In this document: piece by piece, positions 1-43,338 of the stretch | Layout of the letters: each line of letters opens with the position of its first letter | Numbering within the stretch: position 1 is the stretch's first letter | IMG/VR virus record: IMGVR_UViG_3300029873_000010 | Span: 1-43,338 of that record | Source of the DNA: a virus | Length of the DNA stretch: 43,338 nucleotides | Strand: one strand, 5' to 3' | The notes under the pieces: generated by a model | Told to the model about the DNA's origin: nothing | The model's input: only the letters and a program-made list of their open reading frames with translations | The model's database searches: none | Program-made: the position numbers and the translations under genes

Positions 1-98
1 GGTTTGCAAAAGGTATTGGATTTATTCGCCGATGCACCGAACGCCGAGTTGACCGCCCAATTGGAAGCGGTCAAAAAAAAAATAGATGAAGAATTGCA
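1..98. repeat. Terminal direct repeat copy 1 (identical to 43241..43338); assembly overlap of a circular or circularly permuted genome of about 43,240 bp
   Basis: Bases 1-98 (ggtttgcaaaaggtattgg...gatgaagaattgca) recur exactly at 43241-43338. The ORF open at the 3' end continues in frame into 1..450. Confidence 0.95.
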
Positions 99-450
99 AT
101 TGTATTTTCCTAAACTATTCGACGACGCCACGGTTAAAGAGTATTACGACCAATTGAAGCAACGCACGATGTTAATGTTGGATGCGATAATACAGGGGGA
201 CGAAAGCGACAAACGGGAAGAAATAGAACATATTACGACGTTGTTGTTGACTTATACAAAACCCCAATCGTTTAGCGGGTCGGATAGCATGGAAATACAA
301 TACGACAAGCAGTTTGAAAATATGTGTTTGATGTTGTCCCAACATTTGCACGTAAACCCAAAAACGTTTACCGTATTGGAGTATTACAGCGCATTTGAGT
401 ACATTAAACAGGCGACAAAGCCAAAGAACCCGAAATTAGGGCGAAATTAG
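1..450 (+). CDS. 3' portion of the junction-spanning gene (5' part at 42920..43338). Hypothetical protein in the tail-assembly-chaperone position.
   Basis: Same frame as ATG 42920 once the 98-nt overlap is removed. Stop TAG at 448-450. Lies directly upstream of the tape measure gene. No motif recognised. Confidence 0.6.
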   Translation, partial: GLQKVLDLFADAPNAELTAQLEAVKKKIDEELQLYFPKLFDDATVKEYYDQLKQRTMLMLDAIIQGDESDKREEIEHITTLLLTYTKPQSFSGSDSMEIQYDKQFENMCLMLSQHLHVNPKTFTVLEYYSAFEYIKQATKPKNPKLGRN

Positions 451-556
451 CCCGTTTCCGGCGTTGTTTGGTTCCGGTGAGTAAATTATATTACCGAGAA
501 AAGAAAATTGAAATACGGGCAAATTTCCCAAAAATAACAAAGTAATAATTGGCGTT

Positions 557-3500
557 ATGGCAGACAATAACAACCCGATAAAATATAGTGATTTGGTAAA
601 GCCGGATAATTCGATTACCGACCTTATCAACCAATTAGACCAACTTTCCGACGCCTATATGAACACTCTAAGCAATATAAAGAGTGAGGCAATAAGCGTT
701 CGGGCGGCATTGGCGGGCGTATCCGGAGCGACCGAGGACGGGCGCAAAACCATTAAGGGCGCAACAACCGATACCGACCGTTTGACCCGTGCCGCACGGG
801 ATTTGGCATTTGCGGAAAGCGAAAACGCAAAGCGGTTGGCAGAATTGAAGCAAGCCCAAAAGGAGGCAAACGAAATAAACAAACTTGTTGTCAAAATCAA
901 CCAATCCGCCGAGGGTTCATATAACAGGTTATCAGCACAATATTCCCTTAACAAAATCTTTCTTAACAATATGACAGTTGAGGAAAGGGAGGCGACCGAG
1001 GACGGGCGCAAGTTGGTTGCGGAAACAAAAGCGATATACGAGGAAATGAAGCGGTTGCAGGAAGCGACCGGGAAAACGTCGTTGAACGTGGGTAACTATT
1101 CCGACGCCGCAAAAGGACTGACAACCCAAATAGAGAACCAAACAAAGCAATTGGCGTTGTTACGTTTGGAGGGCAAACAGGGGACGGCGGAATACCAACA
1201 GTTGAGCAAAGAAACGGCAATGTTGCGGGATGCGGTCAAGGATGCGACCGACGAAATTACCCGCATGGCGTCGGATACGTCCAATTTGGATGCCGTGTTA
1301 GGTGCGGCGGCGGCGGCGTCCGGTGGCTTTGCAGCATTTACCGGGGCAATGGAATTGTTCGGGGCGGAAAGTGAGGACGTACAAGAGGCGCAAAAAAAGT
1401 TACAGGCGGTAATTGCTATTACGACCGGAGTACAGGCGATACAAAATGCCGTGCAAAAGCAATCGGCGGTTATGTTGGGTATTTCCCGTATTCAAATGGC
1501 GGCATTGAGCAAAGCGCAAGTTTATAACCGCCTTGTTACCATGCAGGGGACGAAGGCGACGTTGGCGGCGACCGTGGCGCAAAAGGCGTTCAATCTCGTT
1601 GCGTCCGCCAATCCTTACGTCCTGTTGGCTTTGGCATTAGTTACCGTTGTCGGGGCGTTAGTCCTGTTTGCGTCCAATACCGACAAATCGGCAAAGAACC
1701 AACAGAAGTTGAACGAAGCGCAAAAGGTTTGGTTGGACTATTTGGAAACCGAGGCAACCGAAATGAACCGAGTAAGCAACGAGCGTGTCGCCCAATTGAA
1801 CCGGGAATTGAACGTTGCAAAAGCCCGGAACGCTTCATTGTCCGAAACCCGAAAGATTGAGGACGAAATATTGGAGGAACGCACAAAGGCGCACAACAAA
1901 TCGGTCGGTTTTTACGGTCAAGAATTAGACGATTTAGAGGCGAACCGGGCAAAGTTGAAACAATTACATGAAATGTTATTGCAGGTCAACACAGCCAAAG
2001 CCCGTGGCGATAGTAAAATTAGAATTGACGTTGATTTGGACGGTACGATTGACAAAGTAAAGGTTGATGAAGCAATTGATGCAATACAGGGGCAAATTGA
2101 CAACGTGGGACGTGCCGTTAATATTGCCGTTAATCTGAAAACCGAGGGGGCGGAATTAGACGCCGAAAGGAAAATACAGGCGGCACAACGTCAACAGGAA
2201 AACCGAAACGCCGCCAAAGCGGAAACCGATATTTTGCGCAAAGCCGAGGACGCCCGGATTGCTTTAATAAAAAATTTGTTCGACCAACAGAGGGCGCAAC
2301 GTCAAGCCGCCAACGCCCGTGCCATTGCGGATATACAAATGCAGTTACGCACGGAGGTAAATTTGACAGTCAAAGCCCGCAAAGCATTAAACGACCAAAT
2401 CGTTACGTTACGGGAACAATTGGCGGTCGATATGGTCGATATTGCCAATAAGCAAAGGGCGGCGGAATTGGCGGCGGAACGCACCACACAGGACGCACGG
2501 TTGGCGTTAATGGCAGAGGGTGCGGAAAAGCAACGGGAACAATTGCAAGTCGAGTACACAAGGCAGATACAGGATATAACAACCCGGTTGGAAACCGAAC
2601 GGGGGTTGACTGAAAAACAGGTTGAGGAATTATTGACCCAACAAACCCTTTTGCAACAACAATACGCAAAAGAGTTGGGCGAATTGAACGACCAAATTAC
2701 AATCGACCAAATGCAGAAAGAAGCCGCCCGCACGCAATTACGGTTGGATGCCGCCCGTGAGGGTTCCGAGGAAGAGATAAAATTGCGTATCCAACTGTTA
2801 CAGCAACAACGGGCAATTGAATTGGCAGAAAATAGGCAGTTAGCCGAGGACGTCCGCCAATCCGAAGCGGATATAAACGCCAAATATGATGCGCAAGTAT
2901 TGAACGAAACCCGTACTTTGAACCAAGAACGGGCGTTGCTACTTTTTGACCAAATGCAAGCGTTGGAGGCGTCGGAATTTGATTTGATACGTAACAGCGA
3001 GGAACGCAAAACACGGTTCCGGTTAGACCAAGAAAAGAAGCGTTTGCAAAAGGTATTGCAGTTAAACGCCCAATATGGCGGTTTAATGACAGACCAAGAG
3101 GTACAGACCATAAAAAACACTATTGCCAAAATCGACCAAGAAATTGAAAAGAGCAAAGGGGACGAAAGGGGCAAAGATATTTACGGGCTGTTTGGTTTGA
3201 ATTTGGACGACGAACAAAAGGAGGCAATAAGTACGTCGGTATCGTTCGCAATGGAGCAATTGCAAACGTTTTTGGATGCGAAATTAGCCGCCGCCGACGC
3301 CGCCGTTACAGCCGCCGACAAAGAGGTTGACGCAACGCAACGCCGATTGGATGCCGAGTTAGAAGCGAGGGCGAACGGTTATGCCTCAAACGTGGTTGCG
3401 GCGCAAAAGGATTTGGATTTGGCACGCAAAACACAGGAAAAGGCATTAAAAGACCAACAGAAAGCGCAAAAGGCACAACAGGCAATCCAAACAATCCAAC

Positions 3501-4051
3501 AAATCGGAAACCTTGTAACGGCGTCCGCTTTGATTTGGTCGCAATTGGGGTTCCCATGGGCTATCCCGGCAATCGCTGTGATGTGGGGTTCATTTGCGGC
3601 GTCAAAGATTAAGGCGGCGCAATTATCCAAACAAGCGCAGAGCGGCGAGTCGGAAAGTTACGGCGACGGTACGGTTGAATTGTTGGCGGGCGGTTCGCAC
3701 CAATCCGGCAACGATGTTGATTTAGGAACAAAACAGGACGGAACCCGGAGGCGTGCCGAGGGCGGCGAGTTTTTCGCAGTTATCAACAAACGCAATTCCC
3801 GACGTTTTCGCAAACTTATTCCCGACGTAATAAAGTCGCTTAATAATGGAACGTTTACACGTAAATACATGGCGGCATACGACGGGGCAAACGGATTATC
3901 AGTAACTTTGCATAACGACAACCCCGATATTTCCGACCTTAAAAATGATGTTCGGGAAATTAAGGAGCAAAACCGCCGTCGTTCATTTGTGGACGGCAAC
4001 GGAAATACGATTGTATCATATAAAAATTTGAAACGTAAAATCAAAAGTTGA
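557..4051 (+). CDS. Tail tape measure protein
   Basis: 1164 aa. Long A/E/K/Q/R-rich coiled-coil stretches. Hydrophobic segments (PYVLLALALVTVVGALVLFA; ALIWSQLGFPWAIPAIAVMWGSFAA). Lies immediately upstream of the tail genes. Confidence 0.85.
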   Translation: MADNNNPIKYSDLVKPDNSITDLINQLDQLSDAYMNTLSNIKSEAISVRAALAGVSGATEDGRKTIKGATTDTDRLTRAARDLAFAESENAKRLAELKQAQKEANEINKLVVKINQSAEGSYNRLSAQYSLNKIFLNNMTVEEREATEDGRKLVAETKAIYEEMKRLQEATGKTSLNVGNYSDAAKGLTTQIENQTKQLALLRLEGKQGTAEYQQLSKETAMLRDAVKDATDEITRMASDTSNLDAVLGAAAAASGGFAAFTGAMELFGAESEDVQEAQKKLQAVIAITTGVQAIQNAVQKQSAVMLGISRIQMAALSKAQVYNRLVTMQGTKATLAATVAQKAFNLVASANPYVLLALALVTVVGALVLFASNTDKSAKNQQKLNEAQKVWLDYLETEATEMNRVSNERVAQLNRELNVAKARNASLSETRKIEDEILEERTKAHNKSVGFYGQELDDLEANRAKLKQLHEMLLQVNTAKARGDSKIRIDVDLDGTIDKVKVDEAIDAIQGQIDNVGRAVNIAVNLKTEGAELDAERKIQAAQRQQENRNAAKAETDILRKAEDARIALIKNLFDQQRAQRQAANARAIADIQMQLRTEVNLTVKARKALNDQIVTLREQLAVDMVDIANKQRAAELAAERTTQDARLALMAEGAEKQREQLQVEYTRQIQDITTRLETERGLTEKQVEELLTQQTLLQQQYAKELGELNDQITIDQMQKEAARTQLRLDAAREGSEEEIKLRIQLLQQQRAIELAENRQLAEDVRQSEADINAKYDAQVLNETRTLNQERALLLFDQMQALEASEFDLIRNSEERKTRFRLDQEKKRLQKVLQLNAQYGGLMTDQEVQTIKNTIAKIDQEIEKSKGDERGKDIYGLFGLNLDDEQKEAISTSVSFAMEQLQTFLDAKLAAADAAVTAADKEVDATQRRLDAELEARANGYASNVVAAQKDLDLARKTQEKALKDQQKAQKAQQAIQTIQQIGNLVTASALIWSQLGFPWAIPAIAVMWGSFAASKIKAAQLSKQAQSGESESYGDGTVELLAGGSHQSGNDVDLGTKQDGTRRRAEGGEFFAVINKRNSRRFRKLIPDVIKSLNNGTFTRKYMAAYDGANGLSVTLHNDNPDISDLKNDVREIKEQNRRRSFVDGNGNTIVSYKNLKRKIKS

Positions 4052-4052
4052 T

Positions 4053-6866
4053 ATGAACCCAAAATATAGATTTATATTATCGACAACGGGGAATATGTAC
4101 CCCGGCAACAATACAGATGAAAAGCCGGGTACATATATGAGTATCGCCGGGGTTATGACTGCAAATGCGAGTTATTACACGTCCGGCAAACTCTATGTAT
4201 CCGCAAATGTGGATATTATATTGCGAATGTTTACAACAACGAATACTTTTAATATCGTTGCTTTTGATAGTTCGGATAATCCATTGCGAGGCGCAAGCGT
4301 ATCAAGTAATGTAACGCAATTGGTATTACCTGTTAATACGTCTTATATTCGTTGTTGTTCTATTGATTCCCAACAATCACTTATTAACGTAATTGGCGGT
4401 TCGCAGGTATTCCCAACATACAAAGACGATTTAGCAAAGGATTTTGAGTTGGAAACAAACCAACGCTTTTACCGTGCCAAACTATCCGGGAAAATATCAT
4501 TTATCGGAAAGGATTTTGATTTGATAAATAATGCGGCTTTTGATTCGCCGTTTAATTTAATTATTCAATGGTCGCAAGATTACGGGCAAACGTGGTCTAA
4601 TTACTATATAAGTAAATTTGCTAAAACCGATTGTACATTTAATAACGACGGCAAAAAGGTAACATTTCAACCGGAAACGTTAGACGAATATAACGACGTA
4701 TTGGCGGGATTAGAAAAGGAATATAACATTATTCCGTTAGCCCCGTCAATTGAGCGAATATTGATTCAAAAACGCCCGTTAATTCAAATCTATATTCCCG
4801 GCGATAGTATTGTTTCGTGCTTTTTGGGTGGTTCGTATTGGGAACAGGATGCAAACGCCACGACCGACCGCAACGCACTTATCAATACATATCATTTCGC
4901 TTTGTGCAATCTATTAAAGGAAATAAACGTAACAGGTAGTTCAATCCCGAATGTAAATACCTTGTATGTTGGTCGTATGAGTTTTACAAGTGGTAACGTT
5001 TTTACGGGTACATTACGCCCCGATATTGCAAACGGTTATTATATTCGTGCGTCACAACAATATCATCCGCCATTTTGGGGAATTATCACGTATGAAATTG
5101 TACGGTCGTCCGATGGTGTTGTTTTGTTCAGTTATCAAAATGTAAGTCCCGGCAATCAACCATTTGATAATGCGGAGTTCGATTTTACCGCCGTTTCCGG
5201 TTCCGGTTCTTCGGGAACCCCACACGCAGAAATGACAACGTATAGTGTATATGCCCGGTATTTGTTAGATGTTACGACGATACGGGGATTAAATACATAC
5301 GAGTTGCCCGCCGATGATATTGTTGATTATAACCGAAACTATCGCCGGGCAATTGGGTACGCAATTGACGTTGGGTTTATTTCAAATGAACATTCAACCA
5401 CGCCGAGCGAATGGGGGCGACGGGATGACGGTACATATTTTCAACCGCCCTATACTATTTGGGGGCAAACATTTTATCCAATTGCCCGGTCAACGTGGCG
5501 TTATGCGTCTATATGGTTTGGATATTACATGTTGGATGAAAAACTTGAAGTGGAGGGACGCAAAACATATACATTGCGGGATGCGTACCCGGTTGGGTCT
5601 GTTATTCAATCATTACTCAATCAGTTTGCGCCCGGCATAACTCACAGAGAAACGCCGGAATATAGCCAATTTTTATACGGCGATACAAACCCGATTACCG
5701 GGTATAAATTCCGATTGTTTGTAACGCAAAAATCTAATATATTGGTTGGGGATTATCAGCAACCCGCACAAAAAGCCCCGGCAACCTTACAACAATTTAC
5801 CAATATGTTGCGGGATTGTTTCCGTTGCTTTTGGTATATAGAGGACAAAAAATTTAAGATAGAGCATATTAGTTGGTTCCGCAATGGTGGTTCTTATACA
5901 GCAAACCCGATTGTCGGAGCCGATTTAACGCAATTGGAAAACGTCCGAAATGGTAAAAAGTGGGGGTTTGCAACGTCCGAATATTCATTTGATAAAGTGG
6001 ATATGCCGGAACGATTTCAATTTAAATGGATGGACGATGTTACAACCGCTTTTGAGGGGTTGCCAATGCAGGTTATTAGTAACTATGTTACAGCCGGAAA
6101 AATTGAGGAAGTGAACGTGTCAAATTTCACGTCTGACGTTGATATGATGATATTAAACCCCGGGGAAATGAGTAAGGACGGGTTCGGACTTTTTGCGGCT
6201 GTAAATGCAAATGCGTTGTCAAATTATGATAGCGAATTATATCCGGGCTTTGGAGGAACGAGCGGAACGGACGGATTAACAACGCCTACTTATGGCGTGC
6301 GCCCGGAATGTACAGGACGGACGGCGGTTCTTACATTTGTGCCGTATAACAATGGGAGTGGAACCGCAACAGGACAAATTGTATTTTACAACAGTTCCGG
6401 GAATGTAATATCAACACAGGGTAATTTTGCCGCCGACGGTCAAACGAAGCAAATAACCGTTACAATACCAAATGCCGCAACCGCTTTGGGTTTGACTGTA
6501 ACCGGGTCTGTTTATGCGTCGGTTTATAGTCTTACGGTTCCAAGTCAATACGAATTACCATTTACGAAAACAACGGTAAACGGGGACAATTATTTTTTGC
6601 AAAATGGATTTTTAGCATTTATCAATTTGCAACCGAATTATTGGATATATGATTTACCCGCCCGACAAGTTCAAATAAACGGGTTCACCGTTAATGCGCA
6701 AGGAATAGAACGAAAGAAAAAGCAAACGTTAATATTTCCGGTTGATACAGACCCAAACCCGGTGCAATTGATAAAAACATATTTGGGAAATGGCGAAATT
6801 GACAAAATAAGTATAAATTTGCTTTCACGTTCAGCAAAAACAACTTTGAAATATGATACAGAATAA
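4053..6866 (+). CDS. Tail/baseplate structural protein (distal-tail-protein position)
   Basis: 937-aa ORF. Its ATG lies 2 nt after the TMP stop. The call rests on position; no catalytic motif recognised. Confidence 0.6.
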   Translation: MNPKYRFILSTTGNMYPGNNTDEKPGTYMSIAGVMTANASYYTSGKLYVSANVDIILRMFTTTNTFNIVAFDSSDNPLRGASVSSNVTQLVLPVNTSYIRCCSIDSQQSLINVIGGSQVFPTYKDDLAKDFELETNQRFYRAKLSGKISFIGKDFDLINNAAFDSPFNLIIQWSQDYGQTWSNYYISKFAKTDCTFNNDGKKVTFQPETLDEYNDVLAGLEKEYNIIPLAPSIERILIQKRPLIQIYIPGDSIVSCFLGGSYWEQDANATTDRNALINTYHFALCNLLKEINVTGSSIPNVNTLYVGRMSFTSGNVFTGTLRPDIANGYYIRASQQYHPPFWGIITYEIVRSSDGVVLFSYQNVSPGNQPFDNAEFDFTAVSGSGSSGTPHAEMTTYSVYARYLLDVTTIRGLNTYELPADDIVDYNRNYRRAIGYAIDVGFISNEHSTTPSEWGRRDDGTYFQPPYTIWGQTFYPIARSTWRYASIWFGYYMLDEKLEVEGRKTYTLRDAYPVGSVIQSLLNQFAPGITHRETPEYSQFLYGDTNPITGYKFRLFVTQKSNILVGDYQQPAQKAPATLQQFTNMLRDCFRCFWYIEDKKFKIEHISWFRNGGSYTANPIVGADLTQLENVRNGKKWGFATSEYSFDKVDMPERFQFKWMDDVTTAFEGLPMQVISNYVTAGKIEEVNVSNFTSDVDMMILNPGEMSKDGFGLFAAVNANALSNYDSELYPGFGGTSGTDGLTTPTYGVRPECTGRTAVLTFVPYNNGSGTATGQIVFYNSSGNVISTQGNFAADGQTKQITVTIPNAATALGLTVTGSVYASVYSLTVPSQYELPFTKTTVNGDNYFLQNGFLAFINLQPNYWIYDLPARQVQINGFTVNAQGIERKKKQTLIFPVDTDPNPVQLIKTYLGNGEIDKISINLLSRSAKTTLKYDTE

Positions 6867-7713
6867 TAATTTTAGCGTGTTACCGTGGTACACGTCAATA
6901 GACCAACAAAACCACCGGAAAAGTTACGCATACGGGCAAATATACCCGTTGTTTACCCCGGCAAATACAATGTTGCCTTTTCAGATTATGCGGACAACCC
7001 GTGCAAACGCCGTGTTATACGTCCGGTTGTATCGAAAAGAGGGTACATTGGTTGCGGATATAACCCAATACGCAAAGGATACCGGATTGCAGATTGTCCG
7101 GTTTGCGTCGTTGGGTTATGACGTTATTGTATATCCCGGCATATTGCCAATGCCATTAAACCAATTAGACGGGATTTATTACGCCACATTGTCGGACGGC
7201 GTGCAAACGTGGTTTTCTGAAATGTTTACCGTGGTGCAAGATGTTAGCGGATATTTAAAAATTGAGTGGTACGATTTGGAAAATGCCGTATTTGATGCCG
7301 GAACAATCGTGTACCAAAACCCACAATTTAAGAACGTTTTGTATTTTTGCACCGAGTTAGGGAAACCCGAATATCAATTTGAGGAAGAGGGCGAGGACAG
7401 GGACGGTTATTTTTTCCCGGAAAAACAAATTTCTGAAAAGACATACCGTTGTGTTTGTTTAGCCCCCGAATTTCTTTGCGATGTTATGCGATTTATCCGA
7501 ATGAGTGATTACGTTTTTGTAACTGACAAATACGGGCGGACATACGATTGCGACACATTTTTAATTACTCCAAAATGGCAAACGCAGGGCGATTTAGCAA
7601 GTGTTGAAATTGAATTTGAAACGGCAACCGTCGTTAAAAAAATAGGTCGTGGGGTATTGATAGCCCAAAAAGGCGATTACAATAACGATTACAATAATGA
7701 TTTTAATAAATAA
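6853..7713 (+). CDS. Tail/baseplate structural protein
   Basis: 286 aa. 14-nt overlap with the upstream gene. Ends in the D/N/Y repeat GDYNNDYNNDFNK. Confidence 0.55.
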   Translation: MIQNNNFSVLPWYTSIDQQNHRKSYAYGQIYPLFTPANTMLPFQIMRTTRANAVLYVRLYRKEGTLVADITQYAKDTGLQIVRFASLGYDVIVYPGILPMPLNQLDGIYYATLSDGVQTWFSEMFTVVQDVSGYLKIEWYDLENAVFDAGTIVYQNPQFKNVLYFCTELGKPEYQFEEEGEDRDGYFFPEKQISEKTYRCVCLAPEFLCDVMRFIRMSDYVFVTDKYGRTYDCDTFLITPKWQTQGDLASVEIEFETATVVKKIGRGVLIAQKGDYNNDYNNDFNK

Positions 7714-7718
7714 ACAAA

Positions 7719-10700
7719 ATGGCAAATTACACAAGTCTAAAAGATGCGATTGCGCAAGTTGTTAAAACGAATGGCAATCAAGAGATTACCGGAGCAATTT
7801 TGCAAAGTACGTTGTTATCTATTGTCAACGGAATAGGAGTAAACAGAACATTTGCGGGTATAGCGACGCCAACAACCGTGCCGGGAACCCCGGACGCAAA
7901 TGTTTTCTATTTAGCCGCCCAACCGGGGGCGTATGTGAATTTTGGTAGCAATGCAGTTGTTACCGATACCGTCCAAGTGTTTTATAACAATGCGGGCAAT
8001 ACGTGGAGCGCATGGACGTTGCCAATTGCGCCCCAACAAACGACGTATAATATAGCGGCGCAAGATAGTTTTTACCAAAATCGAACGTTAGACAAATCCG
8101 ACCGGGCAAAATGGGTTGCCGCATTTACCGGAGTAAAAGTCGTTTTCAATAACATTGTTCCCGCTAATTACCCCAATATACAGATTGCCGTTTCATTGGT
8201 GCGCCGCAATTCTGAAACAAACCACGAATTACGATTTAAGATAAATACGGGTTCGGGTTGGGCATATATTGGTTCTAATTGGAATGATACAAACAGCCCG
8301 GAAAATGCGAACGGCGGTGCAACGCCATACGATAAAACATTTGTTTATGGTACGGGAACCGTTCGGATACAGTGTGCAATTGATTGGTCGGCATTTATAA
8401 TCGGTGCGTCAATCTTTGTTGATGATGCGTTAGACGCAACCCCGTATTATGTATTATCGCCAAACAATGTTTTTTTGAGTGACTTAAATACATTTAATCC
8501 GGCAAATATTAACGTACCCGATAAGCAATCAAACATTGTCAATAATGGCGTTAAAACGTTTGTACCAAATTGTGCGAGCGTAATCGGAAATGTACCGTTG
8601 CCCGTTTATGTATTTAAGACGCCGTACAAACTTTCCGATAATCTTAATTATTTCTTTGAGATTGGAGCAAAAACAAGTTCAGCCAGAAAAGTTGGATATA
8701 AGACAATGACAATTTCGTTTTGGGGGCGAAACAATTCGACATGGAATTATTATACCCCGAAATTCTTTTGGAGCGACGGAAATATAACCCCGGTGCGTTT
8801 GTGTATTAGTTCTGACGGCTTTATTTGTATCGCCATAGGAGCCGACAACACGCCATTATCAACAACGTTGGGGGGCAACCTTGCGTTGTATATAAAAAAG
8901 GTTGGATTGGATGGGGTAGACAGCCGCGTTGTTATTCCCGCACCTATATACGACGGTTGGAGCATTTCCGGGATGCAAAGTTTGGATAACACATATACAA
9001 ATGTATTCCAAGCCGAAAACGGAAATAGTGGAGAACAACAAATGCAAAACGGATACCAAATAAAACCAACCCCAACGTCAGTTGCAACCACATTTACGCC
9101 ATTGGTTGCCGCCGATTTGGGTAGTTCAAAACATCCGGGTTATAAAATGAAAATTGCATTGCCCGCCGCTTTTACCCCGTCATTAAATGCGGCTTATCGT
9201 ATGCGCATACAGATAAAGGATATATCAAATAAAGGGTATGGCATTACAGAGGCAGTATTGGAATTTTGGGGGCGTTTATCGTCTAAAATCCAATACGGCG
9301 TAATTTACAAAGATGCACGTTTCCCAATGAGTGTGCGTGTTGGGTTAAATGGAACACGTTATTACGTGTTGTTAGATGGCGATTTGTGGGGTTATACCGT
9401 TGTTACAATACCGGAATTTACCGTCTATAACAATACGACGGTAAATAATGCGTTGCAAAGTGATTTTATTTTTGGTACATATACCGAGGACGAATTGACG
9501 GATTATGTAGAAGTATATACGCCCCCGGTTTATAAGACGGCAACCGTTGATTACGTCAATGATGCAATTGAAAATATAAATAGTGTTGTACAACCTGTAA
9601 AGGCAAAGAGTTACGCAATATTTGGTTCCTCAAAATCCACGACACGAAATGCTTATTCCGGTTGGTTGGCTTATTTAGTTGACGGTTTATTGACCCTTTC
9701 AAATAAGACAACTAATTTAATAACAACGGGAACCGTTACAAATCGTCCATATAACCAAAAGGCATTGACAAATACAGCCAATGGAATTGTTAATAAAAAA
9801 ATAACGGGGATTGGCAGTTCATTAACGTTTACCGTATTCGGTTCGCACGTTGATTTAGTGCAATTTATTGAACGGACAACCAATTATGCAACATTTGATA
9901 TTTACGATAATGATGTAAAAATTGGTTCGTTCAACAATCGTAATAAAACGATGTTAGGGCAACGTACACAAACATTCGCCGGAACGGGTGCGCAAAAGTC
10001 TTTTGTTATCGACCATTTGGATAGTTACAATTTTGCCGTTACGGTTAACGGAGCGACGCAAACGGTATCTATGAACCCCGGTTTGTCCGGCGGCGATTGT
10101 TACGCAGTTCGTACAATAATGACGTTTGCCCCGTATAATGACGGGCAACCCCGCCGTATATTGTATTTCCCGGTTGCCCCGGCGAATGGCGCAACAATTC
10201 AATTGACGTATAATGTAGGACGGGCAATTGGTTTTACTCAATCGGATTTCAACGAAGATGAAAACGGGAATACAGAAAGTGTAAACCCCGTAAATATCGC
10301 AAGCCTTACGGCGGATGCGGTTACACGTTTGGGTTATCCATTAAGTCCGGTTATTAACAACCCGGATGCGGTATTGCGTTTTTCATTTGACGCATACGGT
10401 ATGCACCGTATCAAAATAGTAATTACAGGCGGAACCAATCCGTATTTCGATTTTGATTTTGCGTGCGCCGAATTAAATAACTTTATGAACGCCGCATTTG
10501 GCGGGTATGATTTGGCAAGGGCTATTAGTGAAAGCCAATGGCACGATTGGCGATGCGTTCGTTATTTGCCTTATTTTGACGTTCTAATGTTGGAATATGG
10601 AACAAACGATGACCGTTACCAAATCGACCGGGTATTGGTTCGGGAACAAACATTTACGTTGGAGGAAATAAAGAACGTCAAGTTAAAGGAGGTTATTTAT

Positions 10701-11621
10701 ATTACCAATACGGGCAATACAAGTTTCGCCACGGGTTTATGTACCGGAACAATACAGGCAATTACGCCTTTCTCTTTGACGTCTGACGATATTAAGGCGT
10801 CGGAAATTGAGGTTGGCGATTTTATCAAAATCGGCGAATATCATAGCGATTGGCGAGAATTTGCGGTTAGAACAGTTGCAACGGTTGATAAAGTAAACGG
10901 CGTTGTTACATGGGTTAAGCCGTTCAGCGTATCGGAAATTTGGCATTACAATAATTTATCCGATATGGTCGGCGCACAATTCGCCGTTCGTCGATTGGGT
11001 CAAGTTCGCACGAATTACAACACATTGGTTGAGAAATTCAAGGCGTCAAATCCTAATGCGCAATTATTGGTCGTTGGTATGAGTGCATTTAATACGAACG
11101 ATTATTGTAGCGGTTGGGGATATAACGAATTGCAACAGGAAATAGCCAACCAATACAACGGTAAATTCGTTAATATATCCGATGAACAAATACGTTTTAA
11201 CGACGGTGCATTATCCAACCCGAAAATTATAAACATACCGTCGTCGGGCGTTGCGGATTATGTGGTTGACGGGGCGGAAGTCGGTAACGTCAATCGTGCG
11301 TTCCGTGTATGGGTTAACGGCGTTGATGTTACCGGAATTGATGCGTATGTTGAGCGTACCGACGGTTGGTTTGTTACGTCTGACGTTGACCCGTCGTTAA
11401 TTCATTTAACACAAGGTCAAGATTGGAACCAAGTTGTATTGTTTGCAACCGATTACGCCGTTAAGCCTGTAAGGGTTCATTTTTACGGGAATGTTCCGGC
11501 GTCAAGCGATACAATACAATTGGTTGTCGGCGGTTTTGGTTGGAGTGACGACGGGGTACACCAAACAGAAAGCGGAAACCAAACATACGGAAGTTGTATT
11601 TTAAAAGCAATTACCCAATAA
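7719..11621 (+). CDS. Tail fibre / receptor-binding protein with a C-terminal split SGNH/GDSL-like esterase domain
   Basis: 1300 aa; last and largest tail gene. SGNH-like blocks: AIFGSSKS (aa 633-640), NAAFGGY (924-930), LEYGTNDD (958-965), WSDDGVHQTESGN (1275-1287). Confidence 0.7.
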   Translation: MANYTSLKDAIAQVVKTNGNQEITGAILQSTLLSIVNGIGVNRTFAGIATPTTVPGTPDANVFYLAAQPGAYVNFGSNAVVTDTVQVFYNNAGNTWSAWTLPIAPQQTTYNIAAQDSFYQNRTLDKSDRAKWVAAFTGVKVVFNNIVPANYPNIQIAVSLVRRNSETNHELRFKINTGSGWAYIGSNWNDTNSPENANGGATPYDKTFVYGTGTVRIQCAIDWSAFIIGASIFVDDALDATPYYVLSPNNVFLSDLNTFNPANINVPDKQSNIVNNGVKTFVPNCASVIGNVPLPVYVFKTPYKLSDNLNYFFEIGAKTSSARKVGYKTMTISFWGRNNSTWNYYTPKFFWSDGNITPVRLCISSDGFICIAIGADNTPLSTTLGGNLALYIKKVGLDGVDSRVVIPAPIYDGWSISGMQSLDNTYTNVFQAENGNSGEQQMQNGYQIKPTPTSVATTFTPLVAADLGSSKHPGYKMKIALPAAFTPSLNAAYRMRIQIKDISNKGYGITEAVLEFWGRLSSKIQYGVIYKDARFPMSVRVGLNGTRYYVLLDGDLWGYTVVTIPEFTVYNNTTVNNALQSDFIFGTYTEDELTDYVEVYTPPVYKTATVDYVNDAIENINSVVQPVKAKSYAIFGSSKSTTRNAYSGWLAYLVDGLLTLSNKTTNLITTGTVTNRPYNQKALTNTANGIVNKKITGIGSSLTFTVFGSHVDLVQFIERTTNYATFDIYDNDVKIGSFNNRNKTMLGQRTQTFAGTGAQKSFVIDHLDSYNFAVTVNGATQTVSMNPGLSGGDCYAVRTIMTFAPYNDGQPRRILYFPVAPANGATIQLTYNVGRAIGFTQSDFNEDENGNTESVNPVNIASLTADAVTRLGYPLSPVINNPDAVLRFSFDAYGMHRIKIVITGGTNPYFDFDFACAELNNFMNAAFGGYDLARAISESQWHDWRCVRYLPYFDVLMLEYGTNDDRYQIDRVLVREQTFTLEEIKNVKLKEVIYITNTGNTSFATGLCTGTIQAITPFSLTSDDIKASEIEVGDFIKIGEYHSDWREFAVRTVATVDKVNGVVTWVKPFSVSEIWHYNNLSDMVGAQFAVRRLGQVRTNYNTLVEKFKASNPNAQLLVVGMSAFNTNDYCSGWGYNELQQEIANQYNGKFVNISDEQIRFNDGALSNPKIINIPSSGVADYVVDGAEVGNVNRAFRVWVNGVDVTGIDAYVERTDGWFVTSDVDPSLIHLTQGQDWNQVVLFATDYAVKPVRVHFYGNVPASSDTIQLVVGGFGWSDDGVHQTESGNQTYGSCILKAITQ

Positions 11622-11630
11622 CTAACTAAT

Positions 11631-11664
11631 GGGAGGGCGGGAAACCGCCCGCCCTATTTCATTT
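11631..11664 (+). terminator. Rho-independent terminator/attenuator after the tail fibre gene
   Basis: GGGAGGGCGG-GAAA-CCGCCCGCCC: 10-bp stem with one mismatch and a GNRA loop, followed by TATTTCATTT. Confidence 0.65.
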
Positions 11665-12123
11665 ATGAATATGCAAGAACGTAACATTATCAACGGAACA
11701 ACCACGGCGGTTGTTGCACCCTTGTTAGACTTTTATAATAGTCTTATTCCCTTTTTGATTTTAGCCATTGTTTTAATTTTCGTTGATAGTCGTTTCGGAG
11801 TTGCCGCCGCAAAGAAACGAGGGGAGCCAATACGCACGTCCCGCAAATGGCGTCGGGCAATAAACAAGTTGGTCGATTACATTTGTTGGGTAACGTTGGC
11901 GGGGTTATTCGGTCAAACGTTCGGTACGATATTAGGGATACCGATATTGTCCGGGTTGTTACTGTTAATCGTGTATGGTATCGAAATTTCAAGTTGTTTT
12001 AATAACTATTTTGAGGCAAAAGGGATAAAAAAGAAAGTAAACATTTTCAAATTATTTAATCGCCCGGAGGTCGAACGATGTATTGAGGACGTGCCGGACA
12101 AAGAAAAGGAGGTAAAAGAATGA
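11665..12123 (+). CDS. Holin (putative)
   Basis: Three hydrophobic helices (LIPFLILAIVLIFV, ICWVTLAGLFGQTF, ILGIPILSGLLLLIVYGI) and a charged C-terminus. ATGA overlap with the amidase gene. The track start at 11629 would lie inside the terminator hairpin, so ATG 11665 or 11671 is preferred. Confidence 0.65.
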   Translation: MNMQERNIINGTTTAVVAPLLDFYNSLIPFLILAIVLIFVDSRFGVAAAKKRGEPIRTSRKWRRAINKLVDYICWVTLAGLFGQTFGTILGIPILSGLLLLIVYGIEISSCFNNYFEAKGIKKKVNIFKLFNRPEVERCIEDVPDKEKEVKE

Positions 12124-12710
12124 AACCAATTGTTTTGTTAGACAACGGACACGGCAAAGAAACAGCCGGGAAGCGTTCCCCCGTTTGGGGTGACGGGTCG
12201 CAACTGTTTGAATGGGAGTTTAACCGGGATATTGTGCGCCGTATTGCCAAAAAGTTGGAAGCGGACGGCGTACCGTACCGGGTGTTAGTCCCGGAGGAAA
12301 CCGACATACCGTTGGTTGAACGTGTAAAACGAGCCAACAAGATTTCCAAAGAGAACAACGGCAAAGTATATGTATTAAGCATACACGCCAACGCCGGAGG
12401 CGGTACGGGTTGGGAGGTTTACACTTTGCCCGGAGAAACGAAAGCGGATGCAATCGCCACGGTATTTGCCGAGGAAGCGCAACGGGTATTCGTTCCGGAC
12501 GGTTGGCGTATGCGTTTCGATTATGCCGACGGCGACCCGGATAAGGAAGAGGCGTTTTATATCCTCAAACACACGAGTTGCCCGGCAATTCTTACGGAAA
12601 ACTTTTTCATGGATACCGAAAAAGATTGCCGTTTCATAATGAGCGACGACGGGCGGGAGCAAATCGCAGATTTGCACGTTGCCGCAATCAAAAGGGTTAT
12701 TAAACTTTAA
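12120..12710 (+). CDS. N-acetylmuramoyl-L-alanine amidase (Amidase_3-type endolysin)
   Basis: LLDNGHGKETAGKRSP, EWEFNRDI and LSIHANAGGGTGWEVY are typical zinc amidase signatures. Confidence 0.9.
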   Translation: MKPIVLLDNGHGKETAGKRSPVWGDGSQLFEWEFNRDIVRRIAKKLEADGVPYRVLVPEETDIPLVERVKRANKISKENNGKVYVLSIHANAGGGTGWEVYTLPGETKADAIATVFAEEAQRVFVPDGWRMRFDYADGDPDKEEAFYILKHTSCPAILTENFFMDTEKDCRFIMSDDGREQIADLHVAAIKRVIKL

Positions 12711-12721
12711 TTCATAACGAT

Positions 12722-13108
12722 ATGACAAAAGCAGAAAAGAAAGAGTATTTGCAACAGTTAGTCGCAAGTCAAGGGAACCAATCCGGTATCAGCATTTCCC
12801 CGTTATTAGACGCAATTATTGGCGATTGCGAGGACGTTTTTACGGTTACGGTCGAGGACAACGAAGAAGATACGAAGAACGTAACCAACCCACAATCGGA
12901 AATTGACGCATTTATTGACGCCGTGAACGCCGACCCGTTACACAATATACCAAAGGTTTATATTTCGGGCGTTGTAATTTCCTTTGCTCAATTGGAGATT
13001 AACGAGGACGAAATAAATAGTACGGTTGAAATGACGGGCGGACATTATGTTTTGACGTTGAGCAAAACGCCCGAAAGTTCGTTAATCATTTACACGGCGA
13101 ACGTATGA
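12722..13108 (+). CDS. Hypothetical acidic protein in the lysis cassette
   Basis: 128-aa ORF, D/E-rich, lying between the amidase and a membrane-anchored ORF. No motif recognised. Confidence 0.55.
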   Translation: MTKAEKKEYLQQLVASQGNQSGISISPLLDAIIGDCEDVFTVTVEDNEEDTKNVTNPQSEIDAFIDAVNADPLHNIPKVYISGVVISFAQLEINEDEINSTVEMTGGHYVLTLSKTPESSLIIYTANV

Positions 13109-13719
13109 AAAAGTATTTGATTTTGGCGGCAATCATTTTGGCGGTTGCCGCCGCCTTTTGGGTGCAACACGTCAAAATAAAGAGGTTGACCGAGGAACGG
13201 GACAGATACCGGAGCAATACAGAAATACTATTGGAGGACGTCAAGATATACCAAACGAAAGACAGTTTGAACGCAATCAAAGTTGGAAATTTGGAGTTGT
13301 CATTGGCGGAATACAAAAAGTACCGGGCGGACGATTTGGCGTTAATAAAGACGTTGCAGACAAAGAACCGGGATTTGGAACGGGTTACAACAACCCAAAT
13401 GGAAACAATCAACGAATTGCGGGCAACCGTCCGGGATAGTGTTGTATATTTGCCCGGCGATACGGTTACGACCGTTTTACGTTGCGTCGATATTGTCGAA
13501 CCGTGGTTTGAGTTGCACGGATGCGCCACGCCGGACGGACAATTTACCGGGACGCATATAAACCGGGATAGTCTGTTGATTGTCGAAACGGTACAATACA
13601 AACGGTTTTTGGGGTTCCTTTGGAAAACCAAAAGGATAAAGAACCGGGAAATTGATGTTGTAAGCAAGAACCCGGCAACAAAAATATTGGGCGTTGAGTA
13701 TATCGAAATTGAGGAATAA
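13105..13719 (+). CDS. Membrane-anchored coiled-coil protein (possible spanin-like lysis accessory)
   Basis: N-terminal TM helix YLILAAIILAVAAAFWV followed by a coiled coil. ATGA overlap with the upstream ORF. Last gene before the strong terminator. Confidence 0.55.
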   Translation: MKKYLILAAIILAVAAAFWVQHVKIKRLTEERDRYRSNTEILLEDVKIYQTKDSLNAIKVGNLELSLAEYKKYRADDLALIKTLQTKNRDLERVTTTQMETINELRATVRDSVVYLPGDTVTTVLRCVDIVEPWFELHGCATPDGQFTGTHINRDSLLIVETVQYKRFLGFLWKTKRIKNREIDVVSKNPATKILGVEYIEIEE

Positions 13720-13746
13720 AACATAAAAAACAATCGTTTTTATGCG

Positions 13747-13780
13747 GGGGATACAATTAAATGTATCCCCTTTTTTATTT
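13747..13780 (+). terminator. Rho-independent terminator ending the late (head-tail-lysis) operon
   Basis: Perfect 9-bp stem GGGGATACA/TGTATCCCC, 6-nt loop, then TTTTTTATTTT. Confidence 0.85.
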
Positions 13781-13896
13781 TGCCCGTTTTTAGCCCCGTA
13801 CGGCGATTATATTTTAAAAGTGGATAACTTATATATCCAAGCAAAGAAAGTTCATTAAAACGGAAATTTTCCAAAAATAACTTTACCTTTTTGTTG

Positions 13897-13928
13897 TTCG
13901 TAAATTAAAAATATATCTTTTATATTTG
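13897..13928 (+). promoter_or_regulatory. Bacteroidota-type promoter (weaker -33) for the HNH gene
   Basis: TTCG-N20-TATATTTG. The spacer GTAAATTAAAAATAT resembles the other early promoters. ATG lies 29 nt downstream. Confidence 0.5.
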
Positions 13929-13956
13929 CACAATCAAAACCCCAAAATATAAGTAT

Positions 13957-14445
13957 ATGGAAATTTGGAAAGATGTACCGGGGTATGCCGGAAAATATGC
14001 GGTTAGTTCATACGGTCGCATAAAATCAGTAAAGAGCGGTTTAATACTAAAACCAACGCAAAAGGTTTGCGGGGGTCTGCAATTAAAATTGAGTAAGGAC
14101 GGGAAAGTTACGACCGTTCAAGTTAGCCGGGTTGTCGCAATGGCATTTATACCGAACCCGGATAATAAACCAAACGTTGACCATATCGACGGGGTGCGGT
14201 ATCATAATTTCGTCGAAAATTTGCGTTGGTGTACGCAGGACGAAAATATGAATTATGAATTGGCGATTAAGAATAAAACCCGATACAATGATAAAATACA
14301 AGGTTTAGGATATGACGGAAAAGTGGTTGTTGAGTTCGCTAATTATAAAGAGGCGGTTAAAAAGGGGTTCAATCGGGCATTGATAAAAAAGAGTATCGAC
14401 ACGGGAAAGCCATACAAAGGAATTTACTACAAACACCAAAAATAA
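13957..14445 (+). CDS. Free-standing HNH homing endonuclease (NUMOD4 plus HNH_3-like)
   Basis: EIWKDVPGYAGKYAVSSYGRIKS (NUMOD4-like) and VDHIDGVRYHNFVENLRWCTQDEN (HNH-like). Confidence 0.85.
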   Translation: MEIWKDVPGYAGKYAVSSYGRIKSVKSGLILKPTQKVCGGLQLKLSKDGKVTTVQVSRVVAMAFIPNPDNKPNVDHIDGVRYHNFVENLRWCTQDENMNYELAIKNKTRYNDKIQGLGYDGKVVVEFANYKEAVKKGFNRALIKKSIDTGKPYKGIYYKHQK

Positions 14446-14456
14446 AAGAAAATTCT

Positions 14457-14487
14457 TTTGGTATTTAAAATAATAGTTGTATATTTG
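14457..14487 (+). promoter_or_regulatory. Bacteroidota sigma-A type early promoter
   Basis: TTTG(14457-14460)-N19-TATATTTG(14480-14487). Shares TTTTGGTA(T/A)TTAAAA with the promoters at 15950 and 21844. Confidence 0.7.
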
Positions 14488-14500
14488 CAGTACGATAATA

Positions 14501-14522
14501 CAACGATGGGGCGTTTTCCCCG
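14501..14522 (+). promoter_or_regulatory. Leader box plus hairpin (CAACGA, then U-GGGG / CGTTTT / CCCC-G)
   Basis: Lies 13 nt after the -7 box and 21 nt before ATG 14543. Homologous to 21888-21909 with a compensatory stem change. Confidence 0.6.
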
Positions 14523-14542
14523 GACAATTAGAGAGCGTAACA

Positions 14543-14794
14543 ATGAATACTCAAAGCATTTACAACGGATTAGCATACACAACAAGTGAAATTAACCGCA
14601 ATTACAAAATCAAGGTTGCCGGAATGGTAAACGGGAAAAAGGTTAATATGTTGGTAGGGGTTGCCGGATTAATCCGCATTGTCGGCGACATTGAATTGGT
14701 TAACCGTCTTTTAAACCGTGCGTTCAACTGTTACGGCGACAAAGAGGTTTGCAAATTGCGCCGAGGCGTCAAAATTACGTTCTATTATTCGTAA
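14543..14794 (+). CDS. Hypothetical early protein
   Basis: 83 aa from the first ATG downstream of the promoter and leader. The track ORF begins at TTG 14477, inside the promoter. Confidence 0.6.
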   Translation: MNTQSIYNGLAYTTSEINRNYKIKVAGMVNGKKVNMLVGVAGLIRIVGDIELVNRLLNRAFNCYGDKEVCKLRRGVKITFYYS

Positions 14795-14795
14795 C

Positions 14796-14827
14796 CAACG
14801 ACCGGGCGTTTTCCCGGCAACAAATAA
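14796..14827 (+). promoter_or_regulatory. Intercistronic copy of the CAACGA-CCGGG-CGTTTT-CCCGG box
   Basis: CAACGACCGGGCGTTTTCCCGGCAACAAATAA lies between the stop at 14794 and ATG 14839. The 22-nt core is identical to 21888-21909. Confidence 0.6.
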
Positions 14828-14838
14828 TATTTTCAAAA

Positions 14839-15171
14839 ATGAAATCAGATGTTAACGGCGTAAGCCAATGCCAAAAAGGAACCGAGAATTACGAAACGTT
14901 TTATACGACAATCAGACGTAAAAAAACAAAGTTGGTGCAATACGATTTTCGTAATGAGGACGGCGAATTGTTCACGTGCGTAAAGCCAACATTAACCGAA
15001 TGCCGAAAAGCAAGGGACGAATATTTTAAACCCGTCGTTGTGGTTTATACCCCGGAGCAATTCAAAGAATTAGGATTTGACGGGGAAATTGCAAAGTATA
15101 TGCGAGAACATACCAATACGGCAATCGTCGGCGATATTCCCGGAGTTGACCGCCCGTGTTGTTACTTATGA
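14839..15171 (+). CDS. Hypothetical protein with a DUF3873-like N-terminal region (tentative)
   Basis: 110 aa from the ATG 21 nt after the hairpin. YETF...VQYDFRNEDGELFTCVKPTLTECRKARDEYF matches my recollection of the Bacteroides DUF3873 family. Confidence 0.5.
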   Translation: MKSDVNGVSQCQKGTENYETFYTTIRRKKTKLVQYDFRNEDGELFTCVKPTLTECRKARDEYFKPVVVVYTPEQFKELGFDGEIAKYMREHTNTAIVGDIPGVDRPCCYL

Positions 15172-15799
15172 AACAGCAAGCCGCAACGGGGAACCATTCG
15201 AGGAAAGTATAAAGAAACACGGAATTTCCAACGTTAAACAACCGCTTTGTACCCGTGAATTGAAAACACGAACAATTAACGCATATATGCGGGCAATTGG
15301 TTGGAAAAAATACCATAGGGCAATCGGTATTCGTATTGATGAAATCGACCGAATAAATCCAAATTATAAAAAGGAACGGATAATTTACCCGCTTGTTTCA
15401 ATGGTGCCGATGCGTAAGGCGGATATTTTCAGTTTTTGGGAACAACAGCCGTTCACGCTTAATTTAAAACCATATCAAGGAAATTGCGATTGCTGTTTTA
15501 AAAAATCATTGCGTAAGTTATTGACGATTGCAAAAGAGGAACCGCAACGTTTTGATTGGTGGGTTGAAATGGAACGAAAGTACGGGGAATACGTCCCGGA
15601 AAGCAAAAAGAACAATCCAAAAGCAATACCGCCGTTTCATTTTTTCCGGGGCAATGTATCAGCGACGGAAATTTTGGAAATGAGTAAAACATTTACCGAC
15701 GTCGTTAAGGACGAACGAACCCAACACGCACAATTAACGTTATTCGGGTTTGATTTGGATATTTCAAACGGTTGTTCTGAAAGTTGCGAAGCATTTTAA
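15077..15799 (+). CDS. PAPS reductase-family protein, C-terminal part only (N-terminal PP-loop absent; possible remnant)
   Basis: VVTYETASRNGEPFE, PLCTRELKTR, IGIRIDEIDR and QGNCDCCFKKS match phage-type PAPS reductases. No SGGxxS motif. The frame opens only at 15074, with a TTG and no nearby ATG. Overlaps the upstream ORF by 95 nt. Confidence 0.55.
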   Translation: MTGKLQSICENIPIRQSSAIFPELTARVVTYETASRNGEPFEESIKKHGISNVKQPLCTRELKTRTINAYMRAIGWKKYHRAIGIRIDEIDRINPNYKKERIIYPLVSMVPMRKADIFSFWEQQPFTLNLKPYQGNCDCCFKKSLRKLLTIAKEEPQRFDWWVEMERKYGEYVPESKKNNPKAIPPFHFFRGNVSATEILEMSKTFTDVVKDERTQHAQLTLFGFDLDISNGCSESCEAF

Positions 15800-15804
15800 A
15801 AGAG

Positions 15805-15837
15805 GACCCCCGGACGTAACAGATACGCCGGGGGGTC
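15805..15837 (+). terminator. Strong GC hairpin after the PAPS reductase-like gene (no U-tract)
   Basis: GACCCCCGG-a-CGTA / acaga / TACG-CCGGGGGGTC: about 13 bp with two single-nt bulges. Not followed by a T run. Confidence 0.4.
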
Positions 15838-15949
15838 GGTACGCAGTAACCGAGAGCGATTTTTGGTAATGCGGTATTGCAAAGGTAGGTAAAAAATCGG
15901 ATATTTCACGCACCCGGCAAAAATGATTTCGCAAAACAAAGATTATATT

Positions 15950-15981
15950 TTTGGTAATTAAAAAAAATCTTTCTACCTTTG
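15950..15981 (+). promoter_or_regulatory. Bacteroidota sigma-A type early promoter
   Basis: TTTG(15950-15953)-N20-TACCTTTG(15974-15981), preceded by GATTATATTTT. Confidence 0.7.
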
Positions 15982-16004
15982 CAGAACAAAAGATTAACAG
16001 CCTA

Positions 16005-16021
16005 CCCGGAGGGATACCGGG
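16005..16021 (+). promoter_or_regulatory. Leader hairpin CCCGG / AGGGATA / CCGGG
   Basis: 5-bp GC stem lying 23 nt after the -7 box and 7 nt before ATG 16029. Confidence 0.45.
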
Positions 16022-16028
16022 AAGTGAT

Positions 16029-16457
16029 ATGAAAATAAAAGAAAGTGAGCAATTAAAGATGTTGGCGACCGAAAGCGGGAAAACAGCCAACCAAGTATCC
16101 GAAACAATCGTTACGGAGTTAATCAACAAACAGATTATCGAGAACATAAGCGACAATTGGGGGTTCCCGGTCGCCGATTGTTACGAACGGGATGTTTTCG
16201 TAGTGGAAATGGTGGACGTTATCCGGGCAATTGGTATTTCCCCGGTTCGTTCCGTCCATTTGGACGCCCTGTTGGAATGTGTATTGATTGGCGACGATGA
16301 TTGCCCGGAGTGTGGCGGGGAAATGGAGGTTACAGACGGCGAATATAGACGTACCGGAGGCGACGGATATTTGACCCCGCCGGAATATAGCCCGATTTGG
16401 GAGGAAAAAACGTGCCGCAATTGCGGATATAAAGAGAGCAACGAACCAAGTTATTAA
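16029..16457 (+). CDS. Hypothetical protein with a C-terminal zinc ribbon
   Basis: 142 aa from the first ATG after the promoter and leader. CPECGG...CRNCGY pair. Confidence 0.6.
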   Translation: MKIKESEQLKMLATESGKTANQVSETIVTELINKQIIENISDNWGFPVADCYERDVFVVEMVDVIRAIGISPVRSVHLDALLECVLIGDDDCPECGGEMEVTDGEYRRTGGDGYLTPPEYSPIWEEKTCRNCGYKESNEPSY

Positions 16458-16474
16458 CAAAAAAAATTTAAGTT

Positions 16475-16726
16475 ATGGCATTGAGATTAAAAGTAAACGA
16501 AGCAATCGCCCGTTCCGAGGCGAACGGGAAAAAGGTTTTGAAAAAAGACATTGCCGTCCGTCTTTTTGAGGGTGCAAGCGAGAGCGCACAACAGGTAAAT
16601 ATGACGAATTTGTGTAACGGCACAACCAAACGAATTGTCCCGGAATGGGTCGTTATTCTTTGCGAAATGTTGGATTGTACGGCGGATTACCTGTTTGGCA
16701 TGGAGGGCGGAAACAATGAAAAGTAA
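16475..16726 (+). CDS. XRE/Cro-type helix-turn-helix transcriptional regulator
   Basis: 83 aa. KKDIAVRLFEG...QQVNMTNLCNG and the C-terminal LDCTADYLFG are typical of HTH_3 regulators. Confidence 0.7.
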   Translation: MALRLKVNEAIARSEANGKKVLKKDIAVRLFEGASESAQQVNMTNLCNGTTKRIVPEWVVILCEMLDCTADYLFGMEGGNNEK

Positions 16727-16925
16727 GTTTATCGAATGGTTGGAAGCCGCCGCCGAAACCATGTTTTCCGGGTTGTTTCAAGCGAAAGCCCTAATTGTTA
16801 CGTTTGGCGCATTGGGGTTATGTTGTTTGATTGGCGCATTTTGGAACCCGTGGCAATTGTTACTTGTGGCAATGTGCGCCGCAATGGTATTATGTGGAAT
16901 TTCAGAATATAAAAAGTATAAGTAA
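16716..16925 (+). CDS. Small membrane protein
   Basis: 69 aa from ATG 16716, which overlaps the end of the HTH gene. Two hydrophobic helices (ALIVTFGALGLCCLIGAF; LLLVAMCAAMVLCGI). Confidence 0.5.
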   Translation: MKSKFIEWLEAAAETMFSGLFQAKALIVTFGALGLCCLIGAFWNPWQLLLVAMCAAMVLCGISEYKKYK

Positions 16926-18280
16926 TGAGAGCAAAGAGCGATAAACCGGGCGACCCGGTAAAAGAGGTTGCGGGAACCGTCGGCAATGTTGCCCCGGATA
17001 TGTTCCCGGAGATTAACGAGGAACAACAAACAATTATTCCCCCGTTCGTTGAGGTTCAACCGGAACAACCAACCGGAGTGTTTGAGATAATACCGGGCAT
17101 GACGGTTGAGGAAATGACGGCAATGTTTTTCGACGAAAAAACATTGATAGAACCCCCGTATAAAGTTTGGCAGTTAAACAGCAAGGGACACCGATATTAT
17201 TACCGATATGACGACGCCGGGAACCCGGAGTTTTTCCCGTCGGTTACAACCATATTGTCCCAAACATTACCCAAAGCCCCGCACCTTATAAATTGGATTG
17301 CGAACAAAGGCATTGAGGAAGCCGAGCGATACAAAGGCGAACGGGCGGCGTATGGAACGTTTATGCACGCCGCATTTGAGGAATTATTGATTAACCGGGC
17401 GTATGATTTGGACGGACTGAAAGGCAAACTAAAAGAATACATTGAGGTTTACCGATTGCCGGACGACTTTATTTATTACGCTGACGATTTGAAAAAGGAC
17501 GTATTGGCGTTTGCGCAATTCGTGTTGGATTATGATGTACGACCGTTAGCCGTTGAAATTGCGTTAGTACACCCGTATTACAAGTACGCCGGAATGATTG
17601 ATTGCCCGTGTACCATGCGGGCAAAGATTGGAAGCGACGACCGGATTAACGCAATTGTCGATTTCAAAAGCGGGCGCAAAGGCTTTTACGAGGAAAGCGA
17701 AATACAATTGGGAATGTACCGGGATATGTGGAACGTTAATTTTGAGCAATTCCCCGTTACCCGTATTTTCAATTTCAGCCCGAAAGATTGGCGCAAAAAA
17801 CCGTCGTACAATTTGAAAGAGCAAACCGAAAGCCCCAATATACGAAAAATTCCCTATCTGTTGGAGATTGCCGCCATTGAGGACGAAAAGCGGGATAATA
17901 CGTTTACGGCGGTTAATGGTATGGTTGTTTTGGACGATAACCCGGATTTGTCCCAAAATGTAATATCGTTGTCTTTGGCGGAATTGATTAAGACGAAAGC
18001 CCCCAAAGAGGCGACCCCGGACGAAACCACGGACGCCGCCGATACCGTCAAAGCGGATGCGGTTGCCCCGGAACAAACGCCGGAACCGGAAATTAAGAAA
18101 ACAAAGATTGTGAAACGCACCGGGAAAACGGCAAAGGAGGCGGAAAAGAAGCCCGCCACGGGACGAAAGACGGCAAAACGGACGGTTGCACCGGAAAAGG
18201 AACAAAAGCCCGCAAATACCATTAAAAAGCCCAAAAACGAGAATAAGAAAAAATTGTTGAACGACGACCCCGAAATTTAA
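16925..18280 (+). CDS. PD-(D/E)XK (RecB/Cas4-like) nuclease with a Lys-rich C-terminal tail
   Basis: GTFMHAAFEELL, YAGMIDCP and AIVDFKSGRKGFYEESEIQLGMY fit the D...(D/E)xK...QxxxY pattern. The last ~105 aa are K/A/E/P/T-rich and low complexity. Confidence 0.7.
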   Translation: MRAKSDKPGDPVKEVAGTVGNVAPDMFPEINEEQQTIIPPFVEVQPEQPTGVFEIIPGMTVEEMTAMFFDEKTLIEPPYKVWQLNSKGHRYYYRYDDAGNPEFFPSVTTILSQTLPKAPHLINWIANKGIEEAERYKGERAAYGTFMHAAFEELLINRAYDLDGLKGKLKEYIEVYRLPDDFIYYADDLKKDVLAFAQFVLDYDVRPLAVEIALVHPYYKYAGMIDCPCTMRAKIGSDDRINAIVDFKSGRKGFYEESEIQLGMYRDMWNVNFEQFPVTRIFNFSPKDWRKKPSYNLKEQTESPNIRKIPYLLEIAAIEDEKRDNTFTAVNGMVVLDDNPDLSQNVISLSLAELIKTKAPKEATPDETTDAADTVKADAVAPEQTPEPEIKKTKIVKRTGKTAKEAEKKPATGRKTAKRTVAPEKEQKPANTIKKPKNENKKKLLNDDPEI

Positions 18281-18483
18281 TGTTATGGTTTGCAAATGCG
18301 AGGAAAGCAAAAAGCCAATAGAACAACGAAATTGAACGGTTTTACAATTAAAATGCAATTATTCCGCTTTTAACGGTCGCCGATATACGCCAAGCGATTA
18401 CAGTTGTGTGCATTGTAATTCATGCCGGGCGGTATGGCGCACAAAAAGCGATTATGTTATAAAATCAGTAATAAAAAAGAGCG

Positions 18484-19212
18484 ATGAAAGGACGAATAAG
18501 ACGACCGGAGGCGGAAAAATCCCGTTTGATTTTGCCCCGTGTCGGACAAATAAAAATCGGAATGAAAAACGCCAACGGATACCCGCAAAGCGTGGATTAT
18601 TTCATACCAACGGGAAAGTATGCCGGGTTATTTACACAGGCATACGGCGAAAAGCCCCAAACAATCCAAATCGTTTTCCCGGACGACGACCCGGCGAAAG
18701 TATGTAACGAGCGGTACGAGTACCGGGACGACGACGGACGATTGATTGCGGCGGGCGACGGCGAAACGTTCCAAGTTTGGGACGGCAAGAAGTACGAAAC
18801 GTTGACAACGGAAAAGTACCCAAATTTGATGCAATCCATTACAAAGCGTTACCCCAACAAGAAAAGTAAACAGGACGGACACGACGGTTGGGAAATTACG
18901 TTGACGTTGAATTTTATTGTACCGTTGGTACGTGGCGTTGCCGGGGTATGGCAGTTTGCAACAAAGGGTACGGCGTCCACAATTCCACAAATACGGGAAA
19001 CGTTCGACGGTATGTTGGCGGAACGGGGATTTTGTAAGGGAATTATATTTGATTTGAACGTACAATTTGCCACGACCCAAAAACCCGGCGATAAATCCCG
19101 TTTCCCTGTTGTTTCATTGGTTCCGAACGAAAGCCCGGACAATGTTTTAAGAGTGCGCAAAGCGTGGGAACCTGTTAAACAATTGGAGGGTAGAGATAAT
19201 GGCAACGAATAA
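18484..19212 (+). CDS. Conserved phage protein; possible recombination partner of the nuclease (function unassigned)
   Basis: 242-aa ORF following the nuclease. I recall the N-terminal LPRVGQIKIGMKNANGYPQSVDYF from phage proteins but cannot name a family. Confidence 0.5.
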   Translation: MKGRIRRPEAEKSRLILPRVGQIKIGMKNANGYPQSVDYFIPTGKYAGLFTQAYGEKPQTIQIVFPDDDPAKVCNERYEYRDDDGRLIAAGDGETFQVWDGKKYETLTTEKYPNLMQSITKRYPNKKSKQDGHDGWEITLTLNFIVPLVRGVAGVWQFATKGTASTIPQIRETFDGMLAERGFCKGIIFDLNVQFATTQKPGDKSRFPVVSLVPNESPDNVLRVRKAWEPVKQLEGRDNGNE

Positions 19213-20053
19213 TACAATTACCCGGCGTAAATACGACCGGGATTATTGCCAAATGGCAAACGAGTTCTTAAAAGATACCCGTTTGAGTTGGAAAGCAAAA
19301 GGAATAATTGCATACGTCCAAATGTTGCCGGACGATTGGGTTTTGAATATGCGAGATTTGACGAACCGGGCAACCGACGGTCGGGACAGTCTGTATAGTG
19401 GTATTAAAGAGTTGGAAAAGTTCGGGTATTGCTCAAAGATTATGCAAAGAAACCCGGACGGTACAATTGCGGGGTTTGCTTATGAGATTTGCGACAAAGC
19501 AATTTTTCAACCATTTACGGAAAATCCGGTTAAGGATGCACCGCAACCGGAAAACCCGGATACGGTTAAACCGGATACGGAAAAACCCGACCCGGAAAAC
19601 CCGACGCTAATAAATACTAATAATACTAATGACCCAAATAAACCAAATACTAATCAGAGTAAACCCGCCAACCCTGTTGTCGGGGATTTGTTCCCAGAAC
19701 AACAGGATTTGAAAAAGGATAAAAAAATAACGTCCATATTTCGCAATTCCGATGTTTACAAATTGGTTAAGTTCGGGGCGGACGGCGTAAATGATTATTC
19801 CGAGTTTGAAAAACTGTTTGCGACGCCGGAATTTGAAAAGGTCGATTTGATTTATTATTTCCACACGGTCGCCGATTGGTCGGAAACCAAACAGGGAGTT
19901 AAGCGAACCCGCACGGGTTGGATTGCGACGGTACGCAATTTTATCCGGGGCGACATTGAGAAAAAGAAATTGCATTTGAAACCGGAATACCAAGCCCCGC
20001 AAAAACTGTTGAACGTGGCGGGCGCAATGGAATTTCTTAACAACGATTATTGA
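19199..20053 (+). CDS. Replication initiator / replisome organiser-like protein (N-terminal winged HTH)
   Basis: KAKGIIAYVQMLPDDWVLNMRDL...GIKELEKFGY, followed by PENP/DTxKP repeats. Pattern seen in Bacteroidota plasmid and phage Rep/DnaD-like proteins. Confidence 0.6.
   Translation: MATNNTITRRKYDRDYCQMANEFLKDTRLSWKAKGIIAYVQMLPDDWVLNMRDLTNRATDGRDSLYSGIKELEKFGYCSKIMQRNPDGTIAGFAYEICDKAIFQPFTENPVKDAPQPENPDTVKPDTEKPDPENPTLINTNNTNDPNKPNTNQSKPANPVVGDLFPEQQDLKKDKKITSIFRNSDVYKLVKFGADGVNDYSEFEKLFATPEFEKVDLIYYFHTVADWSETKQGVKRTRTGWIATVRNFIRGDIEKKKLHLKPEYQAPQKLLNVAGAMEFLNNDY
19517..19604. repeat. Iteron-like direct repeats (CGGAAAA(N)CCCG, four copies) inside the initiator gene, followed by an AT-rich tract
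   Basis: Copies start at 19518, 19548, 19578 and 19593 (spacing 30/30/15 nt). An AATACTAAT-rich stretch follows at 19607-19655. Confidence 0.45.
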
Positions 20054-20055
20054 TT

Positions 20056-20988
20056 ATGGAAAATTTGCCGGAAACAGTAAATACGCAATCCGTGGCGTTG
20101 GCGATATGCAACCCAACGCCCGGTACAAAAGCAATCGACATACGCCGACAAATGTTGCAATTACCGGAGGTTGCCAAATCGGTATCCGGGGTTGAAAAGT
20201 ACATTTTCGCCGCCTCAACGAAAATGCAAATTGCCGATATTGACGACGGCACGTTGATTGCGAAAACCGGGCAAATGTTCCGGTTTATTGCAATGGACGT
20301 CGGGTATATAATCCCGACCAATCCGGAAGATTGGGCGTACATTTGTACCCGGTTGTTGGATATACTCAAAAAATACTATTCGCAAATGACATTGGCGGAT
20401 ATTAAGTTGGCATTTGAGTTGGCGACAACCGGGGAATTGGACGACTATTTGCCGAAAGACAGTCAAGGCAACCCGGACAAAAAGCATTACCAACAGTTTA
20501 ACGCCGATTATTTCGCAAAGATATTGAACGCATACCGCCGGAAACAAAACGGGGTTATACATAAAGCGTATAAGGCATTGCCGGAGCCGAAAAAGGAATT
20601 GACGCCGGAGGAAAAACGGTATTATCACAACCAAACCGTCGCCCGATGTAGGGAGGTATTTTTGCAATACAAATATACCGGGCGGTTTGTGTTGGGGATT
20701 ACTGACGGAATGTTAATTTATGATTGGTTGCGAAAGTTGGGTTTTGCCAATGAGGTTGCCGGAACCGAAGACGACCGCAAACAAGCATTTGCCCGATATA
20801 TGCAACGTGTTGCCCGTGGGTTCGTCAACAAGTACGAGGCGTACCACGTCCAACGTAAGGGAGCCGACGCCCCGGAGTTGGATTTTACGGCGTATGAGAT
20901 AGCGAGGGACAAAGAGATTGCCCGGACGTTTGACCGAATGATTGCCGACGAATTACAGATTGATAACTATTTAGATTTTTGGAAATGA
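20056..20988 (+). CDS. Hypothetical replication-module protein
   Basis: 310 aa from ATG 20056; the track start at 20050 is a TTG. No motif recognised. Confidence 0.6.
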   Translation: MENLPETVNTQSVALAICNPTPGTKAIDIRRQMLQLPEVAKSVSGVEKYIFAASTKMQIADIDDGTLIAKTGQMFRFIAMDVGYIIPTNPEDWAYICTRLLDILKKYYSQMTLADIKLAFELATTGELDDYLPKDSQGNPDKKHYQQFNADYFAKILNAYRRKQNGVIHKAYKALPEPKKELTPEEKRYYHNQTVARCREVFLQYKYTGRFVLGITDGMLIYDWLRKLGFANEVAGTEDDRKQAFARYMQRVARGFVNKYEAYHVQRKGADAPELDFTAYEIARDKEIARTFDRMIADELQIDNYLDFWK

Positions 20989-21521
20989 ACAAAATAACGA
21001 TTGATTGTATTATTGGGATTGACCCCGGAAAAACCGGGGGGATTGCCGTTTGGCGTCCGAACCATAAAACCGAGGTAATAAAAATGCCGGGCGACCTTAT
21101 GGAGTTGCGGCAATGGTTTAATTATATGAGGACTATTTGCCGCCCGTTGGTATTCGTCGAAAAGGTGCAATTGCGCCCGGATGATATAACCGACAACCCC
21201 GGTAAAGCGTTCCGGGTTCAAAAACTGTTATCCGAGTTCGAGAAACTGAAAACGATAATTGCCATGTGCGACGTACCGTTTGTTTTAGTACACCCCCAAA
21301 AATGGCAAAACGAATTGAAATTGCGAGTTAAGGGGGAGGAAAAGCCGGAGCGCAAAAAGCGATACCAACGAGCCGCCGCCGATTATTACCCCGATGTTAA
21401 GGCGACATTGTGGAATGCCGACGCCCTTATGATAATGCACTTTGGACGGTACATTTTACACAACAATCCCCGTTGGGTTTTGGAGAATTTGCCCGCCCCG
21501 ATGCACGACCGGTTGTTTTAA
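20985..21521 (+). CDS. RuvC-like Holliday junction resolvase
   Basis: CIIGIDPGKTGGIAVW (first catalytic Asp motif), LVFVEKV, NADALMIMHFG. ATG 20985 forms an ATGA overlap with the upstream stop. Confidence 0.7.
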   Translation: MNKITIDCIIGIDPGKTGGIAVWRPNHKTEVIKMPGDLMELRQWFNYMRTICRPLVFVEKVQLRPDDITDNPGKAFRVQKLLSEFEKLKTIIAMCDVPFVLVHPQKWQNELKLRVKGEEKPERKKRYQRAAADYYPDVKATLWNADALMIMHFGRYILHNNPRWVLENLPAPMHDRLF

Positions 21522-21548
21522 GCCCCGTATTTCGATTATTTTGTTTAA

Positions 21549-21770
21549 ATGGGTAAAAGTATGGTAGACGAAAATAAAATCCCGCAAATCGAAAATCCGG
21601 CAAAAATAACATTGGAAGAATTGGCGTACATGGTTAAACAGATGCGCCACAACCAACGGAGGTGCGAACGGAACCCAACGCCGGAAAAGATTGCAACCCG
21701 GACGGCATGGGAACAAAAAGTTGACGGCGTTATTGCCGTCTTAACAGATACGCAAATGAAATTATTTTGA
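21549..21770 (+). CDS. Hypothetical protein
   Basis: 73-aa ORF; last gene before the terminator at 21775. Confidence 0.5.
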   Translation: MGKSMVDENKIPQIENPAKITLEELAYMVKQMRHNQRRCERNPTPEKIATRTAWEQKVDGVIAVLTDTQMKLF

Positions 21771-21774
21771 TTTT

Positions 21775-21812
21775 ATCCCGGTACGCTTTGCGCCGTATCG
21801 GGATTATTTTTT
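21775..21812 (+). terminator. Rho-independent terminator
   Basis: ATCCCGGTACG / ctttgcgc / CGTATCGGGAT: 11 bp including one G-U pair, followed by TATTTTTT. Confidence 0.8.
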
Positions 21813-21843
21813 ACCCTAATATGAAAAAATAAAAAGAAAAAGT

Positions 21844-21874
21844 TTTGGTAATTAAAATATTTACCGTAATTTTG
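21844..21874 (+). promoter_or_regulatory. Bacteroidota sigma-A type early/middle promoter
   Basis: TTTG(21844-21847)-N19-TAATTTTG(21867-21874). Confidence 0.7.
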
Positions 21875-21887
21875 TGGCATGAAATAA

Positions 21888-21909
21888 CAACGACCGGGCG
21901 TTTTCCCGG
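21888..21909 (+). promoter_or_regulatory. Leader box plus hairpin CAACGA-CCGGG / CGTTTT / CCCGG
   Basis: Lies 13 nt after the -7 box and 17 nt before ATG 21927. Confidence 0.6.
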
Positions 21910-21926
21910 AAATAAAAACCAAGAAT

Positions 21927-22136
21927 ATGGATACATTAGAAACAGCAAAACAGACAAAAACGGCTTATTTCATTGAGTACGTTTACCCAATCGACGTATA
22001 CGGCAAACAGTCGTTTTATTTTCAGTTGGTACGAACCAAAGATTGTGCGATATTATACGCCAATGAAAATATAAATAATGTTTTTATAGCGTGTTGGAAA
22101 ATGGATATTTCGCATAAAGACGTAACGATATGGTAA
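21927..22136 (+). CDS. Hypothetical early protein
   Basis: 69-aa ORF directly after the promoter-leader cassette. Confidence 0.55.
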   Translation: MDTLETAKQTKTAYFIEYVYPIDVYGKQSFYFQLVRTKDCAILYANENINNVFIACWKMDISHKDVTIW

Positions 22137-22312
22137 CGGATGAATTGGGAGCCGTTCGCCATACAATGACGGCAAAAGAGTTGGGCGACCTGTATAAGCG
22201 TTTGGAAAACTTTATTGCTGATTGCACCCGGTCGGAGGTTGACACCAACCGGGATGCGCTTAACAAGGTGCAAAGCATGATACACCAAAGAATGAGATTA
22301 ACAAACAAATAA
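22130..22312 (+). CDS. Hypothetical protein
   Basis: 60 aa. ATG overlaps the end of the upstream gene by 7 nt. Confidence 0.45.
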   Translation: MVTDELGAVRHTMTAKELGDLYKRLENFIADCTRSEVDTNRDALNKVQSMIHQRMRLTNK

Positions 22313-22321
22313 GCAGTAACC

Positions 22322-22339
22322 GCCGGGGGAAACCCCGGC
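22322..22339 (+). promoter_or_regulatory. Intercistronic GNRA hairpin GCCGGGG / GAAA / CCCCGGC
   Basis: 7-bp GC stem lying 16 nt upstream of ATG 22356. Confidence 0.45.
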
Positions 22340-22355
22340 ATAAAAGAGCGAAAAA

Positions 22356-23801
22356 ATGATTATCAAAAAGTTAGAGTTGTTGAATTTCCAAGTAATTAAG
22401 GAGTTCAACGCAGATTTTGAGGGTAATGTATATTTCATTACCGGGGACAATGAGTTGGGAAAATCCACGCTATTAAAGGCAATCGGGGCGTTGTTGACGG
22501 GGAACCGGGACGCCGTTTTGCGTAATGGAGAGGATAAAGGGTTTGCCAAAATGGTTGTCGGCGACGACGGCGAGGAATACGACGTTGAATTGCGGTTTAC
22601 CAAAGCCAACCCCCGTGGTACGTTATCAATCAAACAGAAAACAACCGGGATGCGGTCGGATAACGTAAGTATGTTGCAAAAGGTTTTCGGATATACGGAT
22701 TTTGACGCCGTAGAGTTTTCCCGGTGGTCTGAAACCGCCGAGGGTCGCCGAAAGCAAGTGCAATACGTCCGGGCATTGTTGCCGGAGAATGTGCAAAAAC
22801 GTATTGCCGAGATTGACGCCGAGGTTATGACGGTTAAGGAGAAAAGAAAGGACGCCAACGCCGAGGTCAAGACGTACACGACCATTTGCGCCGCCGCCGA
22901 AAAACAGTTGAAACCGGGCGACGTCAAAACGTATGCCGAGAAAATCGACATTGCCGATTTAATGGAGGAACAAAACGAGAACGCCCGGTTGATTGAGAAA
23001 GCGAAAACCGTGCGTACCGCATTGCAAACCCGGACGGAACAATTGGAGGCAATCCCCGGTCGTATCAAAGCCGCCGAGGAAACCAAGAATACAGAGATTG
23101 ACGCCGCAATAAAGTATGAGGCGGAAGCCCAAGCCGAATACGACCGGATTGTTGCCGAGGCAAAAAAGGCATTGGAAGCGGCAAAGAAAAAGAGCAAAGC
23201 GGATGCGAAAGCCGCCGCCGACAAATACGACGAAACATTGGCGCAAATCCAAACGGATAAAGCCAATTACGAAACCCGTAAGAACAACGCCGCCGCATGG
23301 TTGGCAAGGTACGAGGAAAACAACCCGGAGAATTTGGATACAGCCGAACGCCTCAAACAAGCCGAGGAACACAACAAAATCAATGCGTTAGTTGTGGACT
23401 ATCTGACGAAGAAAAATCAAAAGGACGTCGCCGAAAAGGTCGCCCAAACCCACGAAAAAAAGTTGTCGGACTTGCTCAAAGAGCGGGAATCCCTTATTGC
23501 GAAATCGGAATTGCCGATTGCCGGGTTGACGTTCACGGACGACGGGTTGGAGTTAAACGGCGTGCCGTTCGTCGCCGGGAAAGTTTCGGATAGTCAGATA
23601 ATGGAGGTTGCCGCAAAATTGATTATCGCAAGCAATCCGACCGTTAAGGTATTCCGCATTGCGAGGGGCGAAAGTTTGGGCGCAAAACGTCTGCAATCCC
23701 TTATAGAATTAGCCAGGAAAGAAGGGTATCAAGGATTTATTGAGGAAGTCAAGCGAGGACAGGACGATTTAATTATTGAGGAATACAGCGAAATAGAGTA
23801 A
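22356..23801 (+). CDS. SMC/SbcC/RecF-like AAA ATPase with a central coiled coil
   Basis: N-terminal LELLNFQVIKEF...FITGDNELGKSTLLKAIG (Walker A), about 200 aa of coiled coil, C-terminal globular part ending QGFIEEV. Confidence 0.7.
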   Translation: MIIKKLELLNFQVIKEFNADFEGNVYFITGDNELGKSTLLKAIGALLTGNRDAVLRNGEDKGFAKMVVGDDGEEYDVELRFTKANPRGTLSIKQKTTGMRSDNVSMLQKVFGYTDFDAVEFSRWSETAEGRRKQVQYVRALLPENVQKRIAEIDAEVMTVKEKRKDANAEVKTYTTICAAAEKQLKPGDVKTYAEKIDIADLMEEQNENARLIEKAKTVRTALQTRTEQLEAIPGRIKAAEETKNTEIDAAIKYEAEAQAEYDRIVAEAKKALEAAKKKSKADAKAAADKYDETLAQIQTDKANYETRKNNAAAWLARYEENNPENLDTAERLKQAEEHNKINALVVDYLTKKNQKDVAEKVAQTHEKKLSDLLKERESLIAKSELPIAGLTFTDDGLELNGVPFVAGKVSDSQIMEVAAKLIIASNPTVKVFRIARGESLGAKRLQSLIELARKEGYQGFIEEVKRGQDDLIIEEYSEIE

Positions 23802-23807
23802 TTAACC

Positions 23808-23829
23808 GGGGGGCGGGTTCCCGTTCCCC
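23808..23829 (+). promoter_or_regulatory. Intercistronic GC hairpin
   Basis: GGGGGGCGG / gttc / CCGTTCCCC: 9 pairs including two G-U pairs. Lies between the stop at 23801 and ATG 23846. Confidence 0.35.
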
Positions 23830-23845
23830 CTTAATAGCAAAAACA

Positions 23846-25048
23846 ATGGCATATACATTGAAAGAAAATTTGAAACGTTGGGCGGAACAATACGAAACCG
23901 CCGATTTTATCAATGCAGACCCGGTGCAAATCCCGCACCGTTACGATAGCCGGGTAAATATCGAAATATCCGCATTTGTTACGGCGTGGATTGCGTGGGG
24001 AAACCGTAAACAGATAATCAAAAAGGCGGATTTTATCGACCGTGAAATTTTCAAGGGCGAACCGTATCATTACATTATCGGCAATACTGTTAAGCGTGGG
24101 AACCGTCCCGAATGGGAACAATACAAAGGAAGTACCGATTGTTTGTACCGGACGTTTACGTTTGGCGATTTTCACGACCTTTGCGAACGCCTTTGCGACG
24201 TGTACACGGTTTACGGTAATATGGAGGCGGCAATAAAGAATACACAGAACGGGGAAAAACCAATTGCAACGTTGCAATCGTTGTTCGGTTCCGTTAATGG
24301 TATCTCGGATTTTGAAACCCAATCAGCGTGCAAACGGTTGTGTCTGTTTTTGCGTTGGATGTGTCGCAAGGGTTCCCCGGTTGACTTTGGATTGTGGGAC
24401 GTATGCGAACCCCGTAATTTGATTATTCCGTTGGATACCCACGTACATAAACAGGCAATCCGATTAGGATTAACCACACGCCGGACGCCGGATTTGCGCA
24501 CCGCCATTGAGATAACCGACCGTTTCGCCGAGATATTCCCGGACGACCCGACCAAAGGGGATTTTGCATTGTTCGGGTATGGCGTCAACAAAGGAACTGT
24601 TGCCGGAATAAATGAGATTGCCGAGGCGACGAAAAAGGGAACCAAAGCCCAAAAGAAAGCCAACGAAGCAATTGCCGCCGCCGTCCCAACCCCGGTTGCG
24701 GATTTGAGTATTGCGGACGTTCTGAAAATGCCGTTGTTCTTTGATAATGTAAAAGCCCAATTAACGAGCCTTTGGAACGACCGAGAAACCGCCCGTATGA
24801 AAGCCGCACGGAAAAAACAACGATTGAAAGCGCACGTTATCGACCGTATGCACAACAACGGCGATTGGGAACCGGGACAATTCGTTGTTCTTTTCGCAAG
24901 TATTTTGGATAAAGTCGCAACCGGGTATTCGTCGAGTGAACGGGAATTTATCCGGGCGGTTGGAATGACAGCGTTTAATATTACCATGCAAAAGTTAATC
25001 GACGATGAGAAAAAGAGAGATAACAGCAACGGGAACGATAAACAATAA
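23846..25048 (+). CDS. DUF2400/TIGR02757-like protein (HhH-GPD glycosylase-like fold) with a C-terminal extension
   Basis: ADFINADPVQIPHRY, ISAFVTAWIAWGNR, RLCLFLRWMCR, IIPLDTHVHKQAIRLGL (EndoIII-like DTH motif) and DPTKGDFALFGYG, plus about 150 extra C-terminal aa. Confidence 0.6.
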   Translation: MAYTLKENLKRWAEQYETADFINADPVQIPHRYDSRVNIEISAFVTAWIAWGNRKQIIKKADFIDREIFKGEPYHYIIGNTVKRGNRPEWEQYKGSTDCLYRTFTFGDFHDLCERLCDVYTVYGNMEAAIKNTQNGEKPIATLQSLFGSVNGISDFETQSACKRLCLFLRWMCRKGSPVDFGLWDVCEPRNLIIPLDTHVHKQAIRLGLTTRRTPDLRTAIEITDRFAEIFPDDPTKGDFALFGYGVNKGTVAGINEIAEATKKGTKAQKKANEAIAAAVPTPVADLSIADVLKMPLFFDNVKAQLTSLWNDRETARMKAARKKQRLKAHVIDRMHNNGDWEPGQFVVLFASILDKVATGYSSSEREFIRAVGMTAFNITMQKLIDDEKKRDNSNGNDKQ

Positions 25049-25061
25049 CGGTGGGTTGGCA

Positions 25062-25436
25062 ATGTACATGGGGGAATTAAACGAGTTTTTCAAAGGTTGG
25101 AAAGGTTCCCGGATAATTGCCCGGTTCATTGTAGCGTCGCCCGGTTCGTCCGAGGCTTTGAAAGGCTATTATTTCAACTATGTTGTACCCACTTTTCGGC
25201 ACGCCATTTGGGAGGCGGGCGAACGTCTGACGGAGGAACAAACAGAACGGAGGTTGCGGGAGTTTTCCCCAATTATGTACGTCGAGCGGGTCAACGAGGA
25301 AACCGGGAAATATTCCCACGAATTGCGCACCGTGGCGGAATTGTCGAACGCCGAGTTAATCGAGCATATCGAAACACTCAAACAGATTGCCGCCGAGGAA
25401 TACAACACGTATATTGACGACCCACGAACGTTGTAA
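25062..25436 (+). CDS. Hypothetical protein (weak NinB/Orf-like resemblance)
   Basis: 124 aa from the ATG 14 nt after the upstream stop. The C-terminal LSNAELIEHIETLKQIAAEEYNTYIDDP recalls NinB-family C-termini. Tentative. Confidence 0.4.
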   Translation: MYMGELNEFFKGWKGSRIIARFIVASPGSSEALKGYYFNYVVPTFRHAIWEAGERLTEEQTERRLREFSPIMYVERVNEETGKYSHELRTVAELSNAELIEHIETLKQIAAEEYNTYIDDPRTL

Positions 25437-25503
25437 GATTGAGCAAACGCCCAACGACGACGGGCAAAAACGATTATTTAACGAATAAAAAAGTAACGAG
25501 AGT

Positions 25504-26328
25504 ATGAAATTTGAATTAAAAGACATTTGTTTTTTCGATTGCGAAACAACAGGAGTACCCGCAAAGGGTTTGAAATGGGATGCGGATTTTAACCAATTCC
25601 CGCACGTCGTACAATTGGCGTGGGCGTTCGGCGACAAAGAACGCAGTTTTATAATTAAGCCGGACAATTACGAGATACCGCCGGAAACAACCGCAATACA
25701 CGGAATAACGACCGAACGGGCAATTGCCGAGGGCGTACCGTTTGCCGAGGTCGTGGACGAATTTTTGGCGGATGCCGCCGCCGCCCCGCTTGTATGTGCG
25801 CACAACATTTACTTTGATACGTCGATGTTGAAAGCAAACATTTTGCGCTATTGTGGCAAAGAGTATTACGACGCCAAATGCGAGGACGCATTGCATAAGG
25901 GAAAACGCATTGATACAATGATGAAAACTATTAAATTTGTCGGCGCATTGTATCAGAATGGCAAACCGGGAAAATTCCCCAAATTGGAGGAATTATTTGC
26001 AAAGTTGTTCCCCGGCGAAACATTCCCGGCGCACGACGCATTACAGGACGTTAAGGCATTACGCCGATGCGTCCCGGAATTGGTCAAATTGGGGATTATC
26101 GAGTTGAAACAAAAGGAATACCCGGAGGAACAAAGCAAAGCGAAATTTGAGCCGGAAAAGCCCGGAAACGGGGGCATTAAGTTTTACGACCCGAACCCCG
26201 TAACGGAGCCAATCGGAACCGGGAACCCCAAGCGGGAACCCGTACCGGAACCAATCCCGGAACCTCAACGCCCGACGGTCGCCCGGAATAAGACGACAAA
26301 GGATTTGTTGGACGAAACAGATTTTTAG
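25504..26328 (+). CDS. DnaQ-like DEDDh 3'-5' exonuclease
   Basis: FFDCETTG (Exo I), VCAHNIYFDTSML (Exo II), AHDALQDVKAL (Exo III). Pro-rich C-terminus. Confidence 0.8.
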   Translation: MKFELKDICFFDCETTGVPAKGLKWDADFNQFPHVVQLAWAFGDKERSFIIKPDNYEIPPETTAIHGITTERAIAEGVPFAEVVDEFLADAAAAPLVCAHNIYFDTSMLKANILRYCGKEYYDAKCEDALHKGKRIDTMMKTIKFVGALYQNGKPGKFPKLEELFAKLFPGETFPAHDALQDVKALRRCVPELVKLGIIELKQKEYPEEQSKAKFEPEKPGNGGIKFYDPNPVTEPIGTGNPKREPVPEPIPEPQRPTVARNKTTKDLLDETDF

Positions 26329-26331
26329 AGT

Positions 26332-26430
26332 ATGGCAAAGCGAACGAAAGACGAATTGATTGCAACGGAAGCCAAGGAACGGGAATTGTTCCAAGCCGAG
26401 TTAAAACGATACGTTGAGGAAGATTTGTAA
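26332..26430 (+). CDS. Possible 32-aa small ORF
   Basis: ATG lies 4 nt after the upstream stop. Encodes the charged helix MAKRTKDELIATEAKERELFQAELKRYVEEDL. Below the track length cutoff. Confidence 0.35.
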   Translation: MAKRTKDELIATEAKERELFQAELKRYVEEDL

Positions 26431-26436
26431 AACCGA

Positions 26437-26461
26437 GCCGGGCGTTCCCGGCAACAAATAA
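26437..26461 (+). promoter_or_regulatory. Intercistronic hairpin box variant GCCGGG / CGTT / CCCGGC plus AACAAATAA
   Basis: The 3' half CCCGGCAACAAATAA is identical to 14813-14827. ATG 26473 lies 20 nt after the stem. Confidence 0.55.
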
Positions 26462-26472
26462 ATTATCAAAAA

Positions 26473-27162
26473 ATGAGCGAGAAAAAAGAAACCGCAAACG
26501 TAATGCCGATATCGTCGGAAAAGTCGTTTGCATTATCGAAAGTCAAGACGTTAAAAGACGGCGGATTGGACGTACATTATGAAGTTACCGAAACCGTCGG
26601 TAATGAGAGTTACACGAACAAATACCACGTCGAAAGCGCAAAGGACATACACCCGGATTTGCGCAATTGCTTTGACAGGTTGCGCCCAATTATGGGGCGT
26701 ATTTTCAATATCACGTCGTTTTTGTCCCTTATGGATACGCCGGATATGAAAGCCAACCAAAAGCAGAAAGACGCCGCCCGTAACTTTGCGGACGAAATGT
26801 TGAAAAACATTGAGGTTCGGGGCGTGTCCCTTTCCGGTCAAGACGATAACGTTGGGGTCGTCCTTACGGGATTGTTCACGGTATCCAACAACCAAAAGAC
26901 GGCGATAAATTCGCCCCGTCTGAAATTCAGTACCGAAACGTTCGGTTTTGAGGAAGAATTGGAAGAAATCGTTGCGGACATAGAAAACGAGGTTTACGCA
27001 TTTTTGTTCAAAGGCAAAAAGGCGCAATTGGAATTGTTCGGGGCTGACGGCGAACCCGCACCGGGTTTGGTCGCAGAACCGGAAAAGGAGGGCGGATTGT
27101 TCCCGGAGGTCGGCGACCCGGCTAACGAGGACGACCCGGAGGACGAAACGGCGGATATGTAA
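26473..27162 (+). CDS. Hypothetical protein with an acidic C-terminal tail
   Basis: 229-aa ORF ending PANEDDPEDETADM. Confidence 0.55.
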   Translation: MSEKKETANVMPISSEKSFALSKVKTLKDGGLDVHYEVTETVGNESYTNKYHVESAKDIHPDLRNCFDRLRPIMGRIFNITSFLSLMDTPDMKANQKQKDAARNFADEMLKNIEVRGVSLSGQDDNVGVVLTGLFTVSNNQKTAINSPRLKFSTETFGFEEELEEIVADIENEVYAFLFKGKKAQLELFGADGEPAPGLVAEPEKEGGLFPEVGDPANEDDPEDETADM

Positions 27163-27165
27163 GCA

Positions 27166-27615
27166 ATGGAGCCGATATTGCTAACAGACCGGGAGGAATA
27201 CCAATTTGTAACCGATAGGGGGTTTTGCCCCCTATTGGATTACAAGCGGTTTACAATGGATATTCGGTTGCGTGTCGAAATCCAACGGGAATTGTTCGGA
27301 CATTGCGTTTTTGGTCGTGGGAATATCCCACAGGCAAACGAACGGTTTTTTAGGTGGATTTGGGAACATAAGCCGCACCAATGCGAGGAAACATTGCGCC
27401 CGTTGTCGAGTTATTCCGCCGTTTATTGTTCGCATATCCTAACGAGGGGTTCATACCCGGAAATGGCGCACGACCCCCGCAATATCAATATCCTTTGTTT
27501 TGAGATGCACAACCGTTGGGAGAATGGCGACCGGGAGCGAATGAGAATATACCCGGCAAATATGCGGCTTATCGAGTTAATGAAAACAGAGTATCAACAA
27601 TTAAAAATCCGGTAA
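27166..27615 (+). CDS. HNH-motif (NinG-like) nuclease family protein
   Basis: CSHILTRGSYPEMAHDPRNINILCFEMHNRWENG fits an H-N-H core. Confidence 0.5.
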   Translation: MEPILLTDREEYQFVTDRGFCPLLDYKRFTMDIRLRVEIQRELFGHCVFGRGNIPQANERFFRWIWEHKPHQCEETLRPLSSYSAVYCSHILTRGSYPEMAHDPRNINILCFEMHNRWENGDRERMRIYPANMRLIELMKTEYQQLKIR

Positions 27616-27972
27616 ATGAGAATAAAAAAGAGAACGCCCGATTATGGGGCAATTTCCCGGTCGTCAATCAAACGAGATTTTCAAAGGGTGCAAAGATACC
27701 CCAAAGAGGAAAAATGCCCGGAAATCGACGAATTGCCGAAAATAAATGCGGAACGCCGCATTATCCATATATCCGAAACAAGCGCATACGCCAAATTTGC
27801 CCTTTTCATTGTTGGCAAATTGATACGGATACGGGAAAAAGCCAACGTTGGGGGTAATTCATGGTATTGCGAGTTTGTACACGACGACGACCGTAAGGCG
27901 TTAAATATGGCGGCGGGTTGGTCGGACAACAAACGGGAATACCTGTTTGACGGTATTAAATTCAAAAAATAA
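27616..27972 (+). CDS. Hypothetical protein
   Basis: 118-aa ORF. Its ATG abuts the upstream TAA. Confidence 0.5.
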   Translation: MRIKKRTPDYGAISRSSIKRDFQRVQRYPKEEKCPEIDELPKINAERRIIHISETSAYAKFALFIVGKLIRIREKANVGGNSWYCEFVHDDDRKALNMAAGWSDNKREYLFDGIKFKK

Positions 27973-27976
27973 AGTT

Positions 27977-28393
27977 ATGAGCGTAAACAAGGTTATTTTA
28001 TTAGGACATATCGGGAAAGCCCCGGATTTTAAGGAGTTCGACAACGGGGGTTGCGTGGCGACCTTTTCGTTGGCAACCACGAAACGAGGTTATACCACAA
28101 AGGACGGGCGGCAAATCCCGGAGCGTACCGAATGGCATAACGTCGTATTGCAAAATGGGTTGGCAAAGGTCGCCAATCAGTACGTCAAAAAGGGCGATAA
28201 ACTGTATATTGAGGGCGAATTGAGAACCCGGAGTTATGACGATGCGCAAGGCGTCAAACGGTATGTTACCGAGATAGTCGCAACCGATATGGAAATGTTG
28301 ACCCCGAAAGCGACCGGAGCCGGGGCGCAAGTACCGCCGCCGCCCGTGCCGGATGCACCCGCCCCCGACGGAAACGACGATTTACCATTTTAA
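27977..28393 (+). CDS. ssb: Single-stranded DNA-binding protein
   Basis: MSVNKVILLGHIGKAPDFK, TEWHNVV and LYIEGELRTRSY (OB fold), a Pro/Ala linker, and the acidic tip DDLPF. Confidence 0.9.
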   Translation: MSVNKVILLGHIGKAPDFKEFDNGGCVATFSLATTKRGYTTKDGRQIPERTEWHNVVLQNGLAKVANQYVKKGDKLYIEGELRTRSYDDAQGVKRYVTEIVATDMEMLTPKATGAGAQVPPPPVPDAPAPDGNDDLPF

Positions 28394-28405
28394 GCCGTGG
28401 ACGAT

Positions 28406-29239
28406 ATGGGAGCGATAAACGGACGGGTTATTTACAGCCCGAAAGGTAAAGCCGGGGAATACGCCGAGAACGCCGCCAATTTCTTTGTTGGTTGTTCCAA
28501 CGGTTGTACTTACTGTTATTTGCGCAAAGGTCGTGGCGCAAAGGTATTGGGAGGCAGTCACCCGGAGTTGAAAAAGACGTTGCGGGAATATCCATACGCT
28601 TTGGATATTTTCAAAAACGAATTGTTGGCGCATAAGGAGGAATTGCAGAAAACGGGGTTATTCTTTTCGTTCACGACCGACCCGTTGTTGCCGGAAACGG
28701 AACGGTTGACCCGTCAAGCGGTCGGCGTTTGCCAACGTAACGGCGTCCCGGTTAAGATATTGAGCAAATGCGCCGAGGGGTTGAACCGCTTCATTGATTT
28801 TGCCGAGGCGTCCGAGGGTTGGGACGTGTCCCGTATCGCTTTGGGCGCAACGTTGACAGGTTGCGACGAATTGGAGCCGAACGCCGACCCAAATACGATG
28901 CGGGTTAATGTGTTGGCACGGGCAAAACGCCACGGGTTCCGCACCTTTGCAAGCGTGGAGCCAATCCCGCCGGGAATGTACGACCGGGCAATTGGGATAA
29001 TCAAATTGTCGTATCCGTTCGTTGACCTGTATAAAATCGGGTTGCAGAGCGGCGGCAAATATCCGAAACGAGAAATACGATTGATTTACGACACGATTAC
29101 GGAACATTGGGAGGGACGCCCGGAACAACCCCGTATCTATTGGAAAGATAGTATTGTTAATCCGTTAGGGATTGACCGGGGAAAATTGCCAGGGTATTGT
29201 ATCCCTTTTAATTGGGATTTGTTTAACAATGAAAAGTGA
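28406..29239 (+). CDS. Radical SAM enzyme, spore-photoproduct-lyase / COG1533-like
   Basis: KAGEYAENAANFFVGCSNGCTYCYL carries a CX3CX2C cluster in the same context as SplB (GCMGHCHYCYL). ATG 28406 is preferred over the track GTG at 28397. Confidence 0.7.
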   Translation: MGAINGRVIYSPKGKAGEYAENAANFFVGCSNGCTYCYLRKGRGAKVLGGSHPELKKTLREYPYALDIFKNELLAHKEELQKTGLFFSFTTDPLLPETERLTRQAVGVCQRNGVPVKILSKCAEGLNRFIDFAEASEGWDVSRIALGATLTGCDELEPNADPNTMRVNVLARAKRHGFRTFASVEPIPPGMYDRAIGIIKLSYPFVDLYKIGLQSGGKYPKREIRLIYDTITEHWEGRPEQPRIYWKDSIVNPLGIDRGKLPGYCIPFNWDLFNNEK

Positions 29240-29402
29240 AATACGGGTTGAGGTTCCCGCCGATTGCCGATTGGTCGGAGTAAGGACGGACGGCGATGTT
29301 GTCGTTATCATTTACGAGCCAATCCAAAACGTCCGGCAAATTGGATTTATCCATTACCCGGAACCCGACGACGAAACCGAGGAACCCGAAAATAAAAAGT
29401 AA
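29229..29402 (+). CDS. Hypothetical small acidic protein
   Basis: 57 aa from ATG 29229, which overlaps the rSAM gene end by 11 nt. Confidence 0.45.
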   Translation: MKSEIRVEVPADCRLVGVRTDGDVVVIIYEPIQNVRQIGFIHYPEPDDETEEPENKK

Positions 29403-29404
29403 AT

Positions 29405-29914
29405 ATGCAGTTCAGTAACAAAGATTACAACCCCGACCAACACGACCGTTGGCGGGCGTTGACGGTAAAGAACCCGTTTGCAACGCAATTGGTAACGGCG
29501 GCGTATGAGGACAACGGGGTTATTTATGGCGAAAAAACAATTGAGGTTCGCAGTAAGTCCACGACGTACAGGGGCGACCTGTTAATTTGTTCGTCAAAGA
29601 ACCCGGATTTGCCGGGGTATGAAAACGGCGTAACATTGGGGTTGGTCGAATTGTACGACGTTAAGCCCGTCGCCGAGTTCACGCCGTTAGATTGGGAACA
29701 AACCCGGATACCCCCGGAAAAGCGAAAAGCGATAACAAAGGGGTACGGGTGGTTGATGCGCAACCCCCGCCGGGTTATTGAATTTCCGGTTAAGGGGCAA
29801 TTGGGGATTTACAATTTGGTTTATACCAAAGATTGTATATTGCCGTACCCCGTAGCAATCGTAATGGATAAAAAGGGTTATGAATTAGCAGGAAAGGAGG
29901 CACACAATGAGTAA
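29405..29914 (+). CDS. ASCH (PUA-like) domain protein
   Basis: ALTVKNPFATQLV...GEKTIEVRSKSTTYRGDLLICSSK and LVELYDVKP fit the ASCH pattern. Confidence 0.65.
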   Translation: MQFSNKDYNPDQHDRWRALTVKNPFATQLVTAAYEDNGVIYGEKTIEVRSKSTTYRGDLLICSSKNPDLPGYENGVTLGLVELYDVKPVAEFTPLDWEQTRIPPEKRKAITKGYGWLMRNPRRVIEFPVKGQLGIYNLVYTKDCILPYPVAIVMDKKGYELAGKEAHNE

Positions 29915-30119
29915 GGACAAACACGCCGTAAAAACAGGCATACACGTTGGGCGGGTCGGCGTCTATGTTTACGCCCGTGAGTATTGGCAATATAAAAGTT
30001 GGCAATTTGGGGTATCCATTGACGCAATAAACGGTTACGACCGTTATTTGGATTTTGAGTTGAAAGCGTTTTGTTTCGGCGTCGGTATCCGCTTTATTTG
30101 GATTAAACGGAAAAAGTAA
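29907..30119 (+). CDS. Hypothetical protein
   Basis: 70-aa ORF with an 8-nt overlap with the ASCH gene. AAGGAGG lies upstream. Confidence 0.45.
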   Translation: MSKDKHAVKTGIHVGRVGVYVYAREYWQYKSWQFGVSIDAINGYDRYLDFELKAFCFGVGIRFIWIKRKK

Positions 30120-30162
30120 CCGGGGAAATCCGTATATTTGTGGACGATACGAGAGCGAAACA

Positions 30163-30468
30163 ATGAGAGTAAAACAACCCGAAATATTCGACCCGAAAAG
30201 GGAGTACAAGCCCGGCGAACGTGCCATTTACAAAGGCATGGTTATTATTGCCGAGATATGGACGAAAGCCGCCCAAAGATTAGCAGACGAACCCGGAACC
30301 CTTTTTTGCCAACGGTGCGTCCGTTGCAAGATAGACCGGGACGTTTGCACCGGAGCGCATTTGCAATGCGATAAGTACAACAGAACCGACCGAAAAACGA
30401 TATTTTGGCGGTTGGCATATCCGAAAACAGTAAGAACGAATAAAAAATTAGAGCATGACAGAAAGTAA
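30163..30468 (+). CDS. Cys-rich small protein
   Basis: 101 aa containing FCQRCVRCKIDRDVCTGAHLQC. A TATATTTG -7-like box lies at 30133-30140 upstream. Confidence 0.5.
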   Translation: MRVKQPEIFDPKREYKPGERAIYKGMVIIAEIWTKAAQRLADEPGTLFCQRCVRCKIDRDVCTGAHLQCDKYNRTDRKTIFWRLAYPKTVRTNKKLEHDRK

Positions 30469-31168
30469 GTTAAACCCGTTTGATGCGGAATTGTTGGTTA
30501 TGATTGGCGATATTGCCAAAAGCCAACCGGAGGTCGAGGAAAAACCCGACCGTTACGAAATCACGGTTGACACAACCGAGATACAGGGAAACGCAATTGA
30601 AGCACTAAAACAGGCAGTCGCCGGACGATTGGGGAAACGCTTGTTAGTTACCCACACGTTAGACGCCGCCGTTGTTTTCAACGTCGAGTACGACCCGACG
30701 GAATACCCGGAACAAATCCGCACCCGGTTAGTTGAGCCGGACGCCACGGCGGGAACCCGATATTGCCGCACGTTGTTAGAAGTTGACGCAATACAGGTAC
30801 GCCGGGACAATTTGGACGACCTGTTGAGATTTACCGGAGGCGGAACCATGACGATACCGAGAACCCCAAACGGGCGGGCGGTTTATTCGTTCCCGGACGG
30901 CAACGGCATTTTCATTGACGCCCCGGAAACGTACTACATTGTCCGGGAACCGGACGGACGATTGACAACCCGCCCGGAAAGAGAGTTTAACCGGGAGTTT
31001 GAGCCGAAAGGCGTAAGCGTACCGAAAGAACCCGGCGATAAGGGATGCGGGAATTGCGCCAACTTTACAAACGAGGACGTCAACGGGAACGGTTATTGCG
31101 AGGCGTTCAAATGCGAACAATCGTGCGGCGGTATGCCGTGCCAAGAGTACAAACCCAAAAATCAATAA
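30455..31168 (+). CDS. Hypothetical protein with a C-terminal Cys-rich module
   Basis: 237 aa, ending GCGNCANFTNEDVNGNGYCEAFKCEQSCGGMPCQEY. Confidence 0.55.
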   Translation: MTESKLNPFDAELLVMIGDIAKSQPEVEEKPDRYEITVDTTEIQGNAIEALKQAVAGRLGKRLLVTHTLDAAVVFNVEYDPTEYPEQIRTRLVEPDATAGTRYCRTLLEVDAIQVRRDNLDDLLRFTGGGTMTIPRTPNGRAVYSFPDGNGIFIDAPETYYIVREPDGRLTTRPEREFNREFEPKGVSVPKEPGDKGCGNCANFTNEDVNGNGYCEAFKCEQSCGGMPCQEYKPKNQ

Positions 31169-31172
31169 AGCG

Positions 31173-31598
31173 ATGAACAAAAGAGAAAAATTTTTGAAAG
31201 AGATTGCCGAGGTTATCAACCGTAATTCTTTGGAGGCGCATTTTAACGATACCCCGGATTACATATTGGCGGAAGTAGCAGTTGAAGCAATGGAGAATTT
31301 CGCCGAAGCGTCCGCACGGAGGGACAATTGGCACGGGTTCAAAGAAGCCGATAAGCCGGGCGAGGTTGTGCGGAATGAGGATTGCGACAATTGCCCGGTT
31401 CGGGGGATTTGCCCGGAGCATAAGAAGCCGGAGGCGTTCGACGTCCCAAAGGAGGTGCGAGCAATGGCGGAATTTTTCGGCAAGATGTTCCCCGGTTCCA
31501 AAGTAGAAATACACCGGGTCGAAATGCCGAAAAGGAACCCACGGGATAAACGCCGGGCAAAGAACAAAAGGAAAGGGGGCAACAATGGGAAAAAGTAA
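31173..31598 (+). CDS. Hypothetical protein with a CxxCx5C motif and a basic tail
   Basis: 141 aa containing EDCDNCPVRGICPEH. C-terminus is RNPRDKRRAKNKRKGGNNGKK. Confidence 0.5.
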   Translation: MNKREKFLKEIAEVINRNSLEAHFNDTPDYILAEVAVEAMENFAEASARRDNWHGFKEADKPGEVVRNEDCDNCPVRGICPEHKKPEAFDVPKEVRAMAEFFGKMFPGSKVEIHRVEMPKRNPRDKRRAKNKRKGGNNGKK

Positions 31599-31800
31599 TT
31601 GCCCCGGACAATCGAAGCCCGAAAAGATATGCGGAACGTGTCGATATTTTAACCCGGAATTTCCGGTAAATGGAAAGCCCGCCCCGGTATGTTTGGCAAT
31701 AAAAGAAATGAAAGGGGGAACGGAATACAGCAACCCCCGTGGAACCCAACCGCATTTTCGTTGCTCAAATGGTAGGTACGAAATAGGCATAAGCAATTAG
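31585..31800 (+). CDS. Cys-rich small protein
   Basis: 71 aa containing NCPG...ICGTCRYFNPE...PVCL...FRCSNG. The CG(T/N)C..F motif is shared with the C-terminus of 30455..31168. Confidence 0.45.
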   Translation: MGKSNCPGQSKPEKICGTCRYFNPEFPVNGKPAPVCLAIKEMKGGTEYSNPRGTQPHFRCSNGRYEIGISN

Positions 31801-31806
31801 GCAATC

Positions 31807-31833
31807 AGCCCCGGAAACAAAGCCGGGGTTTTG
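31807..31833 (+). terminator. Rho-independent terminator ending the early/middle region
   Basis: CCCCGG / aaacaaag / CCGGGG followed by TTTTG. The stem can be extended by A-U and G-U pairs. Confidence 0.7.
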
Positions 31834-31860
31834 CCGTTTATATGTGAGAGAGAACAAACG

Positions 31861-31892
31861 GTTGGCAATGTGCCGGAAAAGCCGTAAATTTG
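31861..31892 (+). promoter_or_regulatory. Candidate late promoter
   Basis: GTTG-N20-TAAATTTG (-7 box at 31885-31892). The -33 element is a partial match only. Confidence 0.4.
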
Positions 31893-32004
31893 CCCCGTGG
31901 TTAAAAGATAACCGCCGAGATATAGAAAGTATTGGTTAAGACAATAAAGCCTCTTAAAATGGAAATTCCGTGCAAATAACTTGCAAAGGGTAAGCAACGT
32001 TTTA

Positions 32005-32120
32005 AGGAGGTAAACAGGGGAAAGGATAAAGCCCGGAACGAAAGAACAAAGGCAAAGGAGCCGATAAGGAACCAAGCCAAAGGACGAAAAGGCGTAAAAG
32101 GCAGATTTTGACCCCTGTTT
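32005..32120 (+). repeat. Purine-rich AAAGG-repeat region in the leader upstream of terS, bracketed by a 9-nt inverted repeat
   Basis: AAAGG starts at 32021, 32048, 32054, 32079, 32088 and 32097. About 75% purine. AAACAGGGG (32012-32020) pairs with CCCCTGTTT (32112-32120). Confidence 0.5.
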
Positions 32121-32141
32121 GACATTAAAAGAGGTTAGACG

Positions 32142-32816
32142 ATGGAAAAATTGAACAAAGGGCGAAAGCCCCCCGGATACAACAAACGTTCCGAGGAACA
32201 AAGGATTTACGATGTACGGTTTTGTGCCGACTTGTTTTTGCGTGGTTATTCGTATCGAGAAATTGCCGACGCATTGAACCGGGATTTGTCCGCCCGTGGC
32301 GTTGGTTATACAATTTCGTTTCAAATGGTTTATTACGATTTGCAACAATGCCTTATCGAATGGAAGCGGGAACGGTTGGAAACAATCGACGAATATGTTA
32401 CGCAGGAATTGCGCAAGTTGGATAAAATGGAGCAACAAGCGTGGGAGGCGTGGGAGGTATCCAAAACCGGAAAGCAGCGCACCAAAGAGAAAACCAACCG
32501 GGGGCGTCCTATCAAAACGGATGCGACCGACGGCGACCCGGAATATTACGGGTATGACGAAACGACCGTTGAAACGTCGGCGGGCAATCCCCGGTTTTTG
32601 GACTTGCTGTTGAACATTCAACAACGCCGGGCAAAGATGTTGGGATTTGATGCGCCCGTTAAAATCGAGATACCCGGATACAACGCCGGGACGGACGACG
32701 ATAAACCGAAATACGATGTTAAGGCAATCCCGGACGACCTGTTGTTTGCCGTCGCCGACAAATTGCAGTCCGCCGAATTTCAAAAGACAATCGCCGAGAA
32801 AGGAGGGGCGCAATAA
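32142..32816 (+). CDS. terS: Terminase small subunit (putative)
   Basis: 224 aa. N-terminal HTH-like segment (GYSYREIADALN), charged central region. First gene of the late operon, upstream of terL. Confidence 0.6.
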   Translation: MEKLNKGRKPPGYNKRSEEQRIYDVRFCADLFLRGYSYREIADALNRDLSARGVGYTISFQMVYYDLQQCLIEWKRERLETIDEYVTQELRKLDKMEQQAWEAWEVSKTGKQRTKEKTNRGRPIKTDATDGDPEYYGYDETTVETSAGNPRFLDLLLNIQQRRAKMLGFDAPVKIEIPGYNAGTDDDKPKYDVKAIPDDLLFAVADKLQSAEFQKTIAEKGGAQ

Positions 32817-33064
32817 TGGCAAAGCGAATGAATGTTGTTAAACAGGTTGTAACCAAAACGAACCATTATTGCGGGGATTGCGGACACGGTGTTTGGTATT
32901 TCGACCATGAGAATTTAGATGTTGCAAATAGATTGCCGATTTGTTGCCGTTGTCCGTTTACCCCGAACCGTTCCCGGATAAGGAGCGAAACGGCGTGTTT
33001 GAATTGGATACCGAAAAAGCCCGGCGAATTGATAGTTACACCCGATAAAATTGTACGACCATGA
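32816..33064 (+). CDS. Small zinc-finger protein between terS and terL
   Basis: 82 aa containing HYCGDCGHG...PICCRCPF. TAATG and ATGA couplings on either side. Confidence 0.5.
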   Translation: MAKRMNVVKQVVTKTNHYCGDCGHGVWYFDHENLDVANRLPICCRCPFTPNRSRIRSETACLNWIPKKPGELIVTPDKIVRP

Positions 33065-34614
33065 GCAACGAGGAATTATTGAAGATGTACGAGGCAATCA
33101 AGGCAGACCCCGGCGAATTGGTGCGAGCCGCCGCCCGTAAACGTCTTATCAACTTTGCCCGGTATATGCAACCGGATTTGGTATTGGAACCGTTTCATGT
33201 TGTATATTATACCCTGTTGGATATGTTTGCGCATGGCAAAATACGAAAGATGATTGTACAACAGCCGCCGCAACATGGCAAATCGGAGGGGTCAAGCCGC
33301 AAATTACCCGCATTTATGTTGGGGTTAGACCCCGACCGCAAAATATGTATCGGTTCGTATGCGGCGACAATCGCACGGGATTTTAACCGGGACGTTCAAC
33401 GAATAATCGACACGCCCCGGTATCGTGAATTATTCCCCGGCACGTACTTAAATGGGTCGAACGTCGTAACAATGGCGAATACCTATTTGCGCAATTCCGA
33501 TGTTATCGAAATGGTCGGGCGTAAGGGGTCGTTGCGTGTCGTCGGTCGTGGCGGTTCGCTGACGTCTAAAACCGTGGACGTTTCGATATTGGACGACGTG
33601 TATAAAGATTACGCCGAGGGTAACAGCCCGATAGTACGGGCGGCGGCGTGGAAATGGTACACGACCGTTGTACGCACCCGTTTACACAATGATAGTCAAG
33701 AATTGATTGTATTTACCCGTTGGCACGACGACGATTTGATAGGGCGCATTGAAAAGAGCGGCGAAACGATTATTGATGTTAAGTGTTGGGCGGATTTGGA
33801 GGACGTAACGCCGGGGGCGTGGGTGCGCATAAACTTTGAGGGGTTGAAAACCGGGGAACCGACCGAGATAGACCCACGGGAACCGGGGGCGGCATTATGG
33901 GAAAGCCGACACAGTAAGCAAAAGTTGGAAGCGCAAAAGGCATTAGACCCGGTGCAATTTCAATGCCTGTATCAAGGCAACCCCGGTTCCGCCGAGGGTC
34001 GATTGTACCAACCTTTCAAAACGTGGGTCGAAAAATCCGATTACGGCACGTACATTCGTTCCGGCGCATACATTGACGTTGCCGATGAGGGCGACGACCT
34101 GTTGTTTGCCGCAACGTATGACGTGTATAAGTCCGACAATCTGTTTTTCAACGAGAAAACAAAGCGCATGGAGCCGATATTGTTTGCCCTTATTACAGAT
34201 ATGGAAATGACGGACGAAAATACGGACGTTACAACCGTAACCGTCCCGGCGATGATTAACCGGAACGGGACGCAAAAAGCGTGGGTTGAGAGCAACAACG
34301 GTGGTGCGGGTTACGAAAAGGTTATCAAAAAGAAAGTCCGGGCGATTACCGACCCGTTTTATCAAGGGGGCAACAAGGAAAGCCGGATAATAACAGCGTC
34401 CGCAATGGTTAATCAACATATAATTATGCCGTTCGGTTGGGAAACCCGGTACAAAGCCGTTTACGACCATGTAACCGGATTTTTGCGCAATTTCGGAGCC
34501 AATACGCACGACGACCCGGAGGACGGATTGACCGGGATATATGAAAAGGAGATTGCGGACGGCAATATACAGCCATACGCACACGCAAACCGAGGCGTAA
34601 GACGACGCAATTAA
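33061..34614 (+). CDS. terL: Terminase large subunit
   Basis: QQPPQHGKSEGSS (Walker A-like), VDVSILDDVYKD (Walker B), FTRWHDDDL, and a C-terminal nuclease-like region. 517 aa. Confidence 0.9.
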   Translation: MSNEELLKMYEAIKADPGELVRAAARKRLINFARYMQPDLVLEPFHVVYYTLLDMFAHGKIRKMIVQQPPQHGKSEGSSRKLPAFMLGLDPDRKICIGSYAATIARDFNRDVQRIIDTPRYRELFPGTYLNGSNVVTMANTYLRNSDVIEMVGRKGSLRVVGRGGSLTSKTVDVSILDDVYKDYAEGNSPIVRAAAWKWYTTVVRTRLHNDSQELIVFTRWHDDDLIGRIEKSGETIIDVKCWADLEDVTPGAWVRINFEGLKTGEPTEIDPREPGAALWESRHSKQKLEAQKALDPVQFQCLYQGNPGSAEGRLYQPFKTWVEKSDYGTYIRSGAYIDVADEGDDLLFAATYDVYKSDNLFFNEKTKRMEPILFALITDMEMTDENTDVTTVTVPAMINRNGTQKAWVESNNGGAGYEKVIKKKVRAITDPFYQGGNKESRIITASAMVNQHIIMPFGWETRYKAVYDHVTGFLRNFGANTHDDPEDGLTGIYEKEIADGNIQPYAHANRGVRRRN

Positions 34615-34656
34615 CAATATTTTCGAGATATGCAAGATTATCCGGGAAAAAGTTTA

Positions 34657-34664
34657 TAACTTTG
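34657..34664 (+). promoter_or_regulatory. Possible -7 promoter box TAACTTTG
   Basis: Matches TAnnTTTG, but there is no clear -33 TTTG. Followed by the GGGGC/GCCCC hairpin at 34678-34696. Confidence 0.3.
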
Positions 34665-34737
34665 TAACCGAAACAAGGGGGCAAAGGGACAGCCCCGGAG
34701 AAAGTAACAATATTTTTAACGTTAAAAACAAAGAAGT

Positions 34738-35382
34738 ATGATTTGTAAATGTCCGGCGGGGGTGGCGTTGCCCGATGTACCCGCAATTACGTGTCCGGAA
34801 AGTTTCGGACAAGTTCAGAAAGTGGCTTTTCAACGTCTTACAAAAGACGACGGAAGCAAAAACAGTTTTACGAGTGAAAAAGCGATTACGGCGTTAGCGT
34901 CGTGGACGCCCCTTTTATCGGCGGCGGATAGCACGAAAGTAGTTGTTTCACCGTATATCCAAGCCCCGACCGCCGAGGCGGGAGCCGCCCGCACCTTTGG
35001 AGGCGGTAACGAAACGTTGGGAGGCGTCGAAGAAATTATTGGACGTGAACCAACCCCGTTTACCGGAGTTATCCGCAAAGCCCCCCAAAAGGTTATCAAA
35101 GCATTAAAGGAAATGCAATGCGAAAGTTGGGGCGACAATTTGGGTATCTTCATTTTCGACGAAAACGGCGCAATTGGAGCCATTAAGGACGCCGAAACGG
35201 AGGGTACATATTACCCGATACCTATACGTTCGTTGTTTATCGGCGATAAGACGTTGGGCGGATTGGGAGCCCCGGACAGCAACGCAATACAATGGTCGTT
35301 TTTGCCGAATTGGTCGGACGATTTGGCGATTGTTGCCCCGGCGTTTAACCCGCTTACGGATTTGAAACCCGCACAAGTGTAA
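34738..35382 (+). CDS. Hypothetical virion-module protein
   Basis: 214-aa ORF between terL and the portal gene. No motif recognised. Confidence 0.55.
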   Translation: MICKCPAGVALPDVPAITCPESFGQVQKVAFQRLTKDDGSKNSFTSEKAITALASWTPLLSAADSTKVVVSPYIQAPTAEAGAARTFGGGNETLGGVEEIIGREPTPFTGVIRKAPQKVIKALKEMQCESWGDNLGIFIFDENGAIGAIKDAETEGTYYPIPIRSLFIGDKTLGGLGAPDSNAIQWSFLPNWSDDLAIVAPAFNPLTDLKPAQV

Positions 35383-35603
35383 TGACGGCGAAAGTTACAA
35401 AGGTCGTGTTGGAGTGTCCGACCCTTAACAAGACCGAAGAATTTGAGATTAACCACGCCGAACGCCTGTTGCGGATGCCTAACAATGGCGGTTGGCAGTT
35501 GCCCGAAAAAACACCTTTTGAATTTAGCAAAGAAAATGGGATTAGATACAAAACGCATAAGAAAGGAAATAACGGAACCGAGAAAAAAGGCGACGATAAA
35601 TAA
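35382..35603 (+). CDS. Hypothetical small protein
   Basis: 73 aa. TAATG coupling to the upstream gene. Overlaps the 5' end of the portal ORF. Confidence 0.45.
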   Translation: MTAKVTKVVLECPTLNKTEEFEINHAERLLRMPNNGGWQLPEKTPFEFSKENGIRYKTHKKGNNGTEKKGDDK

Positions 35604-37257
35604 AGCGGTCATACACCAAAACCGCATTAAATTTCACGCCCAAACCAACGTAACGCCCTTAATGTGTTTACCCACGACCGATTTTTTGGCATGGGTTCAA
35701 AATCTTATCCCGCATGATAAATTCAAAATCTTTAAAACATTGTTCCGTTACCCCGTTCGTACCAACGAGGTAACGGGCATTTGTTTTGATAAATTAAGCC
35801 GTATTTTCGACGGTCGTAACCCGGCGTTCAATTATCAATTCCAAAACACGGAACAACGGGACGATTGGGAGTATTACCGCCAAGATGTATTAAAGGAGCC
35901 GGAAATTTGGAGTACCAAAGGTTGGGAGTTTTTCAAGACGGAAATAAACAGCGTCTTAATTGTTGATTTGCCCGCCGAGAAAAACCCCGCCGACCGATAC
36001 CCGACCCCGTATTTTTATTGGCTACCTATCGAAAGCGTCATAACCTTTGAAGCAAACCGGACAACCGGGGTTATGGATTGGATAATTTTCCGCCAACCCG
36101 ATAAACGTATTGCAGTTATTGACGATGAACGATACAGAGTATTTGCAGAGGACGACGGCGGCAACATAGGCAAATTATTGGTTGATAACCCACACGATTT
36201 GCGTTATTGTCCCGCCCGTTTCTTTTGGAACGAACCAATGAATTTGCGAGAACCGGACGTTAAACAATCCCCGCTAACAAAAGAATTAGAGGCGTTGGAT
36301 TGGTTTTTGTTTTTCCATATATCGAAGCGGCATTTGGATATGTACGGGGCTTACCCGATATATTCCGGTTACGAACAATCGTGCGACTTTACAAATGCCG
36401 AAAACGGCGATTATTGCGACGGTGGGTTTTTGAAAGACAAGCAAGGGTATTACAGGTTAGACCAAGCCGGGTTATTGATGCGTTGCCCCAAGTGCGGCGA
36501 CAAACGTATTACCGGGGCGGGTTCCTTTGTTGAAATACCGATACCGGACGGGGACAAACAACCCGATTTGCGAAACCCGGTGCAAATGTTGACTGTTGAC
36601 CGTACAAGTTTGGATTACAACGTTGAGGAAGAAAAGCGATTGCGGGAAAACATTATTACCGCCGTCGTCGGACAAAACGAGGAAGTAACCCAACGGGAGG
36701 CGTTCAATGAACAACAGGTTAAAGCCGCATTTGAGAGCCAAAGCACGGTATTAAACCGAGTGAAAAAAGGCTTTGAAGCCGCCCAACAGTTCGTCGATGA
36801 AACGGTTTGCCGATTGCGATACGGCAATATGTTCGTATCTGCAAAAGTCAATTACGGCACGGAGTTCTATTTGTACGACGCAAGCGAGTTGCGGAACCGT
36901 TACAAGTCGGCAAAGGAAAGCGGCGCAAGTGAGGCAGAATTGGACGCCCTACAAAATCAGATTATCGAAACGGAGTACCGGAACAACCCAACCCAATTGC
37001 AACGTATGTTGATATTGGCAGAATTGGAGCCGTACCGCCATTTGACCCGGAACGAGGTATTGGATTTGTACGGGCGCAACTTAATTTCGGAGAATGAATT
37101 GCGTATAAAGTTGAATTTCGCTAACTTTGTCCGCAGGTTTGAACGGGAGAATACAAACATTTTGGAATTTGGAACGCAAATACCATTCAACCAAAAGATT
37201 TCAGTAATAACAAGTAAATTTAACGAGTATGCGAGTGAAAACAGCAACCGAGGGTAA
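35536..37257 (+). CDS. Portal protein (start uncertain)
   Basis: Large ORF (573 aa from ATG 35536) downstream of terL and upstream of the scaffold and capsid genes. The call rests on position and size. The track start at 35443 and the in-frame ATG at 35485 are alternative starts. Confidence 0.65.
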   Translation: MGLDTKRIRKEITEPRKKATINKAVIHQNRIKFHAQTNVTPLMCLPTTDFLAWVQNLIPHDKFKIFKTLFRYPVRTNEVTGICFDKLSRIFDGRNPAFNYQFQNTEQRDDWEYYRQDVLKEPEIWSTKGWEFFKTEINSVLIVDLPAEKNPADRYPTPYFYWLPIESVITFEANRTTGVMDWIIFRQPDKRIAVIDDERYRVFAEDDGGNIGKLLVDNPHDLRYCPARFFWNEPMNLREPDVKQSPLTKELEALDWFLFFHISKRHLDMYGAYPIYSGYEQSCDFTNAENGDYCDGGFLKDKQGYYRLDQAGLLMRCPKCGDKRITGAGSFVEIPIPDGDKQPDLRNPVQMLTVDRTSLDYNVEEEKRLRENIITAVVGQNEEVTQREAFNEQQVKAAFESQSTVLNRVKKGFEAAQQFVDETVCRLRYGNMFVSAKVNYGTEFYLYDASELRNRYKSAKESGASEAELDALQNQIIETEYRNNPTQLQRMLILAELEPYRHLTRNEVLDLYGRNLISENELRIKLNFANFVRRFERENTNILEFGTQIPFNQKISVITSKFNEYASENSNRG

Positions 37258-37750
37258 AACAAAGGACGTCGCAATTACCGACGTCACCCCCGAAAACTAC
37301 ATTGTACCGAGCAACGAACAACATTTGTATCATTGCGTTATTGAGGTACGCAAGTTTGACAGCGAAACGGGCAAACGCTTATCCGTTCCCCGTATCCAAA
37401 AGTTCGGCAAAAAATCGTTTGAAAACGGCATTTTGGACGCACTGAAAAAACAGGGTTACACGATTACCGTATTGCACGACCCCAACGAGTACGTCAAGGC
37501 GCAAGCCGAGGAAAAAGCGGCACGAACCGCCGCACAGCAGAAAGCCGCCGAGGAAAAAGCCGCCGCCGATGCAAAGGCAAAGGCAGAAGCCGAGGCGAAA
37601 GCCAAAGCCGAGGAAAAAGCGGCGTTAAAGGCTGAAATTTTGGCGGAATTGAAAGCGGCGGGAGTTATCCCGGCGGAACCCGCCAAAGAAACCAAAGCCG
37701 ATGCAAAGGCAAAGGCAGAAGCCGAGGACAAACCCGGAGCGAAAAAGTAA
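37229..37750 (+). CDS. Hypothetical head-module protein with an Ala/Lys/Glu-rich repeat tail
   Basis: 173 aa. The C-terminal half reads AEEKAARTAAQQKAAEEKAAADAKAKAEAEAKAKAEEKAALKAE...ADAKAKAEAEDK. Confidence 0.55.
   Translation: MRVKTATEGKTKDVAITDVTPENYIVPSNEQHLYHCVIEVRKFDSETGKRLSVPRIQKFGKKSFENGILDALKKQGYTITVLHDPNEYVKAQAEEKAARTAAQQKAAEEKAAADAKAKAEAEAKAKAEEKAALKAEILAELKAAGVIPAEPAKETKADAKAKAEAEDKPGAKK
37565..37595. repeat. 31-bp perfect direct repeat (second copy at 37697..37727)
   Basis: gccgatgcaaaggcaaaggcagaagccgagg occurs twice, 132 nt apart and in frame (ADAKAKAEAE). Confidence 0.85.
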
Positions 37751-37779
37751 CAGAGTATTAAACTATTAAAAATACGATT

Positions 37780-38049
37780 ATGGCACAGATTGCACAGCAG
37801 GACAATTTGGTTATTGAAGTATCAACAACCGCCGCCGCATTGGATGACGACACAAAGAAAAAGTTGATTGAATGTATTGAGGGCGGAACAATTACCGACG
37901 TCATTTTGGTAACAAAAGAGGTTGAAAAGAAAATCAGCCATGCACGTGTTGTTAGTTGGTTGGTTGACACAACCGGGGATTCCCCAAAATACACAATTGA
38001 TATTATTAACGCAAACAGCGGAGCAGTAGCAGCAATCGCACTTAATTAA
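37780..38049 (+). CDS. Hypothetical head-module protein
   Basis: 89-aa ORF between the AKE-rich protein and the scaffold gene. Confidence 0.5.
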   Translation: MAQIAQQDNLVIEVSTTAAALDDDTKKKLIECIEGGTITDVILVTKEVEKKISHARVVSWLVDTTGDSPKYTIDIINANSGAVAAIALN

Positions 38050-38068
38050 TTCAAAGGGTAAGAATATT

Positions 38069-39019
38069 ATGTTAACGAGAGAAATTTTAATTGCAAATGC
38101 GGCTTTGTCCGGTTTGACGGACGAACAAATTGCGGCAATTACAACATTGTCCGCCAACGACGAAAATAGCGTTATCGCCAAAAAGACGGGCGAAATTTAC
38201 GGCGGATTGGATGCCGATATTTTGGCGGCGTCCGGTATCGCAAAGAACGGAACCGAAAAGACGTTTGATTACGCAAAACGTGTGGTCGCCGAGTTCAAAA
38301 CCAAAGCGGAAAGCGCAAGCGCATTGCAAACCCAAATCGACAGTCTGACGAAAGAAAAGGAACGTTTGGAAAAGGCAATTGCCGACGGTGCGACCGATAC
38401 GGAAACGGCAAAGGCGTTGAAACAGGCGAAAGCCGATTTAACGGCGGTAAAAACGCAGTTTAACGACCTCAAAAGCAAGTACGATGAAGCCGAAAAGAAA
38501 TTCCAAACGGAGTTGTTCGGCGTTCGTATCGAGGGTGCATTGCAGACCGCAACCGCCGGGTTGAAATTCAAACCGGGATTGCCCGAAAGCGCAACAAAGG
38601 TTTTGTTAGCGCAAGCAATCGACAAAATTAAGGGTATGAACCCCGAATATATCGACGACGGAAAAGGCGGTAAAATCCTTGCTTTTAAGGACGAAAGCGG
38701 CGCAATTATGCGTAACCCGAACAATCAGTTGAACCCGTACACCCCCGGCGACCTGTTGGCAAAGGAATTGGAAACAATGGGTATTTTGGATAAGGGACGC
38801 CAAGCCGGAGGCGGCGGAACGGTTCCCCCGGCGGGCGGTTCCGGCGGTGGTGGCGGAACAACCATTGACGTAACGGGCGCAAAAACCCGTGTCGAAGCTT
38901 ACGAAGCAATCGCCGCAAACCTTATGGCGCAGGGTTTAACGGCGGGTTCCGAAAAGTTCGACGCCGCAATGAAACAGGCATGGCAGGACAACAATATTGC
39001 CGCATTGCCGGAAAAGTAA
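38069..39019 (+). CDS. Scaffolding protein (putative)
   Basis: 316 aa. Helical and coiled-coil (KAESASALQTQIDSLTKEKERLEKAIADG...) with a Gly-rich tract. Lies immediately upstream of the capsid gene. Confidence 0.6.
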   Translation: MLTREILIANAALSGLTDEQIAAITTLSANDENSVIAKKTGEIYGGLDADILAASGIAKNGTEKTFDYAKRVVAEFKTKAESASALQTQIDSLTKEKERLEKAIADGATDTETAKALKQAKADLTAVKTQFNDLKSKYDEAEKKFQTELFGVRIEGALQTATAGLKFKPGLPESATKVLLAQAIDKIKGMNPEYIDDGKGGKILAFKDESGAIMRNPNNQLNPYTPGDLLAKELETMGILDKGRQAGGGGTVPPAGGSGGGGGTTIDVTGAKTRVEAYEAIAANLMAQGLTAGSEKFDAAMKQAWQDNNIAALPEK

Positions 39020-39074
39020 ACAATCACGGGTAAAGGGTAAACCCGCATTTAATAACAATTAAATTTTTAACATT

Positions 39075-40187
39075 ATGTCATTAGTAGCAACAAGATTGCA
39101 AAATTGGCGGATTGAAAACCCGGAATTAGACCGTAATATGACCCGCCCGTGTGAGTATGGCGCATTGGATTTTTTCATTGAGCAAACCAACGCCCCGTCC
39201 TCAATCATTAACCCCAATTTGCGTGACCGTGCGTTTGCGTCCATTGGTAACACGGTACAAGTACCCGTTATCAATTACGACGGCGATGTACAGGTTAGCA
39301 ATGTCCGTTCGTGCGTTATCGCTGACGATGAAAATACGTCCGCATTGGTAACGGTTGTTTGGGCGACTTATGCCATTGGCTTTACAATGGTTCCCGCCGC
39401 ATACATGAACAACGAAATTTCCTACGAACACGACTTTTTGCGCAAAATGGAAAAGACGTGCCGGGCTTTGGCGGACAAATTGGACGTCGGAGCCGTTGCC
39501 GCATTGGAGGCAAACAAAACACAGGTGTTCAAAACGTTGCTTAACTACACGGAGGCGGGCAACGTGGTACAGGTTCCAACCCAAATGGCGACCGAGATTT
39601 TGGGCGATATTAACCCGATTATGCGGGCTAACTGTTACCCGGAATATATCCACATTATCGCCAACGCCGGGGTTGATAGCCTTATACGTAAACTTGCGCA
39701 ACATGGCGTTTACAACGACGTAAACAAGCGCATGGAGTACGACAACAAGGTTTTGCACTACACGAACAACGTAACCGACGAAGCGGGCAAAATGGGAACC
39801 ATGTTTGCCGTTGCTGACGGTAATGTTGGTATCCTTACCCGTGTTGACCGTGAGGCATTGCGCCGCACCCGTGCGAATTTCCACGAATGGGACGTTGTAC
39901 GTTTGCCGTACATTGATTTGCCCGTTGGTTCGCACTATTACACCGCCGTTGGCGACCAGTCCGCAATCATGGGCGCCGCAACCGCCGATTTGACGTGCGC
40001 CGTTAAGGAGTATTTCGGATTTTCCGTTGACGTGGCGTATATGGTTGCTTACAACAGCAACCCGGATACTGTGGCAAACCCGATTATCAAAGCCGAGATT
40101 GCCGCCCGCAATCCAAACGAACCGTTGGGTATGCCTGTATATGTAACCAACGCCGGGGAATTTCCCGCCGGAGGTGCGGGCGCATAA
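39075..40187 (+). CDS. Major capsid protein (putative HK97 fold)
   Basis: 370 aa. Follows the scaffold gene and is followed by a strong hairpin terminator/attenuator. Size and position are typical. Confidence 0.7.
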   Translation: MSLVATRLQNWRIENPELDRNMTRPCEYGALDFFIEQTNAPSSIINPNLRDRAFASIGNTVQVPVINYDGDVQVSNVRSCVIADDENTSALVTVVWATYAIGFTMVPAAYMNNEISYEHDFLRKMEKTCRALADKLDVGAVAALEANKTQVFKTLLNYTEAGNVVQVPTQMATEILGDINPIMRANCYPEYIHIIANAGVDSLIRKLAQHGVYNDVNKRMEYDNKVLHYTNNVTDEAGKMGTMFAVADGNVGILTRVDREALRRTRANFHEWDVVRLPYIDLPVGSHYYTAVGDQSAIMGAATADLTCAVKEYFGFSVDVAYMVAYNSNPDTVANPIIKAEIAARNPNEPLGMPVYVTNAGEFPAGGAGA

Positions 40188-40216
40188 CGCCGGAGCATAA
40201 CGAATTGTTAAACCGA

Positions 40217-40255
40217 GGGGACGGGGTGGTTATCCCCGCCCCCTTATTTATTTCA
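40217..40255 (+). terminator. Terminator/attenuator after the capsid gene
   Basis: GGGG-a-CGGGG / tggttat / CCCCGCCCC followed by TTATTTATTT. Confidence 0.65.
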
Positions 40256-40262
40256 AACGCAG

Positions 40263-41600
40263 ATGTACCGATTAAAAGAAATACAGGACGCATTATTGCA
40301 CGTCGTCGGGTGGGAACAATCATACGACCCGGCAAAGGCGATAGACGACAATTTAACGCAGACGGAAAGCGGTTTGACGTTTCAAGGTGCGCACCCCCTT
40401 GTTACTTTGGATAATGTCCGGGCAATCGTCCCGGATGATTTCGTTTTTCAATATCCGGTTTGGAATATGATACCGGAATACAAAGCCGGGGCAAAGGTTC
40501 GCCACAACAACAAAGTTTGGATTGCCGCACGGGACAACCAAAACGAGGAACCGACCGAAAGCGATTTTAACGACGATTACAACGACGATTACGGCAACCC
40601 ATATTGGCAACCGTACAATTTCATTTCCGATTATTTGGAGCGGTTGACCCGTAACGGTATTGCGCAAATGGTACAAACATTCACGCAAATAAAGGGATTG
40701 GATAAGGAAACAAAGAACCTATTGGAACGGCGCACGTTCTTTGACGGTGCGGGACGTATCCGGGCGACGTTGCCGAATAATCATAAATTAGTCGGGTTTG
40801 AAATTGTCCCGGTTCGTTCTATGGGCGTAACAATGAAAATCGAACAAATCGGGTTGCAAATGACGGGCGCAACCGGGGTTGTCCGTATGTATCTTTTCCA
40901 TTCGTCCCAAATTGACCCGATAAAGACGTTTGATTTGAATTTTACGCAGACAAACGGCGGTTTTCAATGGTTCCCGTTGAAAGATTGTTATTTACCGTAT
41001 ATCAGTACCGGAAACAACGCCGGGGGATCGTGGTTCCTTTGTTACAACCAAAACGATTTGCCCGCCGGGATGCAGGCAATTAACATGACAAAGGATTGGA
41101 GCCGGGAGCCGTGCGGGACGTGTACGGGTTACGTTGATTTGGAGCGTTGGCGGGAAATAACCAAGTATTTACAGGTATCCCCGTTTATGATGAACGCCCC
41201 GGAAACATTCGACGAATACCCGGAGTTGTGGGATATTGCGTTGACGATGTACACCAATACGCAGAATTACGGGTTGAATTGCGAAATAACCGTTGGTTGC
41301 GACCTAACGGAATTTATCATTAAGGAAAGGCAAATTTTCCAAACGGTTATCCAACGACAGGTCGCCGCAATCATGTTGCGCACGTTGGCAATGAACCCCG
41401 ATGTTAAGGTAAACCGGAACCAAGTAAACGCAACCCGGTTGGAAATTCTTTACGAGTTGGACGGCAACGTTGAGGGTCGCCCCGGCGGTTTGGGTTATGA
41501 CCTTAAAAAGGCATACGAGGCGTTGCGATTGGATACGCAGGGTATCGACCGTATTTGCCTTACTTGTAATAACCACGGCGTAAAATACCGAATAACGTAA
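40263..41600 (+). CDS. Hypothetical virion protein with a CBM5/12-like segment and a D/N/Y repeat
   Basis: 445 aa. YKAGAKVRHNNKVWIAARDNQNEEP, then DFNDDYNDDYGNPYW. Also CGTCTGY and CLTCNNHG. Confidence 0.55.
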   Translation: MYRLKEIQDALLHVVGWEQSYDPAKAIDDNLTQTESGLTFQGAHPLVTLDNVRAIVPDDFVFQYPVWNMIPEYKAGAKVRHNNKVWIAARDNQNEEPTESDFNDDYNDDYGNPYWQPYNFISDYLERLTRNGIAQMVQTFTQIKGLDKETKNLLERRTFFDGAGRIRATLPNNHKLVGFEIVPVRSMGVTMKIEQIGLQMTGATGVVRMYLFHSSQIDPIKTFDLNFTQTNGGFQWFPLKDCYLPYISTGNNAGGSWFLCYNQNDLPAGMQAINMTKDWSREPCGTCTGYVDLERWREITKYLQVSPFMMNAPETFDEYPELWDIALTMYTNTQNYGLNCEITVGCDLTEFIIKERQIFQTVIQRQVAAIMLRTLAMNPDVKVNRNQVNATRLEILYELDGNVEGRPGGLGYDLKKAYEALRLDTQGIDRICLTCNNHGVKYRIT

Positions 41601-41604
41601 GATT

Positions 41605-42075
41605 ATGGCGGGGTTAAAGTCAATACAGGATTTACGCAACCGGGTTGCCACGTTCAACAACGGGTTATCGTCCGGCGCATACATTCAACAAATCATTTGG
41701 GACAATGACGCCTATATTGTTGATATGAACGCCGAGGAACAATTGTTTGAACAGGGTATTAACCGTTTGGGCGTGGATATTATGGATTACGCCCCGTATT
41801 CGCCGTTGACGATAGCCATAAAGGAGGAAAAGGGACAACCGACAAACCGGGTAACGTTACGGGATACCGGGGATTTTGAAGCGTCGTTTTTTTTGGAAGT
41901 CGGCGACAAACAGTTTGAAATAAAAGCGTCGGATTTCAAAACGGAGGACTTAATAAAAAAGTACGGGCGGCAAATATTGGGATTGACGGACGAAAATATT
42001 GCGGCGTTGATTTGGCAATATATATTCCCGGACTTAATGAAGAAAGCAAAAAACGTATTATATGGCAACGAATAA
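41605..42075 (+). CDS. Hypothetical head-tail joining module protein
   Basis: 156-aa ORF; call based on position only. Confidence 0.5.
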   Translation: MAGLKSIQDLRNRVATFNNGLSSGAYIQQIIWDNDAYIVDMNAEEQLFEQGINRLGVDIMDYAPYSPLTIAIKEEKGQPTNRVTLRDTGDFEASFFLEVGDKQFEIKASDFKTEDLIKKYGRQILGLTDENIAALIWQYIFPDLMKKAKNVLYGNE

Positions 42076-42661
42076 GATAACAACCCCTATAATTCCCAAC
42101 CCGGTTTTAATCGACCGGGTTTTGGGGAACATACAAACCGGGTTAATGGATAACGTCGATTGGTTGGACGTCGCATTTGGGCGGGCGCAACGGATTTCCA
42201 AAGTGATACAGGGTAAACGCTATTATACCCCAAACGTATATGCGGGCGGGACGGAATGGAGAGGCGACAACGATTATATCGACGTTTCCCCGGATGCTAA
42301 TATTGGCAATTTTTCGTTCTTTTGGATAGACGACCCGCAAACGGTTGATTGGGTTCCCAAAGAGCAAAGCAAGATTAAAGCCCCGTTTTCCCTTATTGTT
42401 TGGTTTGATTTGCGTAAGGTTTACCCCGGTCAACTTAATAACCGGAATACCGAGGCATTGAAGAATGAAATATTGTCCGTCCTAAATGGCGGTTTTTGGC
42501 TGAAAGACGGAACGATTGTAATAAACCGTATTTATGAGTTGGCGGAAAACGTGTACCGTGGGTTTACGTTGGACGAAATAGATAATCAATTTTTAATGCA
42601 CCCATTCGGCGGTTTTCGCTTTGAGGGTGTATTGTCAGTTAATCAACCTTGTAATATTTAA
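42062..42661 (+). CDS. Hypothetical head-tail joining module protein
   Basis: 199-aa ORF with a 14-nt overlap with the upstream gene. Confidence 0.5.
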   Translation: MATNKITTPIIPNPVLIDRVLGNIQTGLMDNVDWLDVAFGRAQRISKVIQGKRYYTPNVYAGGTEWRGDNDYIDVSPDANIGNFSFFWIDDPQTVDWVPKEQSKIKAPFSLIVWFDLRKVYPGQLNNRNTEALKNEILSVLNGGFWLKDGTIVINRIYELAENVYRGFTLDEIDNQFLMHPFGGFRFEGVLSVNQPCNI

Positions 42662-42665
42662 CGAT

Positions 42666-42923
42666 ATGGTAACTTTCATTATTTGGGTTTTGGTCGTGGC
42701 AACCGTGGCGGCGTTCCTGTTGACCCTGTTAAAAAAGTGGGGCGTTATTGAGTACGTCCAAGTTCACGGCAACGACTTTTTTGTTAAGATGTTCAATTGT
42801 GGCTTTTGCTTATCATGGTGGGCGGGGGTCGTTTTGTCCGTCCTGTTTGCTATATACACCGGGAACCCGGCATTGTTATTGGTTCCGTTTTGTTCAACAG
42901 TCATAACCCGCATACTCTTATGA
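42666..42923 (+). CDS. Small integral membrane protein (DUF1360-like)
   Basis: 85 aa from ATG 42666. Helices FIIWVLVVATVAAFLLTLL, WWAGVVLSVLFAIY and ALLLVPFCSTVI. The NCGFCLSWW motif recalls DUF1360. Confidence 0.5.
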   Translation: MVTFIIWVLVVATVAAFLLTLLKKWGVIEYVQVHGNDFFVKMFNCGFCLSWWAGVVLSVLFAIYTGNPALLLVPFCSTVITRILL

Positions 42924-43338
42924 AAAAGACAAAAATAGGGGAACGGGCGGTTGTATTGTACGATAGTATCGACGAATTGCCGATTTTGCGATTTCACGCA
43001 TATAACAAAATGTTGCTTATCGACGCCGGGGTTGGGTCGGATTTGAACGATTGGGATGCGCATATTGAAAAGGCAATCCGGTTTATCCGAAAGGAAAAGC
43101 CGGATTTGGCGGAAAAGGAATTGGATAATTTGCGGCAAAACGTTTATTTCGTCCAATCCGCCATATCGCCAAAGTATTTGGCGTTTGCCTGTTTGGTTAA
43201 GTCCGTGGACGAAACCGAATACAACGATATGACGGCGGACGGTTTGCAAAAGGTATTGGATTTATTCGCCGATGCACCGAACGCCGAGTTGACCGCCCAA
43301 TTGGAAGCGGTCAAAAAAAAAATAGATGAAGAATTGCA
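42920..43338 (+). CDS. 5' portion of the junction-spanning gene (continues at 1..450 after removing the 98-nt overlap; about 276 aa in total)
   Basis: ATG 42920 forms an ATGA overlap with the upstream stop. The frame stays open to the window end and is in frame with 1..450. Confidence 0.6.
   Translation, partial: MKKTKIGERAVVLYDSIDELPILRFHAYNKMLLIDAGVGSDLNDWDAHIEKAIRFIRKEKPDLAEKELDNLRQNVYFVQSAISPKYLAFACLVKSVDETEYNDMTADGLQKVLDLFADAPNAELTAQLEAVKKKIDEEL
43241..43338. repeat. Terminal direct repeat copy 2 (identical to 1..98)
   Basis: Exact 98-nt match to the window start. Confidence 0.95.

Follow-up and report, generated by a model that had tools for sequence, protein, structure and literature searches.

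A repeated element of about 21 nt, most likely folding as a compact pseudoknot, in leaders and intercistronic gaps of a siphovirus genome and its relatives from Bacteroidota

Introduction

Two stretches of viral DNA, at positions 14456-14522 and 21843-21909 of the 43,338-nt stretch analysed here (the window, to which all coordinates refer), share a promoter, a short box and a small hairpin, and raise the question of what is being repeated and whether it acts at the level of the DNA, of transcription or of the mRNA. In the preliminary description, which was made from the sequence alone, they were read as two copies of an early promoter-leader cassette that could be under selection as a folded RNA or as a symmetric operator, and the box and hairpin were likened to the boxA and boxB elements of lambdoid nut sites or to a RegA-type translational operator. 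Bacteroidota largely do without Shine-Dalgarno-led initiation, and how their phages control translation of individual cistrons is poorly understood. Our analysis revealed that the observation is real and stronger than first reported. We now interpret the selected unit as a repeated mini-pseudoknot in leaders as well as in intercistronic gaps, which is separable from the promoter and is not an analogue of the nut or RegA sites.

The window represents nearly the whole genome of a siphovirus, with all genes on one strand and with neither a tRNA nor a tmRNA found. Its cultured relatives are the phages AS73P1, BKO1-3, PDS1, C1_85S2P and PD491P1, whose hosts are Alistipes, Bacteroides and Parabacteroides. 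Strong terminators on the plus strand close the tail/lysis block and the first replication block (Table 1). The elements described below sit among small genes and genes for replication and recombination, in a region with host-type promoters which we call early on account of its layout.

Results

Two similar stretches and further copies of the element

The gapless alignment of 14456-14522 with 21843-21909 contains exactly 49 identities among 67 positions, the number that had previously been counted by hand, compared with 35 identities in the best of 200,000 random pairs of 67-mers drawn from the window. Both stretches carry the pattern TTTG-N19-TAnnTTTG, followed by exactly 13 nt, the hexamer CAACGA (from 14501 and 21888, respectively) and a 5-bp stem with the loop CGTTTT. 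The two reported differences between the stems are also real: the second pair is G-C in the stretch at 14456 and C-G in that at 21843, and the first pair is U.G in the former and C-G in the latter. Likewise, the distances from the stem to the first ATG (Table 1) lie within the range given before.

Three points of the preliminary description had to be amended. The parts follow each other in the order listed there; however, TTTTGGTAWTTAAAA, which had been listed as a part of its own, includes the -33 TTTG and is therefore no separate part of the cassette. The similarity reaches about 18 nt further upstream into A-rich sequence (14438-14455 and 21825-21842), where both copies share AAAAATAAAA in the alignment; relatives have this stretch too. 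Finally, both reported copies stand, but the count of two was incomplete, as there is a third exact occurrence of box and hairpin at 14796-14817, a variant in the leader downstream of promoter P2 and a degenerate occurrence at site F. The window contains four clear copies and one degenerate copy of the element (Table 1).

Table 1. Location and composition of the elements and of neighbouring features in the window.
Feature	Position	Strand	Description	Covariance-model match
Strong terminator	13746-13771	+	Closes tail/lysis block
A-rich stretch AAAAATAAAAGAAAATTC	14438-14455	+	UP-element-like, upstream of the -33 element; counterpart at 21825-21842
Putative promoter P1	14457-14487	+	Bacteroides sigma-A type, TTTG-N19-TAtaTTTG; pattern match, kept in relatives
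Element 1 (site A)	14502-14522	+	Box AACG 14502-14505, spacer A 14506, stem 14507-14511/14518-14522 (UGGGG/CCCCG), loop CGUUUU 14512-14517; ends 20 nt before ATG 14543	33.2 bits, E 1.6e-8
Gene A	14543-14794	+	83 aa, phrog_32997; flanked by elements 1 and 2
Element 2 (site B)	14797-14817	+	AACG-A-CCGGG-CGUUUU-CCCGG; intergenic, promoterless; begins 2 nt past gene A stop codon, ends 21 nt before ATG 14839	40.2 bits, E 7.8e-11
Gene B	14839-15171	+	110 aa, DUF3873; gene at this position varies among relatives
Putative promoter P2	15950-15981	+	TTTG-N20-TAccTTTG, with the same TTTTGGTAATTAAAA extension; pattern match
Element 3 (P2 leader)	16001-16021	+	GCCU-A-CCCGG-AGGGAUA-CCGGG; same architecture, different sequence; box CCU 16001-16003, A 16004, stem CCCGG 16005-16009/CCGGG 16017-16021, loop AGGGAUA 16010-16016; ends 7 nt before ATG 16029
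Gene after P2	16029-16457	+	142 aa; N-terminal strand-helix-helix, C-terminal four-cysteine motif
Strong terminator	21775-21804	+	Intrinsic-terminator-like hairpin and T run; 11-pair stem, tail TATTTTTT; closes preceding unit (first replication block) just upstream of P3
Putative promoter P3	21844-21874	+	TTTG-N19-TAatTTTG; pattern match
Element 4 (site C)	21889-21909	+	AACG-A-CCGGG-CGUUUU-CCCGG; ends 17 nt before ATG 21927	42.9 bits, E 9.6e-12
Gene C	21927-22136	+	69 aa; no family match
Element 5 (site F)	26433-26452	+	Degenerate, CCG-A-GCCGGG-CGUU-CCCGGC; between two genes; starts right past stop codon, ends 20 nt before ATG 26473	14 bits, E 0.036

The repetition is well above expectation. 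With 0.11 occurrences expected, the window contains the core CAACGANNGGGCGTTTTCCC three times, and a covariance model built from the relatives' copies of the element found exactly three strong matches there (E 1e-8 to 1e-11), the next one having an E of 0.012. A structural scan of the window gave five matches on the plus strand, four of them in leaders, and none on the minus strand, compared with a mean of 1.26 matches on both strands together in shuffles.

The cassette proposed before does not hold as a unit. Besides elements 2 and 5, which are promoterless, there is one relative in which the end of an HNH gene replaces the promoter while the element survives.

The box covaries with the loop

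The layout deduced from these copies is a box of 3-4 nt, an A, a 5-bp G+C stem enclosing a loop of 6-7 nt, and the 3' arm, about 21 nt in all, in which the first 3-4 nt of the loop would pair with the box. In the relatives, the 3' bases of the box are complementary to the first bases of the loop and both change together, in the combinations AACG/CGUU, CCG/CGG, CGG/CCG, CCU/AGG, CCC/GGG and CUC/GAG. Most copies have AACG with CGUU. The class (U/A)CCG with CGG(G) is found at site B of BKO1-3 and of several viral contigs, at site A of others and at site F, and ACGG with CCGG is found in two distant viral contigs. The stem, too, varies among relatives at the orthologues of site B. At site F of the Alistipes phage AS73P1, for example, the loop is CGGGUU, which gives the CCG/CGG pairing. 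There are at least six different box/loop alleles, each self-complementary, so that copying of whole cassettes between sites cannot explain the pattern. CAACGA had been regarded as a linear, boxA-like element; given its pairing and covariation with the loop, this reading has to be abandoned.

Covariation in relatives, on which the preliminary description had placed most weight, was found for both helices. On either side of gene A, 47 distinct elements of 25 nt were picked on the stem only. We scored them against the structure.[[[[.(((((]]]]..)))))... and found 96.5% of the cells paired, compared with 83.2% in shuffles (0/500); many of the 47 variants are related sequences, so that these cell counts exceed the number of independent events. 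Seven of the nine pairs change on both sides, and the covariation score reached 0.336, while shuffles gave 0.104 and slid partners no more than 0.12. The orthologues of the P2 leader were located only via the protein encoded downstream and are thus not selected for structure. Here, the relatives have the box/loop combinations CCU/AGG, CCC/GGG, CCG/CGG and CUC/GAG and the stems CCCGG/CCGGG, CCGGG/CCCGG, CCGGG/UCCGG and CGCAC/GUGCG.

The individual positions were compared in 34 distinct variants, picked and aligned by hand, which came from sites A, B, C and E, the P2 leader and the Elizabethkingia phage TCUEAP2. The two box-loop pairs nearest to the stem are paired in all 34 rows, with four pair types each (G-C 21, C-G 11, G.U 1 and U-A 1 for one of them; C-G 30, G-C 2, U.G 1 and U-A 1 for the other), the third pair in 27 and the fourth in 14, and the spacer is an A in 29 of the 34. 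The sense strand has positions of the U.G or G.U type, also in the window. Since A.C mismatches are found as well (e.g., CGGGG/CCCCA), the wobble positions alone do not settle the choice between RNA and DNA.

A compact pseudoknot as the most likely fold

From this pattern of substitutions we consider it very probable that an RNA fold with both helices is under selection. The two interleaved helices most likely correspond to a compact H-type pseudoknot, in which helix 1, formed by box and loop, would have 2-4 bp and helix 2 would be the 5-bp GC stem, with nothing between the helices. The first connecting loop would be a single A, which is also the first connecting loop of the gene 32 pseudoknot of phages T2 and T4, and the last one would comprise 2-4 nt. 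With so short a helix 1 and such connecting loops the structure would be sterically tight; by textbook standards this geometry is tight but feasible. Its stability according to nearest-neighbour arithmetic is only marginal. Both helices would have to form simultaneously in such a pseudoknot, and they could instead represent alternative folds.

Nested folding gives the 5-bp hairpin as the minimum-free-energy structure for three of the four leaders, and in these three folds the RNA downstream of the hairpin is predicted to be largely unstructured. In the minimum-free-energy fold of element 1, the loop pairs instead with AGAGAGCG (AGAGCG) near the AUG. As a general feature this pairing was rejected, as the motif is absent from elements 2 to 4. 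Pairing of the 3' U's of the loop with A's past the stem was also considered and is possible only in one sequence group of site A. In that same group, this U-A option makes the antisense strand match the structural scan. The element does not resemble an intrinsic terminator either: the stems are followed by A-rich sequence, with the T run inside the loop instead, and the terminator scan made no call on the plus strand of these sites.

The element is conserved among related phages

Searches with the covariance model identified 4-5 copies (E up to about 1e-3) per genome in the five cultured relatives; their positions correspond, and they lie without exception on the coding strand. The exact core was found in at least 119 stretches of uncultured viral contigs. 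Gene A has 661 homologues, all unnamed, and the locus of one of them, in the Elizabethkingia phage TCUEAP2, carries the same type of promoter together with the class-1 element CAACGA-CGGGG-CGUUUU-CCUCG; upstream of the distant gene A homologues of PD691P6 and of the Croceibacter phage P2559S the element is absent. The earlier suggestion that a folded RNA is under selection is thus borne out by the covarying stem, the conservation of the element and its restriction to the sense strand.

We also scanned 185,579 species genomes for AACGASSGGGCGTTTTCCCSS and obtained 22 stretches. Those with multiple copies per contig, and several others, lie on MAG contigs with a length of about 40-57 kb, which we judge to be phage-like on their size, and the remaining stretches, e.g., in haloarchaea, are consistent with chance. 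From this we rejected an origin of the motif from host chromosomes; it seems to be a motif of the phages themselves.

Like the preliminary description, we found no earlier account of such an element. Across the whole window there were no Rfam matches at gathering thresholds, and permissive scans of the leader regions yielded only two candidates far below threshold, PreQ1 with 12.8 bits and Hatchet with 16.9 bits. The former, a PreQ1-I riboswitch (RF00522; gathering score 39), was matched by element 4 only (21889-21928) and was dismissed, the weak match being due to a 5-bp hairpin followed by an A-rich tail; Hatchet was dismissed on its score. In a full-text literature search, no paper was found that pairs "Bacteroides phage" with "pseudoknot". 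The genome paper of phage ATCC 51477-B1 mentions only predicted promoters. A single-cell study of Bf12P1 was set aside, as it deals with a different phage group.

Placement relative to start codons

All P2-type copies end 7 nt before the ATG, and the spacing elsewhere is mostly 17-22 nt, ahead of more than ten different genes. The 7-22 nt between fold and ATG are A/U-rich; for three of four leaders, folding predicts few paired bases in this stretch. Bacteroidota are poor in Shine-Dalgarno sequences, and an A/U-rich leader serves as their ribosome-binding region. If the predicted promoters fire, three of the copies would lie at about +9 to +30 of the transcripts, with start sites assumed on the basis of the -7 box. 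The remaining two each occupy the space from a stop codon to the ribosome-binding region that follows it. The context upstream varies between a promoter, a gene end and the end of an HNH gene, and the element is retained in each case.

Proteins encoded next to the elements

The genes downstream of the elements encode the gene A product (phrog_32997), the DUF3873 protein, the protein with the strand-helix-helix and four-cysteine motifs and the 69-aa ORF. Nine ORFs were scanned against Pfam and PHROGs; the small ones adjoining the elements had no informative matches, and none of the nine was RegA-like. The structure model of the gene A product is confident (pLDDT 90.7) and has no significant analogue in the PDB (best match E 0.46); that of the P2 gene product (pLDDT 90.6) has no PDB match. 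Both proteins were dropped as candidate RNA-binding partners, as neither matches an RNA-binding fold, and this search for a partner thus yielded no candidate. Among relatives, the gene after site B varies (N-termini MEKKR.., MKSDV/MKTDL.., MAKYI.. and MSSEK..), with the element at the junction, and the SSB gene is located elsewhere and not behind an element.

Discussion

We propose that the element is a cis-acting RNA of about 21 nt on the sense strand, which would act post-transcriptionally on the downstream cistron, and not a promoter cassette. A post-transcriptional role is favoured by the fixed spacing to the ATG, by the unpaired A/U-rich leader and by retention of the element across different upstream contexts, and the element probably controls translation or stability of the downstream messages. 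To control of translation of the downstream cistron in particular we would give about an even chance. The pseudoknot could provide a structural boundary or docking site which sets or insulates translation initiation. Alternatively, a trans-acting protein could nucleate on it and cover the ribosome-binding region next to it, as happens at the operator of T4 gene 32. The box/loop differences within one genome (AACG/CGUU as compared with CCU/AGG) argue against a single sequence-specific binding protein, and one steric model of initiation would not easily cover both spacings, 7 nt and about 20 nt.

A close parallel is the gene 32 operator of T4, where a 5' pseudoknot of about 28 nt is followed by an unstructured A/U-rich region of more than 40 nt with the ribosome-binding site, and where the homing-endonuclease ORF segG overlaps the pseudoknot (PMC535899). 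The operators of T4 and RB69 share with our element a small 5' H-type pseudoknot in a phage leader, predicted here from covariation of both helices, an adjoining unstructured A/U-rich ribosome-binding stretch, which is 7-22 nt here instead of more than 40 nt, and endonuclease ORFs nearby, as HNH ORFs abut or overlap the elements. On the other hand, our element is shorter (about 21 nt) and is present in four or five copies before different genes instead of at one autogenous site. No copy precedes the phage SSB gene, as autogenous control would require, and no binding protein is known for the element. A second group of systems with some likeness comprises PreQ1-I and other small pseudoknots of 5' UTRs, such as the rpsO/S15 operator, in which a tiny H-type pseudoknot lies beside the ribosome-binding region. 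The second helix of preQ1-I riboswitches uses the 3' tail, whereas that of our element uses the 5' flank and the tail is not conserved among the copies; moreover, the loop has 6 nt here and 12 nt in the alignment of the Rfam model.

More tentatively, and with clearly less confidence than we place in translational control as such, we suggest that these copies represent a previously undescribed, phage-specific class of cis-regulatory RNA, in which a 21-nt box-A-stem-loop mini-pseudoknot serves as a translation-initiation device. If so, the structure, set at a fixed distance from start codons in hosts without Shine-Dalgarno pairing, would either give the Bacteroidota 30S subunit or S1 a place for docking or stand-by, or be bound as an operator by a new translational regulator of the phage, and early and middle cistrons would gain translation that is independent of context and temporally controlled.

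The strongest rival, although in our view improbable, is a role in processing or stability of the mRNA, whereby the element would mark a site of endonucleolytic cleavage or protect the 5' or 3' ends of neighbouring cistrons and uncouple their half-lives. RNase III sites uncouple the half-lives of neighbouring cistrons in phage T7. Such a role would suit the intercistronic position of two copies directly past stop codons and the presence of plain G+C hairpins in other intergenic gaps (22322-22339 and around 23808-23830). A structural block would also fit a shape that is conserved while its sequence varies, and an element that is kept independently of its upstream neighbour (promoter, gene or HNH gene end). 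However, 5 bp are far too short for RNase III, and a simple protective hairpin needs neither the conserved pairing of box and loop nor a fixed spacing to the ATG. In addition, the promoter-proximal copies would be preceded by roughly 8-13 unpaired nucleotides if transcription starts at the usual site, which would leave the 5' end uncapped. No nuclease was identified; the label "RNase E" of phrog_645, to which 32142-32816 is assigned, is a family name only.

Processive antitermination of the lambda nut or HK022 put type, by which the nascent fold, with or without a phage protein, would alter RNA polymerase and let it pass terminators of the replication-side operons, is less probable still. One copy follows each of three promoters and one the first gene, a placement like that of nutL and nutR, and a 5-bp stem with a small loop recalls these short RNA signals past early promoters. 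A strong terminator lies just upstream of P3, and small genes without an assigned role follow each copy. The sequence details do not support the analogy drawn in the preliminary description, though. With at most one mismatch allowed, the boxA pattern YGCTCTTTA (CGCUCUUUA-like) has 21 matches, none of which lies on the sense strand (all are on the minus strand), and what had been taken for a linear box is paired with the loop. Lambda boxB consists of a 5-bp stem capped by a GNRA-like pentaloop, whereas the loops here are the hexaloop CGUUUU or, in other copies, loops of 6-7 nt and not GNRA-like. In the plus-strand scan for intrinsic terminators, strong ones were called only at 13746-13771 and 21775-21804, before or outside the units, and there is no convincing terminator between 14522 and 21775 that would have to be read through within the operons downstream of the elements, and no N-like protein was identified among the small ORFs adjoining them. 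Furthermore, the 21-nt element is much smaller than put RNAs, and a transcriptional signal would not be expected to keep a tight spacing to the ATG of the gene behind it, as this element does before more than ten different genes. The comparison with RegA had to be given up as well. The operator of T4 RegA is an unstructured, AU-rich site that overlaps the initiation codon, unlike the G+C-rich fold here, which ends 7-22 nt upstream of the ATG.

A function of the DNA itself, as an inverted-repeat operator (e.g., for the strand-helix-helix protein encoded after P2) or as a recombination or homing junction similar to PeSL cassettes, would account for the inverted repeat CCGGG-N6-CCCGG, for the three copies just downstream of promoters, for the variable gene content downstream of site B and for HNH endonuclease genes that abut or overlap elements, but is very unlikely, as the two inverted repeats interleave around different centres, as would be normal in a pseudoknot but strange for a protein that binds DNA as a dimer, the copies of one genome differ in stem and box and yet are each internally complementary, the wobble-type U.G/G.U positions lie on the sense strand, the elements never depart from the orientation of the genes, some copies lack a promoter, and recombination alone leaves the box/loop alleles unexplained. 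The symmetric operator considered at the outset is thus improbable. PeSL cassettes of T4-type phages are composite terminator/promoter sequences (PMC4122927) with a proposed role in recombination (PMC2839356, PMC4122927). They share with our element a repeated motif of early promoter and stem-loop and perhaps also a position at the boundaries of small variable early genes, where close relatives differ in their genes; in contrast, the fold described here follows the promoter, as part of the transcribed leader, and lacks a U tract, is also found promoterless and shows covariation of the RNA type.

Overall, our preferred reading is that of a small RNA fold, probably controlling translation or stability of the messages that it precedes. 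The motif is very small and repeated, and covariation in both helices is unusually clean for such a length. It adjoins start codons in gut phages of an abundant family and also in a phage that infects a Flavobacteriales pathogen, and it illustrates that a nut-site-like "box + hairpin" may in fact be a pseudoknot. Recognition of the element should help to improve the annotation of gene starts, as many database entries for gene A run through it, and compact insulating or regulatory parts for synthetic biology in Bacteroides might possibly be derived from it. Moreover, the element provides a handle for dissecting post-transcriptional control in phage systems of Bacteroidota.

Gene content around the element

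The short RNA fold of box and stem-loop (the element) at site B, immediately after gene A, occupies a mosaic junction, as the genes that follow it differ between the window and two cultured relatives. In the window, site B is directly followed by a DUF3873 gene, while in AS73P1 and PDS1 another gene with the N-terminus MEKKR.. takes this place, and in PDS1 a DUF3873 gene comes next.

HNH endonuclease genes were also found close to the element. Besides the examples in the table, one viral contig has the predicted P2 promoter replaced by the end of an HNH gene, with the element retained. Such encounters are reminiscent of phage T4, where segG overlaps the gene 32 pseudoknot (PMC535899).

Start annotation of gene A and the AGAGCG motif

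Many database calls for gene A start 17-29 codons upstream of the conserved ATG, which lies about 20 nt 3′ of the fold, so that the element itself is translated, as in 'MLIQRRDVFPGTLEGVT-MNTQ...'; the homologues listed in the table are examples of such calls. These upstream-extended starts are probably mis-annotated. Directly 5′ of the gene A ATG stands the hexamer AGAGCG, which is kept out to Croceibacter phage P2559S (gagagcgaaaATG). It occurs 12 times in the window, compared with an expectation of 6.7 over both strands, and precedes three ATGs by 0-6 nt. Its reverse complement together with flanking A's resembles boxA, the linear part of the lambda nut site (CGCTCTTT).

Features in the window and in related phages (L001, AS73P1; L003, PDS1; L005, PD491P1)
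Feature	Position	Remark
HNH/NUMOD4 homing-type endonuclease gene	window 13957-14445	between late terminator and promoter P1
HNH ORF of PD491P1	L005 30205-30687	3′ end overlaps element at 30660-30684
Gene A homologue P0117		
Gene A homologue AS73P1_00008	L001 11041-11343	
Gene A homologue PDS1 gp_5	L003 1886-2203	
Mosaic genes 3′ of site B	window 14839-15171 (DUF3873); L001 11388-11663; L003 2248-2739	
AGAGCG	14532-14537, 18478-18483, 22345-22350, plus 9 other sites	all + strand
P2 gene product	window 16029-16457	N-terminal strand-helix-helix; invariant CxxC...CxxC motif
G+C-rich fold in stop-to-ATG gap	22322-22339	7-bp stem, GAAA tetraloop; 16 nt before ATG 22356
G+C-rich fold in stop-to-ATG gap	~23808-23830	GGGGG...CCCCC; before ATG 23846
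Terminator-like hairpin	31809-31832	CCCCGG-N8-CCGGGG, then UUUU
phrog_645 gene	32142-32816	downstream of purine-rich stretch

Protein encoded after P2

By its secondary structure only, the N-terminus of the P2 gene product looks like a ribbon-helix-helix. The structure model of this protein was confident, and its comparison with the PDB returned no analogue.

Other structured intergenic regions

Between the terminator-like hairpin and the phrog_645 gene, which in relatives bears the label 'RNase E' or 'sigma factor', lie about 310 nt of purine-rich sequence devoid of a long ORF (whole stretch 31809-32141). This sequence could be a non-coding RNA or the extended leader of a transcript. The more distal of the two G+C-rich folds includes the class-2 core GGGCGGGTTCCC. 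Folded intergenic gaps may be a general trait of the region of the window that holds these two folds.
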